From: Sphingomonas sp.
GTDB taxonomy: Bacteria > Pseudomonadota > Alphaproteobacteria > Sphingomonadales > Sphingomonadaceae
DNA length: 64,000 nucleotides
NCBI GenBank assembly: GCA_049318505.1
Contig: JBMOGG010000001.1
Coordinates: 53,677 to 117,676 of the forward strand
Direction of reading: 5' to 3'
The stretch's first letter is position 1; every line of letters starts with the position of its first letter. The translations under genes and the position numbers were made by a program. The notes below the pieces were generated by a model. It ran no database searches. It was given only the letters and a program-made list of their open reading frames with translations, and was not told where the DNA came from. This document shows positions 1 to 64,000 of the stretch, in pieces.

Positions 1-903
1 GGCCAGCCCATCCTGACGCCCAAGGTCTTGATCCCTTTCTTCGTCGCGACGATCATCTGGGGGTCGACCTGGCTTGTTATCCGCGATCAGCTGGGCCTCG
101 TGCCGCCGACCTGGAGCGTCGCCTACCGGTTCCTCATTGGCAGCGCTGCGATGTTCGCCTGGGCGCTCATGACCCGTGCGCCGCTGAACATCGGACGTGA
201 AGGGCAGGTCTTTGCCGCGCTGTTCGGCTTTGCCCAGTTCGTGCTCAATTTCAATTTCATCTACCGGGCAGAGGATCACATCACCTCGGGGCTGGTCGCG
301 GTGGTCTTCGCGCTGCTGATCGTGCCGAATGCGGTGCTGGGGGCGCTTTTCCTGAAGCAACCCCTTTCGCGCCGTTTTCTGGCAGGATCGGCGGTGGCCG
401 TCATCGGCGTCGCGCTGCTGATCGTGCAGGAGGCGCGGCGCGATGGCGCAACGGCGGCCGCAACCTGGCTGGGCGTCACGCTGACCCTGCTCGGCATGAT
501 GTCGGCCTCGGTCGCCAACATCATGCAGGGGACTGAGCGGGCACGAGTGCTGCCGATGGCGTCGGTGCTTGCCTGGGGCATGCTGTGGGGCGGACTGATG
601 AATGTGGCGCTCGCGCTGTCGACCGTCGGCGGGCCAGTGTTCGAACCGCGTCCCATGTACTGGATTGGTGTCGTCTATCTGGGCGTTGCCGCGAGCGCGG
701 TGGCCTTCACCTGCTATTTCGGCGTGATCCGCGCGATCGGCCCGGCGCGCGCGGCCTATTCGGGCGTACTGACGCCGATCTTGGCGATGCTGCTGTCGAC
801 GCTGTTCGAGGATTACCGCTGGACGGCGCTGGCGGTGGCTGGCGGCGTCGTCGCGATGGTCGGGTTGCTCATTGCCCTAAGCGCGAAGCGCGTCACGACC
901 TGA
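1..903 (+). CDS. EamA/DMT family transporter (5' end probably outside window)
   Basis: 10-TM-like hydrophobic protein with an EamA-type N-terminus (FVATIIWGSTWLVI). The frame stays open back to nt 1. Confidence 0.8.
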   Translation, partial: GQPILTPKVLIPFFVATIIWGSTWLVIRDQLGLVPPTWSVAYRFLIGSAAMFAWALMTRAPLNIGREGQVFAALFGFAQFVLNFNFIYRAEDHITSGLVAVVFALLIVPNAVLGALFLKQPLSRRFLAGSAVAVIGVALLIVQEARRDGATAAATWLGVTLTLLGMMSASVANIMQGTERARVLPMASVLAWGMLWGGLMNVALALSTVGGPVFEPRPMYWIGVVYLGVAASAVAFTCYFGVIRAIGPARAAYSGVLTPILAMLLSTLFEDYRWTALAVAGGVVAMVGLLIALSAKRVTT

Positions 904-1653
904 ACTGAGCGCGCGCAGGCCGGCGACGAAGTCGGAATAGGCGGGGGTCCAGCCAAGCACCCGCTTTGCCTTGCCATTGGCGACCCGGCGATTCTCCGCG
1001 TAAAAGGCGCGGGCCTGAGGCGACAAGCTTTCGAGCGGGACGAACGGCGGCGGTGCGATGCCGAGAAGGCGCGCCGCCGCTTCCAAAACTGCATTCTGGT
1101 CGCATGGCCGGTCATCGGACAGGTTATAGGCACCGGGCGGGGCGTCGAACGCGGCGATGACGCCCGATACGATGTCGTCGACATGCACGCGGCTGAACAC
1201 CTGGCCCGGGACGTCGACACGATGCGCGGCCTCGCTTACCACCCGGTCGAGCGCCGACCGTCCCGGACCATAGATGCCGGGCAGGCGACACACATGTGCG
1301 CCCAGCGCAAGCCACGCCGCATCCTCATCGATCCGTCCGCCCCGCCGCCCGTTCAGCGGTGCGCTCTCGTCGACCCAAGCGCCAGCGGCATCGCCATAGA
1401 CGCCCGTCGACGACAGATAACCGAGCCATTTGTCGTGGAGCAAAGGCCCATAGAGATCCAGCAGACCTGATCCGGGCGGAATGGTGCAGATTACATGCGT
1501 TGCCCGCGCCACGATAGCGCTGACGGCTGGATAATCGTCGAACCGTATCGGACTGCCGCCGCCCGTACCTGAGACGTCCCAGCCCAGATCGCCCAGCCGC
1601 GCCGCCAATCGCTTTCCAGTGTAGCCGAGGCCGAAGATGAACGCGCGCGCCAT
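877..1653 (-). CDS. NAD-dependent epimerase/dehydratase-like SDR family oxidoreductase
   Basis: N-terminal MARAFIFGLGYTG Rossmann motif. The ATG at 1653 was chosen over the longer ORF. The 3' end overlaps the EamA gene by 27 nt. Confidence 0.7.
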   Translation of the reverse strand: MARAFIFGLGYTGKRLAARLGDLGWDVSGTGGGSPIRFDDYPAVSAIVARATHVICTIPPGSGLLDLYGPLLHDKWLGYLSSTGVYGDAAGAWVDESAPLNGRRGGRIDEDAAWLALGAHVCRLPGIYGPGRSALDRVVSEAAHRVDVPGQVFSRVHVDDIVSGVIAAFDAPPGAYNLSDDRPCDQNAVLEAAARLLGIAPPPFVPLESLSPQARAFYAENRRVANGKAKRVLGWTPAYSDFVAGLRALSSGRDALRA

Positions 1654-1669
1654 GGCGACCGCAGTGGCG

Positions 1670-2890
1670 CTATTTCGCCTTCGCCTCAACCTCTGCGAGG
1701 TGCGCCGCCTTCCAGTCCATCGCCATGCGGATACGTGTTTTGCCCGACGGGTGATCGAAGAACAGGAATTCCTCAACCGGCACGGGCTCGATCTTGCGAT
1801 ATTCGCTCAGCGCCAGCGCGGTCGTGGCAAAGCCGTCGGGCTCTCGCGCCGCGCTGAGACCAAAAGCGTCTGCCTCGCTTTCATTGACCCGTATCAGCGT
1901 GTTGGTGACGGGGGTCAGGAACACGCCGATAATGGCGACCACGATGAAGAAGACCGGAATGGCGGCGGGATCCGCGACGTCGCGCACGCCCCACCCGGCG
2001 CCGTAGCGCTGGATGATCGCAGGCACCGCGCGAAAAGCGATGAAGAAAACGAGCAGAAAGATCACGGTAAAGGCGACGATCGATTTCCAGACATGGCCGA
2101 GCACATAATGGCCCAGTTCATGGCCCATCACCGCAGCCGTTTCGGCCGGTGTCGTCCGGTTGAGCAGATTGTCGTTGAGCGAGATGCGGATCGTGGGGCC
2201 GAGGCCGGAGACGTTCGCCGAGATCCGTTTGGTCTGTTTCGACGCGTCGAACACATAGATATGCTCGGCGGGCACGTTGTTGGCTTTCGCCATGGCCACG
2301 ATGCGGTCGCGCAAGGGCCCAGCCTTCATCTCGGTATAGGTATTGAACATCGGCGACACGAAGACCGGCACGACCATAGCGCCAAAGGCGACAAACGCGC
2401 TCATGGTCAGCGCGCCCCAAAGCCACCAGCGTTTCGGGCTCTTGCGGATGACGGCCATCACGATGGTGAACAGGATTATGCTGCCGATGACATTGATGCC
2501 CAGCCCCTTGCCCTGGTCGAGCAGCCAATCGCCGAACGACTGGTTCATTAGGTCATATTGTTTTTCCCGGAAATAGCTGGTGTAGATCGTCCAGGGCAGC
2601 ACGATCAGCGAGCCGGCGACGGCATAAGGGACGCTGAACAGCGCCGGTGCCAACCAGCGCGGCGCGATCCGCTCGGCCCAGTCTCGCCAGTGACGCGCAA
2701 GGCCGAAGTGGAGCTGGACAAGCTCGCCCGCAATCGCGACGAGGGCGCCCCAGAGGATCAGCCAATAGCCGCCTTCGAAATAGGCGTCGGACTTAGCGCG
2801 CGCCGCCCCTTTCAGCGTGGCCAGATAGGCCTGGGTCGCTGCTTCCGGATCGAAAGCGGCGACGGCGGCCGCCAGCTGTACTAATGTCAT
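1670..2890 (-). CDS. M48 family (Ste24/HtpX-like) zinc metallopeptidase, membrane
   Basis: HELGH zinc motif (MGHELGHYVLGH), several TM segments, GAGGA RBS before the ATG at 2890. Confidence 0.85.
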   Translation of the reverse strand: MTLVQLAAAVAAFDPEAATQAYLATLKGAARAKSDAYFEGGYWLILWGALVAIAGELVQLHFGLARHWRDWAERIAPRWLAPALFSVPYAVAGSLIVLPWTIYTSYFREKQYDLMNQSFGDWLLDQGKGLGINVIGSIILFTIVMAVIRKSPKRWWLWGALTMSAFVAFGAMVVPVFVSPMFNTYTEMKAGPLRDRIVAMAKANNVPAEHIYVFDASKQTKRISANVSGLGPTIRISLNDNLLNRTTPAETAAVMGHELGHYVLGHVWKSIVAFTVIFLLVFFIAFRAVPAIIQRYGAGWGVRDVADPAAIPVFFIVVAIIGVFLTPVTNTLIRVNESEADAFGLSAAREPDGFATTALALSEYRKIEPVPVEEFLFFDHPSGKTRIRMAMDWKAAHLAEVEAKAK

Positions 2891-2947
2891 GGTTGGTCCT
2901 CGTGTGTTAGTGCGATACTACACGCAGCGACTGGCGCGGCAACCAGT

Positions 2948-4567
2948 CTATTCACCGTCGGCGCCAAACCCTTTGTACAACCTGCCGAAGAAATCGCCCT
3001 TGTTCCAGCGCGGTCGATCGGGCGTGTCGGCCAGGTCGCGCGCAATGGCGAGATTGAGCGCGACAAACTTGCTCGCTGCGGCCCAGTTGAATGGCAGCTT
3101 CATGTCGTCCGAAGGCTGGTGGTAATGATCCTTTGTGAACGCGCCCGACGCCGTGGCACCATCGCCCCCCGGGCCGCTGACAAGGAACACCGACGGAATG
3201 CCCTGCTGTACGAAGCGGTAATGGTCTGACCGGGTAAAAATGCCCTGTTCGGGCTCGGGATCGGGGACAAGGCCGACGCCTATGGTCGCCCCGGCGCGCG
3301 CGACCGCGGGGCCGATGCTCGAACGCTCCGCCCCGAACGCGACGACATCCTTGAAGTCGTAGGTGACGATCGGCATGTCGAGGTTCACGTCAGCAACAAT
3401 GTTGGCCTTGGGAACCGTCGGGTTGTTCGCGAAATAATCTGCACCGACCAGCCCCTTTTCCTCGGCCGTCACCGCAAGGAAGAGGATCGAGCGCTTGGGC
3501 CTGACGCCCGAATGCTTGAAACCGTGCGCGACTTCGATCATCGAGGCGATGCCCATCGCATTGTCCATCGCGCCGTTGCAGATCGTGTCGCCCTTGACCT
3601 CGGGACAGATGCCGACATGGTCGAGGTGCGCCGACAGCACGACGATCTGGTCCTTGAGCGCGGGGTCCGACCCTTCGAGAAGCCCGGCGACATTGCTGCT
3701 GGCGACCGCCTTGATCTCGGTCTTTAGAAATACGCGGGCCGAAAGCGGCAGCGCCATGCGCTTGGGATTGGCGGACTTGCTCTCGGCAGCGGCGAAGACC
3801 GCTTCGGCGCCACCTGGCGTCCCTGCAAACAGCTTGGCGGCACCGGTAAGACTGAGTGTCGCGAGATTCGTCGCACTCCCCCCGGGGAAGCTGGGCGCCC
3901 CGCTCGCATCTGCCCAGGTCGCGCCCAGATAGCGCCAGTTGCGGGCGCTGCGGGCGAAGGGCGAGACCTTCTCGCGCGTCGGCGTGTAAACGGTGATCAT
4001 GCCCACGGCGCCATGCTCGGCCGCGGTGTGCCGCTTGCTGATGCCATTGCCGTAATGCGCGCGTTCCTCCGTTGGCAGCGTCGCGGGCGCGCCCGCCAGC
4101 ACGACGACGATCTTTCCCTTGACGTCCAGCCCGGCATAGTCGTCGCGCTTGAAGCTTGGCGCGACCACACCAAAGCCGACGAAAACCAGCGGCGCGTCCT
4201 TGGTTATCTCCGCGGCTGCCGGATTACCGCTCGGCAGGTAATCGACGCCGAATTCGAGCTTGGATGCCGCCTTGCCCTTGATCAGTTCGACGCTTCCCTT
4301 GTCCGCTACTCGGAAGGTGACGAGCGGCACCGGCTGGATAAAGCTGTCGTTGCCTCCGGCCGGCTTCAGCCCCAGCGCATCGAACCGCGAGGCGACATAG
4401 CGGGCGGCAATGTCATATTCGGGCGAACCGGCCTCGCGCCCCTTCATTTCGTCACTGGCGAGGAAGCCGACGTGCGCCCGCATTTCGCCAGGCTCTGGCT
4501 GCCAGCTCTGGGCCGCAAGCGGCGCAGCAAGCGCGATCAACGAAGCGGCCGTGACAAAGCGCAACAT
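2948..4567 (-). CDS. M28 family aminopeptidase with PA domain, secreted
   Basis: Signal peptide MLRFVTAASLIALAAPLAAQ and M28 metal-ligand regions (HLDH, DNAMG, EE). AGGAGA RBS lies 7 nt before the ATG at 4567. Confidence 0.85.
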   Translation of the reverse strand: MLRFVTAASLIALAAPLAAQSWQPEPGEMRAHVGFLASDEMKGREAGSPEYDIAARYVASRFDALGLKPAGGNDSFIQPVPLVTFRVADKGSVELIKGKAASKLEFGVDYLPSGNPAAAEITKDAPLVFVGFGVVAPSFKRDDYAGLDVKGKIVVVLAGAPATLPTEERAHYGNGISKRHTAAEHGAVGMITVYTPTREKVSPFARSARNWRYLGATWADASGAPSFPGGSATNLATLSLTGAAKLFAGTPGGAEAVFAAAESKSANPKRMALPLSARVFLKTEIKAVASSNVAGLLEGSDPALKDQIVVLSAHLDHVGICPEVKGDTICNGAMDNAMGIASMIEVAHGFKHSGVRPKRSILFLAVTAEEKGLVGADYFANNPTVPKANIVADVNLDMPIVTYDFKDVVAFGAERSSIGPAVARAGATIGVGLVPDPEPEQGIFTRSDHYRFVQQGIPSVFLVSGPGGDGATASGAFTKDHYHQPSDDMKLPFNWAAASKFVALNLAIARDLADTPDRPRWNKGDFFGRLYKGFGADGE

Positions 4568-4663
4568 TCGAACTCTCCTGTGAAATTGCACGACTGGCTA
4601 TCGATTGGGGCGTTTGCGCGCAATCCTGCTCGCAACACTGTGTGAGAGTGCTAAAGTGTCAAG

Positions 4664-7261
4664 ATGCTCGATGTCCAAACTGCCGCGCCTGTCGCCACCG
4701 ACACACCCCCTATCGTTCGCCGCGAAGATTATCGCGCGCCTTACTGGCTGGTCCCTGATATCTCGCTCGATTTCGATCTGTCGCCGTCGAAAACGCGTAT
4801 TGCTGCGACGCTTTCGGTGGTGCGCAATGGCGACCACGACCACCCGCTCGTACTCGATGGCGGCGGCCTTACGCCACTGTCGGTCAAGGTTAATGGGCAG
4901 GCGGTCAACGACTGGAGGCTCGCGGGCGACACGCTCGTCATCCCGCTGGCTGGTGCCACCGCAATGATCGAAACCGAAGTCGAGATCGCGCCCGAACGGA
5001 ATACGCAGCTGATGGGGCTTTATGACTCGGGCGGGTTGCTGTGCACGCAGTGCGAAGCAGAAGGGTTTCGGCGGATCACTTTCTTTCCTGACCGGCCCGA
5101 TGTGCTCAGCCGCTATGTCGTGCGCATGGTCGCAGACAAGGCGGCCTATCCGGTCCTGCTGTCGAATGGCGATCATGTTGGCGCGGGCGACGCGGCCGGC
5201 GGCCGGCACTGGGCCGAATGGCGCGATCCGCATCCCAAGCCCTGCTATCTTTTCGCGCTGGTGGCCGGCGACCTGAGCGTGAACGCCGACAGTTTCACGA
5301 CAATGGGCGGGCGCAAGGTCGCACTCGGCATCTGGGTGCGCGCCGCCGATGTGGCCAAGACCACGCATGCCATGGCTGCCCTGAAGGCGTCGATGGCCTG
5401 GGACGAGGCGGTCTATGGCCGCGAATATGATCTCGACGTGTTCAACATCGTTGCGGTCGACGACTTCAACTTCGGCGCAATGGAGAACAAGGGGCTAAAC
5501 ATCTTCAACAGCCGCTACATCCTTGCCGATCCCGACACCGCGACCGACCTCGACTATGATGGGGTGGCCGGCGTCGTGGCGCACGAATATTTCCACAATT
5601 GGTCGGGCAACCGCGTGACGTGCCGCGACTGGTTCCAGCTCTCCTTGAAAGAGGGCTTCACCGTCTTTCGCGACCAGTCGTTTTCGGCGGACCAGGGATC
5701 GGCGGCGGTCAAGCGGATCGAGGATGTGCGCGGGTTGCGGGCGAGCCAGTTCCCCGAGGATGCCGGGCCGCTCTCGCACCCGATCCGCCCTGAATCCTAC
5801 ATGGAAATCGGCAATTTCTACACGGCGACCGTCTATTCGAAGGGCGCCGAGGTCATCCGAATGATGCATACCATGCTGGGGCCCGAGCGCTTCCGGGCAG
5901 GGACCGACCTGTATTTCGAGCGGCACGACGGCCATGCCGCCACCTGCGAGGATTTTGTGCGCGCCGTGGAAGACGGCAGCGGGGTCGACCTCACCGCCTT
6001 TCGCCGGTGGTACGAGCAGGCCGGCACGCCGAAGCTGGAGGCATCGGTCCGGATGGACGGCGACACGGCAGTGCTGTCGCTGGAGCAAACTGTGCCGCCG
6101 ACGCCCGGCCAGCGGCTGAAGGCTGCTATGCCGCTCCCGATAAGGCTGGCCCTGTTCGACCGGGCCACGGGCGATCACCGCGGTGAAATCCTGCACGTGC
6201 TGGAGGTAGCAAACGCGGAACTCCGCTTTGAAGGCTGGGCGACGCGCCCGGTGCTGTCGATCAATCGTGGTTTCTCCGCGCCGATCATCGTCGAGACCGA
6301 CCGCACGCAAGACGATCTCGCTTTCCTGTCGGCGCACGATGATGATCCCTTTGCGCGCTACGAAGCGATGCAACAGCTGATGCTCGACACGCTGGTTGCG
6401 GAAGTTTCGGGCAATCCGCTCGATCCGCGCGCGGTGATCGATGCTGTCGGCGCGACACTCGATGATCCCGATCTCGACCCCGCGTTCATCGGCGAGGCCG
6501 TTTTGTTGCCGACCGAGGCCTTTATCGGCGATCAGTTGCTCGTCGTCGATCCCGAAGCCATTTCCGCCGCACGCGAGAAATTGCGGGTTGCGATTGGCAA
6601 GGCGCATCTGCCGCGTTGGCGGGCACTTTACCAAGCTAATGGCGGGCGCGCGTTCGACTATTCGCCCCAGGGCAAGGGCGCGCGGCGGATCCGCAACGTG
6701 GCGCTTGGCTCGATCGCGGCGGCCGACCCGGCGGAAGGGGCCAAGCTCGCCTTCGCGCAATTCGGCGCGGCCGATAACATGACCGACCGGATGGCCGCGA
6801 TGATGACGCTGGCGAACGGCGACACCGCAGAGCGGGTGGCAGCGCTCGACATTTTCTACAACCGCTATCGCGGCAATGCGCTCGTCATCGACAAATGGTT
6901 TTCGACGCAGGCCTTGTCGACAAGGCCCGATACGCTGAACGCGGTCGAGGAACTGCTGCGCCATCCCGACTTTGCCTATACCAACCCCAACCGCTTCCGG
7001 GCGCTTGTCGGCGCGTTCACGGTCAACCAGCGCGCGTTTCACGAGGGAAAGGGGCGCGGCTACGCATTCCTCGCCGACCAGATCCTCGCGCTCGATCCGG
7101 TCAATCCGCAGACGGCGGCCAAGATGGTGCCGCCGCTAGGCCGCTGGCGGCGGTTCGACGACGGCCGCGCCAGCTTGATGCGGGCTGCGCTCGAGCGCAT
7201 CGTTGCCCAGCCGGGCGTGTCGAAGGACGTGTACGAACAGGCGTCGAAGTCCCTCGTCTAG
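4664..7261 (+). CDS. pepN: aminopeptidase N
   Basis: GAMENKG exopeptidase motif and HEYFHNWSGNRVT zinc motif; 865 aa. Confidence 0.95.
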   Translation: MLDVQTAAPVATDTPPIVRREDYRAPYWLVPDISLDFDLSPSKTRIAATLSVVRNGDHDHPLVLDGGGLTPLSVKVNGQAVNDWRLAGDTLVIPLAGATAMIETEVEIAPERNTQLMGLYDSGGLLCTQCEAEGFRRITFFPDRPDVLSRYVVRMVADKAAYPVLLSNGDHVGAGDAAGGRHWAEWRDPHPKPCYLFALVAGDLSVNADSFTTMGGRKVALGIWVRAADVAKTTHAMAALKASMAWDEAVYGREYDLDVFNIVAVDDFNFGAMENKGLNIFNSRYILADPDTATDLDYDGVAGVVAHEYFHNWSGNRVTCRDWFQLSLKEGFTVFRDQSFSADQGSAAVKRIEDVRGLRASQFPEDAGPLSHPIRPESYMEIGNFYTATVYSKGAEVIRMMHTMLGPERFRAGTDLYFERHDGHAATCEDFVRAVEDGSGVDLTAFRRWYEQAGTPKLEASVRMDGDTAVLSLEQTVPPTPGQRLKAAMPLPIRLALFDRATGDHRGEILHVLEVANAELRFEGWATRPVLSINRGFSAPIIVETDRTQDDLAFLSAHDDDPFARYEAMQQLMLDTLVAEVSGNPLDPRAVIDAVGATLDDPDLDPAFIGEAVLLPTEAFIGDQLLVVDPEAISAAREKLRVAIGKAHLPRWRALYQANGGRAFDYSPQGKGARRIRNVALGSIAAADPAEGAKLAFAQFGAADNMTDRMAAMMTLANGDTAERVAALDIFYNRYRGNALVIDKWFSTQALSTRPDTLNAVEELLRHPDFAYTNPNRFRALVGAFTVNQRAFHEGKGRGYAFLADQILALDPVNPQTAAKMVPPLGRWRRFDDGRASLMRAALERIVAQPGVSKDVYEQASKSLV

Positions 7262-7266
7262 GGCCG

Positions 7267-7845
7267 TTACTTCACCCAGTCCGCGACCTGTGCCGCCAGA
7301 TCGTTGGCCGCGCGGTTGAGCGCCGTTCCCGCTTGCGGCGCATCGATGGCGGCCAGAGGTGCCTTTGCCTCGAACCGGCGGGTCTCCACGCGGCTCGCGT
7401 CGCGCGACAGCTGCGCGTCGAAGGTGATCACCGCCTGCATCGCGCCAGGATCGATGCCGAAACGCTGCAACTGCCCTGACAACCGCATCGCCGGGTTCGT
7501 GCCGAACTGGCGCGGGTCGAGCACGACCTTTGTCGTGCGTGCGGTGACCGTTTCGGACAGCACGCGCTGGAGGGCCCGGACCGGCGGCTCGTTCCACGCG
7601 CCAGCTGCGACATAGGAGATGGCGGTCCCATCATAGACCGGGATGCGCACCGTCGAGACAGCTGCATTGGCTGTCGGGGTCAGGATAAGCACCGTGTTAT
7701 CGGCGGCGGCCTGTCGTACCGTCCCGACCGGCACGGATGCGGATGCCGTCAGCATCATCAGCATCTTCGGCGCCTTGGCACCGAAGCTGAGGCAGCCCCC
7801 CAGCCCAAGTAAAAGGAGCGCGGCGCATGTTGCTCGACGGATCAT
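7267..7845 (-). CDS. ABC-type transport auxiliary lipoprotein component (DUF330-like)
   Basis: Lipobox LLLLGLGGC. ATGA overlap with the upstream MlaD-like gene at 7842-7845. Confidence 0.75.
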   Translation of the reverse strand: MIRRATCAALLLLGLGGCLSFGAKAPKMLMMLTASASVPVGTVRQAAADNTVLILTPTANAAVSTVRIPVYDGTAISYVAAGAWNEPPVRALQRVLSETVTARTTKVVLDPRQFGTNPAMRLSGQLQRFGIDPGAMQAVITFDAQLSRDASRVETRRFEAKAPLAAIDAPQAGTALNRAANDLAAQVADWVK

Positions 7846-8783
7846 TTGCGGTCCCCCTTGGGCTTATAGTCGGGCAGGCGCGGGCTGCCAATAATGCTGC
7901 CGGCGCCGCCCTGATCGATCTTGCCGGCAACGGCGGTCAGGCTCTCGGCCATGACGCGCAGGTCGCGCACAAGCTGGCCGACTTCGGGCAGGGTCTGTTT
8001 CGAAAAGGCCTGCACACCCGGCTGCGCGTCCTTGAGCGTTGCGTCGAGCGTGTTCATGCTGCGGTTCGCCGACGCGATCGCGCTGCGCATGTCGGTGATC
8101 AGCGGCCCGGCCTGGCCATCGACGGTCTGCGCCAGATTGCCGATCTTTTCGGCAGCGATCCCCGCCTGTTTCAGCGTCACCCGCGTCTCGGCAATCGTTG
8201 CGGCAATCTCAGGCCCGCGATCGGCAAGGCTACCTGACAGGCGGTCGACGTTTGCCAGGATGCCCGACAGCGATTTCTGGTTCTTGTCGTTGAGCAACTC
8301 AGTCAGTCGCTCGGTCAAGGTCGAGATGCGCTCCAGCAACTGTGGCGCCGAATTCAGGAGTGCGCCCAGCCCGCCGCGCTTCGTCGGGATGACGGGAACC
8401 CCAGCGGGCCCCGGATCAGTGATGGGGGGCGCGCCCTTGATTGCCCCGTCGAGCACGACCGTCGAAGGGCCGGTGAAGCTGCCCAGGATCGTCGCCGTTG
8501 TCCCTTGCAGGATGGGCGTGTCGTTCTTCAACTCCACGCGGACGCGTTTGAATTCGGGATTCTCCTTCCACAGCTCGATGGTAGTGATCTGTCCCGACGG
8601 GACGCCCGAAAAGGTCACCGTCGATCCCTTGGCCAGCCCCTCGACCGACTGCTTGAAGAAGATGTCATAGGTCTTGGTGTGGCTGCCTGCCACGCTGGAA
8701 AGCCATACCAGGAACAGCGCAATTGCGGTGAGCATCCCGAGGACGACGCTGCCCACAAGCACCTGGTTCGATCGCGTTTCCAT
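7842..8783 (-). CDS. MlaD/Mce family substrate-binding protein
   Basis: N-terminal TM anchor METRSNQVLVGSVVLGML followed by an MCE domain. The start at 8783 overlaps the stop of the ATPase gene (TGATG). Confidence 0.85.
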   Translation of the reverse strand: METRSNQVLVGSVVLGMLTAIALFLVWLSSVAGSHTKTYDIFFKQSVEGLAKGSTVTFSGVPSGQITTIELWKENPEFKRVRVELKNDTPILQGTTATILGSFTGPSTVVLDGAIKGAPPITDPGPAGVPVIPTKRGGLGALLNSAPQLLERISTLTERLTELLNDKNQKSLSGILANVDRLSGSLADRGPEIAATIAETRVTLKQAGIAAEKIGNLAQTVDGQAGPLITDMRSAIASANRSMNTLDATLKDAQPGVQAFSKQTLPEVGQLVRDLRVMAESLTAVAGKIDQGGAGSIIGSPRLPDYKPKGDRK

Positions 8784-9655
8784 CAGGCGGCACTTTCTGT
8801 TTGCGGGGCCATGGGCTGTGGGGACGGCGCGTTGGCACCGGTCACGGACGTGTCTTCGTGCCGTTTGATGGCTGCCGTCGCTGAGCGCCCGCGCGGGCCG
8901 TTGAAATATTCCTGGATCCAGGGATGGTCGAGGGCGAGCAGCTCGGGAATGGTGCCCACGGCAATCACTTTCTTGTCGGCCAGTACCGCCACCCGATCGC
9001 AAATCGCATAGAGCGTGTCGAGGTCATGGGTGATCAGGAACACGGTCAGGCCCATCGTCTGCTGCAAGTCGTGCGTCAGCTGGTCGAATGCGGCCGCGCC
9101 GATCGGGTCGAGCCCTGCCGTCGGTTCGTCGAGGAACAGCAGTTCGGGATCGAGAGCGAGCGCACGGGCGAGGCCGGCCCGCTTGCGCATACCGCCCGAC
9201 AGTTCCGACGGATATTTGGGCCCTGCATCGGCGGGCAGGCCTGCGAGGTCGACTTTGTAGCGGGCAATCTCGTCGAGCAAGGCCTTCGACAGCCTGGGAT
9301 AGAATTCGCGCAAGGGAAACTCGACATTCTCGGCGACCGTCAGCGTGGAAAAGAGCGCCCCGCCCTGGAACAACACGCCCCAGCGACGGCGGATGTCGTC
9401 ATTGTCCTCGTTGTCCTGGCGCATATCCTCGCCGAACACGCTGATCTCACCGGCCTCGGGCATTTGGAGCCCGATGATCGATCGCATCAGCACCGACTTG
9501 CCAGTGCCCGATCCGCCGACGACGCCCATGATTTCGCCGCGGCGCACGTCGAGATCGAGCCCATCGTGGACAACCGCATCGCCGAAACGGTTCGTCAGGC
9601 CACGGACGCAGACGACGATTTCGCTGTCGGGGCCCGGACTGATTCCTTCGGTCAT
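8783..9655 (-). CDS. ABC transporter ATP-binding protein (MlaF-like)
   Basis: Walker A GGSGTGKS, signature LSGGMRKR, Walker B LLFLDEPT. Confidence 0.9.
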   Translation of the reverse strand: MTEGISPGPDSEIVVCVRGLTNRFGDAVVHDGLDLDVRRGEIMGVVGGSGTGKSVLMRSIIGLQMPEAGEISVFGEDMRQDNEDNDDIRRRWGVLFQGGALFSTLTVAENVEFPLREFYPRLSKALLDEIARYKVDLAGLPADAGPKYPSELSGGMRKRAGLARALALDPELLFLDEPTAGLDPIGAAAFDQLTHDLQQTMGLTVFLITHDLDTLYAICDRVAVLADKKVIAVGTIPELLALDHPWIQEYFNGPRGRSATAAIKRHEDTSVTGANAPSPQPMAPQTESAA

Positions 9656-10761
9656 TTCCAGCCGATCCCGGTGAAGAACACCGCGAACACGGCGTCGAGC
9701 ACGATTACGAGGAAAATGGCCTGAACAACCGAGGCCGTGGTGCGCAGCCCGACCTGTTCGGCGTCCCCTTCGACCTGCAACCCCTGGAAACAGCCCGACA
9801 GTGCGATGATCAGCCCGAACACGGGGGCCTTGATCAGGCCGATATAGACATCGGTCGCGGGAACGACTTCGCGGATGCGCTGGATATAGGTGACCGGCTG
9901 GATGCCGAGCGTGGTCCAGCAGAACAGGCCGCCGCCGATGATCGCGACGATCGACGCGTAAAAGCCGAGCAGCGGCATCATCAGCACGCCGGCGAAGATG
10001 CGTGGCAGGACCAATGCCTCGTTCGGCGATATGCCGATGGTGCGCATCGCGTCGATTTCCTCGGTCAGCTTCATCGTGCCGAGTTCGGCGGCAAAGGCAG
10101 AGCCCGAACGACCGGCCACCATGATCGCCGTCATCAGGACGCCCAGCTCGCGAAAGGTAATCCGGCCGACCAGATTGATCGTGTAGCTTTCGAACCCGAA
10201 TTGCTGGAGCTGGACGGCGCCCTGCTGCGCAATGACGAGCCCGATGAGGAAGCTCATCAGCCCGATAATGGGGAAGGCCTTGACGCCGACGACCTCGAAA
10301 CGCTCAACGACCGCATCGAGGCGGAACCGCGAGGGGTGGCGAACGACATTGGCAAAGGCGATGCAGATCGCCCCGAAAAAGCCGACCAGGCCGACGAGCG
10401 TTCGCCCGGCGATTTGCGTCGCTTCGCCGATTTCGCCGAGCACGCGCACGATGGGAAAGACATGGTCGGGCCGCACCTTCATCGGAACGTCGCTGCGCGA
10501 CACTTGCGCGATCAGCTGCGCCGTTTCGCGCGTCATGCCGGTGATCGGGGCATCGGCATCGCGGGAAAGACGGTGAATCACCCAGGCACCGATCGTGTCC
10601 ATCTGCTCTACCGCAGAAACATCGATCGTGTCGGCCGACGGTTTGTCGCGCTCCAGCCGGGTGGGAAGGTCACCAAGCTGCGAAAGGACAAGCGCACCGG
10701 TGAAAACCAGCGCCCGCGTACCATCGCGGTCGATTTCGGTAAAATCGGCCCCAGTCATCAA
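9652..10761 (-). CDS. MlaE family ABC permease with N-terminal STAS-like extension
   Basis: C-terminal ~260 aa is a multi-TM MlaE-like permease. About 110 aa of soluble N-terminal domain precede it. ATGA overlap with the ATPase gene at 9652-9655. Confidence 0.85.
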   Translation of the reverse strand: MMTGADFTEIDRDGTRALVFTGALVLSQLGDLPTRLERDKPSADTIDVSAVEQMDTIGAWVIHRLSRDADAPITGMTRETAQLIAQVSRSDVPMKVRPDHVFPIVRVLGEIGEATQIAGRTLVGLVGFFGAICIAFANVVRHPSRFRLDAVVERFEVVGVKAFPIIGLMSFLIGLVIAQQGAVQLQQFGFESYTINLVGRITFRELGVLMTAIMVAGRSGSAFAAELGTMKLTEEIDAMRTIGISPNEALVLPRIFAGVLMMPLLGFYASIVAIIGGGLFCWTTLGIQPVTYIQRIREVVPATDVYIGLIKAPVFGLIIALSGCFQGLQVEGDAEQVGLRTTASVVQAIFLVIVLDAVFAVFFTGIGWK

Positions 10762-10820
10762 CGCCTGTGATGCGGCATTAAAGGTGGCGCGGCAAGACGT
10801 TGAAGCGATAGGGCCGCACG

Positions 10821-11516
10821 ATGAGTCGCGACCAAGCCCGCCCCCTGATCCGTCTGGCGATCTACGACATGGACAAGACGGTCACGCGCTATCCGACCTA
10901 TACCCCGTTCCTCATCCATGCCGCGCGAACGCGCGAGCCTTGGCGTTTGTTGCTGCTTCCTTTCGTGTTCGTCACGCTTTTGCTCTACGGTGCGCGTTTG
11001 ATCGACCGGGGACAGCTGAAGGAGATGAACCACCGCCTTCTGGTAGGGCGGACGCTGTCGCCGGGCGAAGCGTCGAAACTGGCCGAAAGCTTCGCCGCCA
11101 AAACACTTGCCACCAACATCCTGCCGCAGGCGCAGGCGCGGGTACTGGCGGAAAAAGCCGAAGGCTACCGCATGGTGCTCGCGACGGCCTCGTACGACTT
11201 TTATGTCCGCGAGATTGCGCGGGCGCTCAGCTTCGATGACGTGATCGGCACGAAGACGCGCTTCAGCCCGGCGGGCGACCTGCTGGCGCGGATCGACGCG
11301 CAGAATTGCTATGGGACAGCAAAGCTCGAGATGGTCCAGGCGTGGATGACGCGAGAACAACTGGCGCGTGAAGACTGTCACATCCGCTTTTACAGCGATC
11401 ACGTGTCGGATGCCCCTTGCCTGAACTGGGCCGACGAAGCCTTTGCGACCAACGCGCATGCCCCGCTGGCCGCGCTCGCGGCGCAGCGGGGGTGGACAGT
11501 GCTCGACTGGCGCTAG
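10821..11516 (+). CDS. HAD-IB family hydrolase
   Basis: DxDxT motif (IYDMDKTVT) and HAD-IB-like layout. Confidence 0.75.
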   Translation: MSRDQARPLIRLAIYDMDKTVTRYPTYTPFLIHAARTREPWRLLLLPFVFVTLLLYGARLIDRGQLKEMNHRLLVGRTLSPGEASKLAESFAAKTLATNILPQAQARVLAEKAEGYRMVLATASYDFYVREIARALSFDDVIGTKTRFSPAGDLLARIDAQNCYGTAKLEMVQAWMTREQLAREDCHIRFYSDHVSDAPCLNWADEAFATNAHAPLAALAAQRGWTVLDWR

Positions 11517-11550
11517 CACGGCCTCAATTCTTAGCGATGTTGCGCAGTTT

Positions 11551-11628
11551 CGTCACCCCCGCAAAGGCGGAGCCCCACTCCCCCTGTCGATATCGCGGGA
11601 TCGGTTCCCGCTTTCGCGGAAATGACGA
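11551..11628. repeat. pair of inverted REP-like units in a convergent intergenic gap
   Basis: tcgtcacccccgcaaaggcggagcc (11550-) resembles the reverse complement of ggttcccgctttcgcggaaatgacga (-11629). Each unit has a small internal hairpin. Confidence 0.55.
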
Positions 11629-11657
11629 GGGGAAGGGCCCGGTTCCGGTTCGGCCGG

Positions 11658-12965
11658 TCAGATCGCACGCAGAGCCTGGCGCATATCGGCGATCAGGTCT
11701 TCGGCATTCTCGACACCCACCGAAATCCGCACCAGATTGTCGCTGATGCCCAGCGCATCCTTGCGTTCCTGCGGCACGGACAGATGCGTCATCGCCGCAG
11801 GGCAACTGGCCAAAGTCTCGGTGCCGCCAAGGCTGACCGCAAGCTTGGCGATCTTCAGCGCGTCGAGGAAGGCGAAGGATTCGCGCTCGCCGCCCTTGAG
11901 ATAAAGCGAGAACGTCGATCCCGCCCCCGTGCAGTGTCGTGCGTAAATGTCCGCCTGCCGTGACCCGGGTTCGAGGAAGCCGAGATACCCCACGGTCTCG
12001 ACCTGCGGCTGTCCGCGCAGGAATTCGCAGACCTTCGCCGCATTCTCGCCCGCGCGGCTCATGCGCAATTCGAGCGTCTCGAGGCTGCGCAACAGCATCC
12101 ACGCCGAATGCGGATCGGTGATCGTCCCGATGGTGTTGCGCATCATGCGCACGGTGTTCACCAGCACCTTGCTGCCGACAGCGCCGCCCGCGACCAGATC
12201 GCTATGGCCACCGGCATATTTGGTGAGCGAATAGATCACCAGGTCCGCGCCCTGCCGCAACGGCTTTGCCCAGAGCGGACCAAGGAAGGTATTGTCGATC
12301 ACGATCGGCGGCTGGTCGGCACCGGCGAATGCGGCGTCTCGCGATCCCTTCACCGCCTCGACATCGACGAGCGCGTTAGTCGGGTTGGCCGGACTCTCGA
12401 GATAGACGAGCGCGACATTGCCGAGCGCCTTTGCCTGCGTCATCACAGCGTCGATCTCGTCGCGGGCCGCGCCCGCCGGAAAATCGAGCCAGTGGACGCC
12501 TAACCGGCCAAGAATGCGCCCGATCAGCGTTTCGGTCGCGGCATAGAGCGGGGCCGAATGGACGATGACATCGCCCGGCTTGACCAACGCCAGCATGACG
12601 GTCGCGATCGCCGACATGCCCGACGAGAAAACGAGCGCATCCTCCGCGTCCTCCCAGATGCTCAGCCGGTCCTCGAGGATTTCCTGATTGGGGCCGTTGA
12701 AACGCGAATAGACCAGGCCTTCGGCTCCGCCTGGCCGCTTGCCGGTGACGCCTTCGAAAAAGCGTTTTCCTGCTGCGGCATTTTCGAACACGAAAGTCGA
12801 GGTGAGGAAGATCGGCGGCTTGAGCGAACCCTCGGACAATGCCGGGTCGAAACCATGCCCCATCATCAAGGTTTCAGGGGCAAGGCGACGGTTGTCGATT
12901 GTCAGGATATCGGCTTTCGGGCGGCGGCGCTGCGGCGTGCCGGTCAGTTGGGCTTCGTCTTCCAA
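11658..12965 (-). CDS. Cys/Met-metabolism PLP-dependent enzyme (cystathionine gamma-synthase family)
   Basis: YSLTKYAGGHSD PLP-lysine motif; family-typical length of 435 aa. Confidence 0.85.
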   Translation of the reverse strand: MEDEAQLTGTPQRRRPKADILTIDNRRLAPETLMMGHGFDPALSEGSLKPPIFLTSTFVFENAAAGKRFFEGVTGKRPGGAEGLVYSRFNGPNQEILEDRLSIWEDAEDALVFSSGMSAIATVMLALVKPGDVIVHSAPLYAATETLIGRILGRLGVHWLDFPAGAARDEIDAVMTQAKALGNVALVYLESPANPTNALVDVEAVKGSRDAAFAGADQPPIVIDNTFLGPLWAKPLRQGADLVIYSLTKYAGGHSDLVAGGAVGSKVLVNTVRMMRNTIGTITDPHSAWMLLRSLETLELRMSRAGENAAKVCEFLRGQPQVETVGYLGFLEPGSRQADIYARHCTGAGSTFSLYLKGGERESFAFLDALKIAKLAVSLGGTETLASCPAAMTHLSVPQERKDALGISDNLVRISVGVENAEDLIADMRQALRAI

Positions 12966-13006
12966 GCTCTGTCTCCATGCCGCGCGCCCCGAGCCCGGTA
13001 AGGACT

Positions 13007-13768
13007 CTATCCGAGCGCAATCAGCGATATCTGCCGACCATAGTCCGGTTCACCGGCTAGCGTCGCCCGCCGAAAACTGTAGAAGCGGTCGGCTAGTTCC
13101 ATTGTGTTGAGCGCAAGGACTTCGACCTGGCCGACCCCGAAGCCCGTCAACCGGTGCGCGACATAGCCGGGCAGGTCGAATTGGGCATGGCCGGGCCGGC
13201 CGGTCACGAAGAGCCGCTCGTTGTCGGGGCCGGCAGCGACGAAGCGCGCGCGAAACCCGTCGTCGACCTCATAGCTCGCCTGTCCTATGCATGGTCCCAC
13301 GACCGCAATGATCCGCTCGCGGCGGGCGCCAAGCCCTTCCATCGCGGCGACAGTCGCATCGGTGACGCCTGCAATCGCGCCCTTCCATCCGGCATGGGCG
13401 GCGCCGATCACGCCAGCCTCGGTGTCGGCAAACAGAACCGGGGCGCAGTCGGCAGTCAGGATGCCGAGGGCAAGGCCTGGCCGGTCGGTGACCAGCGCGT
13501 CGGCCTTGGGACGCGCCTCATCGGGCCAGGCCGCGGTTGCAACGACGACCGCCGGCGAATGGACCTGGAACACGGTGACAAGCTGCGCGCCCGGCGCCAC
13601 CGCGGCCAGTGCGCGTCGCCGATTTTCGGCGACGGCGGCTGGATCGTCGCCGCTGCCCAGCCCCACGTTTAACCCTGCGACAAGGCCAGTCGAGACACCG
13701 CCGCGCCTTCCAAGGAAACCATGGCGTATGCCGTCGAGCAAGGGCGATATGACGACCTCTGCGCTCAT
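13007..13768 (-). CDS. pgeF: peptidoglycan editing factor PgeF (YfiH/DUF152 family)
   Basis: DUF152-like sequence (TADCAPVLF, HAGWKG). ATGA overlap with the upstream methyltransferase gene at 13765-13768. Confidence 0.85.
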   Translation of the reverse strand: MSAEVVISPLLDGIRHGFLGRRGGVSTGLVAGLNVGLGSGDDPAAVAENRRRALAAVAPGAQLVTVFQVHSPAVVVATAAWPDEARPKADALVTDRPGLALGILTADCAPVLFADTEAGVIGAAHAGWKGAIAGVTDATVAAMEGLGARRERIIAVVGPCIGQASYEVDDGFRARFVAAGPDNERLFVTGRPGHAQFDLPGYVAHRLTGFGVGQVEVLALNTMELADRFYSFRRATLAGEPDYGRQISLIALG

Positions 13769-14829
13769 GCAAATCCTGCCGGCTCGGGCCATCTGCTGCC
13801 GGTCAGCGCCATGGCGCGGAACAATGTCCCCATGGCGTGTTCTCCCGTCAGCCGCGCATGCGCTGCGCCGATTTCGTCGGCGCGCTCGGGGGTGTTTCGG
13901 GCCAGCGCTGCCGCCCGCGTCGCAAGGCCAAGCTGTCCCAGAAAGTCCCGCTGAGCTAACGGTCCATGGACTGTGGCCCCGGCGACGCTTGCTGCCGCGC
14001 CCAGCACCGCAAAATCGACATGCGCGCTCAGGTCGACGCTGCCCGGCGCGTCGAACGGATTCGCAAAGCCATGCCCGCGCACGGCCTGCAGAGTTTCCCC
14101 GAGCGCTGGGCCGTCATAGCCATAATCGACGATCAGCATGGCGCCGCCCTGACGACCGAGCCGCCCCGCAAGGTCGCGCGTGACGGCAACCGAGGCGGGC
14201 GATGACTCGATCACGCTGCCCGGGGGCGCATCGCGCAAGTGGCCAAGGACGATGGTGTCGGGCAGGGTGGGGCCCGCGATCGGCAGGAACAGCGTATCCT
14301 GGCAGGCGACCAGCCGCCGGTGCCACCCCTCCCGACCGCGCAGGATTTGCTCGATGGGCAGCGCGTCGAAGAATTCATTGGCGATGACGACCAGCGCCGC
14401 ATCGTCGGGCAGCGTTGAGATATCGTCGTGCCACCGGGCGTCGGGCACGCGTCCGGCCTGTTCAGCGCGCAGCCGGGGTGATGTTTCGACGAAATGGACG
14501 GGCGGCCTGAGACCAGCCTTGGCCATCGTCCGCAGGGCGTCGGCGGCCAGCGTCCCGCGTCCGGGCCCCAGTTCGACAAAATAGACCGCCGGGCTGCCGG
14601 CGCGCTGCCACAGATCGGTAATCCACACGCCGATCAGCTCGCCGAACATCTGGCTGATTTCGGGTGCCGTGATGAAGTCGCCGGCCGCGCCGATCGTGCT
14701 TTCGCGGGCATAATAGTCGGCATTGGCCGCTGCCATGAAGCGCGACACAGGCACCGGTCCGGCCAGCGCAATCGCGCGGGCCAGCCGGTCGGGCAGCGTG
14801 CCCTGTACCGCCGGCTCCGCCTTCGTCAT
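13765..14829 (-). CDS. class I SAM-dependent methyltransferase (MidA/NDUFAF7-like, DUF185)
   Basis: DUF185-like sequence ([17 protein letters not shown]). ATGA overlap with lgt at 14826-14829. Confidence 0.8.
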
Positions 14830-15725
14830 GCGACGCTTGCGGTTCCCGCCACCGGTTCGACCCGTGTGCGCCGCCCCTTGGACGTTGCGAGCAGGTACAG
14901 ACCGAAGATGAGCACCGGCAGCGACAGGGTCTGCCCCATCGTCAGCCCCCAGGACAGGTTTTCGAGCCCGGCGTCAGGCTGGCGTACGCGTTCGAGCGCA
15001 AAGCGGACGAGCGCATAGAAGGTCAGGCCAGCGCCCGCCAACCGGCCCGGATAATAGCGCGCGTCGGTCTTCCAGAAGAGCCACCAGAGCAACAGCCCCA
15101 GCGCGATGCCTTCAAGCCCTGCTTCGTACAACTGGCTCGGATGACGGGCGATGCCGTCGCCCGTCCCCGGAAAGACGATCCCCCAGGGCAGGTCGGTGGG
15201 CCGTCCCCACAGCTCGCCATTCACGAAATTGGCCAGCCGCACGAAAAACTCGCCGAACGGCGTCGCGCAGCCAACATAGTCGAGCACGCGCAGCAGGGGC
15301 AGCTTGTTGCGCCAGGCGAAATAGATGACCGCCAGCGTCAGGCCGATCAGCCCGCCGTGGAACGCCATGCCGCCTTCCCACAGCTTGGCGATTTCCAGTG
15401 GCGTCTCGAACATCTCGGGCTTGTAGAAGGTTACATAGCCCAATCGCCCGCCTAGGATGATGCCAAGCGTTGCGTAGAACATGAAGTCGTCGGCATGGCG
15501 CTGCGCCATGGGCGCGCCGGGCTGTTTGAGCAGCTTCGACAGATACCACCAGCCGAGGATGATTCCCGCGATATAGGCAAGACTATACCATCTGAGCGCG
15601 AACCAGCCGATCTGCAAGGCCACCGGATTAAGCCCCAGATCGGTGAACTGAATAGCTTCGGACGCGACGGCAGCCGTGCTTGCCGTGGCGCCAAAAACGA
15701 GATTCAGGGCAAATTCGTGCAGCAA
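14826..15725 (-). CDS. lgt: prolipoprotein diacylglyceryl transferase
   Basis: The region [15 protein letters not shown] aligns with the Lgt N-terminus. A TTG at 15725 is proposed as the start. The longest ORF reaches 15800 but would overlap the divergent gene. Confidence 0.85.
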
Positions 15726-15793
15726 GGCTTTTCCCTTCCAATTTTCGTCCCCATACAGGGGGCACTGGCGAAGACCAAGGGGAGAGGAAGACG

Positions 15794-17515
15794 ATGGCAT
15801 CCGAGCTCGACCGTCGCATTGATACGGCGATTGCGAACCTTTCGGTCGAAGGGGGACCGCTGCCGCTGGGTAGCTTCACCCTGCCGTGCGGCGTGGCCGT
15901 ACCCACGATCGCGGCCGCCCCGCCGACGCTGGTCGGCTATTTTGCCTATTTCTGCGCGCAGCACGGCGCCGCCGACTTCATCGTCGACGGCCAAGAGCGC
16001 CTGACTTACGCTCAGGTTCATGCCGAAGCAGTCAAGGTCGCGCAGGCCCTGGTAAGCGGTTATGGCGTGCAAAAGGGCGACCGCGTTGGCATCGCGATGC
16101 GCAACGCGCCTTCGTGGATTGTGCTCTATATGGGCATCGTGATGGCTGGCGGCGTCGCGACCTTGCTGAACGGTTGGTGGCAGGGCGGCGAACTGTGCGA
16201 CGGGATTGTCGCCGTCGATGCCAAACTGGTCTTTGCCGATCCGCCTCGCGCGAAACGCATCGAGGAATGCGGCCGCGAGACGGGCTTCGAGATCGTGCTG
16301 GTCGACGTGGCGCTGCCGCTGGACGAAGCGCTGGCGCCGGTTCTGGCAAGGGGCGGTGCTGATGCCGCGCTTCCCGAGGTTACGGGCGACGACCTTGCCA
16401 CTATCCTGTTCACGTCCGGGTCTACGGGCCAGTCGAAGGGTGCCTATTCCACGCACCGCGCCGTCGTGCAGGCGACCTTCGGTTATATCGCGCAGGCCCT
16501 GATGCAACTGCAGATCGGCACCGAGGACGGCACGATCAAGTCCGACGCGCCGCAGCATGCGATCCTAATGACTGTGCCGCTGTTCCACGTGACGGGCGAA
16601 GTCCCGATGTTGCTCGTCAGCTTCGCGATCGGCCGCAAGATCGTGCTGATGCCGAAATGGAACGCGCTTGAGGCCATGAAGCTGATCCAGTTTGAACGGG
16701 TCACCAATTTCACCGGCGTGCCGCTGATGAGCTGGGAAATTCTCAATCACCCCGAACGGGCGAACTACGACCTGTCGACGATCCAGACGTTTGCGGCTGG
16801 CGGGGCACCCCGCCCGCCCGAGCATGTCCGCCGCCTCAACGATGAGATGCCAGCACCGCCGGCACTCGGCTATGGTCTGACCGAAACCAACGCCATCGGC
16901 TGCGGCTCGTTTTCGACCAACTACCTCGAAAAGCCGAACTCCACGGGTCGTGCCTATCGCCCGCTCGTCGACCTCGCGATCCTCGACGATGCCGGCAACT
17001 CGGTCCCTCAGGGGGAACGCGGCGAGATCTCGATCCGCTCTGTCGCCAATTTCAGCGGCTACTGGAACAACCCCACGGCAACCGCCGCATGCATGACCGC
17101 CGATGGCTATTTCCGGACAGGCGACATCGGCTATCTCGACCCGGACGACTATCTGTTCATCGTCGACCGCAAGAAGGACATCATCATCCGCGGCGGCGAA
17201 AATATCAGTTGCCAGGAAGTGGAAGCGGCCATTTATGCCCATCCCGCGATTGCCGAGGCCTGCGTATTTGGCCTGGCCGATGAGCGGCTGGGCGAAATCG
17301 TCGGCGCCGTTGCGCACGTTCATGCCGGCGAGAATCTGAGCCAGGAAGCGTTGCTGTTTTTCCTCAGCGAGCAACTTGCTGCCTTCAAGGTGCCGGCAAA
17401 GCTCTGGTTCTCAGACGAACCACTGCCGAAGCTGGGCACGGAAAAGATCGACAAGGTCGGTCTGCGGGCCAGGTTCCGCGGCGTGCACGAGGCCGAGTCA
17501 CGCCAGCCCGGCTAA
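15794..17515 (+). CDS. AMP-dependent synthetase/ligase (class I adenylate-forming enzyme)
   Basis: AMP-binding motifs ([27 protein letters not shown]). GGAGAGGAAG RBS precedes the ATG at 15794. Confidence 0.9.
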
Positions 17516-17594
17516 GGCTCGGGCCGCGCGGACCAGCCGCATCTGCCGCCGTCACGCCTGCGAGACCGTTTTGCCTATAATTTCGCCAGCAATA

Positions 17595-17831
17595 ATGAGC
17601 GACTTTTTGCTGGCGAAAGGCAAATATTTGGTCTGCGAATTTATTGCTTCGAACCTGCCGGGCCCTCAGGCTTTGGCTCAGACGGATCTGAACCTTGTCG
17701 TGCCCCCGCGTTTCGTCTCCGCGGTACGACGGCACAGCCTTCATCTCGCCAACTTGTCGGCAGCTCTGCACGCTGCCGGGCTCACCGATGAAATCGCGCG
17801 GGATTTGGTCGAATGCGCGCTCGACGGTTAG
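17595..17831 (+). CDS. hypothetical small protein (78 aa)
   Basis: ATG-initiated ORF in a lower-GC gap with a TATAAT hexamer at 17576-17581. I recognise no similarity. Confidence 0.3.
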   Translation: MSDFLLAKGKYLVCEFIASNLPGPQALAQTDLNLVVPPRFVSAVRRHSLHLANLSAALHAAGLTDEIARDLVECALDG

Positions 17832-17881
17832 CGCGACAGTCTGATGAGCGCGATCCGGGAAGAAAGGGGCTCGCAGTGAAT

Positions 17882-18120
17882 ATGAGGGAGTCAAAGCTGT
17901 TCGACGAGGCCGGACGGATCGCTTCGCTCAACCGTTATTACGTGCTCGATAGCGGGTGTGAGTAGCCATTCGACCGGATTATCGAACTTGTCCAAACCGT
18001 CTTCAAGGTGCCGATTGCTGTCGTCACGCGGGTCGATGTCGAACGACAGTGGTTGAAGTCGCAGCCTAGACTCGAGGTCGACGAGACGGCGCTTGACATA
18101 TCGTTTTGTAACCACACCAT
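17882..18120 (+). pseudogene. remnant of a GAF-domain sensor gene (N-terminal ~75 codons, in-frame TAG at 17963-17965)
   Basis: MRESKLFDEAGRIASLNRYYVLDSGCE*PFDRIIELVQTVFKVPIAVVTRVDVERQWLKSQPRLEVDETALDISFCNHTI matches the conserved GAF sensor N-terminus pattern (ERL.AL.RY.VLDT.PE..FDRI..LA...F.VP.A.VSLVD..RQWFK...GL...ET.R.ISFC.H.I). Similarity then stops. Confidence 0.7.
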
Positions 18121-18149
18121 ATCGCGGCTTGACCGAAAGGCGCTGTGCC

Positions 18150-19943
18150 TCAGGCCCGGTAAAGCGCGTCCAGTTGTTCACCATACACGTCGCGAATCTT
18201 ATGCCGACGGATCTTCATCGAGGGCGTCAGCATTTCATTTTCGACAGTGAAGGCGTCGGCAGTCAGGCAGACGCGCCGTACCTTTTCGGTCACTGAAAGC
18301 TCCGCATTGACCCGGTCGACCGCCGCCATGATCGCGCGCTGGACGGCGGGGTCGCCGCACAATGCCGTGCAGTCGGGCTTTACGTCGTTTTTGACGCACC
18401 ATTCCTGCAGCCATTCGGGATCGGGTACGATCACGCCGACAAGGTGCGGCCGCCTGTCGCCCGCGACCATCGCCTGAATGATCTCGGGCTGCAGCGTCAG
18501 CATCCCTTCGACCTTTTGCGGGGAGACGTTGTCGCCCTTGTCGTTGACGATCAGGTCCTTCTTGCGGTCCGTGATGACGATGCGGCCAGCCTCGTCGATA
18601 TGGCCAACGTCCCCGGTATGCAGCCAGCCATCGATTAGAACGCGTGCGGTTTCGGCTTCGTTGTTCCAATAGCCGTGCATGACCAGTTCGCCGCGAACCA
18701 GGATCTCGCCGTCCTCGGCAATGCGGACTTCGGTGTCCTTCATCGGCGGGCCGACGGTGTCCATCTTCAGCCCGACCTTCGGCCGGTTGCAGCTTATGAC
18801 TGGTCCCGATTCAGTCTGGCCATAGCCCTGCAACAGGGTGAGGCCGAGTGCGTGGAAGAACACGCCGATCTCGGGATTGAGCGGCGCCCCCCCAGACACG
18901 AGCGCCTTGATGCGCCCACCGAACTTGGCCTGGACCTTCGGTCGCAACGTCTTCTTGATAAAAAAGTCGACGGGCCGGTCCCAGAAGGGAATGCCCTTTT
19001 TCAGATCCTTGGCGCCCAGCGACAGCGCGCGGCTGAGCAGCTTCGGCGCGAGCCCGCCCTGCTTCTCGATCGTCTTGACGATTCGGGCGCGCAAAACTTC
19101 GAACAGGCGCGGCACGACGACCATCAGCGTCGGGCGCACTTCTTCGATGTTCGAGGCCAGCTTTTCGAGCCCTTCTGCATAATAGATTTGCCCGCCCAGG
19201 CCGATCGGCAGGAACTGCCCGCCCGAATGCTCATAGGCATGGCTCAACGGCAGGAACGACAGGAAGATTTCGTCATCCCAGCCATAGTCGTTCGACACGA
19301 TGTCGATGCAGCCCGCCACATTGTGCAGGATCGCGCCGTGATGCTGGCGGACGCCGCGCGGGGAGCCACCCGTACCGCTGGTATAGATGATGCAGGCGAG
19401 ATCCTCGCGCTTCAAGCCGGCCGCTGCCGTCGTTGCCGCCGCGACGTCTGCGGCCTGGCTCGCAACCAGCGTCTTCCAGTCATGCAGCGTAACGTCGCCC
19501 GACTGGCCGACCCGAATGTCCTCGATGCCGATCACGGCCTTGCAATGCGTTGAGCGCAGGACGGCGGGAAGCAGGGTCCGCGCGAGCTTGGCACTCGACA
19601 CGATCGCGGCCTTGGCACCCGAATCGCCCAGAATATGCGCGTGGTCGCGCTCGGTATTGGTGACATAGGTTGGTACGGTCACACAGCCCGCCGCCATGAT
19701 CGCCAGATCGGCGATGCACCATTCGGGGCGGTTTTCGCTGACCAGCATCACCCGGTCGCCTGAAGAGAGCCCCATGGCCTTCAGCGCGGCGGCAAGGCTT
19801 GCCACTTCGCGCGCTGTCTGTGCCCAGCTGTGCGATTGCCACAGGCCGCCCGTCTTGTGCCACAGGAATGGTGCATCGCCGTTCACACGCGCGCGCGTGA
19901 AGAACATCGTCACCAGATTGGGAAATGTTTCGAACGTCCGCAT
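18150..19943 (-). CDS. long-chain fatty acid-CoA ligase (AMP-dependent synthetase)
   Basis: AMP-binding motifs (YTSGTGGSPRG, GYGQTE, TGD); 597 aa. Confidence 0.9.
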   Translation of the reverse strand: MRTFETFPNLVTMFFTRARVNGDAPFLWHKTGGLWQSHSWAQTAREVASLAAALKAMGLSSGDRVMLVSENRPEWCIADLAIMAAGCVTVPTYVTNTERDHAHILGDSGAKAAIVSSAKLARTLLPAVLRSTHCKAVIGIEDIRVGQSGDVTLHDWKTLVASQAADVAAATTAAAGLKREDLACIIYTSGTGGSPRGVRQHHGAILHNVAGCIDIVSNDYGWDDEIFLSFLPLSHAYEHSGGQFLPIGLGGQIYYAEGLEKLASNIEEVRPTLMVVVPRLFEVLRARIVKTIEKQGGLAPKLLSRALSLGAKDLKKGIPFWDRPVDFFIKKTLRPKVQAKFGGRIKALVSGGAPLNPEIGVFFHALGLTLLQGYGQTESGPVISCNRPKVGLKMDTVGPPMKDTEVRIAEDGEILVRGELVMHGYWNNEAETARVLIDGWLHTGDVGHIDEAGRIVITDRKKDLIVNDKGDNVSPQKVEGMLTLQPEIIQAMVAGDRRPHLVGVIVPDPEWLQEWCVKNDVKPDCTALCGDPAVQRAIMAAVDRVNAELSVTEKVRRVCLTADAFTVENEMLTPSMKIRRHKIRDVYGEQLDALYRA

Positions 19944-19983
19944 GTCTCTCCTTCGTGCCGCGTGCGTGTCGCTAATGTTGGCT

Positions 19984-21660
19984 TTATTCGCTCAGTGCTT
20001 CGCCTTTTCCGCGCGGATCGGCTGCCCCCACCCAACCGCCGGGCGTGCGCTGGATCGCGTTCAGCTTCGAACCGAGATCGGTTGCGACGACCATGCGGCC
20101 AAGGGCGGCCAGCTCGTTCGACATCGCCGACAATTTGGTGCCCTTTTCGACTAGGATAGCGTCGCCGCCGAAATAGATGTTTGGCAGGCCCAGCGCGTCG
20201 CGCGCCTGCAAGCCCCAGTCGAGCACGCCGACCAGGGACTTCATCACATGCATGATGATGCGCTTGCCGCCCGCCGAGCCGACCGCCAGCATGACCTTGC
20301 CATCGGGGCCATAGACGATCGTCGGCGACATCGACGAAAGCGGCCGCTTGCCCGCCGCCACGGCATTGGCCACCGGCGCGCCGTCCTTGACGGGGGCGAA
20401 GGTGAAATCGGTGAGTTCGTTGTTGAGGACAAACCCTTCGGCGATCAACTGGCTGCCGAATGGTCCCTCGACGGTCGACGTCATGCTGGCGACATTGCCG
20501 GCACTGTCGACGGCCACGAAATGCGTGGTGCCGGCGACCTCGGACGACAGCGCTGCCGTACGGGCCTCGGCACCCGGCGGGGTGCCGGCCTCATATTTCG
20601 GCAATGACGTCTTCTCCGAAATCAGGGCGGAGCGCGATTTGACATAGGCCGGGTCGAGCAGGCCGGCGACGGGCACTTTCACAAAGCCGGGGTCGCCGAG
20701 ATATTTCTCGCGGTCTGCATAGCCCAGCCCCATGGCTTCGGCGATCAGATGCCAGGCAACCGGACTGTCGGGACCCAGCGCCTTGATGTCGAAGCGTTCG
20801 ATCATGCCCAGCATCTGCAGTACGGTGGTCGCGCCCGACGAAGGCGGCCCCATGCCGCAGACCTTGTACTGGCGGTAAGGGCGGCAGACTGCGGCTCGAT
20901 CGACGGCCTTGTAGGCGGCGAGGTCTGCAGCCGTCAGTTGGGTGGCGTTGCGGGCAGAACCCGCGACCGCGGCGGTAATCGCGCGTGCGGTCTGGCCGGT
21001 GTAGAACGACCTTGCTCCCCCCTTGGCAATCCGGCGCAGCGTTGCCGCCAGCGCCGGGTTCCTGACTGTTTCGCCCTCCGCCTTGGGTCGGTCGCCGTTC
21101 CAGTAAATCGCGCGCGCAGCCGGAAAATCCTTCCATAACGGCGCCACCGTGCGCAGCAGCGACGCGGTCGGGGCGCTGACGGTGTAGCCTTCTTCGGCCA
21201 GCTTGATCGCAGGCGCGAACAGCTTGCCCCAGGCGAGCTTGCCCCAGCGCGCGTGGACGCGCTCCATCAGGCGGATGTTGCCGGGGACACCGACCGACTT
21301 GCCGCCGGGGAACGCCTCGATGAACGGCAAGGGCTTGCCATCGGGGCCGAGGAACAGTTCGGGCTTGGCGCTGGCGGGGGCCTTTTCACGGCCGTCGACA
21401 GTGGCGAGGCGGCCGGTCCTGGCGTCGTGATACAGGAAGAACCCGCCACCGCCGATGCCCGAAGACTGCGGCTCGACCACGGTCAGCGCGAGCATCATCG
21501 CCATCATGGCGTCCGCTGCACTGCCCCCGTCGCGCAGGATCTGTTGGCCGGCCTCGGCGGCGCGCGGATCAGCGGCGGATACCACGCCCCCGTCGGCAAG
21601 GACGGGCTGGGCGACGAAAAGGGCGATCAGCCCGATGAGTTTGCGGATCATGGCATGCAC
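19984..21660 (-). CDS. ggt: gamma-glutamyltransferase
   Basis: Signal peptide, autoprocessing site with Thr nucleophile (GTTHFVAVD) and a GGG motif. Confidence 0.92.
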   Translation of the reverse strand: MHAMIRKLIGLIALFVAQPVLADGGVVSAADPRAAEAGQQILRDGGSAADAMMAMMLALTVVEPQSSGIGGGGFFLYHDARTGRLATVDGREKAPASAKPELFLGPDGKPLPFIEAFPGGKSVGVPGNIRLMERVHARWGKLAWGKLFAPAIKLAEEGYTVSAPTASLLRTVAPLWKDFPAARAIYWNGDRPKAEGETVRNPALAATLRRIAKGGARSFYTGQTARAITAAVAGSARNATQLTAADLAAYKAVDRAAVCRPYRQYKVCGMGPPSSGATTVLQMLGMIERFDIKALGPDSPVAWHLIAEAMGLGYADREKYLGDPGFVKVPVAGLLDPAYVKSRSALISEKTSLPKYEAGTPPGAEARTAALSSEVAGTTHFVAVDSAGNVASMTSTVEGPFGSQLIAEGFVLNNELTDFTFAPVKDGAPVANAVAAGKRPLSSMSPTIVYGPDGKVMLAVGSAGGKRIIMHVMKSLVGVLDWGLQARDALGLPNIYFGGDAILVEKGTKLSAMSNELAALGRMVVATDLGSKLNAIQRTPGGWVGAADPRGKGEALSE

Positions 21661-21674
21661 CCTAGGGCCCCGGA

Positions 21675-22709
21675 CTAAACCGCGTCTACCCCCACCGCAT
21701 CGGCAACGCTGGCAAAACCGTCGAGCTTGAGCTGGCGAGTAAGGCCTTCGGCGATCCGGCGTACCAGCCCCGGGCCGTGATAGACCAGCGCGGAATAAAG
21801 CTGGACCAGCGAGGCGCCATTGCGGATTCGGGTATAGGCTTCCTCGGCACTGTCGATGCCGCCGGCCGCGATCAGGGGAATCGCGCCGCCTGTCGCCCGC
21901 CTGAAATCGCGGAGGCGCTCATAGGCATGGCCGCGCAACGGCACGCCCGACAGACCTCCTGCCTGTGTCTTGTGCGGGGAGCGCAAATTGTCGAAGCGCA
22001 TGATCGTCGTGTTGGACACGATCAGCGCATCGACGTGGCCCGACGCCGCTTTGACGACGCCGTCGATATCGACCGGGGTCAGATCGGGCGCGACTTTGAG
22101 AAAAACCGGCGGCCCGTCAGCGACCCGCGCCTGCGCAATGGCTCCCAGCAATTCTGTCAGCGGCCCCAGATCCTGTAGCCCCCGCAAGCCGGGCGTGTTC
22201 GGGGAGGAAATGTTGACCGTCAGATAGTCCGCCACCCCCGACAACTTCCGCACGCCCGCAACATAATCCCCAATCCGGTCCGATGCGTCCTTATTTGCCC
22301 CGATATTGACGCCAACGACACCCCGCCGCCTCCGCCGTCCCAATCGCACCAGTGCCGCCGCTTGCCCCTGATTGTTGAAGCCCATCCGGTTGATCACCGC
22401 TTCGTCCTCGACCAGGCGGAAAAGGCGTGGCTTTGGGTTCCCCTCCTGAGGCAACGGGGTAAGCGTGCCGACTTCGACAAAGCCAAAGCCCAGCCCCAGC
22501 ATGGCATCGGGTACCTCGGCATCCTTGTCGAACCCGGCGGCAAGCCCGACCGGCGACGGAAAATCCAGGCCGGCCACGCGCGTCGCCAGAACAGGATCAT
22601 GTACGGCGGTTTGACGAGGCGCGATTTTCAGTGCGGCAAGCGTCATGCTGTGGGCGCGCTCGGGGTCGAGGCGGAACAGGGCGGGGCGGGCGAGATCGAA
22701 CAATGTCAT
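21675..22709 (-). CDS. pyrD: dihydroorotate dehydrogenase (quinone), class 2
   Basis: The PyrD N-terminus MTLFDLARPALFRLDPERAH begins at the ATG at 22709. The longer ORF to 22964 has no PyrD-like sequence. Confidence 0.92.
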   Translation of the reverse strand: MTLFDLARPALFRLDPERAHSMTLAALKIAPRQTAVHDPVLATRVAGLDFPSPVGLAAGFDKDAEVPDAMLGLGFGFVEVGTLTPLPQEGNPKPRLFRLVEDEAVINRMGFNNQGQAAALVRLGRRRRRGVVGVNIGANKDASDRIGDYVAGVRKLSGVADYLTVNISSPNTPGLRGLQDLGPLTELLGAIAQARVADGPPVFLKVAPDLTPVDIDGVVKAASGHVDALIVSNTTIMRFDNLRSPHKTQAGGLSGVPLRGHAYERLRDFRRATGGAIPLIAAGGIDSAEEAYTRIRNGASLVQLYSALVYHGPGLVRRIAEGLTRQLKLDGFASVADAVGVDAV

Positions 22710-22876
22710 GGCGTTGCGGCTATCGCCCGTGCGCTGATTGGTCAAAACCGGGACACAGTCATCAAATTTTTGACTTATGTCGTTTCCGTCCAATACGGTT
22801 CCTTGGCGTTCGACTACAAGCGGTCCTGCGACCCGAAGGGCTTCGTATGGTTGATCCATATGAAAACCTTTAACTG

Positions 22877-22917
22877 GCGGTCCGGACGAGCAATCGCCCG
22901 GACCGCTTTTCTTTTTG
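22877..22917 (+). terminator. intrinsic terminator, plus strand, with no plus-strand gene upstream
   Basis: 9-bp GC stem gcggtccgg (22877-85) / ccggaccgc (22898-906), a 12-nt loop, then ttttcttttt. Confidence 0.65.
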
Positions 22918-22968
22918 TCCCTAATGCCATAGCATGAGCCACAATGCGGGGTGATAACGGGCACAAAA

Positions 22969-23835
22969 ATGGGTGATGCTGTGCAGTCGGCGAGCGCAGT
23001 GACGCTCGACTACGCCGTGCCGCCCGAGCATCTCCGCACCTATCTTTCGGTATTCTATGAGCTCAAGGCCGACGTGCCGCTCTGGGAAGATACCGATCGC
23101 GCCGATCTTGCCCAACTCCGCGTCAATCTGATGGGACGCGGAGAATACCGATTCGCCGACGGCCATGTGCAGCGCGCGCCCGAGATCCAGATCGTGGGAC
23201 CGACCACCGGTCCGGTCGATATCAAGGTCTGGGGCCCCAGTCACTTGTTCGGCTGCGGTTTGCTACCCGCGGGCTGGGCAAGCCTGTTCGATTTCGAAGC
23301 GTCGCTCCTGGTAAACCGGGCGATCGATGCGCGCGAATTATTTGGGGCAGAGCTTCGCGGCGTACCTGAAGCGCTGCGCGCGGCGTCGACCCTCGACGAG
23401 CGCGTGGGAATCGGGACGAAGTTCGCCGACCTCCTCATCGGGCGCGGCAAGTCGGCGGCGTTCGATTTCACGCGGATCGTCGACGACTGGCTCGATTCGC
23501 ACCCCTCGCCCGATGTCGACACGCTCATCTTGGCAACCGGCCTGTCGCGCCGCCAAGTCGAGCGGCGCTGTAATGCCTATTACGGGTCGCCGCCCAAGTT
23601 GCTGTCGCGCAAGTATCGCGCGCTGAAGGCAGCGATTTCGCTCGCCAAGGGAGAGGTCGGCGCCCAGGAGTTGCTGGCTGGCGGCTTCTACGACCAGTCG
23701 CATTTCATCCGCGAGATCAAGGCGTTTACTGGCGTTACTCCGACCCGTGTTGCCGAAGATCTGCCGACGCTGGCCACGCTGACGCTCAAGCGCACCGAGT
23801 TCGAAGGGGTGGCACCGCTCGTCAAGAAGACGTGA
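22969..23835 (+). CDS. AraC family transcriptional regulator
   Basis: C-terminal AraC HTH (YDQSHFIREIKAFTGVTP). The ATG at 22969 is preferred over the GTG at 22951. Confidence 0.85.
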   Translation: MGDAVQSASAVTLDYAVPPEHLRTYLSVFYELKADVPLWEDTDRADLAQLRVNLMGRGEYRFADGHVQRAPEIQIVGPTTGPVDIKVWGPSHLFGCGLLPAGWASLFDFEASLLVNRAIDARELFGAELRGVPEALRAASTLDERVGIGTKFADLLIGRGKSAAFDFTRIVDDWLDSHPSPDVDTLILATGLSRRQVERRCNAYYGSPPKLLSRKYRALKAAISLAKGEVGAQELLAGGFYDQSHFIREIKAFTGVTPTRVAEDLPTLATLTLKRTEFEGVAPLVKKT

Positions 23836-23838
23836 CAT

Positions 23839-23867
23839 TTCAATCGGAGTGATTATATCCGATTGAA
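23839..23867. promoter_or_regulatory. perfect 10-bp inverted repeat abutting the Rrf2 start codon (candidate operator)
   Basis: ttcaatcgga-N9-tccgattgaa ends 2 nt before the ATG at 23870. Confidence 0.55.
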
Positions 23868-23869
23868 CC

Positions 23870-24291
23870 ATGAGACTCACCGCCCAAGCCGATTATGCCG
23901 TCGTGATGATGAGCGCAGCCGCCCGTCACGGCTGCGGCGCGCGACTTTCGGCGACCTTGCTGAGCGAGGAAACAGGCGTTCCACTGCCGACCGCGCAGAA
24001 GCTGATGCAGCGGCTGGCAGGCGCGGGGCTGCTGTCCTCGCTGCGCGGGACAGGTGGCGGGTTCAAGTTGACGCGCCCGGCCGCCGCCATTTCGCTTGCC
24101 GACATCATCGAAGCCATCGAAGGCCCTATTGCCATGACCACCTGCGTCGACCCCAGAGTAGGCGCGGGGCACCGCGACGATTGCGCGCTGGAAGGGGCGT
24201 GCCAGACCAAGCCGCACTGGAGCGCCGTCAACGGCGCCGTGCGTGGCGCCCTTGCGGCAGTCCCGCTGACCCGATTGGCGGAGACGACGGC

Positions 24292-24295
<4 letters not shown>
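23870..24295 (+). CDS. Rrf2 family transcriptional regulator (SUF/IscR-type, three conserved Cys)
   Basis: N-terminal w[14 protein letters not shown] and a Cys cluster TTCVD...[13 protein letters not shown] overlap with sufB at 24292-24295. Confidence 0.9.
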
Positions 24296-25776
<1,481 letters not shown>

Positions 25777-25786
25777 CATCGAAGGC

Positions 25787-26059
25787 ATGACTGTCAACGA
25801 GCGGCTCGTCCCACATGGTTTGCTCGAGGCTTACGAGGAGGCGACGAGCGAAGGGCGCCTTGGCAAAATCAATGCCGTTTTGGTCAAAGTCGATCTTCGG
25901 CAAACCGTCACGGCCCTTACGGCCGCTCATCCCGAACGAAAAGCAAGGCGTTCCAACACCCATCCGTCGCTGAAAGAAATTGAAAATTATCAGGAATGGC
26001 AGATGCGGCTTGATCAGATTGAAAGCCAATATTGCGCAAAATGCCCGAAAGTGAACTAA
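25787..26059 (+). CDS. hypothetical protein (90 aa) inserted between sufB and sufC
   Basis: ORF is open through a visibly lower-GC stretch. Its TAA overlaps the sufC ATG (TAATG at 26057-26061). I recognise no domain. Confidence 0.5.
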   Translation: MTVNERLVPHGLLEAYEEATSEGRLGKINAVLVKVDLRQTVTALTAAHPERKARRSNTHPSLKEIENYQEWQMRLDQIESQYCAKCPKVN

Positions 26060-26802
26060 TGCTTCAAATCAGTAACCTCCACGCCGCCGTTGGTGACAAG
26101 CCGATCCTGAAGGGGCTGACGCTGTCGCTCAACCCGGGCGAGATCCATGCGATCATGGGGCCGAACGGGGCGGGGAAGTCGACGCTGGGTTATGTGCTGG
26201 CCGGGCGGCCGGGGTATGAGACCACCGGGGGATCGGTGACCTTCAACGGGCAGGACCTCCTCGCCCTCGCTCCGCACGAACGCGCCGCCACAGGCCTGTT
26301 CCTCGGTTTCCAATACCCCGTCGAAATCCCCGGCGTGTCGAACGTCCAGTTCCTGCGCGAGGCGCTCAATGCGCAGCGCAAGCAGCGTGGCGAGGCGCCG
26401 CTTTCCGGTGCCGAATTCCTGAAGATCGCGCGCGCACAGGCCGATGCGATGGGCATGGACATGGACATGCTCAAGCGCCCGGTGAACGTCGGCTTTTCGG
26501 GCGGTGAGAAGAAGCGCAATGAGATGGTGCAGATGGGCATCATCGACCCCGCGCTTGCGATCCTCGACGAGACCGACAGCGGCCTCGACATCGATGCGCT
26601 GCGTGTCGTCGGCGACGGCATCAACCGCATCATGCGCAAACCCGACAAGGCGGTGCTGTTGATCACCCATTACCAGCGCCTGCTCGATTACGTCCGTCCC
26701 GATTTCGTCCATGTGCTGGCCGACGGCCGCATCACCCGCACTGGCGGTCCCGAACTCGCGCTCGAACTGGAGCGCGAGGGCTATCGGGAAATGGCCGCGT
26801 GA
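26059..26802 (+). CDS. sufC: Fe-S cluster assembly ATPase SufC
   Basis: MLQISNLHAAVGDKPILKGL aligns with the SufC N-terminus. Walker A GPNGAGKST. Confidence 0.95.
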   Translation: MLQISNLHAAVGDKPILKGLTLSLNPGEIHAIMGPNGAGKSTLGYVLAGRPGYETTGGSVTFNGQDLLALAPHERAATGLFLGFQYPVEIPGVSNVQFLREALNAQRKQRGEAPLSGAEFLKIARAQADAMGMDMDMLKRPVNVGFSGGEKKRNEMVQMGIIDPALAILDETDSGLDIDALRVVGDGINRIMRKPDKAVLLITHYQRLLDYVRPDFVHVLADGRITRTGGPELALELEREGYREMAA

Positions 26803-27335
26803 GCTTTACGGTGCGCCCTTATGCGCCTGAGGATGCGCCCGCGCTGACCGAGTTGCTGAACGCGGTCATCGCAAAAGGCGGCACGACCGCACTGCAAACG
26901 CCGTTTAGCTCCGAAGTGCTGGCACAGACCTATCTCGACGGTCCCAATGTCCATATCTGCCTTATCGCAGTCGATGCGGCGACGAACCGGATCGAAGGGT
27001 TCCAGACTTTGGGCCGCTGCCCGGCGCTTCCCGACGACATCGGTGATATTGGGACCTTCGTGCACGTCGGCGGGGCCAAGCGCGGCGCCGGCTCGGCGCT
27101 TTTCGCAGCGATGGTCGAAGCAGCCCGCGCACATGGCCTGTCGGAGATCAACGCCACGATCCGCGCCGACAATCGAGGCGGCCTCGCCTTCTATGCCAAG
27201 CAGGGTTTCGTCGACCACTCGGTGGCCGCAGCGGTGCCGCTGGACGACGGCACGCCGGTCGACCGTTTGCGCAAGCGCTTCGCGCTGACAGCCGCCAATG
27301 AGACACACCGCTTCCACGACCGGGTGTCGGCATGA
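26799..27335 (+). CDS. GNAT family N-acetyltransferase embedded in the suf operon
   Basis: GNAT fold motifs (GAGSALF...A, AFYAKQGF). GTGA overlap with sufC and ATGA overlap with sufD. Confidence 0.8.
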   Translation: MSFTVRPYAPEDAPALTELLNAVIAKGGTTALQTPFSSEVLAQTYLDGPNVHICLIAVDAATNRIEGFQTLGRCPALPDDIGDIGTFVHVGGAKRGAGSALFAAMVEAARAHGLSEINATIRADNRGGLAFYAKQGFVDHSVAAAVPLDDGTPVDRLRKRFALTAANETHRFHDRVSA

Positions 27336-28063
27336 CCAGTCTGAGCGTCCTTCCCACGCGCAAGGATGAAAGCTGGCGCTACAGCGATTTGGAGGTTGTC
27401 GCACGCTTGTGGCCGATTCCGGCGCCCATCGAAATCGCGGTCGCGGCAGGCGAAAGCGCGACACGGCATCTGATTGCAAGCAGCGGCATCCATGATTTCG
27501 CGATCACGCTTCAGCCCGGCGCGCGGATCGAGTTTCATGTGCTCAACGCAGGCGCCGGCTACGCGCGCATCGCCATCGATGTGACGCTGCACGACGGCGC
27601 ACATTTCGAATTCGGCGCTGTGCAGGTCGGCGCCGTCGAGGCGAATTTGGAGATCGTCACGACCGTGCGCCACATCGAACCGAATGCGACGAGCAATCAG
27701 GTCATTCGCTCGGTGCTCGGTGGCTCGGCGACCGGCAGTTACCTTGGCAAGGTCGCGGTGGCGCGCGATGCGCAGAAGACCAATAGCGTCCAGTCGGTCA
27801 AGGCCATGCTGCTTAGCCGCACTGCGACGGCCAATTCGAAGCCCGAACTCGAAATTTACGCCGACGACGTTAAGTGCGCGCATGGCGCGACGGTAGGCGA
27901 ACTCGACAGACAAGCGCTCTTCTACCTCGCGGCGCGCGGGATTCCGCCGGTCGAGGCGCAGACGTTGCTGCTGCAGGCCTTCGTCAGCGAGGTTTATGCC
28001 GGGGCCGAGGCGCAGGACGAGCTCGAAGCGGCGGCTTTGGCGGCATTGGGGAGGGTTTCGTGA
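27332..28063 (+). CDS. sufD: Fe-S cluster assembly protein SufD (short form)
   Basis: PTRKDESWRYSDL N-terminus and a C-terminal beta-helix region (ELEIYADDVKCAHGATVGELD). Confidence 0.88.
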   Translation: MTSLSVLPTRKDESWRYSDLEVVARLWPIPAPIEIAVAAGESATRHLIASSGIHDFAITLQPGARIEFHVLNAGAGYARIAIDVTLHDGAHFEFGAVQVGAVEANLEIVTTVRHIEPNATSNQVIRSVLGGSATGSYLGKVAVARDAQKTNSVQSVKAMLLSRTATANSKPELEIYADDVKCAHGATVGELDRQALFYLAARGIPPVEAQTLLLQAFVSEVYAGAEAQDELEAAALAALGRVS

Positions 28064-28076
28064 CGGCAGCGCGCAG

Positions 28077-28131
28077 CCCCTCTCCCCTTGCGGGAGAGCG
28101 CGACACGCGGCAAGCGCGGCAGGGAGAGGGG
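28077..28131. repeat. REP/RIME-like GC-rich hairpin element between sufD and sufS
   Basis: Arms cccctctccc (28077-86) and gggagagggg (28122-31), plus an inner copy gggagag at 28092-98. Confidence 0.6.
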
Positions 28132-28248
28132 TCGGCCGGAGTCTCTGCGTCGGATGCGACACTCTTGCCTGCCGCCCCCTCTCTCGCTGCGACTAGCCAG
28201 CAAGCCGCCACGTCTCGCGACCTCACTTGCGAGGGGGGAGGTGCTGTA

Positions 28249-29424
28249 ATGCTCGACCACCGCGCCGACTTCCCCGGCCTCTTCGACAAGAATGGGGGGA
28301 CATGGCATTATCTCGATACGGCCGCCACGGCGCAAAAGCCAAGGCAAGTGATCGACGCCATCGCACGCGCCTATGGCCCTGATTACGCGACCGTCCACCG
28401 CGGTGTCTACGCGCGCTCGGCGGACATGACGCTGGCCTATGAGGCAGCACGTCGCCGCGTCGCGCGCTTCATCGGGGCGCGATCCGAAAACGAGGTTGTT
28501 TTCGTGCGCGGCGCGACCGAGGCGATCAACCTCGTTGCGCAGAGCTACCCGCAAAAAGGCCGGGTGCTGCTCAGCCAGCTCGAGCATCATTCGAACATCG
28601 TGCCGTGGCAGCTCGCGGGCTGGCAGATCGACGTCTGCCCGCTGACGCCCGACGGCCAGATCGACCTCAATGCTGCCGAGGCCATGCTGACGCCCGAACA
28701 CACGATGGTTGCCTTCGCACATGTCTCAAACGTGCTCGGCTCGGTCGTCGATGCGCAGCGCGCGGCATCTCTCGCCCATGCTGTGGGGGCAAAACTGCTG
28801 CTCGATGGGTGTCAGGCTGTCCCGAGGCTGGCGGTCAACGTCGTCGATCTCGACTGCGACTTCTACGCCTTTTCGGGCCACAAGCTCTACGGACCGACCG
28901 GCATCGGGGTGCTGTGGGGGCGTGCCGAAATGCTCGATGCGATGCCGCCGATGCATGGTGGCGGCGCAATGATCGACCGGGTGACGTTTGCGCGGACGAC
29001 CTATGCCCCTGCACCCGGACGTTTCGAGGCGGGGACACCGCATATCGTTGGGGTGGTCGGGCTGGCTGCGGCCATCGACTATGTCGATGCGATCGGGCTC
29101 GAGGCTATTCATGCCCACGAAACCGCGCTGGTCGCCCAATGCCGCGACGCGTTGCGGTCGATGAACTCGGTCACGCTCTATGGTCCTGAGGAAGCGGCGG
29201 GTATCGTCAGTTTCAACGTCGAAGGGGTGCACCCGCACGACGTCGGCACCATATTGGATGAGGAAGGCGTAGCGGTGCGCGCCGGGCATCATTGCGGGCA
29301 GCCGCTGATGGACTGGTTGGGCGTGGACGCCACCGCGCGCGCCAGCTTTGGCATTTACAACGGACCCGACGACATTGCCGCGCTGGTCCGGGGGCTTGAA
29401 CGGGTAAGGAAACTGTTCGGATGA
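28249..29424 (+). CDS. sufS: cysteine desulfurase SufS
   Basis: ADFPGL...YLDTAATAQKP N-terminus, PLP-lysine region FSGHKLYGPTG, and C-terminal RAGHHC active-site Cys. RBS GAGGGGGGAGG precedes the ATG at 28249. Confidence 0.92.
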   Translation: MLDHRADFPGLFDKNGGTWHYLDTAATAQKPRQVIDAIARAYGPDYATVHRGVYARSADMTLAYEAARRRVARFIGARSENEVVFVRGATEAINLVAQSYPQKGRVLLSQLEHHSNIVPWQLAGWQIDVCPLTPDGQIDLNAAEAMLTPEHTMVAFAHVSNVLGSVVDAQRAASLAHAVGAKLLLDGCQAVPRLAVNVVDLDCDFYAFSGHKLYGPTGIGVLWGRAEMLDAMPPMHGGGAMIDRVTFARTTYAPAPGRFEAGTPHIVGVVGLAAAIDYVDAIGLEAIHAHETALVAQCRDALRSMNSVTLYGPEEAAGIVSFNVEGVHPHDVGTILDEEGVAVRAGHHCGQPLMDWLGVDATARASFGIYNGPDDIAALVRGLERVRKLFG

Positions 29425-29888
29425 AGATCGAGGAAGTGACGAGCGTAGAGGCGCCGCCGAAAGTGCGGGTGCAGGACATGGACCAGGACATGGAGGACGC
29501 CGCGCGCGACACGCAGGAGCGCAAGCGCGACTATCTCGACGGGTTCCTGAAGGCCGAACCCCTGAAACTTGCCGAGGGCGAGCCGGGCGGCGACCTGTAT
29601 GAGGCCGTCATCGCCGCGCTCAAGGACATTTACGACCCCGAAATCCCAGTCAACATCTATGACCTGGGCCTGATCTACGGTGTCGAGGTCGACCAAGGCC
29701 ATGTGCACGTCAATATGACGCTGACGACCCCGCATTGCCCGGTCGCCGAAACCATGCCCACCGAAGTCGAACTGCGCGTCGGCAGTGTGCCAGGCGTAGG
29801 CGTCGTCGACGTCAATCTCGTCTGGGATCCGCCGTGGGACCCAGGCAAGATGACCGACGAAGCGCGGCTCGAACTGGGGATGCTGTAA
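29421..29888 (+). CDS. sufT: SUF system Fe-S assembly protein, DUF59/SufT-like
   Basis: DUF59 core (IYDPEIPVNIYDLGLIY...TLTTPHCP). ATGA overlap with sufS. Confidence 0.85.
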   Translation: MKIEEVTSVEAPPKVRVQDMDQDMEDAARDTQERKRDYLDGFLKAEPLKLAEGEPGGDLYEAVIAALKDIYDPEIPVNIYDLGLIYGVEVDQGHVHVNMTLTTPHCPVAETMPTEVELRVGSVPGVGVVDVNLVWDPPWDPGKMTDEARLELGML

Positions 29889-30243
29889 TGAGCGTGGAGA
29901 CCAAGACCCGCGCCCGCCCCGCTGCGCTGCTGCTGACGTCGGGTGCCGAGGCACGCATTGCGGACCTGATGGCAAAGGCGCCTGTCGATGCCGTCGGCGT
30001 CAAGCTCTCGACACCGCGGCGCGGCTGTTCGGGCCTGGCCTATTCGGTCGATTATGTGAGCGCCGCGAGCCCGATGGATGAGAGGATCGAGACGGCGGGT
30101 GGCACGCTCTACGTCGACGGCGCGTCGGTACTTTACCTTATTGGCAGCCGCATGGACTGGGTCGAGGACGACTTCACCGCCGGCTTCGTGTTCGAAAACC
30201 CCAATGCCAAGGGTGCCTGCGGCTGCGGCGAAAGCTTTACCGT

Positions 30244-30247
<4 letters not shown>
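29888..30247 (+). CDS. sufA: A-type Fe-S cluster carrier (HesB/IscA/SufA family)
   Basis: GCSG...C-terminal CGCGESF motif. TAATG overlap with sufT. Confidence 0.88.
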
Positions 30248-32511
<2,264 letters not shown>

Positions 32512-32625
32512 ATGACCTCCCGATGCTTCAGCTCTCTTCATAGGCGACCGCTTAGGTACAGTTATAGTCTTTGCCGAATTGAACGCGATTGCGCCACGGA
32601 ACAGTGCCGGTAAGGGGCATTCCTC

Positions 32626-33318
32626 ATGACTGTGCAAAACACCCCGCCGGCTACCAGCCACGACTTTGTCCATATCGACTCATGGATCTTCGATCTCGAT
32701 AACACGCTTTATCCGGCGTCCTGCAACCTGTTCGCACTGATCGACGAACGCATGGGCGCCTATATTGAACGGCTCGTTGGTTGCGATGCCACCCATGCCC
32801 GCGCAATCCAGAAGCGCTATTTCCGCGATCACGGCACCACGCTGTCAGGCCTGATGGCGCTTCATGGTACCGATCCGAAGCACTTCCTTGACGACGTTCA
32901 CGACATCGCGCTCGACCGGGTGGTGCATGACGCTCGACTGGTCGAGGCGATTGCCCGCCTGCCCGGACGAAAGCTCGTTTTTACAAATGGCGATGTCGAC
33001 TATGCGCAGCGCGTACTCGACCGGCTCGGGCTTGGCGCGAGCTTTGAGGCCATCCACGACATCCACGCCATGGATTATGTGCCCAAGCCTGCGCCCGCCA
33101 GCTATGCGGCAATGTGCGTGCGCTGGGACATCGATCCCGCGCGTGCGCTCTTCGCCGAAGACATGGCACGCAACCTGAAACCGGCAAAGAAGCTCGGCAT
33201 GACGACGCTGTGGATCGACAATGGGTCGGAACAAGCGTCGGAAGACGAATTCGCGCCGTTCATCGACTACCGCACGGCGCACCTGACCGACTGGCTGCAC
33301 GAACTCACGGGGAAATAG
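32626..33318 (+). CDS. pyrimidine 5'-nucleotidase (HAD-IA)
   Basis: [10 protein letters not shown] motif and family-typical length. Confidence 0.85.
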
Positions 33319-33319
33319 C

Positions 33320-34153
33320 ATGAATCTCGAAGGCATCATCGACGCGGCGTGGGAGGCGCGCAACACGATTTCTATCGCGACGCAGGGCGAGGTCCGGATG
33401 GCGGTCGATGCGGCGATCATGGCACTCGATAGTGGCGACGTACGCGTGGCCGAGCCTGACGGCAACGGCGGCTCGCGAGTCAATCAGTGGCTGAAAAAGG
33501 CCGTGCTGCTCAGTTTCCGCCTCAACGATAATGAGATCATGGCCGGTCCGCACGGCGCGAGCTGGTTCGACAAAGTGCCGTCGAAGTTTACCGGCTGGGG
33601 TGACAAAGCCTTTCGCGCGGCAGGTTTTCGGGCCGTGCCGGGCGCCATCGTTCGCCGCGGGGCCTATATCGGCAAGAATGTCGTCCTGATGCCCAGCTTC
33701 GTGAACATCGGTGCGAATGTCGGCGCGAACACGATGGTCGATACGTGGGCGACCGTCGGCAGTTGCGCCCAGATCGGCGCGAACGTCCATCTGTCGGGCG
33801 GCGTCGGTATCGGCGGTGTGCTCGAGCCATTGCAGGCCAATCCGGTCGTCATCGAGGACGATTGCTTCATCGGCGCGCGGTCCGAGGTGGTCGAGGGCGT
33901 CCATATCGAGCGCGGGGCAGTGCTTTCGATGGGCGTGTTCATCTCGTCGACCAGCAAGATCATCGACCGCAGCACGGGCGAGGTCTTCGTCGGTCGCGTT
34001 CCTGCCTATTCGGTCGTTGTTCCCGGCGCGATGCCGGGCAAGCCGTTGCCCGACGGATCGCCAGGTCCCAGCCTATCCTGCGCCGTTATCGTGAAGCGGG
34101 TCGATGCGCAGACGCGCGCAAAGACGGCGATCAACGAGCTGCTGCGGGATTGA
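33320..34153 (+). CDS. dapD: 2,3,4,5-tetrahydropyridine-2,6-dicarboxylate N-succinyltransferase
   Basis: Hexapeptide-repeat LbH domain and a DapD-like N-terminus. Confidence 0.92.
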
Positions 34154-34176
34154 CCTTCGTGCGTTAAGCCTTCGCT

Positions 34177-35745
34177 ATGAAGGCCTTCTCCGACCTCCTC
34201 GACCGGCTGGTCTACACGCGCTCGCGCAATACCAAGCTGCGCCTGATCGCGGACTATCTGCGTGCCACGCCCGATCCCGACCGGGGTTGGGCATTGACCG
34301 CCCTCGCCGGATCGCTCGATCTGCCTGGAGTAAAGCCAGCGGTGATCCGAGGGCTGATCGAGGACCGCGTCGATCCGGTGCTGTTCCGCATGAGCCGTGA
34401 GTTCGTAGGCGATACGGCGGAGACGGTTGCCCTGCTGTGGCCGTCCCGACCGACCGGGGAGCAGGATCTCTCGCTGAACGCCATTGTCACGCGCCTGAAG
34501 ACGCTCGGTCGGGCGGAAGCGCCCGCCACGCTCGCCGCAATGCTCGATGCGCTGGACGAGAATGAACGGTTCGCATTGCTCAAAATGGCAACGGGCGCAC
34601 TGCGTGTCGGCGTCACCGCACGCCTCGCCAAGACGGCCTTGGCGCAGGCGTTCGAGCTCGATGTCGAGGCGGTCGAGGAAGTGTGGCATGGCATTGCGCC
34701 GCCTTATGCGGCACTCTTCGACTGGGCAGAGGGGCGCGCCGAGCAACCCACGGCAGCCGACACGCCGGTTTTCCGGTCGTTCATGCTCGCTCACCCGCTC
34801 GAGGACGCGCGGGTCGACCTGGCCGACTATGTGGCTGAATGGAAATGGGACGGCATCCGGGTGCAGATCGTCCGGGTCGCGGGGCAGGTCCGTCTGTTCA
34901 GCCGCGGCGGCGATGATGTCACCGGCAGTTTCCCCGATGTCGCCGGCGCTGTCACCGTCGATGGTGTCTTCGATGGCGAACTGCTTGTCCGCGGTGCTTT
35001 CCAAGGCGGGGAGGCGGCAAGCTTCAATGCCTTGCAGCAGCGACTGGGGCGCAAGACGGTTTCGGCCAGGATGCTGGCTGACTATCCCGCGTTCGTCCGG
35101 CTTTACGACGTGCTGTTCGACGGGCCTGAGGACCTGCGCGCCTTGCCGTGGACCGATCGGCGCACCCGGCTCGAAGGACTGATGCCGAGCTTCAAGGCCG
35201 AACGTTTCGACCTTTCGGCGGTGATCGACGCGGCCGACTTTGGTGATCTCGAACAGATCAGGGCCGGGGCCCGTGATGCGGCGATCGAGGGTGTCATGCT
35301 CAAGCGTCGCAATAGCGCCTATGTCACCGGGCGACGCGTTGGCCTGTGGTACAAATGGAAACGCGATCCGCTGACCGCCGATTGCGTGATGATGTATGCA
35401 CAGCGTGGCAGCGGCAAGCGCTCGTCCTTCTATTCGGACTTTACTTTCGGCTGCTGGACCGACGCGGGCGAGTTGTCGCCCGTTGGCAAGGCCTATTCGG
35501 GCTTCACCGATAGCGAACTCAAGGACCTCGACCGCTTCGTCCGCCAGCACACGGTCGCGCGGTTCGGCCCAGTGCGCGAGGTTGAAAAGACGCTCGTGCT
35601 AGAAGTTGCATTCGACTCGATCCATGCATCGGCGCGACACAAGTCGGGCGTCGCGATGCGCTTTCCTCGCATCCACCGCATCCGGACCGACAAGCCGGCG
35701 GTGGATGCCGACCGGGTCGAGACGCTGCTGCGGATGGTAACTTAG
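34177..35745 (+). CDS. ATP-dependent DNA ligase (cisplatin/ligase-associated DNA damage response type)
   Basis: Adenylation motif I EWKWDGIR; 522 aa; pdeM lies nearby. Confidence 0.9.
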   Translation: MKAFSDLLDRLVYTRSRNTKLRLIADYLRATPDPDRGWALTALAGSLDLPGVKPAVIRGLIEDRVDPVLFRMSREFVGDTAETVALLWPSRPTGEQDLSLNAIVTRLKTLGRAEAPATLAAMLDALDENERFALLKMATGALRVGVTARLAKTALAQAFELDVEAVEEVWHGIAPPYAALFDWAEGRAEQPTAADTPVFRSFMLAHPLEDARVDLADYVAEWKWDGIRVQIVRVAGQVRLFSRGGDDVTGSFPDVAGAVTVDGVFDGELLVRGAFQGGEAASFNALQQRLGRKTVSARMLADYPAFVRLYDVLFDGPEDLRALPWTDRRTRLEGLMPSFKAERFDLSAVIDAADFGDLEQIRAGARDAAIEGVMLKRRNSAYVTGRRVGLWYKWKRDPLTADCVMMYAQRGSGKRSSFYSDFTFGCWTDAGELSPVGKAYSGFTDSELKDLDRFVRQHTVARFGPVREVEKTLVLEVAFDSIHASARHKSGVAMRFPRIHRIRTDKPAVDADRVETLLRMVT

Positions 35746-35835
35746 GCCAGGTAGGTATCGATGTGCAGCCGAAACTTCATGATGTGCAACTTGCCGATTT
35801 TCCGGCATTATCCAGTGCCGAGAGGAGCCAGGGAC

Positions 35836-36810
35836 ATGAACGTCCATACACAAAGGTTCGCGCTTTGCGCCGCGCTGTTCGCATCACCACTTGCTGCCCA
35901 GCAGACGCCCCCGCCTGAATATGGGGCGACGACAACGATCGACGCCGGGGTGGATCGGACGCTGCGCATGACAGTACCCGTGACGGTCGACGGTAAGGGG
36001 CCTTACCCGTTCGTCGTCGACACCGGAGCTGACCGAACGGTACTGTCGCGCGAGTTGGCCGACCACCTCGAGCTGAAAGACGGCGAAAGCGCGACGATGC
36101 ACACCATGACCGGTGTCGGTCCGGTCCGGACCGTGCGCGTGCCGACACTGGAGGTCGGTGGCGGGCGAAACGACGGTTTCAGCGCGCCGGCGCTTCTGGA
36201 AGCCCATTTGGGCGCCAAGGGATTGCTTGGGATCGACAGCCTGCAGGGGCGGCGCGTCGTGATGGATTTCCAGCTGGGCACTTTCAGCGTGATGGCCTCC
36301 AAAACGACGCGTGAGCCCGTGGACAGCGAAACGATCATCGTCACCGCCCGGTCGCGCTATGGCCAGCTCGTGCTTGTCGATTCCGACATCGGGGGCATCC
36401 CGATCACGGTGATCATCGATTCGGGCGCGCAGAATAGCGTGGGCAATCTCGCGTTGCGCCGGATGCTCGAAAAGCGGCACAAGGTAGGCGATTTCTATCC
36501 GCTCGTGATGACCGACGTGACCGGCGCCACGATGAATGCCGATGTCGCGCGGGTCGAATCGATCCGGCTCGGCGGCTTCACGCTCACTAATGTCGGCGTG
36601 GCTTTTGCCGACGCGCATCCGTTCAAGAAGTTCGATCTTGTCAAACGTCCGGCGATGTTGCTCGGCATGGACACGCTGCGCGCCTTCCGCCGGGTGTCGG
36701 TCGATTTTGCACAGCGCAAAGTCCGGTTCCTCTTGCCCGACAGCAGTTCGGACTCTAGCCGACGGCAATGGTTCGCTTTTCGTTCGCCGGCCAGGATTTC
36801 GCCGCTCTAG
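35836..36810 (+). CDS. secreted tandem retropepsin-like aspartic protease
   Basis: Signal peptide and two D[TS]GA motifs (VVDTGADRTV, IIDSGAQNSV). AGAGGAG RBS precedes the ATG at 35836. Confidence 0.75.
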   Translation: MNVHTQRFALCAALFASPLAAQQTPPPEYGATTTIDAGVDRTLRMTVPVTVDGKGPYPFVVDTGADRTVLSRELADHLELKDGESATMHTMTGVGPVRTVRVPTLEVGGGRNDGFSAPALLEAHLGAKGLLGIDSLQGRRVVMDFQLGTFSVMASKTTREPVDSETIIVTARSRYGQLVLVDSDIGGIPITVIIDSGAQNSVGNLALRRMLEKRHKVGDFYPLVMTDVTGATMNADVARVESIRLGGFTLTNVGVAFADAHPFKKFDLVKRPAMLLGMDTLRAFRRVSVDFAQRKVRFLLPDSSSDSSRRQWFAFRSPARISPL

Positions 36811-37433
36811 GGGCTCGCGCGCTCTGGTGGCCCGCCCGCCGGGCGCTCGTCGTTGCCGATCTGCACCTCGAAAAGGGCAGCTGGTTTGCCAAGGGCGGCC
36901 AGATGCTGCCGCCCTATGACAGCCTGGCGACGCTGGCCGACCTGACCGCACGCGTCGCCGCTTGTGCACCAGCAGAACTCTGGTGCCTTGGCGACAGCTT
37001 CCATGATGCGGCGGGCTGCGAACGGCTCCCGGTCGAGGCGCAGCAGATGCTGCGCGCGCTGACCGGCGCGCTCGATTGGGTGTGGGTGACCGGCAACCAC
37101 GATGCCGGCGGCGTCATCGACCTGTGCGGCGGGCGCATCGTCGACGAAGCACTCGTCGCGGGCATCGTGCTCCGCCACGAAGCCGATCCGTGTGACATCC
37201 GCCCCGAAATGTCAGGTCATTTTCATCCCAAGCTGCGCGTGACCCTGCGGGGTCGGAACGTGGCCCGCCGCTGCTTCGTCGCAAGCGCCACCAAGCTGAT
37301 CCTGCCGGCGTTCGGTTCGCTGACCGGCGGGCTCGACGCGGGGCACCCCGAAATCGTCCGTGCCGTCGGTCTCAATGCACGGGCACTGGTGCCATTGGCG
37401 GACCGAATGCTGAGCTTCCCGCTCGCCGCCTAG
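36768..37433 (+). CDS. pdeM: ligase-associated DNA damage response endonuclease PdeM (metallophosphoesterase)
   Basis: VVADLHLEKG and GNHD motifs. Overlaps the protease gene by 43 nt. Confidence 0.85.
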   Translation: MVRFSFAGQDFAALGARALWWPARRALVVADLHLEKGSWFAKGGQMLPPYDSLATLADLTARVAACAPAELWCLGDSFHDAAGCERLPVEAQQMLRALTGALDWVWVTGNHDAGGVIDLCGGRIVDEALVAGIVLRHEADPCDIRPEMSGHFHPKLRVTLRGRNVARRCFVASATKLILPAFGSLTGGLDAGHPEIVRAVGLNARALVPLADRMLSFPLAA

Positions 37434-38110
37434 GCCGAGGGCTTGGCGCTCCACAGCGTCGGGAAGGTGTTCTGCAGCGCCGCAACCTTGGGCGCGTCCC
37501 ACATGCGGATATAGCCGTGGTTGGGGTTCTTGAACGCAAAGTCCTGATGATAGGCTTCCGCCGGAAAGAACTTGCCACTTTCCAGCCGCGTCGCGATCGG
37601 CGCGCCCCAGCTTTTCGCCGCGTTCAGCTGCGCGATATAGGTGCGGGCGACGCGGATCTGCTCAGCGTCCTGGGGAAAAATCGCCGAGCGATAGCTTGTG
37701 CCGCTGTCCGGCCCCTGCCGGTTCACTTCAGTCGGGTTGTGCGCGACCGAGAAATAGACGCGTAACAGCGTGGCATAGCTGATCTGGCGCGGGTCGTAGA
37801 CGACACGGATCGCCTCGGCATGCCGCGTGCGCTCGCTGCTGACGGCGTCGTAATTGGCGCTTCCTGCATCGCCGCCAGCATAGCCGGAAGTGACCTGCTG
37901 CACGCCCTTCAAATGGCTGAACACGGCTTCCATGCCCCAAAAGCAGCCACCTGCAAGCACCGCCACTGCGCGCGGCGCAGTCGTCTTGGCATCAGTCGTT
38001 GCTGCAGGCACGAGCACGGTCCGTTCGGCGGCGAAGGCTGGAATTAACATCTGGGTCGCCAGCAGCGTTGCGCCGAAGATCGCGACGCCCGTCATCAGCC
38101 GCCCGATCAT
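37430..38110 (-). CDS. msrA: peptide-methionine (S)-S-oxide reductase, exported
   Basis: GGCFWGME active site and an N-terminal signal/anchor. Confidence 0.92.
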   Translation of the reverse strand: MIGRLMTGVAIFGATLLATQMLIPAFAAERTVLVPAATTDAKTTAPRAVAVLAGGCFWGMEAVFSHLKGVQQVTSGYAGGDAGSANYDAVSSERTRHAEAIRVVYDPRQISYATLLRVYFSVAHNPTEVNRQGPDSGTSYRSAIFPQDAEQIRVARTYIAQLNAAKSWGAPIATRLESGKFFPAEAYHQDFAFKNPNHGYIRMWDAPKVAALQNTFPTLWSAKPSA

Positions 38111-38205
38111 GCGAACATCCCCGTCGACACGGCCATCGGTACCCCGGCACCCAAGAAGCCAATGACAAAGGCGTAGACGTAATCGTTACGGAACAGGGCA
38201 ATCAT
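38107..38205 (-). CDS. possible 32-aa hydrophobic peptide translationally coupled to msrA
   Basis: Encodes MIALFRNDYVYAFVIGFLGAGVPMAVSTGMFA. Its TGA overlaps the msrA ATG (ATGA at 38107-38110). The RBS is weak. Confidence 0.3.
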   Translation of the reverse strand: MIALFRNDYVYAFVIGFLGAGVPMAVSTGMFA

Positions 38206-38272
38206 GACGAAATACTTTCGATGGTTGTGCCTCCAGTTACGGATCCACACCCCAAATGGTTTCACCCATGCC

Positions 38273-39499
<1,227 letters not shown>

Positions 39500-41230
39500 C
39501 TATAAACCTGCAAGACGTGCGGGCAACAGGCCGCGCAGTGAATTGCCGATAAATAACCCGTTTTTCAGGTCATCGGCGCGCAAGTCGGCTTCGCGCGCCC
39601 GGCCTGCCGCAATCATGTCGTTGCGCAGAATGCCTCCCAATAGGCTGGCGTCGAGCGCCGGTGTCAGCAAGATGCCCTCGCGCTCCACGAAGATATTGGT
39701 GAAGCTCCCCTCGGTTAACCGTCCATCCGGCAGGGCGAAGACGACTTCGAAACGGCCCCCTCGCGCGTCGTCGTAGAACGCCCTATCGGTCGTCTTGTGG
39801 CGTAGCCGGAAATCGGACGGGTCGACCGGCAATGGCACGACCTGAACTTGGATTGGCGCTGCCGGGACGGGCGGCATCGGCCGCACCTCGATGGCAACAT
39901 GGCCTCCCCTGCCCAGCAGGAGCCGGACGCGTGCAGATTCGCGCAGGCGAAAGGTTGCCGCCTGCAGGTCGTTGCGCGCCGAATGCCGGTCGAAGGTAAA
40001 GCCGAACTGGTCTGCGCTCGCTGTCAGCCGGGCGAGATGTGCTTCCAGGCGGATCAGTCCGCATTCAGGATCGAACCGCATGGTCTCGACAAGATCGAAC
40101 CGGCGCGACGATGGCACGAACGCTCCCTTTGCCAGGCACTCTTGCCACTCGCTCGCTGCAGTCGAATCGGCCACGATTCCCGAGCCCAGCCCAAGGGTGG
40201 CGATCGGGTTGCCCTCTTCCATCGCCAGCGTGCGGATCGCCACGTTGAAGGCGGCGCTGCCATCGGGGTCGATTCGCCCGACGCTGCCGGTATACATACC
40301 GCGAGACCGCTGCTCGATTTCGCCGATCGCTTCCATGGCGCGGATCTTGGGCGCGCCGGTGATCGAACCGCACGGGAACAGCGCATGGAGGACGTCGAGG
40401 GCGTCGCGGCCTTCGGCCAGCTGCGCAGTTACGGTCGAGGTCATCTGCTGCACGGTCGGGTAGTGTTCGACGCGAAACATCTCGGGCACGGCAACGCTTC
40501 CCGTAACGGCCACGCGCGACAGGTCGTTGCGCAGTAGGTCGACGATCATCAGGTTTTCGGCACGTTGCTTGGGGTCGTTCGCCAGCAGCGCGGGGTCGGC
40601 GTCGGGCGCCGCCGTACCCTTCATCGGCCGCGTGGTAATCTTTCCGTCTCTTAGGGCAAAGAACAGCTCGGGCGACAGCGACAACAGCCAGTGCCTGCCC
40701 GTCGCGACGACGGCGCCATAGGGGCTCGCGGCCCGCGAGCGCAGCCCGGCATAAAGCGCAAGGGGGTGCCCCGCGGTTGCAACTGCGGCCCGGAAAGTCA
40801 GATTGGCCTGATAGATGTCGCCTGCCGCGATCAGCGCCTTCACCTGCGCAAGCTGCGCCTCATAGGCCTCCCGCGAAAGGTCGGGCGTTGGCGTACTCAG
40901 CCAGGCACCTGCCGGATCGGGGAGTAGCGGCGCCATGCCGGCAGGGTCGATTGTCCGAAAACAGCGAAACAGCCCGAACCAGAGCAATGGCGCATCGGTC
41001 GGCACAGCACTTGCCAGCTTTGGCTCCAGTGCGGCACCCGCCTCGTAGGCGAGATAGCCCGCCGCATGCAGCCCGCCGCGCGTCGCCGTGCGCAGGGCCT
41101 CGAGCGCGGTCCTCACTTCGCCGGGTTGACGGGTCGTCACGATCTCGACCGGGTCGGTATAGAGCCGCGCTGACGCGGCAGGACCCGCACTGGCATCGTC
41201 GAGCAGGACAAAGGGCGGCGCAAAACTCAC
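39500..41230 (-). CDS. pabB: bifunctional aminodeoxychorismate synthase component I / class IV aminotransferase (ADC lyase-like)
   Basis: N-terminal ~385 aa is a chorismate-binding domain (FPCGSITGAPK, YTGSVG). C-terminal ~190 aa is class-IV-like (GSFTNIF, GILR). Confidence 0.85.
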   Translation of the reverse strand: MSFAPPFVLLDDASAGPAASARLYTDPVEIVTTRQPGEVRTALEALRTATRGGLHAAGYLAYEAGAALEPKLASAVPTDAPLLWFGLFRCFRTIDPAGMAPLLPDPAGAWLSTPTPDLSREAYEAQLAQVKALIAAGDIYQANLTFRAAVATAGHPLALYAGLRSRAASPYGAVVATGRHWLLSLSPELFFALRDGKITTRPMKGTAAPDADPALLANDPKQRAENLMIVDLLRNDLSRVAVTGSVAVPEMFRVEHYPTVQQMTSTVTAQLAEGRDALDVLHALFPCGSITGAPKIRAMEAIGEIEQRSRGMYTGSVGRIDPDGSAAFNVAIRTLAMEEGNPIATLGLGSGIVADSTAASEWQECLAKGAFVPSSRRFDLVETMRFDPECGLIRLEAHLARLTASADQFGFTFDRHSARNDLQAATFRLRESARVRLLLGRGGHVAIEVRPMPPVPAAPIQVQVVPLPVDPSDFRLRHKTTDRAFYDDARGGRFEVVFALPDGRLTEGSFTNIFVEREGILLTPALDASLLGGILRNDMIAAGRAREADLRADDLKNGLFIGNSLRGLLPARLAGL

Positions 41231-41295
41231 TATTTCCTCTTGGCATTCCCAGCGCGTGCTTGCCAGCCCATGTCTGCCGCGCGCATGATGCGGCC

Positions 41296-42675
41296 ATGGT
41301 TGCCAGTGTCTTCGACTTGTTCAAGATCGGCGTCGGTCCTTCGTCCTCGCACACAATGGGGCCGATGACGGCCGCCGCCGATTTTGCCGCGGGGCTGGTC
41401 CATGATGGCGTGTTGGCGAAGGTCCGGCGGGTCGACGTGGCGCTCTATGGGTCGCTGGCCCTGACCGGTAAGGGACACGCGACCGACCGCGCCCTCTTGC
41501 TTGGCCTTTCGGGTGAGCGTCCGGCCAATTTGTGCCCGGACCGCGCCGATGCGATCGTTGCCGCAATACGCGCCACGCACGAGCTCGAGCTTGCCGGGAC
41601 GCACCCTGTCGCCTTCGACGAGGCGCGCGACCTTCGTTTCCTCCAGAAGGAACGCCTGCCTTTCCATTCGAACGCGATGCGCTTTGCGGCCTTCGATGCT
41701 GCTGGCGCGCAAGTCGCCACTTGCACGGCTTATTCGGTCGGCGGTGGCGCTGTCGTCTATGAGGCGGACATTGCCCGCAATGCCCCGCCAGAGGGCCTTG
41801 TCGATGTGCCACACCGCTTTTGCTCGGGCGACGATTTGCTCGCGAGAGCGCACGCTACGGGCAAGTCGATCGCCGAACTGATGCGCGAGAACGAGTTGGT
41901 TGCGTTGTCGGCCGAAGAACTGAGCGCCCGGTTGAGCGCGATTCGCAGCGCCATGTCCGCCTGCATCGACCGGGGCGTGGCGATCGGCGGCATCCTGCCC
42001 GGGGGGCTCGAGGTCAAGCGGCGCGCCCCCGACATCCTGCGGCAATTGGTCGAGCGACAGGAACGCGCGCTTGCTGACCCGCTGACTGTAATCGACTGGG
42101 TGAATCTCTGGGCGCTCGCCGTCAATGAAGAAAATGCAGCGGGTGGCAGGGTGGTGACGGCCCCGACGAATGGCGCAGCTGGCATCGTCCCCGCAGTGCT
42201 GCGCTACTACGAGCGTTTCGCGCCCGGTGCGTGTAGCCGGGGTTCGGAGGACTTTTTGCTGACGGCGGCGGCCATCGGCTCTTTGTTCAAGGAAAATGCC
42301 TCGATTTCGGGCGCCGAAGTCGGCTGCCAGGGTGAAGTCGGCGTCGCTTGCTCGATGGCGGCGGCGGGGCTTGCGGCCGCCCTCGGCGCCACGCCGATGC
42401 AGGTCGAAAACGCGGCCGAGATCGGCATGGAGCATAATCTGGGTCTGACCTGCGATCCGGTGGCGGGCCTTGTCCAAGTGCCGTGTATCGAGCGCAACGC
42501 CGTCGGCAGCATCAAGGCGATTGAGGCGGCGCGGCTGGCAATGCTCGGGGACGGTACGCATCGGGTTTCGCTCGACCAAGTCATCGAGACGATGCGCAAG
42601 ACCGGCCTCGACATGAACGAAAGATATAAAGAAACCTCGCTCGGTGGCCTTGCTGTCAATGTCGTGGAATGCTGA
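41296..42675 (+). CDS. sdaA: L-serine ammonia-lyase, iron-sulfur-dependent, single chain
   Basis: VFDLFKIGVGPSSSHTMGP N-terminus. The ATG at 41296 is in frame with the longer spurious ORF. Confidence 0.92.
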   Translation: MVASVFDLFKIGVGPSSSHTMGPMTAAADFAAGLVHDGVLAKVRRVDVALYGSLALTGKGHATDRALLLGLSGERPANLCPDRADAIVAAIRATHELELAGTHPVAFDEARDLRFLQKERLPFHSNAMRFAAFDAAGAQVATCTAYSVGGGAVVYEADIARNAPPEGLVDVPHRFCSGDDLLARAHATGKSIAELMRENELVALSAEELSARLSAIRSAMSACIDRGVAIGGILPGGLEVKRRAPDILRQLVERQERALADPLTVIDWVNLWALAVNEENAAGGRVVTAPTNGAAGIVPAVLRYYERFAPGACSRGSEDFLLTAAAIGSLFKENASISGAEVGCQGEVGVACSMAAAGLAAALGATPMQVENAAEIGMEHNLGLTCDPVAGLVQVPCIERNAVGSIKAIEAARLAMLGDGTHRVSLDQVIETMRKTGLDMNERYKETSLGGLAVNVVEC

Positions 42676-42676
42676 G

Positions 42677-43201
42677 ATGGTGAAGGCCACGGATCGTCGC
42701 ACAGAGCTGCTGGACCGGCTGGCTGACCATGTGCTCGCGCAGGGATTATCGGCCTCGAGCCTGCGCCCGCTCGCCAAGGCGGCCGGAACGAGCGACCGCA
42801 TGCTGCTGTACTACTTCCCCGACAAAGGCGCGCTGATTGCCGCCGTGCTTGAGGTCGTCGCGGCGCGGATGGTCGTGCTGCTCGATGCCCGCACCTCGGC
42901 AGGGCCGTTACGCTTTGCCGCTCTGAAGGCGGCGCTGCTCGATGTCGTTTTTGCCGAGGATATGTGGCCCTACATGCGGCTGTGGCTCGAGATGGCCTCG
43001 CTTGCCGCGCTCGGTGATCCGGTGTTCCGGGCGGTCGGCGAACAGCTCGGCCACGGCTTCCTCGCCTGGGGTGCAGCGCAGCTCGACAGCGTGGACGAGG
43101 CAACGCGCGACGTGGAGGCGGCGCGCCTGCTGGTTGCGATCGAGGGGACATTGCTACTGAAGAGTGTGGGGCTGGAGGCAATCGCCCGCCGGGCCGGCTA
43201 G
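42677..43201 (+). CDS. TetR/AcrR family transcriptional regulator
   Basis: N-terminal HTH (LSASSLRPLAKAAGTSDRMLLYYF). It starts 1 nt after the sdaA stop. Confidence 0.85.
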   Translation: MVKATDRRTELLDRLADHVLAQGLSASSLRPLAKAAGTSDRMLLYYFPDKGALIAAVLEVVAARMVVLLDARTSAGPLRFAALKAALLDVVFAEDMWPYMRLWLEMASLAALGDPVFRAVGEQLGHGFLAWGAAQLDSVDEATRDVEAARLLVAIEGTLLLKSVGLEAIARRAG

Positions 43202-43331
43202 CGGCGCCGCAGAACGATCGCCAGCATAAGCGCGATGCCCGTGCCCGATAGGATCGCGGCTGCCCCCGCCAGCACGGTTGCCGGATCGGCGACATGATCG
43301 CCTCCTTGTTTACGGCCATGCTCTGGTTGAA

Positions 43332-43347
43332 TGTAGCGTTCGCTACA
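43332..43347. promoter_or_regulatory. 16-nt palindrome tgtagcg-tt-cgctaca upstream of the dipeptidase gene
   Basis: Perfect 7-bp arms in an AT-richer gap, 131 nt downstream of the TetR gene and 53 nt upstream of the ATG at 43400. Confidence 0.45.
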
Positions 43348-43399
43348 ATATGCAAGATAGGGCTGTCCTACCGCTTGCCCTTTGTGCTTAGCTGCCGTG

Positions 43400-44743
43400 A
43401 TGACCCATCACTTTTCACCTCGCTGCGCACATTCCGCGTTGCAAGCGACTCGATTCACCCGCACGGCGCGAGCCCGTAGGGTGACTTTCGTGACCTTCGC
43501 GCTCCTCGCAATGGCGGCGCCCGCTGCGGCCCAGACCGCGCTGACGCCCGTAGATTCGCCGGTCAAAGCGCGCATCGACCGCATCTTGAAGGCGACGCCG
43601 CTGATCGACGGGCACAATGACCTGCCCTGGGAACTGCGCGAGAAATATGCATCGAAGGTCGAGACGACTGATGTCGCCGCGAATAGCGACAAGCTGCCCC
43701 AGCCATTGCAGACCGACATGGCGCGGCTGCACGCGGGCCGCGTCGGTGGACAGTTCTGGTCGGTCTATGTGCCCGCGGAAATGACCGGCGGCGTGGCGGT
43801 GCAGGCAACGCTCGAGCAAATCGACATCGTAAAGCGGCTGGCCGCCCGTTACCCGGCGGATCTCCAAATCGCGACCACGGCAGACGATGTCGTGCGCATC
43901 CATAAGATGGGCCGTGTCGCCAGCCTGATGGGCATTGAGGGCGGGCACCAGATCGGCAACTCGCTCGGCGTTCTGCGCCAGATGTTTGCGCTTGGGGTCC
44001 GCTATATGACTCTGACGCACTTCCTCAATAACGACTGGGCCGACTCGGCGACCGACGACCCGAAGCACAATGGCCTGACACCGTTCGGCCGCAGCGTGGT
44101 CGGCGAAATGAACCGGCTGGGGGTGATCCTCGATCTCAGCCATGTGAGCCCCAAGACGATGGCCGATGCGCTCGACACAACCAAGGCGCCGGTCATATTC
44201 TCGCATTCAGGTGCACGCGCCCTCAATGACCATCCGAGGAACGTGCCCGATAACATGCTCAGGCGCCTGCCTGCTAACGGCGGCGTCGTGATGGTCAACT
44301 TCTATCCAGGCCATTTGTCACAGGCCGTCACGGCATGGAACGCCCAGCGCGCGGGAACGGAAGCAGGCGCCAAAATCCTGTTCAACGGCCAGCCGGAACG
44401 GCTCAAGGCGGCGATGGCGGCATGGGACAAGGACCATCCGAAGCCGGTCACCGTGATCGGGGTGGTCGCCGACCACATCGATCAAGTGGCCAATATCGCC
44501 GGCCATGATCATGTCGGACTGGGCGGCGATCTCGACGGTATCGGTGGCGATTCGGTCGTTGGCCTAGGCGGCGTCGACGGCTATCCGCGCCTATTCGCCG
44601 AACTCATCGGGCGTGGCTGGAGCGATACCGACCTCGCCAAGCTCGCGGGCGGCAACATCCTGCGGGTCATGCGCGGCGTGGAAGCCACCGCCGTTGCGAT
44701 GAAGGGCAACGCGCCCATCATCGCAACGGTTGATCGCAACTAA
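43400..44743 (+). CDS. membrane/renal-type dipeptidase (M19 family)
   Basis: LIDGHNDLPW motif and a signal-like ALLAMAAPAAAQ. The start is uncertain (TTG 43382 / ATG 43400 / downstream GTG). Confidence 0.88.
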   Translation: MTHHFSPRCAHSALQATRFTRTARARRVTFVTFALLAMAAPAAAQTALTPVDSPVKARIDRILKATPLIDGHNDLPWELREKYASKVETTDVAANSDKLPQPLQTDMARLHAGRVGGQFWSVYVPAEMTGGVAVQATLEQIDIVKRLAARYPADLQIATTADDVVRIHKMGRVASLMGIEGGHQIGNSLGVLRQMFALGVRYMTLTHFLNNDWADSATDDPKHNGLTPFGRSVVGEMNRLGVILDLSHVSPKTMADALDTTKAPVIFSHSGARALNDHPRNVPDNMLRRLPANGGVVMVNFYPGHLSQAVTAWNAQRAGTEAGAKILFNGQPERLKAAMAAWDKDHPKPVTVIGVVADHIDQVANIAGHDHVGLGGDLDGIGGDSVVGLGGVDGYPRLFAELIGRGWSDTDLAKLAGGNILRVMRGVEATAVAMKGNAPIIATVDRN

Positions 44744-44802
44744 TCAGTCGGCAAATGTTCAGATCGTCTGCACGCTTTAGTAATTGGTTCCACAACTGGG
44801 CG

Positions 44803-45828
44803 CTATTCTGAGCGGCTCTGGACCGCGATCGCGGGATAGTCGCTGAACACGCCATCGACACCGAGCGCGTAAAACTGCTTCAGCTCAGCGGCGAGATCCC
44901 CGTGCACCTTGGCACCGCCGTCTTTACAGAGCTCAAGCGGCAAGAAGGCGTTTTCGGCGCGAAAAGTCCAGACATGGACCTTCAGCCCGGCCTTGTGCGC
45001 GTCGGCAACAAGCGTCGTCGGCGCCGCCGACCGGCCCATGCCGTCGCGTGGAACGATCAGGCTCTTGGTCACGCCCACGGCATCGGCATAGCGCGCCACA
45101 TCGGCAAGACCAGCGGGCGTCACCATGGTCGTCGATGACAGGGCGGGACGGTCTGCGGGATGGCCGCTCCCATCGATCAGCTGTACGAGACGAAGCTTGG
45201 TGACCTTGCGCAAGCGCTGCAAATTGCCAACCTCGAACGACTGGATGAACACAGGGTCGGTCTTCTTGGTATAGCCCGCCTTCTTGAGCGCCGCGAGCAG
45301 CGGCGCTTCCATGTTCATGCCCAGCCCGTCGAAGTAAGTGCCGTGCTTGATTTCGGGATATACCCCGACGCGGCCGTGTGTCGTTGCCGCAAGCGCCAAG
45401 ATTTCGGTAAAGGTCGGAATCTGGAACTGGCCATCATAAGGCCGGTTCTGCGGGCGCAATTCGCCAAGCCGTTCGCGGGCGCGCAGCGTTTTCAGTTCGG
45501 CCAGCGTGAAGTCCTCGGTGAACCAGCCGGTCACCTTGTGCCCATCGATTGTCTTGGTCGCCTTGCGCGCGGCGAATTCGGGATGGGCGGCGACATCGGT
45601 TGTACCCGAAATCTCGTTCTCGTGCCGCGCAACCAGGACGCGGTCCTTGGTCATGACCAGGTCGGGCTCGATGAAATCGGCACCCACTTCGATCGCGCGC
45701 TGATAAGAGGCGAGCGTATGTTCGGGCCGCTCGCCGCTAGCGCCGCGGTGGGCAATGACCAGCGGTTGGATCTGTGACGTCGATGGGGAAAGGGCGGCAG
45801 CGGCAATCATGGCGATCCAATGGAGCAT
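44803..45828 (-). CDS. glpQ: glycerophosphodiester phosphodiesterase
   Basis: VIAHRGASGERPEHT motif and a signal peptide. Confidence 0.88.
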   Translation of the reverse strand: MLHWIAMIAAAALSPSTSQIQPLVIAHRGASGERPEHTLASYQRAIEVGADFIEPDLVMTKDRVLVARHENEISGTTDVAAHPEFAARKATKTIDGHKVTGWFTEDFTLAELKTLRARERLGELRPQNRPYDGQFQIPTFTEILALAATTHGRVGVYPEIKHGTYFDGLGMNMEAPLLAALKKAGYTKKTDPVFIQSFEVGNLQRLRKVTKLRLVQLIDGSGHPADRPALSSTTMVTPAGLADVARYADAVGVTKSLIVPRDGMGRSAAPTTLVADAHKAGLKVHVWTFRAENAFLPLELCKDGGAKVHGDLAAELKQFYALGVDGVFSDYPAIAVQSRSE

Positions 45829-45893
45829 GGACGTCTCCTCTTGTCACCCCCTGACACACGCGTCATGTCGCGCGTATGACAGTCACGCCCCCG

Positions 45894-46541
45894 ATGCGCG
45901 CCGCCATCATCCCGGTTACGCCGCTCCAACAGAATTGCACGCTCTTGTGGTGCACGGCGACGATGCGCGGGGCATTCGTCGATCCGGGCGGCGACCTGCC
46001 CCGGCTGAAGGCTGCAGCGGCGCAGGCGGGCGTCACGATCGAAAAGATCCTGATCACCCACGGCCACATCGACCATTGCGGTGAAGCGGGGACGCTGGCG
46101 CAGGAACTCGGCGTCAGGATCGAGGGGCCGCACGAAGCCGACCGGTTCTGGATCAGCCGCCTTGACGACGAGGGGCACAAATACGGAATTCACGGTCGGC
46201 TTTTCGAACCCGACCGCTGGCTCGACAATGGCGATATGGTGACGGTTGGCGACCTGACACTCGATGTCTATCACTGCCCCGGTCATACACCGGGCCACGT
46301 CATCTTTCATCACGCGCCATCGGGCGTGGCCATGGTTGGTGATGTCCTGTTTCAGGGATCAATCGGCCGTACCGATTTCCCGATGGGCAATCACCAGGAT
46401 TTGCTCGATGCCATCGTCACCCGGTTGTGGCCGCTTGGGGACGCGACGAACTTCGTGCCCGGACACGGCCCCATGTCGACCTTTGGTTACGAGCGCGCGA
46501 CCAACCCTTATGTCGCCGACCGGGTGCTGGCGCGCGCCTAG
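45894..46541 (+). CDS. MBL fold metallo-hydrolase (glyoxalase II-like)
   Basis: THGHIDH motif. Homolog-like N-terminus MRAAIIPVTPLQQNC; an alternative ATG lies at 45876. Confidence 0.85.
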   Translation: MRAAIIPVTPLQQNCTLLWCTATMRGAFVDPGGDLPRLKAAAAQAGVTIEKILITHGHIDHCGEAGTLAQELGVRIEGPHEADRFWISRLDDEGHKYGIHGRLFEPDRWLDNGDMVTVGDLTLDVYHCPGHTPGHVIFHHAPSGVAMVGDVLFQGSIGRTDFPMGNHQDLLDAIVTRLWPLGDATNFVPGHGPMSTFGYERATNPYVADRVLARA

Positions 46542-46628
46542 CAGGAATGCTCGAAAAGGAAATATTGTCCGACAAGGGTAGGGCCGCCGACCACAGCCTG
46601 CAGCGCCTTATCCGCGACCCTCAGCCCT

Positions 46629-47054
46629 CTAACCCAGCCGCACTTGATGCATCTGTGCCGGCTGCGGCGTCAGATAGGGGATCGCGATTGCAAGCCCGGC
46701 AAGGCCCAGTGTCACCAGCATCGTGACCAAAATGCCGATGGCGCGCCCCGGCTTGAGCGTGCCGGTCATGCCCAATCCGTGCAGCACGCGCGCCAGCAGA
46801 TAGGCACCAGACACGAGCCACAGCCACATCGGGCTGCCCATTGCGAGCTCGACAAGGCCGAGCAGGATCAGCACGAACGGCGTGAATTCGACATGGTTCG
46901 ACTGCGCCCGCATGGCCGCGATCAACATGTCGTTGCCGCCATCGCCCATGTTGATCTTGTATTTGGTGCGAACCTGGCCGCAGCGGATGGCGAGCCACAG
47001 ATTGATCAGCGCTGCGCCGCCCGCCGCAGTCAGTGTAATCGGCAGAATGATCAT
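46629..47054 (-). CDS. MAPEG family membrane protein
   Basis: Four-TM small protein with a MAPEG-like loop (R..HVEFTP). The ATG at 47054 was chosen. Confidence 0.7.
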   Translation of the reverse strand: MIILPITLTAAGGAALINLWLAIRCGQVRTKYKINMGDGGNDMLIAAMRAQSNHVEFTPFVLILLGLVELAMGSPMWLWLVSGAYLLARVLHGLGMTGTLKPGRAIGILVTMLVTLGLAGLAIAIPYLTPQPAQMHQVRLG

Positions 47055-47228
47055 GTTTTGAGTCCCCAAATTGAACTGCCGCATCTGGCACGCGCTGCCT
47101 GCGCTTGCAACGCGGCGGTAAATCGGTATAGGCGCTCGCCTTCGCTCGCGGGCCGCTTTGTCCCAGGCGTATCGGGTTGTCGTGCCCGTTTCGCCAAGAG
47201 CCCGCCTTAAGAATTTCAGGATTTAGAC

Positions 47229-47408
47229 ATGGCCGTTCCAAAGAGAAAAACCACGCCGTCGAAGCGCAACATGCGCCGCAGCCACGACAGCCTGACGCCG
47301 GCGTCCTATCAGGAATGCCCGAACTGTGGCGAACTGAAGCGCCCGCACAACCTATGCGGCGTATGTGGCCACTATAACGGGCGCGAGATCGTTTCGGTCG
47401 ACGCGTAA
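47229..47408 (+). CDS. rpmF: 50S ribosomal protein L32
   Basis: [22 protein letters not shown]... with a CxxC...CxxC zinc ribbon. At 59 aa it is below the ORF-track cutoff. Confidence 0.95.
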
Positions 47409-47429
47409 GCCGAAAGGACGGAATCGACG

Positions 47430-48497
47430 GTGTCCTCAGCCCGGCGAATCGCCATCGATGCGATGGGCGGTGATGTCGGACCCGGCGTCATGGTCGCCGG
47501 CGCCGCACTGGCAAAGGCCCAGTGGCCTACGCTCGAATTCACCCTTGTCGGTGACGAGGCCGCGATTCGCGCCGAACTTGCCGCCTTTCCTGCCCTCGCT
47601 GGATCGGAAATCGTCCACGCCGCCGATGTGATCGGCGGCGACGAGAAGCCCGCGCAGGCGATCCGCCGTGCCAAGACGTCGTCGATGGGCCTCGCCGTTG
47701 ATGCCGTGAAGACCGGCACAGCATCTGCCGCCGTGTCTGCCGGCAACACCGGCGCACTGATGGCGATCGCCAAGATCGCGCTGCGCACGATGCCCGGGAT
47801 CGACCGGCCGGCACTGGCCGCGCTTCTTCCCAGCCTTGGTGAGACTGACCATGTCATGCTCGACCTCGGCGCCAATACCGAGTGCGACACACGTAATCTC
47901 GTCGAGTTCGCGGTGATGGGCGCGGCCTATGCGCGCTGCGCGCTCGGGCTCGACAATCCTAGGGTCAATTTGCTCAACATCGGGACCGAGGAACTGAAAG
48001 GGACCGAGGAGATCCGCGAGGCGGCGGGGCTGTTGCGTGAGGCGACCGACCTGCGGATGCGATTCGGTGGCTTTATCGAAGGCGACAAGATTTCGCGTGG
48101 CGATACCGATGTGGTTGTCTGTGACGGCTTTTCTGGAAACATCGCGCTCAAGACGATGGAGGGTACGGCGCGCTTCGTCACCGACCTGTTGCGCATTGCC
48201 TTCACCAGTTCGATCCGTTCGAAGTTCGGCTTTCTGGTGTCGAAGCCCGCAACCGAATTGCTGCGGCACCGGCTTGATCCGAACAATCATAATGGCGCGG
48301 TTTTCCTTGGCCTCAACGGCATCGTCGTCAAGAGCCATGGCAGCGCCAATGTGAAGGGCGTTGCCAATGCCATCGGCGTGGCCGCCAAGCTGGTCGCCAA
48401 CGACATCACGCGCCGCATCACCGAGGATCTCGGCAATTTCGCTGGCCATCGGGCGCTGACCTCAACGCTTTCGGTTGCGTCGGTGCCCCCAAAATGA
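47430..48497 (+). CDS. plsX: phosphate acyltransferase PlsX
   Basis: [11 protein letters not shown]-terminus; GTG start; ATGA overlap with fabH. Confidence 0.93.
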
Positions 48498-49450
48498 GGC
48501 GTGCCGCCGTCTTTGGCACTGGCTCTGCGCTGCCAGTGCGCCGTGTTTCGAACGCCGAACTCGCCGAGACCGTCGACACGTCCGACGAATGGATCGTCGA
48601 GCGCAGTGGTATTCGCTTTCGCCACATTGCAGGGGAAGGCGAGACGACGTCGTCGCTCGCCACCGATGCGGCACGGCGGGCGCTGGCGGCGGCAGGCATG
48701 TCTGCCACGCAGATCGACCTCATCGTGCTGGCAACGGCGACGCCGGACCAGACTTTTCCCGCCAGCGCCACGCTCGTGCAGGCAGCGCTCGGCATCGACG
48801 ATTGCGTCGCCTTTGACGTGGGGGCCGTCTGCTCGGGCTTTCTCTACGCCATGTCGGTTGCCGAAAGCATGATTCGCGCCGGTTCGGCGACAAACGCGCT
48901 GGTCATCGGCGCGGAAACGTTCAGCCGCATCCTCGACTGGGAAGACCGCGCAACCTGCGTCCTGTTCGGCGATGGTGCCGGGGCAGTGGTGCTAGGCGCC
49001 TGCGAGGACGGGCGCGGCGTCCTGTCGGCCAGGCTCCATGCCGACGGCCGGCACAATCAGCTCCTCTATGTCGATGGCGGCCCCTCGACGACCGGTACGG
49101 TCGGCAAGGTGCGCATGAAGGGCCGTGAAGTCTTTCGCCATGCAATCACCAATCTGGCGAGCGTCATGGGCGAAGTGCTTGAGCAAGCAGGCATGACAGT
49201 CGCCGATGTCGACTGGGTCGTCCCGCACCAGGCCAATGCCCGCATCCTCGATGCCACCGCAAAGAAGCTGGGCCTAGCGCCCGAAAAGGTTGTGGTGACC
49301 GTGGCCGACCATGCCAACACGTCCGCGGCGTCCGTGCCGCTTGCGCTTGACGTGGCGGTTCGCGACGGTCGCATTCAGCCGGGCGACATCGTTGTCCTCG
49401 AGGCTATGGGTGGCGGGTTCACCTGGGGCGCCGCTATTTTGCGCTGGTAA
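48494..49450 (+). CDS. fabH: beta-ketoacyl-ACP synthase III
   Basis: Active-site region AVCSGF, then HQAN and GGGFTWG motifs. Confidence 0.95.
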
Positions 49451-49525
49451 TTTGACCGGGCGTTGTCGCCGTCTACAAAAGATGCTTTACGTCGTGTCCT
49501 AACCGCCAGCACTCCGGGGGGAAGA

Positions 49526-49825
49526 ATGGCAAAAATCGGTAACCTAACGCGTGCAGACCTTGCTGAATCCATTCATCGAAAGATCGGACTTTCGCGCGCC
49601 GATTCTTCGGGATTAGTAGAAGCCATTTTGCGCCATATGTGCGAGTCTCTTTCGAACGGTGAGAATTTGAAGATTGCCGGGTTCGGGACATTTATCCTGC
49701 GCGACAAAACGCAGCGCATCGGCCGCAACCCGAAGACCGGGGTTGAGGTGCCGATCGCGCCGCGCCGCGTGCTGACGTTCCGCGCAAGCCAGATCATGCG
49801 CGACCGCATCGTCGAGGCAGGATAG
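49526..49825 (+). CDS. ihfA: integration host factor subunit alpha
   Basis: IHF/HU fold with GFGTF and GRNPKTG motifs. The ATG at 49526 follows GGGGGGAAG. Confidence 0.93.
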
Positions 49826-49831
49826 ACCAGA

Positions 49832-50191
49832 GTGGCTGAGAGCGGCACCGGCAAGAGCGACAGTGCTTTTCTTACCATTGGCGAGCTCGCGACCGAGCTT
49901 GGCGTGCCGCAACATATCCTCCGCTACTGGGAAACCCGCTTTCCCCAGTTGCGACCAATAACTCGGGCCGGCAATCGCCGCTATTACCGGCCCGAGGACG
50001 TGGCGCTTGTGCGTCGCATCGATGCCGCATTCAATCGCGATGGCTATACGATCAAGGGCGTCCAGAAACTGCTGGCCGGCAAGGAGGCGCTCGCGCCTGC
50101 AGCACGGCCACTGGCTGAGCCCAAACCCATGTCGTTGTTGGCCGATCTGAGGCGCATCCGCCAGACGCTTTCCGACGCGATCAAGGCCTAA
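49832..50191 (+). CDS. MerR family transcriptional regulator (ihfA-linked)
   Basis: [24 protein letters not shown]. Confidence 0.85.
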
Positions 50192-50697
50192 AGCGTCTTG
50201 GCGAGGATGAAGTCATCGCTCGCGGCGAATCCTTCGAAGACCCAGCGCCCGATCGTCTCGAACCCACGCGCCGCGTAGAATTTCTGCGCGGGTCGATTTT
50301 CGACATAGACGCTGAGGGTCAGGCGTTTGGCGCCTCTTGCCCGTGCCTCGTCCTCCACGGCCTGGAACAGCTTCGATCCCCAGCCCCCGCCATGCCATTT
50401 CGACAGCATGTAGAGGCGCTTGAGCTCGAAATCGGTGGCGCTATCGGTGCCGGGGAGCGCTGCTGGAATGGCCATGGCATAGCCCACAGGGCAGCCAACT
50501 GCTTCCTCGACCAGCCAGGCCGCCTTGTCGGGATCGGCGAGTTCGCGGGCATACCAGCCGGGCGCATGGTCTGCCATCAGGTAGCGGACGACTTCATTGC
50601 CATCATGGTCGTTGGCAAAGCTTTCGATGAAGGTCGCGCAGCCGATCAGGCTGAGCTTGGCGGCATCGGCGACGCTGCCTCGACGCAACTGCATCAA
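50188..50697 (-). CDS. GNAT family N-acetyltransferase
   Basis: GNAT motifs ([16 protein letters not shown]). ATGA overlap with the upstream gene. Confidence 0.8.
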
Positions 50698-51233
50698 TCG
50701 TCGGGTCCGAGCGCTGCATCGAGGTCGCGAGGCCGGATGAATCGCGTCAGATGGCCCTTGCCGCTGGCGACGTCGGTCCAGCGCTCGACATCGAAGATCA
50801 ACTCCGCAATGCTCGCCGTCGGGAATTTCTCTTCTACATCGTCACGTAGCGCTTCTTCGCCGGTGTCGGGCACGAGCATCAGGATCAGGTCCTCGAGCCC
50901 GGGATTATGCCCGCATATCAGCAACCGTTCCACGCCATCGGGCTGGTCATGGACGACGTCGAGCAAGGTCACGCACGAGGCAAGATAAATGCGCCGGTCC
51001 CATTTCGGGTGGAGCGTCCGGCCATAGCCTTCCCACACTCCATCGAGCGTATCGACACAGCGCACTGCCGGTGACGAGACCACCGCGTCGAATTCCAGCC
51101 CGATACGTTTCATATGCGCGCCGACGACCGCTGCGCCGCGCTTGCCGCGCGCGTTGAGCGCCCGGTCGAAATCCCGGGCCACCGGGTCGTCCCAGCCCGA
51201 TTTGGCATGGCGGAGCAAAGTCAGGGTCTTCAT
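50694..51233 (-). CDS. histidine phosphatase family protein (SixA-like)
   Basis: LLRHAKS and GHNPG motifs. Its start overlaps the helicase stop (TAATG). Confidence 0.8.
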   Translation of the reverse strand: MKTLTLLRHAKSGWDDPVARDFDRALNARGKRGAAVVGAHMKRIGLEFDAVVSSPAVRCVDTLDGVWEGYGRTLHPKWDRRIYLASCVTLLDVVHDQPDGVERLLICGHNPGLEDLILMLVPDTGEEALRDDVEEKFPTASIAELIFDVERWTDVASGKGHLTRFIRPRDLDAALGPDD

Positions 51234-53977
51234 TATTGTTCCTGATGCACCAATGGCGTGACGGTTGGAAGACGCGATGCGACTCGCACGACGGCTTCGT
51301 TCAACGTCATGCGGCTGACTGGCGTCCCTTCGGGAAATGCGGTCAGCAGGCGCGACGGCACGGCCGCCGACAGGATGACGAACGCGCCGTGGTCATCTGC
51401 GCGCCGGATAAGCCGCCCGAAGGCCTGCGCCAGCCGCGCCCGCACGATGCGGTCGTCGTGCGCGCTGCCGCCGTTTGCCGCGCGCCGCGCAGCGTGCAGC
51501 ACGGTTGGGCGGGGCCAGGGAATGCCCTCCATCACCACGGTGCGCAGAGAGATACCCGGCACGTCCACGCCGTCGCGCAGCGCGTCGGTGCCGATCAGGC
51601 TGGCGCGCGGGTCGTCGCGAAATATATCCACCAGCGTGCCGGTATCGATCGGGTCGACATGCTGGGCATAGAGCGGCAGCCCGTCGCGGGCGAGCCGGTC
51701 GGCAATGCGGGCGTGGACCGCGCGCAACCGCCGGATCGCGGTAAACAACCCCAACGTCCCGCCCCCCGATGCGGCGATCAGCCGGGCATAGGCATTGGCC
51801 AGCGCCCCCATGTCGCCGCGTGTCACGTCGGTCACGATCAGCACTTCGGACTGTGCCGCATAGTCGAACGGGCTTTTCACGGTGAACACGGCCGGCGGGT
51901 GTGCCAGATGGTTGGTGCCGCTCAGCGCCTCGGCCTGCGCCCAGTCGCCACCGCCGGTCAGCGTCGCTGACGTCATCAGCACGCCATGCGCGGGTTTGAG
52001 CACTGTGTCGGCAAAGGGCCGCGTCGGATCGAGCCAGTGGCGATGCAGCCCGATGTCGAGATCGCGCCCCTCGATTCGGCTCACGGCCAGCCAGTCGACG
52101 AAATCTGGATCGGTCGGGCCACCAACGCGTGCCAGCATCGACAGCCACGCCGCGACCGTATCGCGCCGCCAGCCGAGCGAAGCGATAGCGCCCTCGATCC
52201 GCGCCCGCGCCGCGCTGTCGAGCCAGTCGGGCGGATCGTCCAGCACCGCTTCCAGCCGCCTGCCGAGCGCGACCAGCGGACGCAGCAGGCCATCGAGTGC
52301 GGCCGCCGCTGCTGCGGCCGCCTCGATCGTCGCCCCATCGAGTTCGGCGGCTTCGGTTTCCAGCCCGTATCCGGCGTCCTCGGCCGTGCTACGCGCGTAA
52401 ACCAGCCCGCGCAGGGTCGAGAGTAAGGTCTCGACTGGCCCGAACGGAGACCCTTCCGCAATACGCGCCAGCCACCCGTCGGACGGCAGCGCTTGGGCAG
52501 CGGTCGTGGCGGCGCTAATCGCACTCGCGCCTTCGGCGTCGTAGCTCGCGACATCGGCAAGCCGCGCCGACAATCCGCGCCGGCGGCCGCGCGACGTGCC
52601 CTCTGGACCGATCACCCAGCGGCGCAGCTCGATCGCTTCCTGCCCGGTCAGCGCGGCAGCGAAGGTCGAATCGGCCGCGTCGAAGACATGATGACCCTCG
52701 TCAAACACGATCCGGGTCGGCCGGTTGGCGGCTTCGCGGCCGCGCGCGGCGTTGATCATCACCAACGCGTGGTTGGCGATCACGATGTCGGCATCGGCAC
52801 TTGCGCGCGCACTGCGCTCGATGAAGCAGCGGCGGTAATGCGGGCAGCCGGCATAGATGCACTCGCCGCGCCGGTCGGTAAGGGCCGTGCTGCCGTTGCG
52901 GCGGAACAGCGTCGGCAGCCAACCGGGCAGGTCTCCGCCTACCATGTCCCCGTCGCGGCTATATACCGCCCATCGCGCGACAAGCTGCGCAAGCACGGCC
53001 GCCCGTCCCGAAAACCCGCCTTGCAATGCGTCTTCCAGATTGAGCAGGCACAGGTAATTCTCGCGTCCCTTGCGCACAGTCACCCGCGCGGCGCGTTGGG
53101 CAGGATCGGGATAAAGCCGCATGGTCTCGGCATCGAGCTGGCGCTGCAGCGCCTTGGTGTAGGTCGACACCCATACGGCGCCGCCCGCGCGCTCGGCCCA
53201 GAGCGAAGCAGGCGCGAGATAGCCCAGTGTCTTGCCAATGCCCGTGCCGGCCTCGGCCAGCACCATATTGGGTTCGTCGCGGCGCATCCGTGGCGCAAAG
53301 GCGTCGCTGGCGGCCACGGCATAGGCCTGTTGTCCCTCGCGGACTTCGGCGCCGCGTCCGGTCAGCGCATCGAGACGGGCCAGCGAATCGGCACCGGCGA
53401 CAATTGCGGTACGGGGTGCAGGGCGCGGCGCCTTTTCCTCCCATTCGGGCAGCCGGGCGAACAGCCCGCGCTCGGCCTCGGCGGGCTTGGCAAGACTTCC
53501 CAGCACAATCCCTGCCCAGGGCCAGCGTAGCCGCTGCAGGGTCGCGGCAACGCTCCAGGCGCCGTCACGCTCGGGCCAGCCCGCATCGCCCAGCCGCGCC
53601 ACCAGCACGGCTGCCGCCTCACGCAACAGCGCTGCCGCGCCCGCTTCGTCGGCTGGAGGCGCCAAGCCCGCTGCCTCGGCCAGCCCCTTGACCGTCGGCA
53701 CCACGAAGCGCGCTGGATGGAGGAAGGCGAAGAGCTCGAGCAGGTCGAGCCCCGACAATTCCGGATAGCCCAGCCGCTGCGCCACCAGCGGTGCGTTCAA
53801 CATAATGACCGGAGTTTCCCCCGCGCGCGCAATCGCGTCACCGCGCCCGATCCGCTGCGTGCCGCTGTCATCGGCAATCCAGATGCCGCCATGGCTGGCG
53901 TAAAGGGCGGGATGCAGCAGCGAGGTCACGGCAAAACTATGGGGAGGGCGGAACAGAAAGTAAACGAGGCTTGCCAC
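51233..53977 (-). CDS. DinG/XPD-like Fe-S ATP-dependent DNA helicase
   Basis: Walker A AGTGIGKT, DEGH box (VFDEGHH), and a four-Cys cluster (C..CIYAGCPHYRRC). The start is uncertain (GTG 53977 or GTG 53929). Confidence 0.85.
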   Translation of the reverse strand: MASLVYFLFRPPHSFAVTSLLHPALYASHGGIWIADDSGTQRIGRGDAIARAGETPVIMLNAPLVAQRLGYPELSGLDLLELFAFLHPARFVVPTVKGLAEAAGLAPPADEAGAAALLREAAAVLVARLGDAGWPERDGAWSVAATLQRLRWPWAGIVLGSLAKPAEAERGLFARLPEWEEKAPRPAPRTAIVAGADSLARLDALTGRGAEVREGQQAYAVAASDAFAPRMRRDEPNMVLAEAGTGIGKTLGYLAPASLWAERAGGAVWVSTYTKALQRQLDAETMRLYPDPAQRAARVTVRKGRENYLCLLNLEDALQGGFSGRAAVLAQLVARWAVYSRDGDMVGGDLPGWLPTLFRRNGSTALTDRRGECIYAGCPHYRRCFIERSARASADADIVIANHALVMINAARGREAANRPTRIVFDEGHHVFDAADSTFAAALTGQEAIELRRWVIGPEGTSRGRRRGLSARLADVASYDAEGASAISAATTAAQALPSDGWLARIAEGSPFGPVETLLSTLRGLVYARSTAEDAGYGLETEAAELDGATIEAAAAAAAALDGLLRPLVALGRRLEAVLDDPPDWLDSAARARIEGAIASLGWRRDTVAAWLSMLARVGGPTDPDFVDWLAVSRIEGRDLDIGLHRHWLDPTRPFADTVLKPAHGVLMTSATLTGGGDWAQAEALSGTNHLAHPPAVFTVKSPFDYAAQSEVLIVTDVTRGDMGALANAYARLIAASGGGTLGLFTAIRRLRAVHARIADRLARDGLPLYAQHVDPIDTGTLVDIFRDDPRASLIGTDALRDGVDVPGISLRTVVMEGIPWPRPTVLHAARRAANGGSAHDDRIVRARLAQAFGRLIRRADDHGAFVILSAAVPSRLLTAFPEGTPVSRMTLNEAVVRVASRLPTVTPLVHQEQ

Positions 53978-54068
53978 CCCCTAATGCTTGTCGGCTGCAT
54001 CCATTGTTATGGGCCGAGAGCGCCATGGCTTGCGTGGCATCGAGCCACACGCCAAGGCAGCTGGTGTT

Positions 54069-55673
54069 ATGACGATGACCAATCCCGCCGCCCTCCGCGC
54101 CCCAGCCCTCGCCTCCAAGGCCTGGCCCTATGAAGAGGCGCGCAAACTGCTGAAGCGCTACCCTGACGGCAAGCCCCCCAAGAACGGGCAGGCCGCGCCG
54201 GTCATCTTCGAGACAGGCTATGGCCCGTCGGGGCTCCCGCACATCGGCACCTTCAACGAAGTGTTGCGTACGACGATGGTCCGCCATGCCTTTCAGGCGA
54301 TGAGCGACGCACCGACGCGGTTGATCGAATTCTCGGACGACATGGACGGCCTGCGCAAGGTGCCGGACAATGTCCCCAACCAGGCGATGCTGGCCGAACA
54401 TCTCGGCAAGCCGCTCAGCCGCATCCCCGACCCGTTCGGCAAGTTCGAAAGCTTCGCGCACCACAACAACGCGATGCTGCGCGACTTCCTCGACCGGTTC
54501 GGGTTCGAGTACGAGTTCATTTCGTCGTCGTCGCAATATGAAAGCGGTGCGTTCGACGAGGCCTTGCGCGGCATTCTGCGTCACTATGACGCGATCATGG
54601 GTGTCATGCTGCCGACGCTGCGCAAGGAACGCGCGGCCAGCTATTCGCCGGTCCTCCCGATCAGCGAGAAGACCGGCGTCGTGATGCAGGTCCCGGTCGA
54701 AGTCGTCGATGCCGAGGCGGGGCTGATCCGCTTCGAAGATCCCAGCTATGGCGGCGGCGGCGACATGGTCACGCAGAGCATCTTCGGCGGCAAGGCCAAG
54801 CTGCAGTGGAAAGTCGACTGGGCGATGCGCTGGGTCGCGCTCGGCGTCGATTACGAGATGTACGGCAAGGACCTGATCGACAGCGGCATCCAGTCGGGCA
54901 AGATCGCGCGCATCCTGGGCGGCCGCCCGCCTGAAGGGTTCGTCTACGAGATGTTCCTCGATGAGGCAGGCGAAAAGATTTCGAAATCGAAGGGCAATGG
55001 CCTGACGCTTGAGCAATGGCTCGAATATGGCACGCAGGAAAGCCTGTCCTTCTACGCCTATCGCGAACCAAAGAAGGCCAAGTCGCTGCACATCGGGGTC
55101 ATCCCGCGCGCGGTCGACGAATATTTCCAGTTTCGCGGGAATTACGCAGAGCAAGCGCTCGAGCAGCAGCTCGGCAATCCTGTGCACCATATCCACAATG
55201 GCGCCGTGCCGGGCGAGGTGCCGCCGGTGACGTTTGGCCTGTTGCTCAACCTGGCAGGAGTGCTCGGGGCGGGCGCGACGGCGGAGCAGGTGCGCGGCTA
55301 CCTGTCGAACTATGTGGCGGGGGCGATCACGCCTGAACTCGATGCGCTGATCAGCCATGCGCTGGCTTACAACCGCGATTACGTCGCGCCGACGCTTCGG
55401 CGTCGCAAGCCCGAGGGCGTCGAGGTGGCGGCGCTCGAACGGCTCGACCGCGAGCTGGAAGCCGTGCCGGCCGACGCGACCGCGACCGCGCTCCAGAACA
55501 TCGTCTACGCCATCGGTAACGAAGGCGGGTTCGAGCAGCTCCGCGACTGGTTCAAGGCGCTGTATGAGACGCTGCTGGGCAGCAGCGCCGGGCCGCGCAT
55601 GGGCAGCTTCATCGCGCTCTACGGCGTCGAGCCGTCGCGCGCGCTGATCAGGGAAGCATTGGACCAGGCGTAA
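54069..55673 (+). CDS. lysK: lysine--tRNA ligase, class I
   Basis: HIGT (HIGH-type) and KISKSKGNG (KMSKS-type) motifs; class I LysRS length. Confidence 0.92.
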   Translation: MTMTNPAALRAPALASKAWPYEEARKLLKRYPDGKPPKNGQAAPVIFETGYGPSGLPHIGTFNEVLRTTMVRHAFQAMSDAPTRLIEFSDDMDGLRKVPDNVPNQAMLAEHLGKPLSRIPDPFGKFESFAHHNNAMLRDFLDRFGFEYEFISSSSQYESGAFDEALRGILRHYDAIMGVMLPTLRKERAASYSPVLPISEKTGVVMQVPVEVVDAEAGLIRFEDPSYGGGGDMVTQSIFGGKAKLQWKVDWAMRWVALGVDYEMYGKDLIDSGIQSGKIARILGGRPPEGFVYEMFLDEAGEKISKSKGNGLTLEQWLEYGTQESLSFYAYREPKKAKSLHIGVIPRAVDEYFQFRGNYAEQALEQQLGNPVHHIHNGAVPGEVPPVTFGLLLNLAGVLGAGATAEQVRGYLSNYVAGAITPELDALISHALAYNRDYVAPTLRRRKPEGVEVAALERLDRELEAVPADATATALQNIVYAIGNEGGFEQLRDWFKALYETLLGSSAGPRMGSFIALYGVEPSRALIREALDQA

Positions 55674-56037
55674 AGCTTCGCCGCGCGAGCACGATTGCCG
55701 CAATCATGGCAGCCTCGATAAGCATCGGCGGGAAGGTCGTCGCAACCACGCCGTCGAGCGCGATGCTGACGAACCGCCCAGTCAGCGCCGTGCCCAGCAG
55801 CACCAGCGGGACGATCAGCGGCTTCGGATCGGTCCGCCATGCCCCGGCGAGCGCGAAGAGTCCGCCGGTCAGGAAAAAGGCGGGAAAGTCGGCGCGGGCG
55901 GTGGCCAGCCCTTGAATGCCGATCGGCGACAGCGCGAACTGCGCGGCCAACTTGGTCGGATTGAATAGAAAACCCAGTCCGATCAGAATGTTGAACAGGC
56001 CAGCCAGCCCGAGAACTCCCCGCATTGCTTGACGCAT
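55648..56037 (-). CDS. small 4-TM membrane protein (DUF4345-like)
   Basis: Hydrophobic 129-aa ORF with an AGGAGAGGG RBS before the ATG at 56037. Overlaps the lysK 3' end by 26 nt. Confidence 0.6.
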   Translation of the reverse strand: MRQAMRGVLGLAGLFNILIGLGFLFNPTKLAAQFALSPIGIQGLATARADFPAFFLTGGLFALAGAWRTDPKPLIVPLVLLGTALTGRFVSIALDGVVATTFPPMLIEAAMIAAIVLARRSFTPGPMLP

Positions 56038-56052
56038 AATTATCCCTCTCCT

Positions 56053-56083
56053 GATCTAATGGCATTGCCAATGCCATTAGATC
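56053..56083. promoter_or_regulatory. perfect 31-nt palindrome in a divergent promoter gap (core TGGCAT-N5-ATGCCA)
   Basis: gatctaatggcattg-c-caatgccattagatc; the 15-bp arms were checked base by base. Confidence 0.7.
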
Positions 56084-56121
56084 GGCCGATAGTCGAACCC
56101 TGATTGGAGAGGGGGGCGATA

Positions 56122-57210
56122 ATGCGCGCACGGACCAAGATCTTGCTCGCCCTGGCGGGCATCATACTCACTGTTTTTGTCGCCTTCCGCTGGCAGCAGG
56201 CGACGATCGGTGCGGCGCTGTTCGAACGGGCCGTTGGCGAGCGCGTCGGCCGCGACAGCACGGCCGACCTGCCCGACGGGCTGCACGTCGCACTGTGCGG
56301 CACCGGCTCGCCGCTGCCCAATCCCGTCCGCGCGGGGCCGTGTACTGTCGTCATCGCCGGCAAGCAGGTCTTTGTCGTCGACATCGGCGAGGGGGGCGGG
56401 CGCAATATCAACCTCATGGGCCTGCCACTCGGGCGGCTATCCGGCGTGTTCCTGACCCATTTTCATTCCGACCATATAGACGGCATGGGCCCGCTTATGC
56501 TCACCCGCTGGACGGCGGGTACCAACACTTCCCCGTTGCCCGTTTATGGCCCGACCGGCGTCGACCGCGTCGTGGCGGGGTTCAATGCCGCCTACGCGAT
56601 CGACGACACCTATCGCACCGGGCATCACGGCCCCGCGATCGCGCCGCCGACCGGTGCGGGCGGCATTGCGATGCCCTATGCACTGCCCGAACCCGGCCTG
56701 GGTGATGTGGTCGTCGTCCTCGAGAAGGACGGGCTGAAGGTCACCGCGATCCGTGTCGATCATGGCCCGGTCAAACCGGCGGTTGGCTATCGCTTCGACT
56801 ACAAGGGCCGCTCGGTCGTGATCAGCGGCGACACGGCGAAATCGGCAACGTTGGTAGCCGCAGCCAAGGGCGCTGACTTGCTCGTCCACGAAGCACTGCA
56901 GCCAAAACTGGTGAAGATGATGACCGCAAGTTTCGCGGCGAAGGACATGAAGAACCTTGCCCAGATCACGCGCGATATCCTCAACTACCACACGACGCCC
57001 GAAGAGGCGGCGGAGGTTGCGAAGGCGACGGGTGCGAAGGAACTGGTGCTCAGTCACATCGTCCCGTCAATCCCGTCGAAACTTTTCTACCCGGCTTTTC
57101 TCGGCGATGCCGCATCGCGCTACGCGGGCCCGATCGTGGTGGGTGAAGACGGGATGATGTTCAGCCTGCCCGCAGGCAAAACCGATATCGTCCAGAGCCG
57201 ATTGATGTAA
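56122..57210 (+). CDS. membrane-anchored MBL fold metallo-hydrolase (RNase Z-like)
   Basis: THFHSDHIDG motif and an N-terminal TM. GGAGAGGGGGG RBS precedes the ATG at 56122. Confidence 0.8.
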   Translation: MRARTKILLALAGIILTVFVAFRWQQATIGAALFERAVGERVGRDSTADLPDGLHVALCGTGSPLPNPVRAGPCTVVIAGKQVFVVDIGEGGGRNINLMGLPLGRLSGVFLTHFHSDHIDGMGPLMLTRWTAGTNTSPLPVYGPTGVDRVVAGFNAAYAIDDTYRTGHHGPAIAPPTGAGGIAMPYALPEPGLGDVVVVLEKDGLKVTAIRVDHGPVKPAVGYRFDYKGRSVVISGDTAKSATLVAAAKGADLLVHEALQPKLVKMMTASFAAKDMKNLAQITRDILNYHTTPEEAAEVAKATGAKELVLSHIVPSIPSKLFYPAFLGDAASRYAGPIVVGEDGMMFSLPAGKTDIVQSRLM

Positions 57211-57258
57211 TCTGGTACCCTCCCGAAAGAGGAGACGCGTAAAATAGGGGAGGTCCTG

Positions 57259-59151
57259 ATGAAACTGCCGATGAAGACGTCGCTGGCGCTGGGCATCGCT
57301 CTGCTTGCGCTCGCAGCGTGCCAGCGCACGGGCAGCATGAACGGCAAGACCGATGCCGATGTGAAACTGACCGCCTATCCTGAGCGGGTCTACTGGGGCG
57401 ACACGCACCTTCATACCAGCAACTCGGTCGACGCCTTCGCCTTTGGAGCAAAGCTAGGGCCTGAAGATGCGCTGCGGTTCGCGCGCGGCACGGAAGTGAC
57501 AGCGACCGGTGGCCTCAAGGCAAAGCTTGACCGGCCGCTCGACTTCCTCGTGATCGCCGATCACTCGGGCGGGCTGGGCGCGACGCAGGCGCTCTATGAT
57601 GCGCCGCGCCTGTTCATCCGCGACCCTACCCTGCTGCGCTGGCATGACACGATGCATGAAGGGCCGGCAGGGCGCCTGAAGGTGACCGCCGAGCTGATCG
57701 ACCTTGCCGGCCGCAACGCACTGCCTCCCGCGTTCCGCGATCGCGAGGGACAGAATAAACGGACGGCCAAGATCTGGACAACGCACAGCAGTATCGTCGA
57801 ACGCTATAACGAGCCCGGCAAGTTCACCGCTTTCATCGGGTTCGAGTACTCGCTGATGCCGCGCGGCGACAATATGCACCGCGTCGTCATGTTCCGCGAC
57901 GGTAAGGACAAGACCGATAAGGTCCTGCCCTATGATCCGGGACAAGGCGACGCGCCGGTCAGCCAGCTGTGGGACTATATGGACGCCTATCAAAAGGCGA
58001 CGGGCGGGCAGGTGCTCGCCATTCCGCACAACAGCAATGTGTCGAGTGGATTGATGTTCGAGATGGTCGGCCCCGGTGGTGGGCCGATGACGGCGGCCTA
58101 TGCCCGCCGGCGCGCAGGGCACGAGCCGCTGGTTGAGGTGACACAAATCAAGGGCGACAGCGAGGCGCACCCTTTTCTTTCGCCCAACGACGAATTTGCC
58201 GATTTCGGCAAGGCCGGCTGGGACATCGGCAACCTGACGATGCAGCGCAAATCAACGCCCGACATGCAGGCGGGCAATTACGTGCGTGAAGCGTTGAAGC
58301 GGGGCCTTGCCATCGAGGCGCGCACCGGCGTCAACCCGTATAAGTTCGGCCTGATCGGCTCGACGGACAGCCACACCGGCCTTGCGACGACCGATGAAAA
58401 CAACTTCTTCGGCAAGCATTCGGGCGTTGAGCCTGGCCCCATGCGCGCGTCGGCTCCTCAGAATCTTGGCAACACGCAAGGGCGCTTTGGCTGGCAGTAT
58501 CTGGCCGGCGGCTATGCGGGCGTCTGGGCACGGGGCAATTCGCGCAGTGCGATCTTCGACGCGATGCTACGCAAGGAAACCTATGCGACCAGCGGCCCGC
58601 GGATGACCGTGCGCTTCTTCGGCGGGTGGAATTTTGGTACCGATGCGCTGAAGGGCGACTGGGTCAAGGCCGCCTATGCGGCAGGCGTTCCGATGGGCGG
58701 TGACCTAAGCGGACCCAAGGGCGCGCCGAAGTTCATCGTTTCTGCGCTCAAGGACCCAATCGGCGCGAACCTTGACCGCGTCCAGATCGTCAAGGGCTGG
58801 ATCGATGCGACCGGCACGCTGCACGAGAAGATCTTCAATGTCGTCTGGAGCAATCCCGAAACGCGCAAAGCTGTCGGCGACAAGCTGACGCCGGTCGGCG
58901 ACACCGTCGATATTGCGACCGCGAGCTACAAGAATACCATCGGCGCCCCGCAACTGGCGACAGTGTGGACCGATCCCGAATTCAACGCGGCACAAAAAGC
59001 ATTCTACTACGTCCGGGTGCTCGAAATCCCGACACCGCGCTGGGTGCTGTTCGACGCGCTGCGCTACAAGGCAAAGCTGCTGCCCGGCACACGCCTGAAG
59101 GACCAGGAGCGCGCCTATACCTCGCCGATCTGGTATCACCCCAAGGGATGA
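57259..59151 (+). CDS. DUF3604 domain-containing lipoprotein
   Basis: Lipobox LLALAAC and YWGDTHLHTSNSVDAF (PHP-like metal site); 630 aa. Confidence 0.8.
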   Translation: MKLPMKTSLALGIALLALAACQRTGSMNGKTDADVKLTAYPERVYWGDTHLHTSNSVDAFAFGAKLGPEDALRFARGTEVTATGGLKAKLDRPLDFLVIADHSGGLGATQALYDAPRLFIRDPTLLRWHDTMHEGPAGRLKVTAELIDLAGRNALPPAFRDREGQNKRTAKIWTTHSSIVERYNEPGKFTAFIGFEYSLMPRGDNMHRVVMFRDGKDKTDKVLPYDPGQGDAPVSQLWDYMDAYQKATGGQVLAIPHNSNVSSGLMFEMVGPGGGPMTAAYARRRAGHEPLVEVTQIKGDSEAHPFLSPNDEFADFGKAGWDIGNLTMQRKSTPDMQAGNYVREALKRGLAIEARTGVNPYKFGLIGSTDSHTGLATTDENNFFGKHSGVEPGPMRASAPQNLGNTQGRFGWQYLAGGYAGVWARGNSRSAIFDAMLRKETYATSGPRMTVRFFGGWNFGTDALKGDWVKAAYAAGVPMGGDLSGPKGAPKFIVSALKDPIGANLDRVQIVKGWIDATGTLHEKIFNVVWSNPETRKAVGDKLTPVGDTVDIATASYKNTIGAPQLATVWTDPEFNAAQKAFYYVRVLEIPTPRWVLFDALRYKAKLLPGTRLKDQERAYTSPIWYHPKG

Positions 59152-59963
59152 CGCTTTGGGCATATGCCAGGCGGCTCGTGCGCGAGCCGCTAGTGCATTT
59201 CCTTGTTGCAGGCGCGCTGATTTTCGCCGTCTGGGGCGGCGGGGGCGACGTCGCCGACCGGTCGATCACGGTGAACGAAGCGCAGGTGCGTGCGCTGACC
59301 GAACAGTGGGAACAGCAATGGCACCGCCAGCCGACTCCTGCCGAAATCGACGGGCTGATCCGCGACCTCATCAAGGACGAGGTCTACTACCGCGAGGCGC
59401 TCCTTATGGGCCTCGACAAGGATGACCTCATCATTCGGCGGCGCCTGCGATCGAAGATGGAGTTTTTGGTCGCGGCGCAGGCCGAGAACGAGGCACCGAG
59501 CGACGCTGCCCTGCAGAGCTGGCTCGATGGGCACCGGCGCGATTATGCGACAGCCCCGGCGCTGAGTTTCGACCAGATCTATGTCGGCAGCGATATCGGC
59601 CGCGCTGCCACCGCGCTCGTGGACCTCGAAAAGGGCGCCGACCCGGCGCGCATCGCTTTGCCCCTGTCCGTGCCCCCAACGCTCGACAATGCGTCATCGG
59701 GGGATGTCGATCGCCAGTTCGGTGATGGCTTTGCCAAGGCCGTCGCCGTCCAGCCGCTCGGTCGCTGGGCAGGGCCTGTGGCGTCGGGTTTCGGGCAACA
59801 CCTCGTCCGCCTGCGCAAGCTGACCCCCGGCGCGCTGCCGCCGCTGTCAGCCGTGCGCATGGCGGTCGAGAACGACTGGCGCGAGGCGAACCGCACAGCC
59901 CGAGAGAACGCCGCCTATCAGGCGCTGCTCGACGGCTACACCATCCGGATCGCCAAGCCCTGA
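59148..59963 (+). CDS. membrane-anchored peptidyl-prolyl isomerase-like (parvulin/SurA-type) protein
   Basis: N-terminal TM (LVHFLVAGALIFAVW). ATGA overlap with the DUF3604 gene. The family call rests on remembered cluster context. Confidence 0.55.
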   Translation: MTLWAYARRLVREPLVHFLVAGALIFAVWGGGGDVADRSITVNEAQVRALTEQWEQQWHRQPTPAEIDGLIRDLIKDEVYYREALLMGLDKDDLIIRRRLRSKMEFLVAAQAENEAPSDAALQSWLDGHRRDYATAPALSFDQIYVGSDIGRAATALVDLEKGADPARIALPLSVPPTLDNASSGDVDRQFGDGFAKAVAVQPLGRWAGPVASGFGQHLVRLRKLTPGALPPLSAVRMAVENDWREANRTARENAAYQALLDGYTIRIAKP

Positions 59964-60940
59964 TGCGCATGTGGCTGTGGCTTGCCGTGCTTGGGCTGCT
60001 CGCTTCAGGCACCGCCCAGGCCGACGAGCTCCGTCCCGGCTATCTCGAAATCACCCAACACGACGCGCGAGCCTGGCATGTGCGGCTCAAGGCTCCGGTC
60101 AAAGGCGGCCTCGCCACGAACGCCAATCCGGCGATGCCCGGCTTCTGCACTGCAGGCCCGCCCGTCCGCAGTCTCGCGCAAGGATCGCTCTATTCGGACT
60201 GGCGCTACGATTGTGCGCAGTCGCTCGTCGGGGCAAAGGTCGGCCTGTCGGGCCTCGACAAGACCGTCACCGATGCGCTGGTGCGGATCGCGCCGCTGGG
60301 GCGCACGGTGCAGGCAGTGCGGCTGACAAGTGCGGCGCCCATGACCCAAGTGGCCGCCCGCGCCGGGTCCATGCAGGTAGCCGGCACCTATTTCGTGCTC
60401 GGCATCGAACACATCCTCAGCGGCTACGACCACCTGCTTTTCGTGCTGTCGCTGGTGCTGTTGCTCGGTAGCGGCTGGGTCGTCGCGCGGACGGTGACGG
60501 CCTTCACCATCGCGCATTCGATCACGCTGGTGGGCGCGACCTTGGGCTTTCTTGGTGTCAGCCAGCAGCCGGTGGAAATCTGCATTGCGCTGTCGATCGT
60601 CTTTCTCGCGGTCGAGGTGGTAAAGCGCGACACTGCGCAACCGCGCCTGTCCGAACGCATCCCTTGGGCGGTGGCCTTCCTGTTCGGCCTGCTTCACGGC
60701 TTCGGCTTTGCCGGCGCGCTGGCCGAAATCGGCATGCCTGAGGGCGAAGTGCCGGTGGCGCTGCTCACCTTCAACCTGGGGGTCGAGGCGGGACAGTTGG
60801 CGATCGTCGTCGTGGCTCTGGGTGTTCTCGCTCTGCTTGGCCGCGTCTCGCGTGGGATGCGGCGTATCTCCGAACGTTTTGCCGCCTATACGATCGGGAT
60901 CACGGCCAGCTTCTGGCTGATCGCGCGCGCGGTCAGCTGA
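59963..60940 (+). CDS. HupE/UreJ family protein with ~130-aa N-terminal periplasmic extension
   Basis: GIEHILSGYDHLLFVLSL and GLLHGFGFAG motifs and a signal peptide. TGATG overlap with the upstream gene. Confidence 0.85.
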   Translation: MRMWLWLAVLGLLASGTAQADELRPGYLEITQHDARAWHVRLKAPVKGGLATNANPAMPGFCTAGPPVRSLAQGSLYSDWRYDCAQSLVGAKVGLSGLDKTVTDALVRIAPLGRTVQAVRLTSAAPMTQVAARAGSMQVAGTYFVLGIEHILSGYDHLLFVLSLVLLLGSGWVVARTVTAFTIAHSITLVGATLGFLGVSQQPVEICIALSIVFLAVEVVKRDTAQPRLSERIPWAVAFLFGLLHGFGFAGALAEIGMPEGEVPVALLTFNLGVEAGQLAIVVVALGVLALLGRVSRGMRRISERFAAYTIGITASFWLIARAVS

Positions 60941-61745
60941 TCCGCGTTGCCGACGATCGGAACAGCGGCCATGCCAGCTGTTCGGCGGCGGTCACCGGTG
61001 GCAAATTCTCGACACCGATCTCCGCTGGATAGCGGCGCGTGATCTTCGCCGTGCCGAACAGCACGTCCCACAAGAACAGCAGATTGCCGAAATTGCCCTT
61101 GTAGTTGGTGATCCCGTCCGACGCATATTTGCCGTGGTGCGCGCTGTGCGTCGCCGGGGTCGAGATCGTCCGCTCCACCACCCACATCACGGGCGACAGC
61201 CATTTGACTGCGTAAAGGGGCCGATCCCACGGCACATCCGAATGCGCGGCGATGATGACCAGCATCTTTACGCAGACGTACGGCACATAGACCGGTCCCA
61301 GGCCCAAATAGATCAGCGCGCCCGAAAACCACAGGCTGGGCATCGTCAGATAGTAGAAGAAGTTGTTCCGGTAGACGATCCGCACCGACATATATTCGCC
61401 GCTGTGGTGCGCACGGTGGAGATTGTAGAGCCACGCAAAGCTGTGCGATGCGCGGTGCCACCAATATTGCATCATGTCGTCGAAGACAAGGAACAGCGCG
61501 ACCTGCGCGAGGATCGGCAGCCCTGCGAAGGCGTCTGCAGCATCGGGCACCGCGACCGCCATCAGCGCATAGGCCATGAGAAGGATCGCCGGCTGCGTCA
61601 CCGTGAGCAGCACGACCGACCCCACCACCTCGACCCAGGCATCCGCGCGGGTCTGGTTCGGCTTGTGAAAGAAGTCCGTCCGGAACATCTCGACCAGCGC
61701 GAAGGCCAGGAAGATGCCGGGAACGATGAGCGCTTCGACCCTCAT
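60933..61745 (-). CDS. fatty acid hydroxylase / sterol desaturase family membrane di-iron enzyme
   Basis: Histidine boxes HRASH, HRAHH and HSAHH. ATGA overlap with the upstream gene at 61742-61745. Confidence 0.85.
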   Translation of the reverse strand: MRVEALIVPGIFLAFALVEMFRTDFFHKPNQTRADAWVEVVGSVVLLTVTQPAILLMAYALMAVAVPDAADAFAGLPILAQVALFLVFDDMMQYWWHRASHSFAWLYNLHRAHHSGEYMSVRIVYRNNFFYYLTMPSLWFSGALIYLGLGPVYVPYVCVKMLVIIAAHSDVPWDRPLYAVKWLSPVMWVVERTISTPATHSAHHGKYASDGITNYKGNFGNLLFLWDVLFGTAKITRRYPAEIGVENLPPVTAAEQLAWPLFRSSATRIS

Positions 61746-62401
61746 GCCGCGTCTCTGCGGGCCAGCCCCTTCTGCGCCATCCGCCATTTCATCTGGTCGA
61801 AGCGATCCTGCCCGTAAAAGGGCTCGTTGTCGAAAACCATCAGCGGCACGCCATAATGGCCGCCGACGCGCTGCGCATCCTGATTGGCCTTGATCGCCGT
61901 ATCATAACGGTCGGGATTGGCGGCGATCTGCGCATCGAGCGTGGCGAGATCGAGTCCCGCGCGCTCGGTGGCGCGCGCCAGGTGATCGCCGACATGCCAG
62001 TCGCGCACCGTGCCGCCAAAGATCAGCGCGCTGACCTCGTCGAGGAAAGCCAGGCCCTTGTCCGCCTCGGTGGCAGCCTGCCCCAATTGCGTCAGGCGAT
62101 AGATATAGGGCTGTTCCTTGGGATAGGTCCGCGTCGCCATGTCCATCACCACCGGGTCGGGGCTCGGCCAGCCAAAGGGCAGACCCAGGAACTCGGCGCA
62201 GCGAAAAATGTCGCGCATAAAATAGGGCAGCCACAGCGGGTCGTTCTTGTCGAAGAATTCGGGCTGGCGGACCGCGATCGGGTAGACGACCCGCACCTTG
62301 CACGCGACGTCGTAATCGCGCTCGAGCGCCACCAGACGCTTGGTCACGAAGTAGCTGTAGGGCGACCGGAACGACCAGTAGAGGTCGTAGCTCAGCGTCA
62401 T
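61742..62401 (-). CDS. 2-hydroxychromene-2-carboxylate isomerase family (DsbA-like) protein
   Basis: LYWSFRSPYSYF N-terminus. ATGA overlap at 62398-62401. Confidence 0.8.
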   Translation of the reverse strand: MTLSYDLYWSFRSPYSYFVTKRLVALERDYDVACKVRVVYPIAVRQPEFFDKNDPLWLPYFMRDIFRCAEFLGLPFGWPSPDPVVMDMATRTYPKEQPYIYRLTQLGQAATEADKGLAFLDEVSALIFGGTVRDWHVGDHLARATERAGLDLATLDAQIAANPDRYDTAIKANQDAQRVGGHYGVPLMVFDNEPFYGQDRFDQMKWRMAQKGLARRDAA

Positions 62402-62826
62402 GCCCCCGCCCCGCCCGACAGCGTGCCGCGCGTCTTGATGTTGAGCTGCCCCGCCAGGCCCGCCGTCCGATGGACCGAGATCGCCTGGTACTCGGGGTCG
62501 CGCACCATCTCCATCATCGCAGCGAGCGACGGATATTCGGCCAGTGCTACCATGTCCCACAGCTCTTCGACGTCGCCTATCATCAGGCCGGTGACGGGCC
62601 CTGCATAGCCCGCGGTCCCCCCGACCTTCTCGATGAAGGCGCGCACCGCCATGCCGTAGCGCAGATAGGCGGCAGCACCCGGGAGGTCGGCATCGCTGCC
62701 ATCGGGGTATTCGGCCTTGTCCTTGAACTTCAGCAGGTTGACCATCACGAACGGCCCATCCTCAGCGCCGCCGAAAAAGGCCCTGCCCTGTTCGGCTGAC
62801 GGCGTGACCCTATTGATGACGTTCAT
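62398..62826 (-). CDS. DUF1330 domain-containing protein
   Basis: DUF1330-like pattern (VMVNLLKFK..., [20 protein letters not shown]). ATGA overlap at 62823-62826. Confidence 0.75.
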
Positions 62827-63719
62827 GGCATTGCGACCTCTAGGATGCAGTCGACGAACCCGGCGGGGTCGTCTTCCTGGATGAAATGCCCACCCTTTAG
62901 CGTGGTATGCCGCTGCCCTGCAGTCCCGGGGACGCGCCCGACGAACAGCGCCTCGCCGCCGCGCGTGATCGGGTCGCTGTCGCTGAAGCAGCACAGGAAC
63001 GGCTTGTCCCAGCGGTCGAGCACGTCCCACGCCTTCAGCTGGTCGGCAACCGCGACATTGGGGCCCAACGGGACGAAGGTCGGGAAAATGCGGGCTCCGG
63101 CTTTGTAGCGGCCGTCGGGGAAGGGCGCATCATAAGCGGCGATTTCGGCGTCGGACAGGCCCCGCCGCGTCCCCGCTTTCACGATCCGCCCGATCGGAAA
63201 CAGCGGGCTGTATTTTGAAAAGGCGCGCCAGATCGCAAAGGCGCGTGGCGCGGGCTGGCCAGCGGGAAGGCCACCGTTCGACAGCACCACGCCGTTGAAC
63301 CGTTCGGGCAGTGCGGTGACTAGTCGCAAACCGATCAGCGACCCCCAGTCCTGGCACGCCAGCGTGATGTTCTTAAGGTCGAGCGTTTCGATCCAGCTGC
63401 GCATCCACGCCACATGGCGCGCATAGCTGTAATCGCTTTTCGCCATGGGCTTGTCTGATCGCCCAAAACCGATCAGGTCGGGTGCAACCACGCGCAGGCC
63501 TGACGCCGCAATGGGCCCGATCATGTGGCGATAAAGGTACGACCAAGTCGGCTCGCCATGCATCATCAGCACGACCGGGGCATCGCGCGGACCCTCGTCG
63601 ACATAATGCACGCGCAGCGACGTGCCGTCCTGTGCGTCCGTGATCTGGGCATAATGCGCCGCGAACGGAAAATCGGGGATCGAGCCGAATGCGGCGTCAG
63701 GCGTACGCAGGACCTTCAC
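62823..63719 (-). CDS. haloalkane dehalogenase-like alpha/beta hydrolase
   Basis: [12 protein letters not shown], the nucleophile elbow QDWGS, and a C-terminal GHFIQED. Confidence 0.85.
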
Positions 63720-63745
63720 CAGCTTTTCCCCTCATCCGTAACTAT

Positions 63746-63762
63746 TGGCATATGCGATGCCA
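63746..63762. promoter_or_regulatory. palindrome TGGCAT-atgcg-ATGCCA upstream of the dehalogenase operon
   Basis: Same half-sites, spacing and flanks (cta[a/t]...tt) as the core of the 56053-56083 palindrome. Confidence 0.6.
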
Positions 63763-63797
63763 TTTCCCGCCCTAACCGTCAATGCGCAGCCCGGCGG

Positions 63798-64000
63798 TCA
63801 GTCGGGCACTTTTGCCAATGTGCTGTCGAGCAGGAGCTTGACCACGGCCTGCGCCGTCTCGACCGGCATGGCCTGGTCATGGCGCAGCAACCGCCAGGTC
63901 TGGAAACTGAGGATCACATTTAGCGCCGCCGCACCGACCGGGTCTTGCGCAACCCGTGCCGGCAGCTGCGCTTCGACAATGGACGTCTCCATGGCGAGCA
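63798..64000 (-). CDS. TetR-like transcriptional regulator, C-terminal part only (5' end outside window)
   Basis: The frame is open to the window edge. The C-terminal pattern (ALNVILSFQTWRLLRHDQAMPVETAQAVVKLL) resembles TetR ligand-domain tails. Confidence 0.45.
   Translation of the reverse strand, partial: LAMETSIVEAQLPARVAQDPVGAAALNVILSFQTWRLLRHDQAMPVETAQAVVKLLLDSTLAKVPD

Follow-up and report, generated by a model that had tools for sequence, protein, structure and literature searches.

Introduction

TetR-family regulators are proteins of approximately 200 amino acids with about 9-10 helices in all. In the classical pairs of regulator and operator (TetR-tetO and QacR-IR1), among others, a small all-helical protein has a helix-turn-helix at its N terminus and a ligand domain at its C terminus, and the operator is a palindrome of approximately 15-30 bp whose half-sites are spaced by one turn of the helix. 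This operator lies over a promoter, either that of a neighboring gene or that of a divergent one; autoregulation is common, and the genes controlled are local. The regulator and palindromes described here appear to share this organization. They differ from the classical pairs in that the regulator belongs to a subfamily that falls below the Pfam TetR_N threshold and has weak sequence matches to solved TetR proteins, and in that one regulator would act at three to five separate promoters. The predicted operator, TGNCAY-N5-RTGNCA with A/T flanks, had no counterpart among the TetR operators described in the literature that we searched.

DhaR of Rhodococcus is a TetR-type regulator. In the dhaA operon, the repressor gene beside the haloalkane dehalogenase gene is thought to hold off expression until a halocarbon substrate arrives (PMC3414701). 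Here too a regulatory gene is adjacent to a haloalkane dehalogenase gene, a likeness of gene arrangement. DhaA is an HLD-II enzyme, whereas the dehalogenase here appears to be HLD-I and closest to DccA, and the partners in the dhaA operon are alcohol and aldehyde dehydrogenases, in contrast to the DUF1330 protein, DsbA-like protein, sulfatases, and GST found here and in relatives. The bet genes, which in Sinorhizobium include the choline sulfatase gene betC, are repressed by BetI, also a member of the TetR family. The likeness is that of a TetR-type repressor over an operon holding a formylglycine-type sulfatase. However, the sulfatases in relatives of our locus scored 131 bits with the choline-sulfatase model (cut-off 433), the present regulator has no recognizable BetI-type domains, and bet genes are absent nearby.

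Results

Two copies of a rare palindrome are in the promoter gaps of a block of genes. We analyzed a stretch of 64,000 nucleotides of Sphingomonas DNA, referred to here as the window. The features of the block are as follows.

55648..56037, minus strand: DUF4345-like small membrane protein, divergent from site 1 (weak Pfam match, 24.4 bits versus a cut-off of 26.5)
56053..56083, no strand: predicted operator site 1, a perfect 31-nt palindrome between the divergent DUF4345 and MBL genes
56122..57210, plus strand: MBL-fold hydrolase (RNase Z/arylsulfatase-like), first gene of the rightward operon (Pfam; HxHxDH motif)
57259..59151 (alternative start 57271), plus strand: DUF3604 protein (Pfam PF12228, E 1.7e-235)
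59148..59963, plus strand: PPIC-type PPIase-like protein, Rotamase_2 (Pfam; gene calls)
59963..60940, plus strand: HupE/UreJ_2 membrane protein, end of the rightward operon and convergent with the leftward operon (Pfam PF13795)
60933..61745, minus strand: fatty-acid hydroxylase/sterol desaturase-family membrane enzyme, end of the leftward operon (Pfam PF04116; gene calls)
61742..62401, minus strand: DsbA-like thioredoxin-fold protein (Pfam PF01323; gene calls)
62398..62826, minus strand: DUF1330 protein, with a 4-nt overlap with each neighbor (Pfam; gene calls)
62823..63719, minus strand: HLD-I haloalkane dehalogenase-family hydrolase, first gene of the leftward operon (NCBIfam NF002043)
63740..63768, no strand: predicted operator site 2, flanked on both sides by A/T-rich DNA, in the gap that separates the tetR stop from the dehalogenase start
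63777..63782, minus strand: TTGACG, a -35-like box that is read toward the dehalogenase gene and precedes site 2 by 14 nt
63798..64000, minus strand: TetR-family regulator, C-terminal 66 codons and stop (from the translation); the remainder is outside the window

Site 1 reads gatctaatggcattg-c-caatgccattagatc, with the core TGGCAT-tgcca-ATGCCA at 56060-56076. Its distance to the start codon, ATG in both cases, is 15 nt for the DUF4345 gene (56037, minus) and 38 nt for the MBL gene (56122). Between the core of site 2, TGGCAT-atgcg-ATGCCA at 63746-63762, and the dehalogenase start codon, GTG (63719, minus), there are 26 nt, and the stop codon of the tetR-like gene (63798-63800, minus) is 35 nt from the site. 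The coordinates and distances given in a preliminary description of this DNA all agreed with the sequence when reread, as did its placement of both copies in promoter gaps. The flanks, which it called the same, are A/T-rich at both sites but not identical in their letters (ctaa/ttag at site 1 and ctat/tttc at site 2). Site 1 is one palindrome in front of two divergent transcription units, the DUF4345 gene and the MBL operon, which brings the number of units fronted by a site in the block to three. The two operons that had been proposed to lie under the motif are both fronted by a site, but the count of two was too low because the DUF4345 gene is a third putative target.

The palindrome occurred more often than expected by chance. 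There were two exact matches to TGGCAT-N5-ATGCCA in 64 kb, compared to a mean of 0.01 in dinucleotide-preserving shuffles, and two or more matches were found in none of 100 shuffles, in keeping with the rarity claimed earlier. The degenerate form TGNCAY-N5-RTGNCA was found at the same two places only in the window (0.21 expected). Allowing up to two mismatches gave 7 extra matches in the window versus 2.9 expected, which is chance level. Using a 29-nt weight matrix that was made from the orthologous loci (the same loci then used for counting sites), site 1 scored 41.2 bits and site 2 scored 23.6 bits, compared to 4.7 for the third-best position in the window and a top score of 13.5 in 50 shuffles of the window.

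The genes next to the sites encode a likely dehalogenase and an MBL-fold hydrolase. The dehalogenase scored 435.5 bits against NCBIfam NF002043 (cut-off 265), its best solved relative was DccA (5esr; E 3e-119, residues 1-288), with DhlA at E ~5e-51, and its translation has the nucleophile motif QDWG and the GHF histidine; by sequence, it is assigned to HLD-I. The motif letters of the MBL protein are HFHSDH, and its full-length PDB matches were PNGM-1 (an MBL/RNase Z-like enzyme; E 3e-25) and 8gyg, deposited as 'Arysulfatase' (E 1.5e-24). Membership in SulfAtlas family S4 calls for HxHxDH and at least 30% identity to an AtsA-type arylsulfatase over the full length (PMC5066984); the identity of the MBL protein to arylsulfatase is apparently <30%. 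A PDB search found no solved relative of the DUF3604 protein.

The regulator resembles TetR-family proteins weakly by sequence and more clearly by predicted structure. Reading the full gene from contigs of the same species gave proteins of 206-221 amino acids, and homologues are named AcrR/TetR family in the source annotation. The match to Pfam TetR_N (PF00440) had an E value of 0.0019 and 18.4 bits, below the cut-off of 24. Sequence matches in the PDB were all to TetR-family proteins and covered residues ~20-110, the best with an E value of 3.8e-4 when a profile was used. The AlphaFold model was all-helical, with pLDDT of 80-95 over residues 60-237, 11 helices over residues 51-234, and N-terminal helices at 51-72, 80-87, and 91-98 that would form the DNA-binding domain. 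The best 50 Foldseek matches to this model were all TetR-family structures with probability 1.00 (alignments of 176-213 columns to targets of 167-222 residues, with target-normalized TM-scores of 0.43-0.67). The model thus points to a TetR-type DNA-binding domain and to the all-helical C-terminal ligand-binding and dimerization domain of the family. As is typical of the family, a putative palindromic operator is near the regulator's own gene and appears to overlap a promoter. The recognition-helix region, VGLRSVFRHF, was invariant in 28 homologues, in accord with the invariant positions of the operator.

The palindrome has been retained in front of orthologous genes. Of 81 loci, 65 had it in the 120 nt preceding the dehalogenase orthologue, most often 26 nt from the start codon, and the surrounding intergenic DNA had diverged. 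The general form across loci was WWWW-TGNCAY-N5-RTGNCA-WWWW; the core columns T1 G2 C4 A5 and T13 G14 C16 A17 were 95-100% conserved and background columns carried ~0.2 bit. In 64 distinct orthologous upstream regions, the columns of TTGAC were 98, 98, 98, 82, and 87% conserved at a fixed 14 nt upstream of the palindrome, with ~0.2 bit in neighboring columns. This box would be the -35 element of the dehalogenase promoter; no convincing -10 hexamer could be placed at 16-18 nt from it. The counterpart of site 1 is conserved between DUF4345, MBL, and GST genes in relatives, and the MBL and DUF4345 genes were each fronted by a site in 9 non-redundant loci.

Sites in relatives are concentrated at a small number of gene families. 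When 1.33 Mb of loci were scanned, 121 of 125 sites were within 300 nt upstream of approximately ten families: HLD-I dehalogenase, TetR, two formylglycine sulfatases, arylsulfatase-like MBL hydrolase, GST, DUF4345, and small membrane proteins, with FGE, DUF1330, and DsbA-like proteins as co-transcribed additions. A metagenome sample of 0.84 Mb had 154 sites beside the same families, and the gene maps from genome and metagenome loci show these families under the motif despite rearrangement of gene order. The retention of the motif upstream of orthologous operons and its concentration at the same families are as the preliminary description had anticipated.

Both palindromes are very probably operators of a homodimeric TetR-family repressor whose gene ends 35 nt from site 2. 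Where a TetR orthologue lay within 10 kb, the dehalogenase site was present every time (39 of 39 loci), compared to 26 of the 42 loci where none did (Fisher p = 6e-6, uncorrected for phylogeny). In addition, 30 of 38 TetR genes in the genome loci carried an upstream site of their own, as did 63 of 76 in metagenome loci that were retrieved independently, with TetR as the anchor. The earlier proposal that both operons are controlled by a single dimeric regulator, with the neighboring TetR-like protein as the probable candidate, thus gains support from comparative genomics.

We considered the possibility that the palindrome is the operator of another, unlinked transcription factor and that the neighboring TetR-like protein controls something else. 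The 26 site-bearing loci with no TetR orthologue within 10 kb are what such a factor would predict, as is the lack of a site upstream of tetR in the window's own clade (L001-L010), for which the argument from autoregulation rests on relatives. However, the presence of TetR predicted the site without exception, the independently retrieved TetR genes mostly had a site in their own promoters, and no other regulator gene was recurrent in the mapped loci from genomes and metagenomes. We think that an unlinked factor is unlikely. If the TetR-like protein is the regulator, then the 26 loci, together with four TetR orthologues in the metagenome sample that had neither a site nor target genes nearby, require a trans-acting arrangement in those genomes.

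The palindromes might function as RNA, either as a terminator after tetR or as a 5'-UTR element affecting translation or stability. If transcribed, site 1 would fold very stably (z = -4), and the tetR stop codon is just upstream of site 2. But site 2 in its context folded no better than shuffled sequences (z = +0.39) and has no T-run, and site 1 is placed between two gene starts. No terminator-like site was called at either palindrome, and there was no Rfam match to them at E <= 1. Furthermore, the two variable positions were complementary in 66 and 67 of 118 sites, compared to ~54 if the arms varied independently, and only 34 of 118 sites had fully complementary (symmetric) cores. Such near-independent variation of the arms is expected of protein half-sites and not of a base-paired stem, and we consider an intrinsic terminator or structured RNA to be quite improbable.

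Even less probable is a sigma-54-dependent promoter (-24 GG and -12 GC) that, being palindromic, would fire in both directions. The spacing of TGGCAT-N5-ATGC is that of TGGCAC-N5-TTGC (consensus TGGCAC-N5-TTGCW, GG-N10-GC), and the letters TGGCA...TGC match at both sites in the window. This similarity is a resemblance only. Near-invariant GG and GC are expected of such promoters, yet both were present in the direction of the gene in just 21 of 65 orthologous sites upstream of the dehalogenase, and common forms, such as TGACAC-N5-GTGTCA, lack GG and GC on either strand. Conservation was two-fold symmetric and included the A/T flanks, a sigma-70-type TTGAC box is conserved upstream, and no gene for an enhancer-binding protein was recurrent in the mapped loci.

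Last, a dispersed REP-type repeat found mostly outside promoters, an option mentioned in the preliminary description, or else a chance recurrence, has nothing more than the palindromic form in its favor and is scarcely credible given the two copies in the window, the linkage of all but four of the sites in the 1.33 Mb to promoter gaps of the same gene families, and the metagenome sites adjoining those families.

Discussion

The palindrome is most likely a TetR operator of a local regulon that works by an ordinary mechanism. We infer from the comparisons above binding, repression rather than activation, the dimer stoichiometry, the promoter elements, and an inducer. Each helix-turn-helix of the dimer would recognize one half-site, TGNCAY (with invariant T1, G2, C4, and A5, and centers spaced by 11 bp); the two-fold symmetry and the 11-bp spacing are consistent with one dimer, and the conserved A/T-rich flanks would lengthen the operator to approximately 29 bp. 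Since the operator at the dehalogenase gene is between the TTGAC box and the ribosome-binding site, it would cover the -10 and start region, and repressor bound there would block RNA polymerase. The lone operator at site 1 would repress both the DUF4345 gene and the MBL-DUF3604-PPIase-HupE operon, and a small-molecule ligand would free the repressor so that all three units are turned on together.

The set of genes seen in relatives (HLD-I dehalogenase, two formylglycine sulfatases with FGE, arylsulfatase-like MBL hydrolase, GST, and lipid hydroxylase or desaturase) suggests a regulon for the hydrolysis or detoxification of alkyl halides and of alkyl or aryl sulfate esters. Most likely, a small set of dehalogenase and sulfatase-type genes that is widely conserved in freshwater Sphingomonadales is under the control of a TetR-type repressor, and this set may hint at the natural role of haloalkane dehalogenases. 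The wider regulon in relatives centers on sulfatases, none of which is in the window.

A broader proposal is speculative, and we think it more apt to be wrong than right. The operator could mark a conserved, ligand-switched regulon of freshwater Sphingomonadales and Caulobacterales for natural alkyl compounds with sulfate-ester and/or halogen groups (e.g., algal chlorosulfolipids and other sulfated or halogenated lipids). In such a regulon, the partners of the HLD-I dehalogenase would be formylglycine sulfatases with FGE, an MBL-type sulfatase, GSTs, and lipid hydroxylases or desaturases, and TetR would sense the substrate. Where relatives have an arylsulfatase, the window's clade has DUF3604-PPIase-HupE/UreJ, which might then be a metal-dependent hydrolase module of a new kind that takes its place. 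The DUF1330 gene comes after the dehalogenase gene in many relatives.

Two palindrome copies at the promoters of the window

Two copies of a palindrome with the core TGGCAT-N5-ATGCCA lie beside the starts of two convergent operons, within each of which neighbouring genes either overlap or are separated by less than 50 nt. Re-reading the sequence bore out both copies as the preliminary description had reported them. The features are as follows.

55648-56037, minus strand: DUF4345-like gene, its ATG 15 nt from site 1
56053-56083: site 1, a perfect 31-nt palindrome with the core TGGCAT-tgcca-ATGCCA at 56060-56076
56122-60940, plus strand: rightward operon encoding an MBL-fold hydrolase (56122-57210; ATG 38 nt from site 1), DUF3604, a PPIC-type PPIase-like protein and HupE/UreJ_2
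63719-60933, minus strand: leftward operon encoding an HLD-I haloalkane dehalogenase-family hydrolase, DUF1330, a DsbA-like protein and a fatty-acid hydroxylase-family enzyme
63740-63768: site 2, with the core TGGCAT-atgcg-ATGCCA at 63746-63762, 26 nt from the dehalogenase GTG (63719)
63777-63782: TTGACG box at site 2
Window end, minus strand: TetR-like gene (tetR) running off the window; site 2 lies 35 nt past its stop codon

The core was matched exactly twice in the window versus 0.01 times expected from dinucleotide-preserving shuffles, and the relaxed consensus TGNCAY-N5-RTGNCA matched only these two sites. Window matches with up to two mismatches were not in excess over chance.

The dehalogenase passes NCBIfam NF002043, and DccA of Caulobacter (5esr, E 3e-119) is the closest relative with a solved structure. 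For the MBL gene, the longest open reading frame begins at TTG 56104; the ATG at 56122 (MRAR...), used previously, was backed by alignments of orthologues and by public gene calls. The MBL protein has an HxHxDH motif, read as HFHSDH, and matches 8gyg, a deposited MBL-fold 'Arysulfatase', over its full length (E 1.5e-24); its match to the MBL/RNase Z-like enzyme PNGM-1 is about equally good. MBL-fold arylsulfatases make up SulfAtlas family S4 (PMC5066984), and judging from its sequence the protein may be an S4-type sulfatase and not an RNase Z. For DUF3604 we found next to no literature and no relative with a solved structure.

The palindrome is conserved upstream of dehalogenase orthologues

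Searching genomes with the dehalogenase protein gave 80 orthologous loci, mostly from freshwater Sphingomonadales and some from Caulobacterales. Cultured carriers of the cluster include Blastomonas natatoria DSM 3183, Erythrobacter colymbi JCM 18338 and Novosphingobium sp. B 225, and it is present in the complete genomes OZ248508.1, OZ248511.1 and Sphingomonas sp. SUN039. We built a 29-nt symmetrised weight matrix from the core-matching sites and used a threshold of 14 bits (best shuffle, 12.2); its flanks were strongly A/T-rich although flanks had played no part in selection. A site was present within 120 nt upstream of the dehalogenase in 65 of 81 non-redundant loci, with a modal distance from core to start codon of 26 nt, so the motif held up in orthologous loci. 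When upstream regions were anchored on the site, core columns T1 G2 C4 A5 and T13 G14 C16 A17 were conserved at 95-100 %, and a TTGAC box stood at a fixed 14 nt from the site (98/98/98/82/87 %). The flanks were A/T-rich, and every other column carried about 0.2 bit. A search for a -10 hexamer 16-18 nt after the TTGAC box gave no convincing match.

The presence of the site is associated with tetR

All 39 loci with a TetR orthologue within reach had a site upstream of the dehalogenase; among the 42 loci without TetR, the site was present in 26 and absent from 16 (Fisher p = 6e-6, ignoring the kinship of the loci). The TetR genes themselves had a site 50-110 nt upstream in 30 of 38 cases, often with the left half-site TTGACA, itself a -35-like hexamer. 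In an independent sample of 80 metagenome loci retrieved via the TetR protein, 76 had enough upstream DNA and 63 of these carried an above-threshold site upstream of TetR; several further loci had degenerate sites just under threshold. In the window clade (L001-L010), the matrix found no site upstream of tetR (best scores below 10 bits).

The surroundings of tetR varied. L001 and L002, two loci with 95-99 % identity to the window over the cluster, lose all homology to one another 185 nt upstream of the tetR ATG, at about position 9118, past the window end. Beyond this break one carries a TonB receptor and eutBC and the other an RPE65-like oxygenase and acyl-CoA genes, and the break resembles the edge of a mobile or recombining block. 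Four metagenome loci (L128, L132, L133 and L135) encode TetR orthologues that are 68-71 % identical, with neither the operator nor a regulon gene family within 8 kb. In the first three, tetR directly follows an apparent tRNA 3' end, as judged by eye. These genes may be trans-acting copies or reflect an island insertion. No copy of the regulator was found on plasmids in PLSDB.

The probable regulator is a divergent TetR-family protein

Same-species contigs that are 99 % identical to the window supplied the complete regulator gene, which lies at 9302-9922 in L002. It codes for 206-221 aa and includes a helix-turn-helix stretch typical of TetR-like proteins. Neither Pfam nor NCBIfam assigned a family with confidence, the Pfam TetR_N match being sub-threshold, and none of about 980 homologues had a precomputed Pfam domain; where sources name these homologues, they are called AcrR/TetR family. 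Weak PDB sequence matches were all to TetR proteins. An AlphaFold model built on 28 homologues was all-helical; its N-terminus was disordered, and pLDDT lay mostly at 80-95 beyond about residue 60. The best 50 Foldseek matches in the PDB were all TetR-family proteins aligned over near full length. On these grounds we filed the regulator as a divergent TetR-family protein: by its predicted fold it belongs to this family, and it would work like it. A TetR subfamily missed by standard Pfam annotation is now defined, together with its proposed operator.

A model for control by the palindrome

We infer that one TetR dimer would bind a pair of TGNCAY half-sites with a centre-to-centre distance of 11 bp, with the invariant recognition-helix region VGLRSVFRHF probably matching the invariant operator positions. 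One might speculate, on the model of TetR proteins whose N-terminal arms are basic, that DGRRxRSRSSR, a conserved basic stretch where helix 1 begins, touches the A/T-rich DNA. In the dehalogenase promoter, the -35-like box is on one side of the putative operator and the ribosome-binding site on the other, and repressor bound there would be expected to cover the -10/start region. One operator, site 1, would serve both of the divergent genes beside it, and the sole candidate in a consensus promoter scan, TTGCCA-17-GATAGT in the MBL direction, has its -35 inside the site and extends past it. Binding of a ligand would lift repression from every unit. In mechanism, such a local TetR regulon would be routine, and Rhodococcus dhaA offers a precedent for a haloalkane dehalogenase operon under a repressor (PMC3414701).

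The palindrome could instead be the operator of a different, unlinked regulator; nothing points to one. We also considered a sigma-54 promoter. The window sites fit the spacing of TGGCAC-N5-TTGC (GG-N10-GC), but GG and GC were both kept in the gene direction at only 21 of 65 orthologous sites, and forms like TGACAC-N5-GTGTCA have no GG/GC on either strand. An RNA hairpin or terminator was rejected since the arms vary nearly independently, without covariation: complementary pairs occurred in 66 and 67 of 118 sites at the two variable positions, where about 54 would be expected. Full symmetry was seen in no more than 34 of the 118 cores. Site 2 folded no better than shuffles, and terminator prediction and an Rfam search returned no terminator and no Rfam family. 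Copy counts and positions ruled out a REP or chance repeat.

The proposed TetR operator fronts a putative dehalogenase-sulfatase regulon in relatives

Across 1.33 Mb, 121 of 125 sites were within 300 nt upstream of about ten families. In the commonest layout, as seen in tblastn family maps, a first site separates a leftward operon (optionally a Cys-rich small protein, then membrane proteins and Sulfatase-1) from rightward TetR and FGE. A second site precedes the rightward dehalogenase, optionally a second dehalogenase or fatty-acid desaturase, DUF1330 and further genes, and a last site separates leftward GST or MBL and Sulfatase-2 from rightward DUF4345. Both sulfatases have the CxPxR formylglycine motif. 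The same families remain under the motif despite changed gene order, and we therefore uphold the proposal that the two operons of the window are one functional unit, to which the DUF4345 gene is added.

The regulon would put an HLD-I dehalogenase under the same switch as sulfatases, FGE, GSTs and lipid-modifying enzymes, and this link is common to many uncultured freshwater alphaproteobacteria. Literature searches (TetR/dehalogenase, HLD natural role, dhaR, DUF3604, chlorosulfolipid/sulfatase) returned no description of the operator, the TetR subfamily or the regulon. One speculative reading, of low probability, is that natural sulfated and/or halogenated alkyl compounds are what the regulon deals with; if true, it would bear on DUF3604 and on the natural role of HLD-I enzymes, which have been characterised mainly with synthetic haloalkanes. 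The TetR ligand, once found, would point straight to the substrate. Gene context also offers leads to the function of DUF3604, DUF1330, DUF4345 and two membrane-protein families without a Pfam match.

No homologue of the relatives' formylglycine sulfatases, FGE or GST was found anywhere in the window. In relatives, the MBL or GST gene fronted by a site is followed by the arylsulfatase Sulfatase-2; in the window and its clade, this position is occupied by DUF3604, the PPIase-like protein and HupE/UreJ_2 (57259-60940). Loci L040 and L138-L143 belong to this observation as well. Two other loci (L042 and L043) have a DUF3604 paralogue (38 % identity) within the dehalogenase operon. This replacement and the paralogue are the context-based lead to DUF3604 function.

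In many relatives (L026, L033, L047, L048, L087 and others) the site-fronted operon divergent from tetR encodes a small Cys-rich secreted protein of about 83-97 aa with a weak Cys_rich_FGFR match, together with membrane families of 210 aa and 154 aa that have no Pfam match and a third with a weak DUF423 match. A membrane-anchored sulfatase is the last gene in all of these operons. Tandem dehalogenase paralogues occur in L033, L038, L039, L044, L050, L053, L062, L074, L085 and many metagenome loci, and in several of these relatives the dehalogenase operon also contains an inserted gene for a fatty-acid desaturase.
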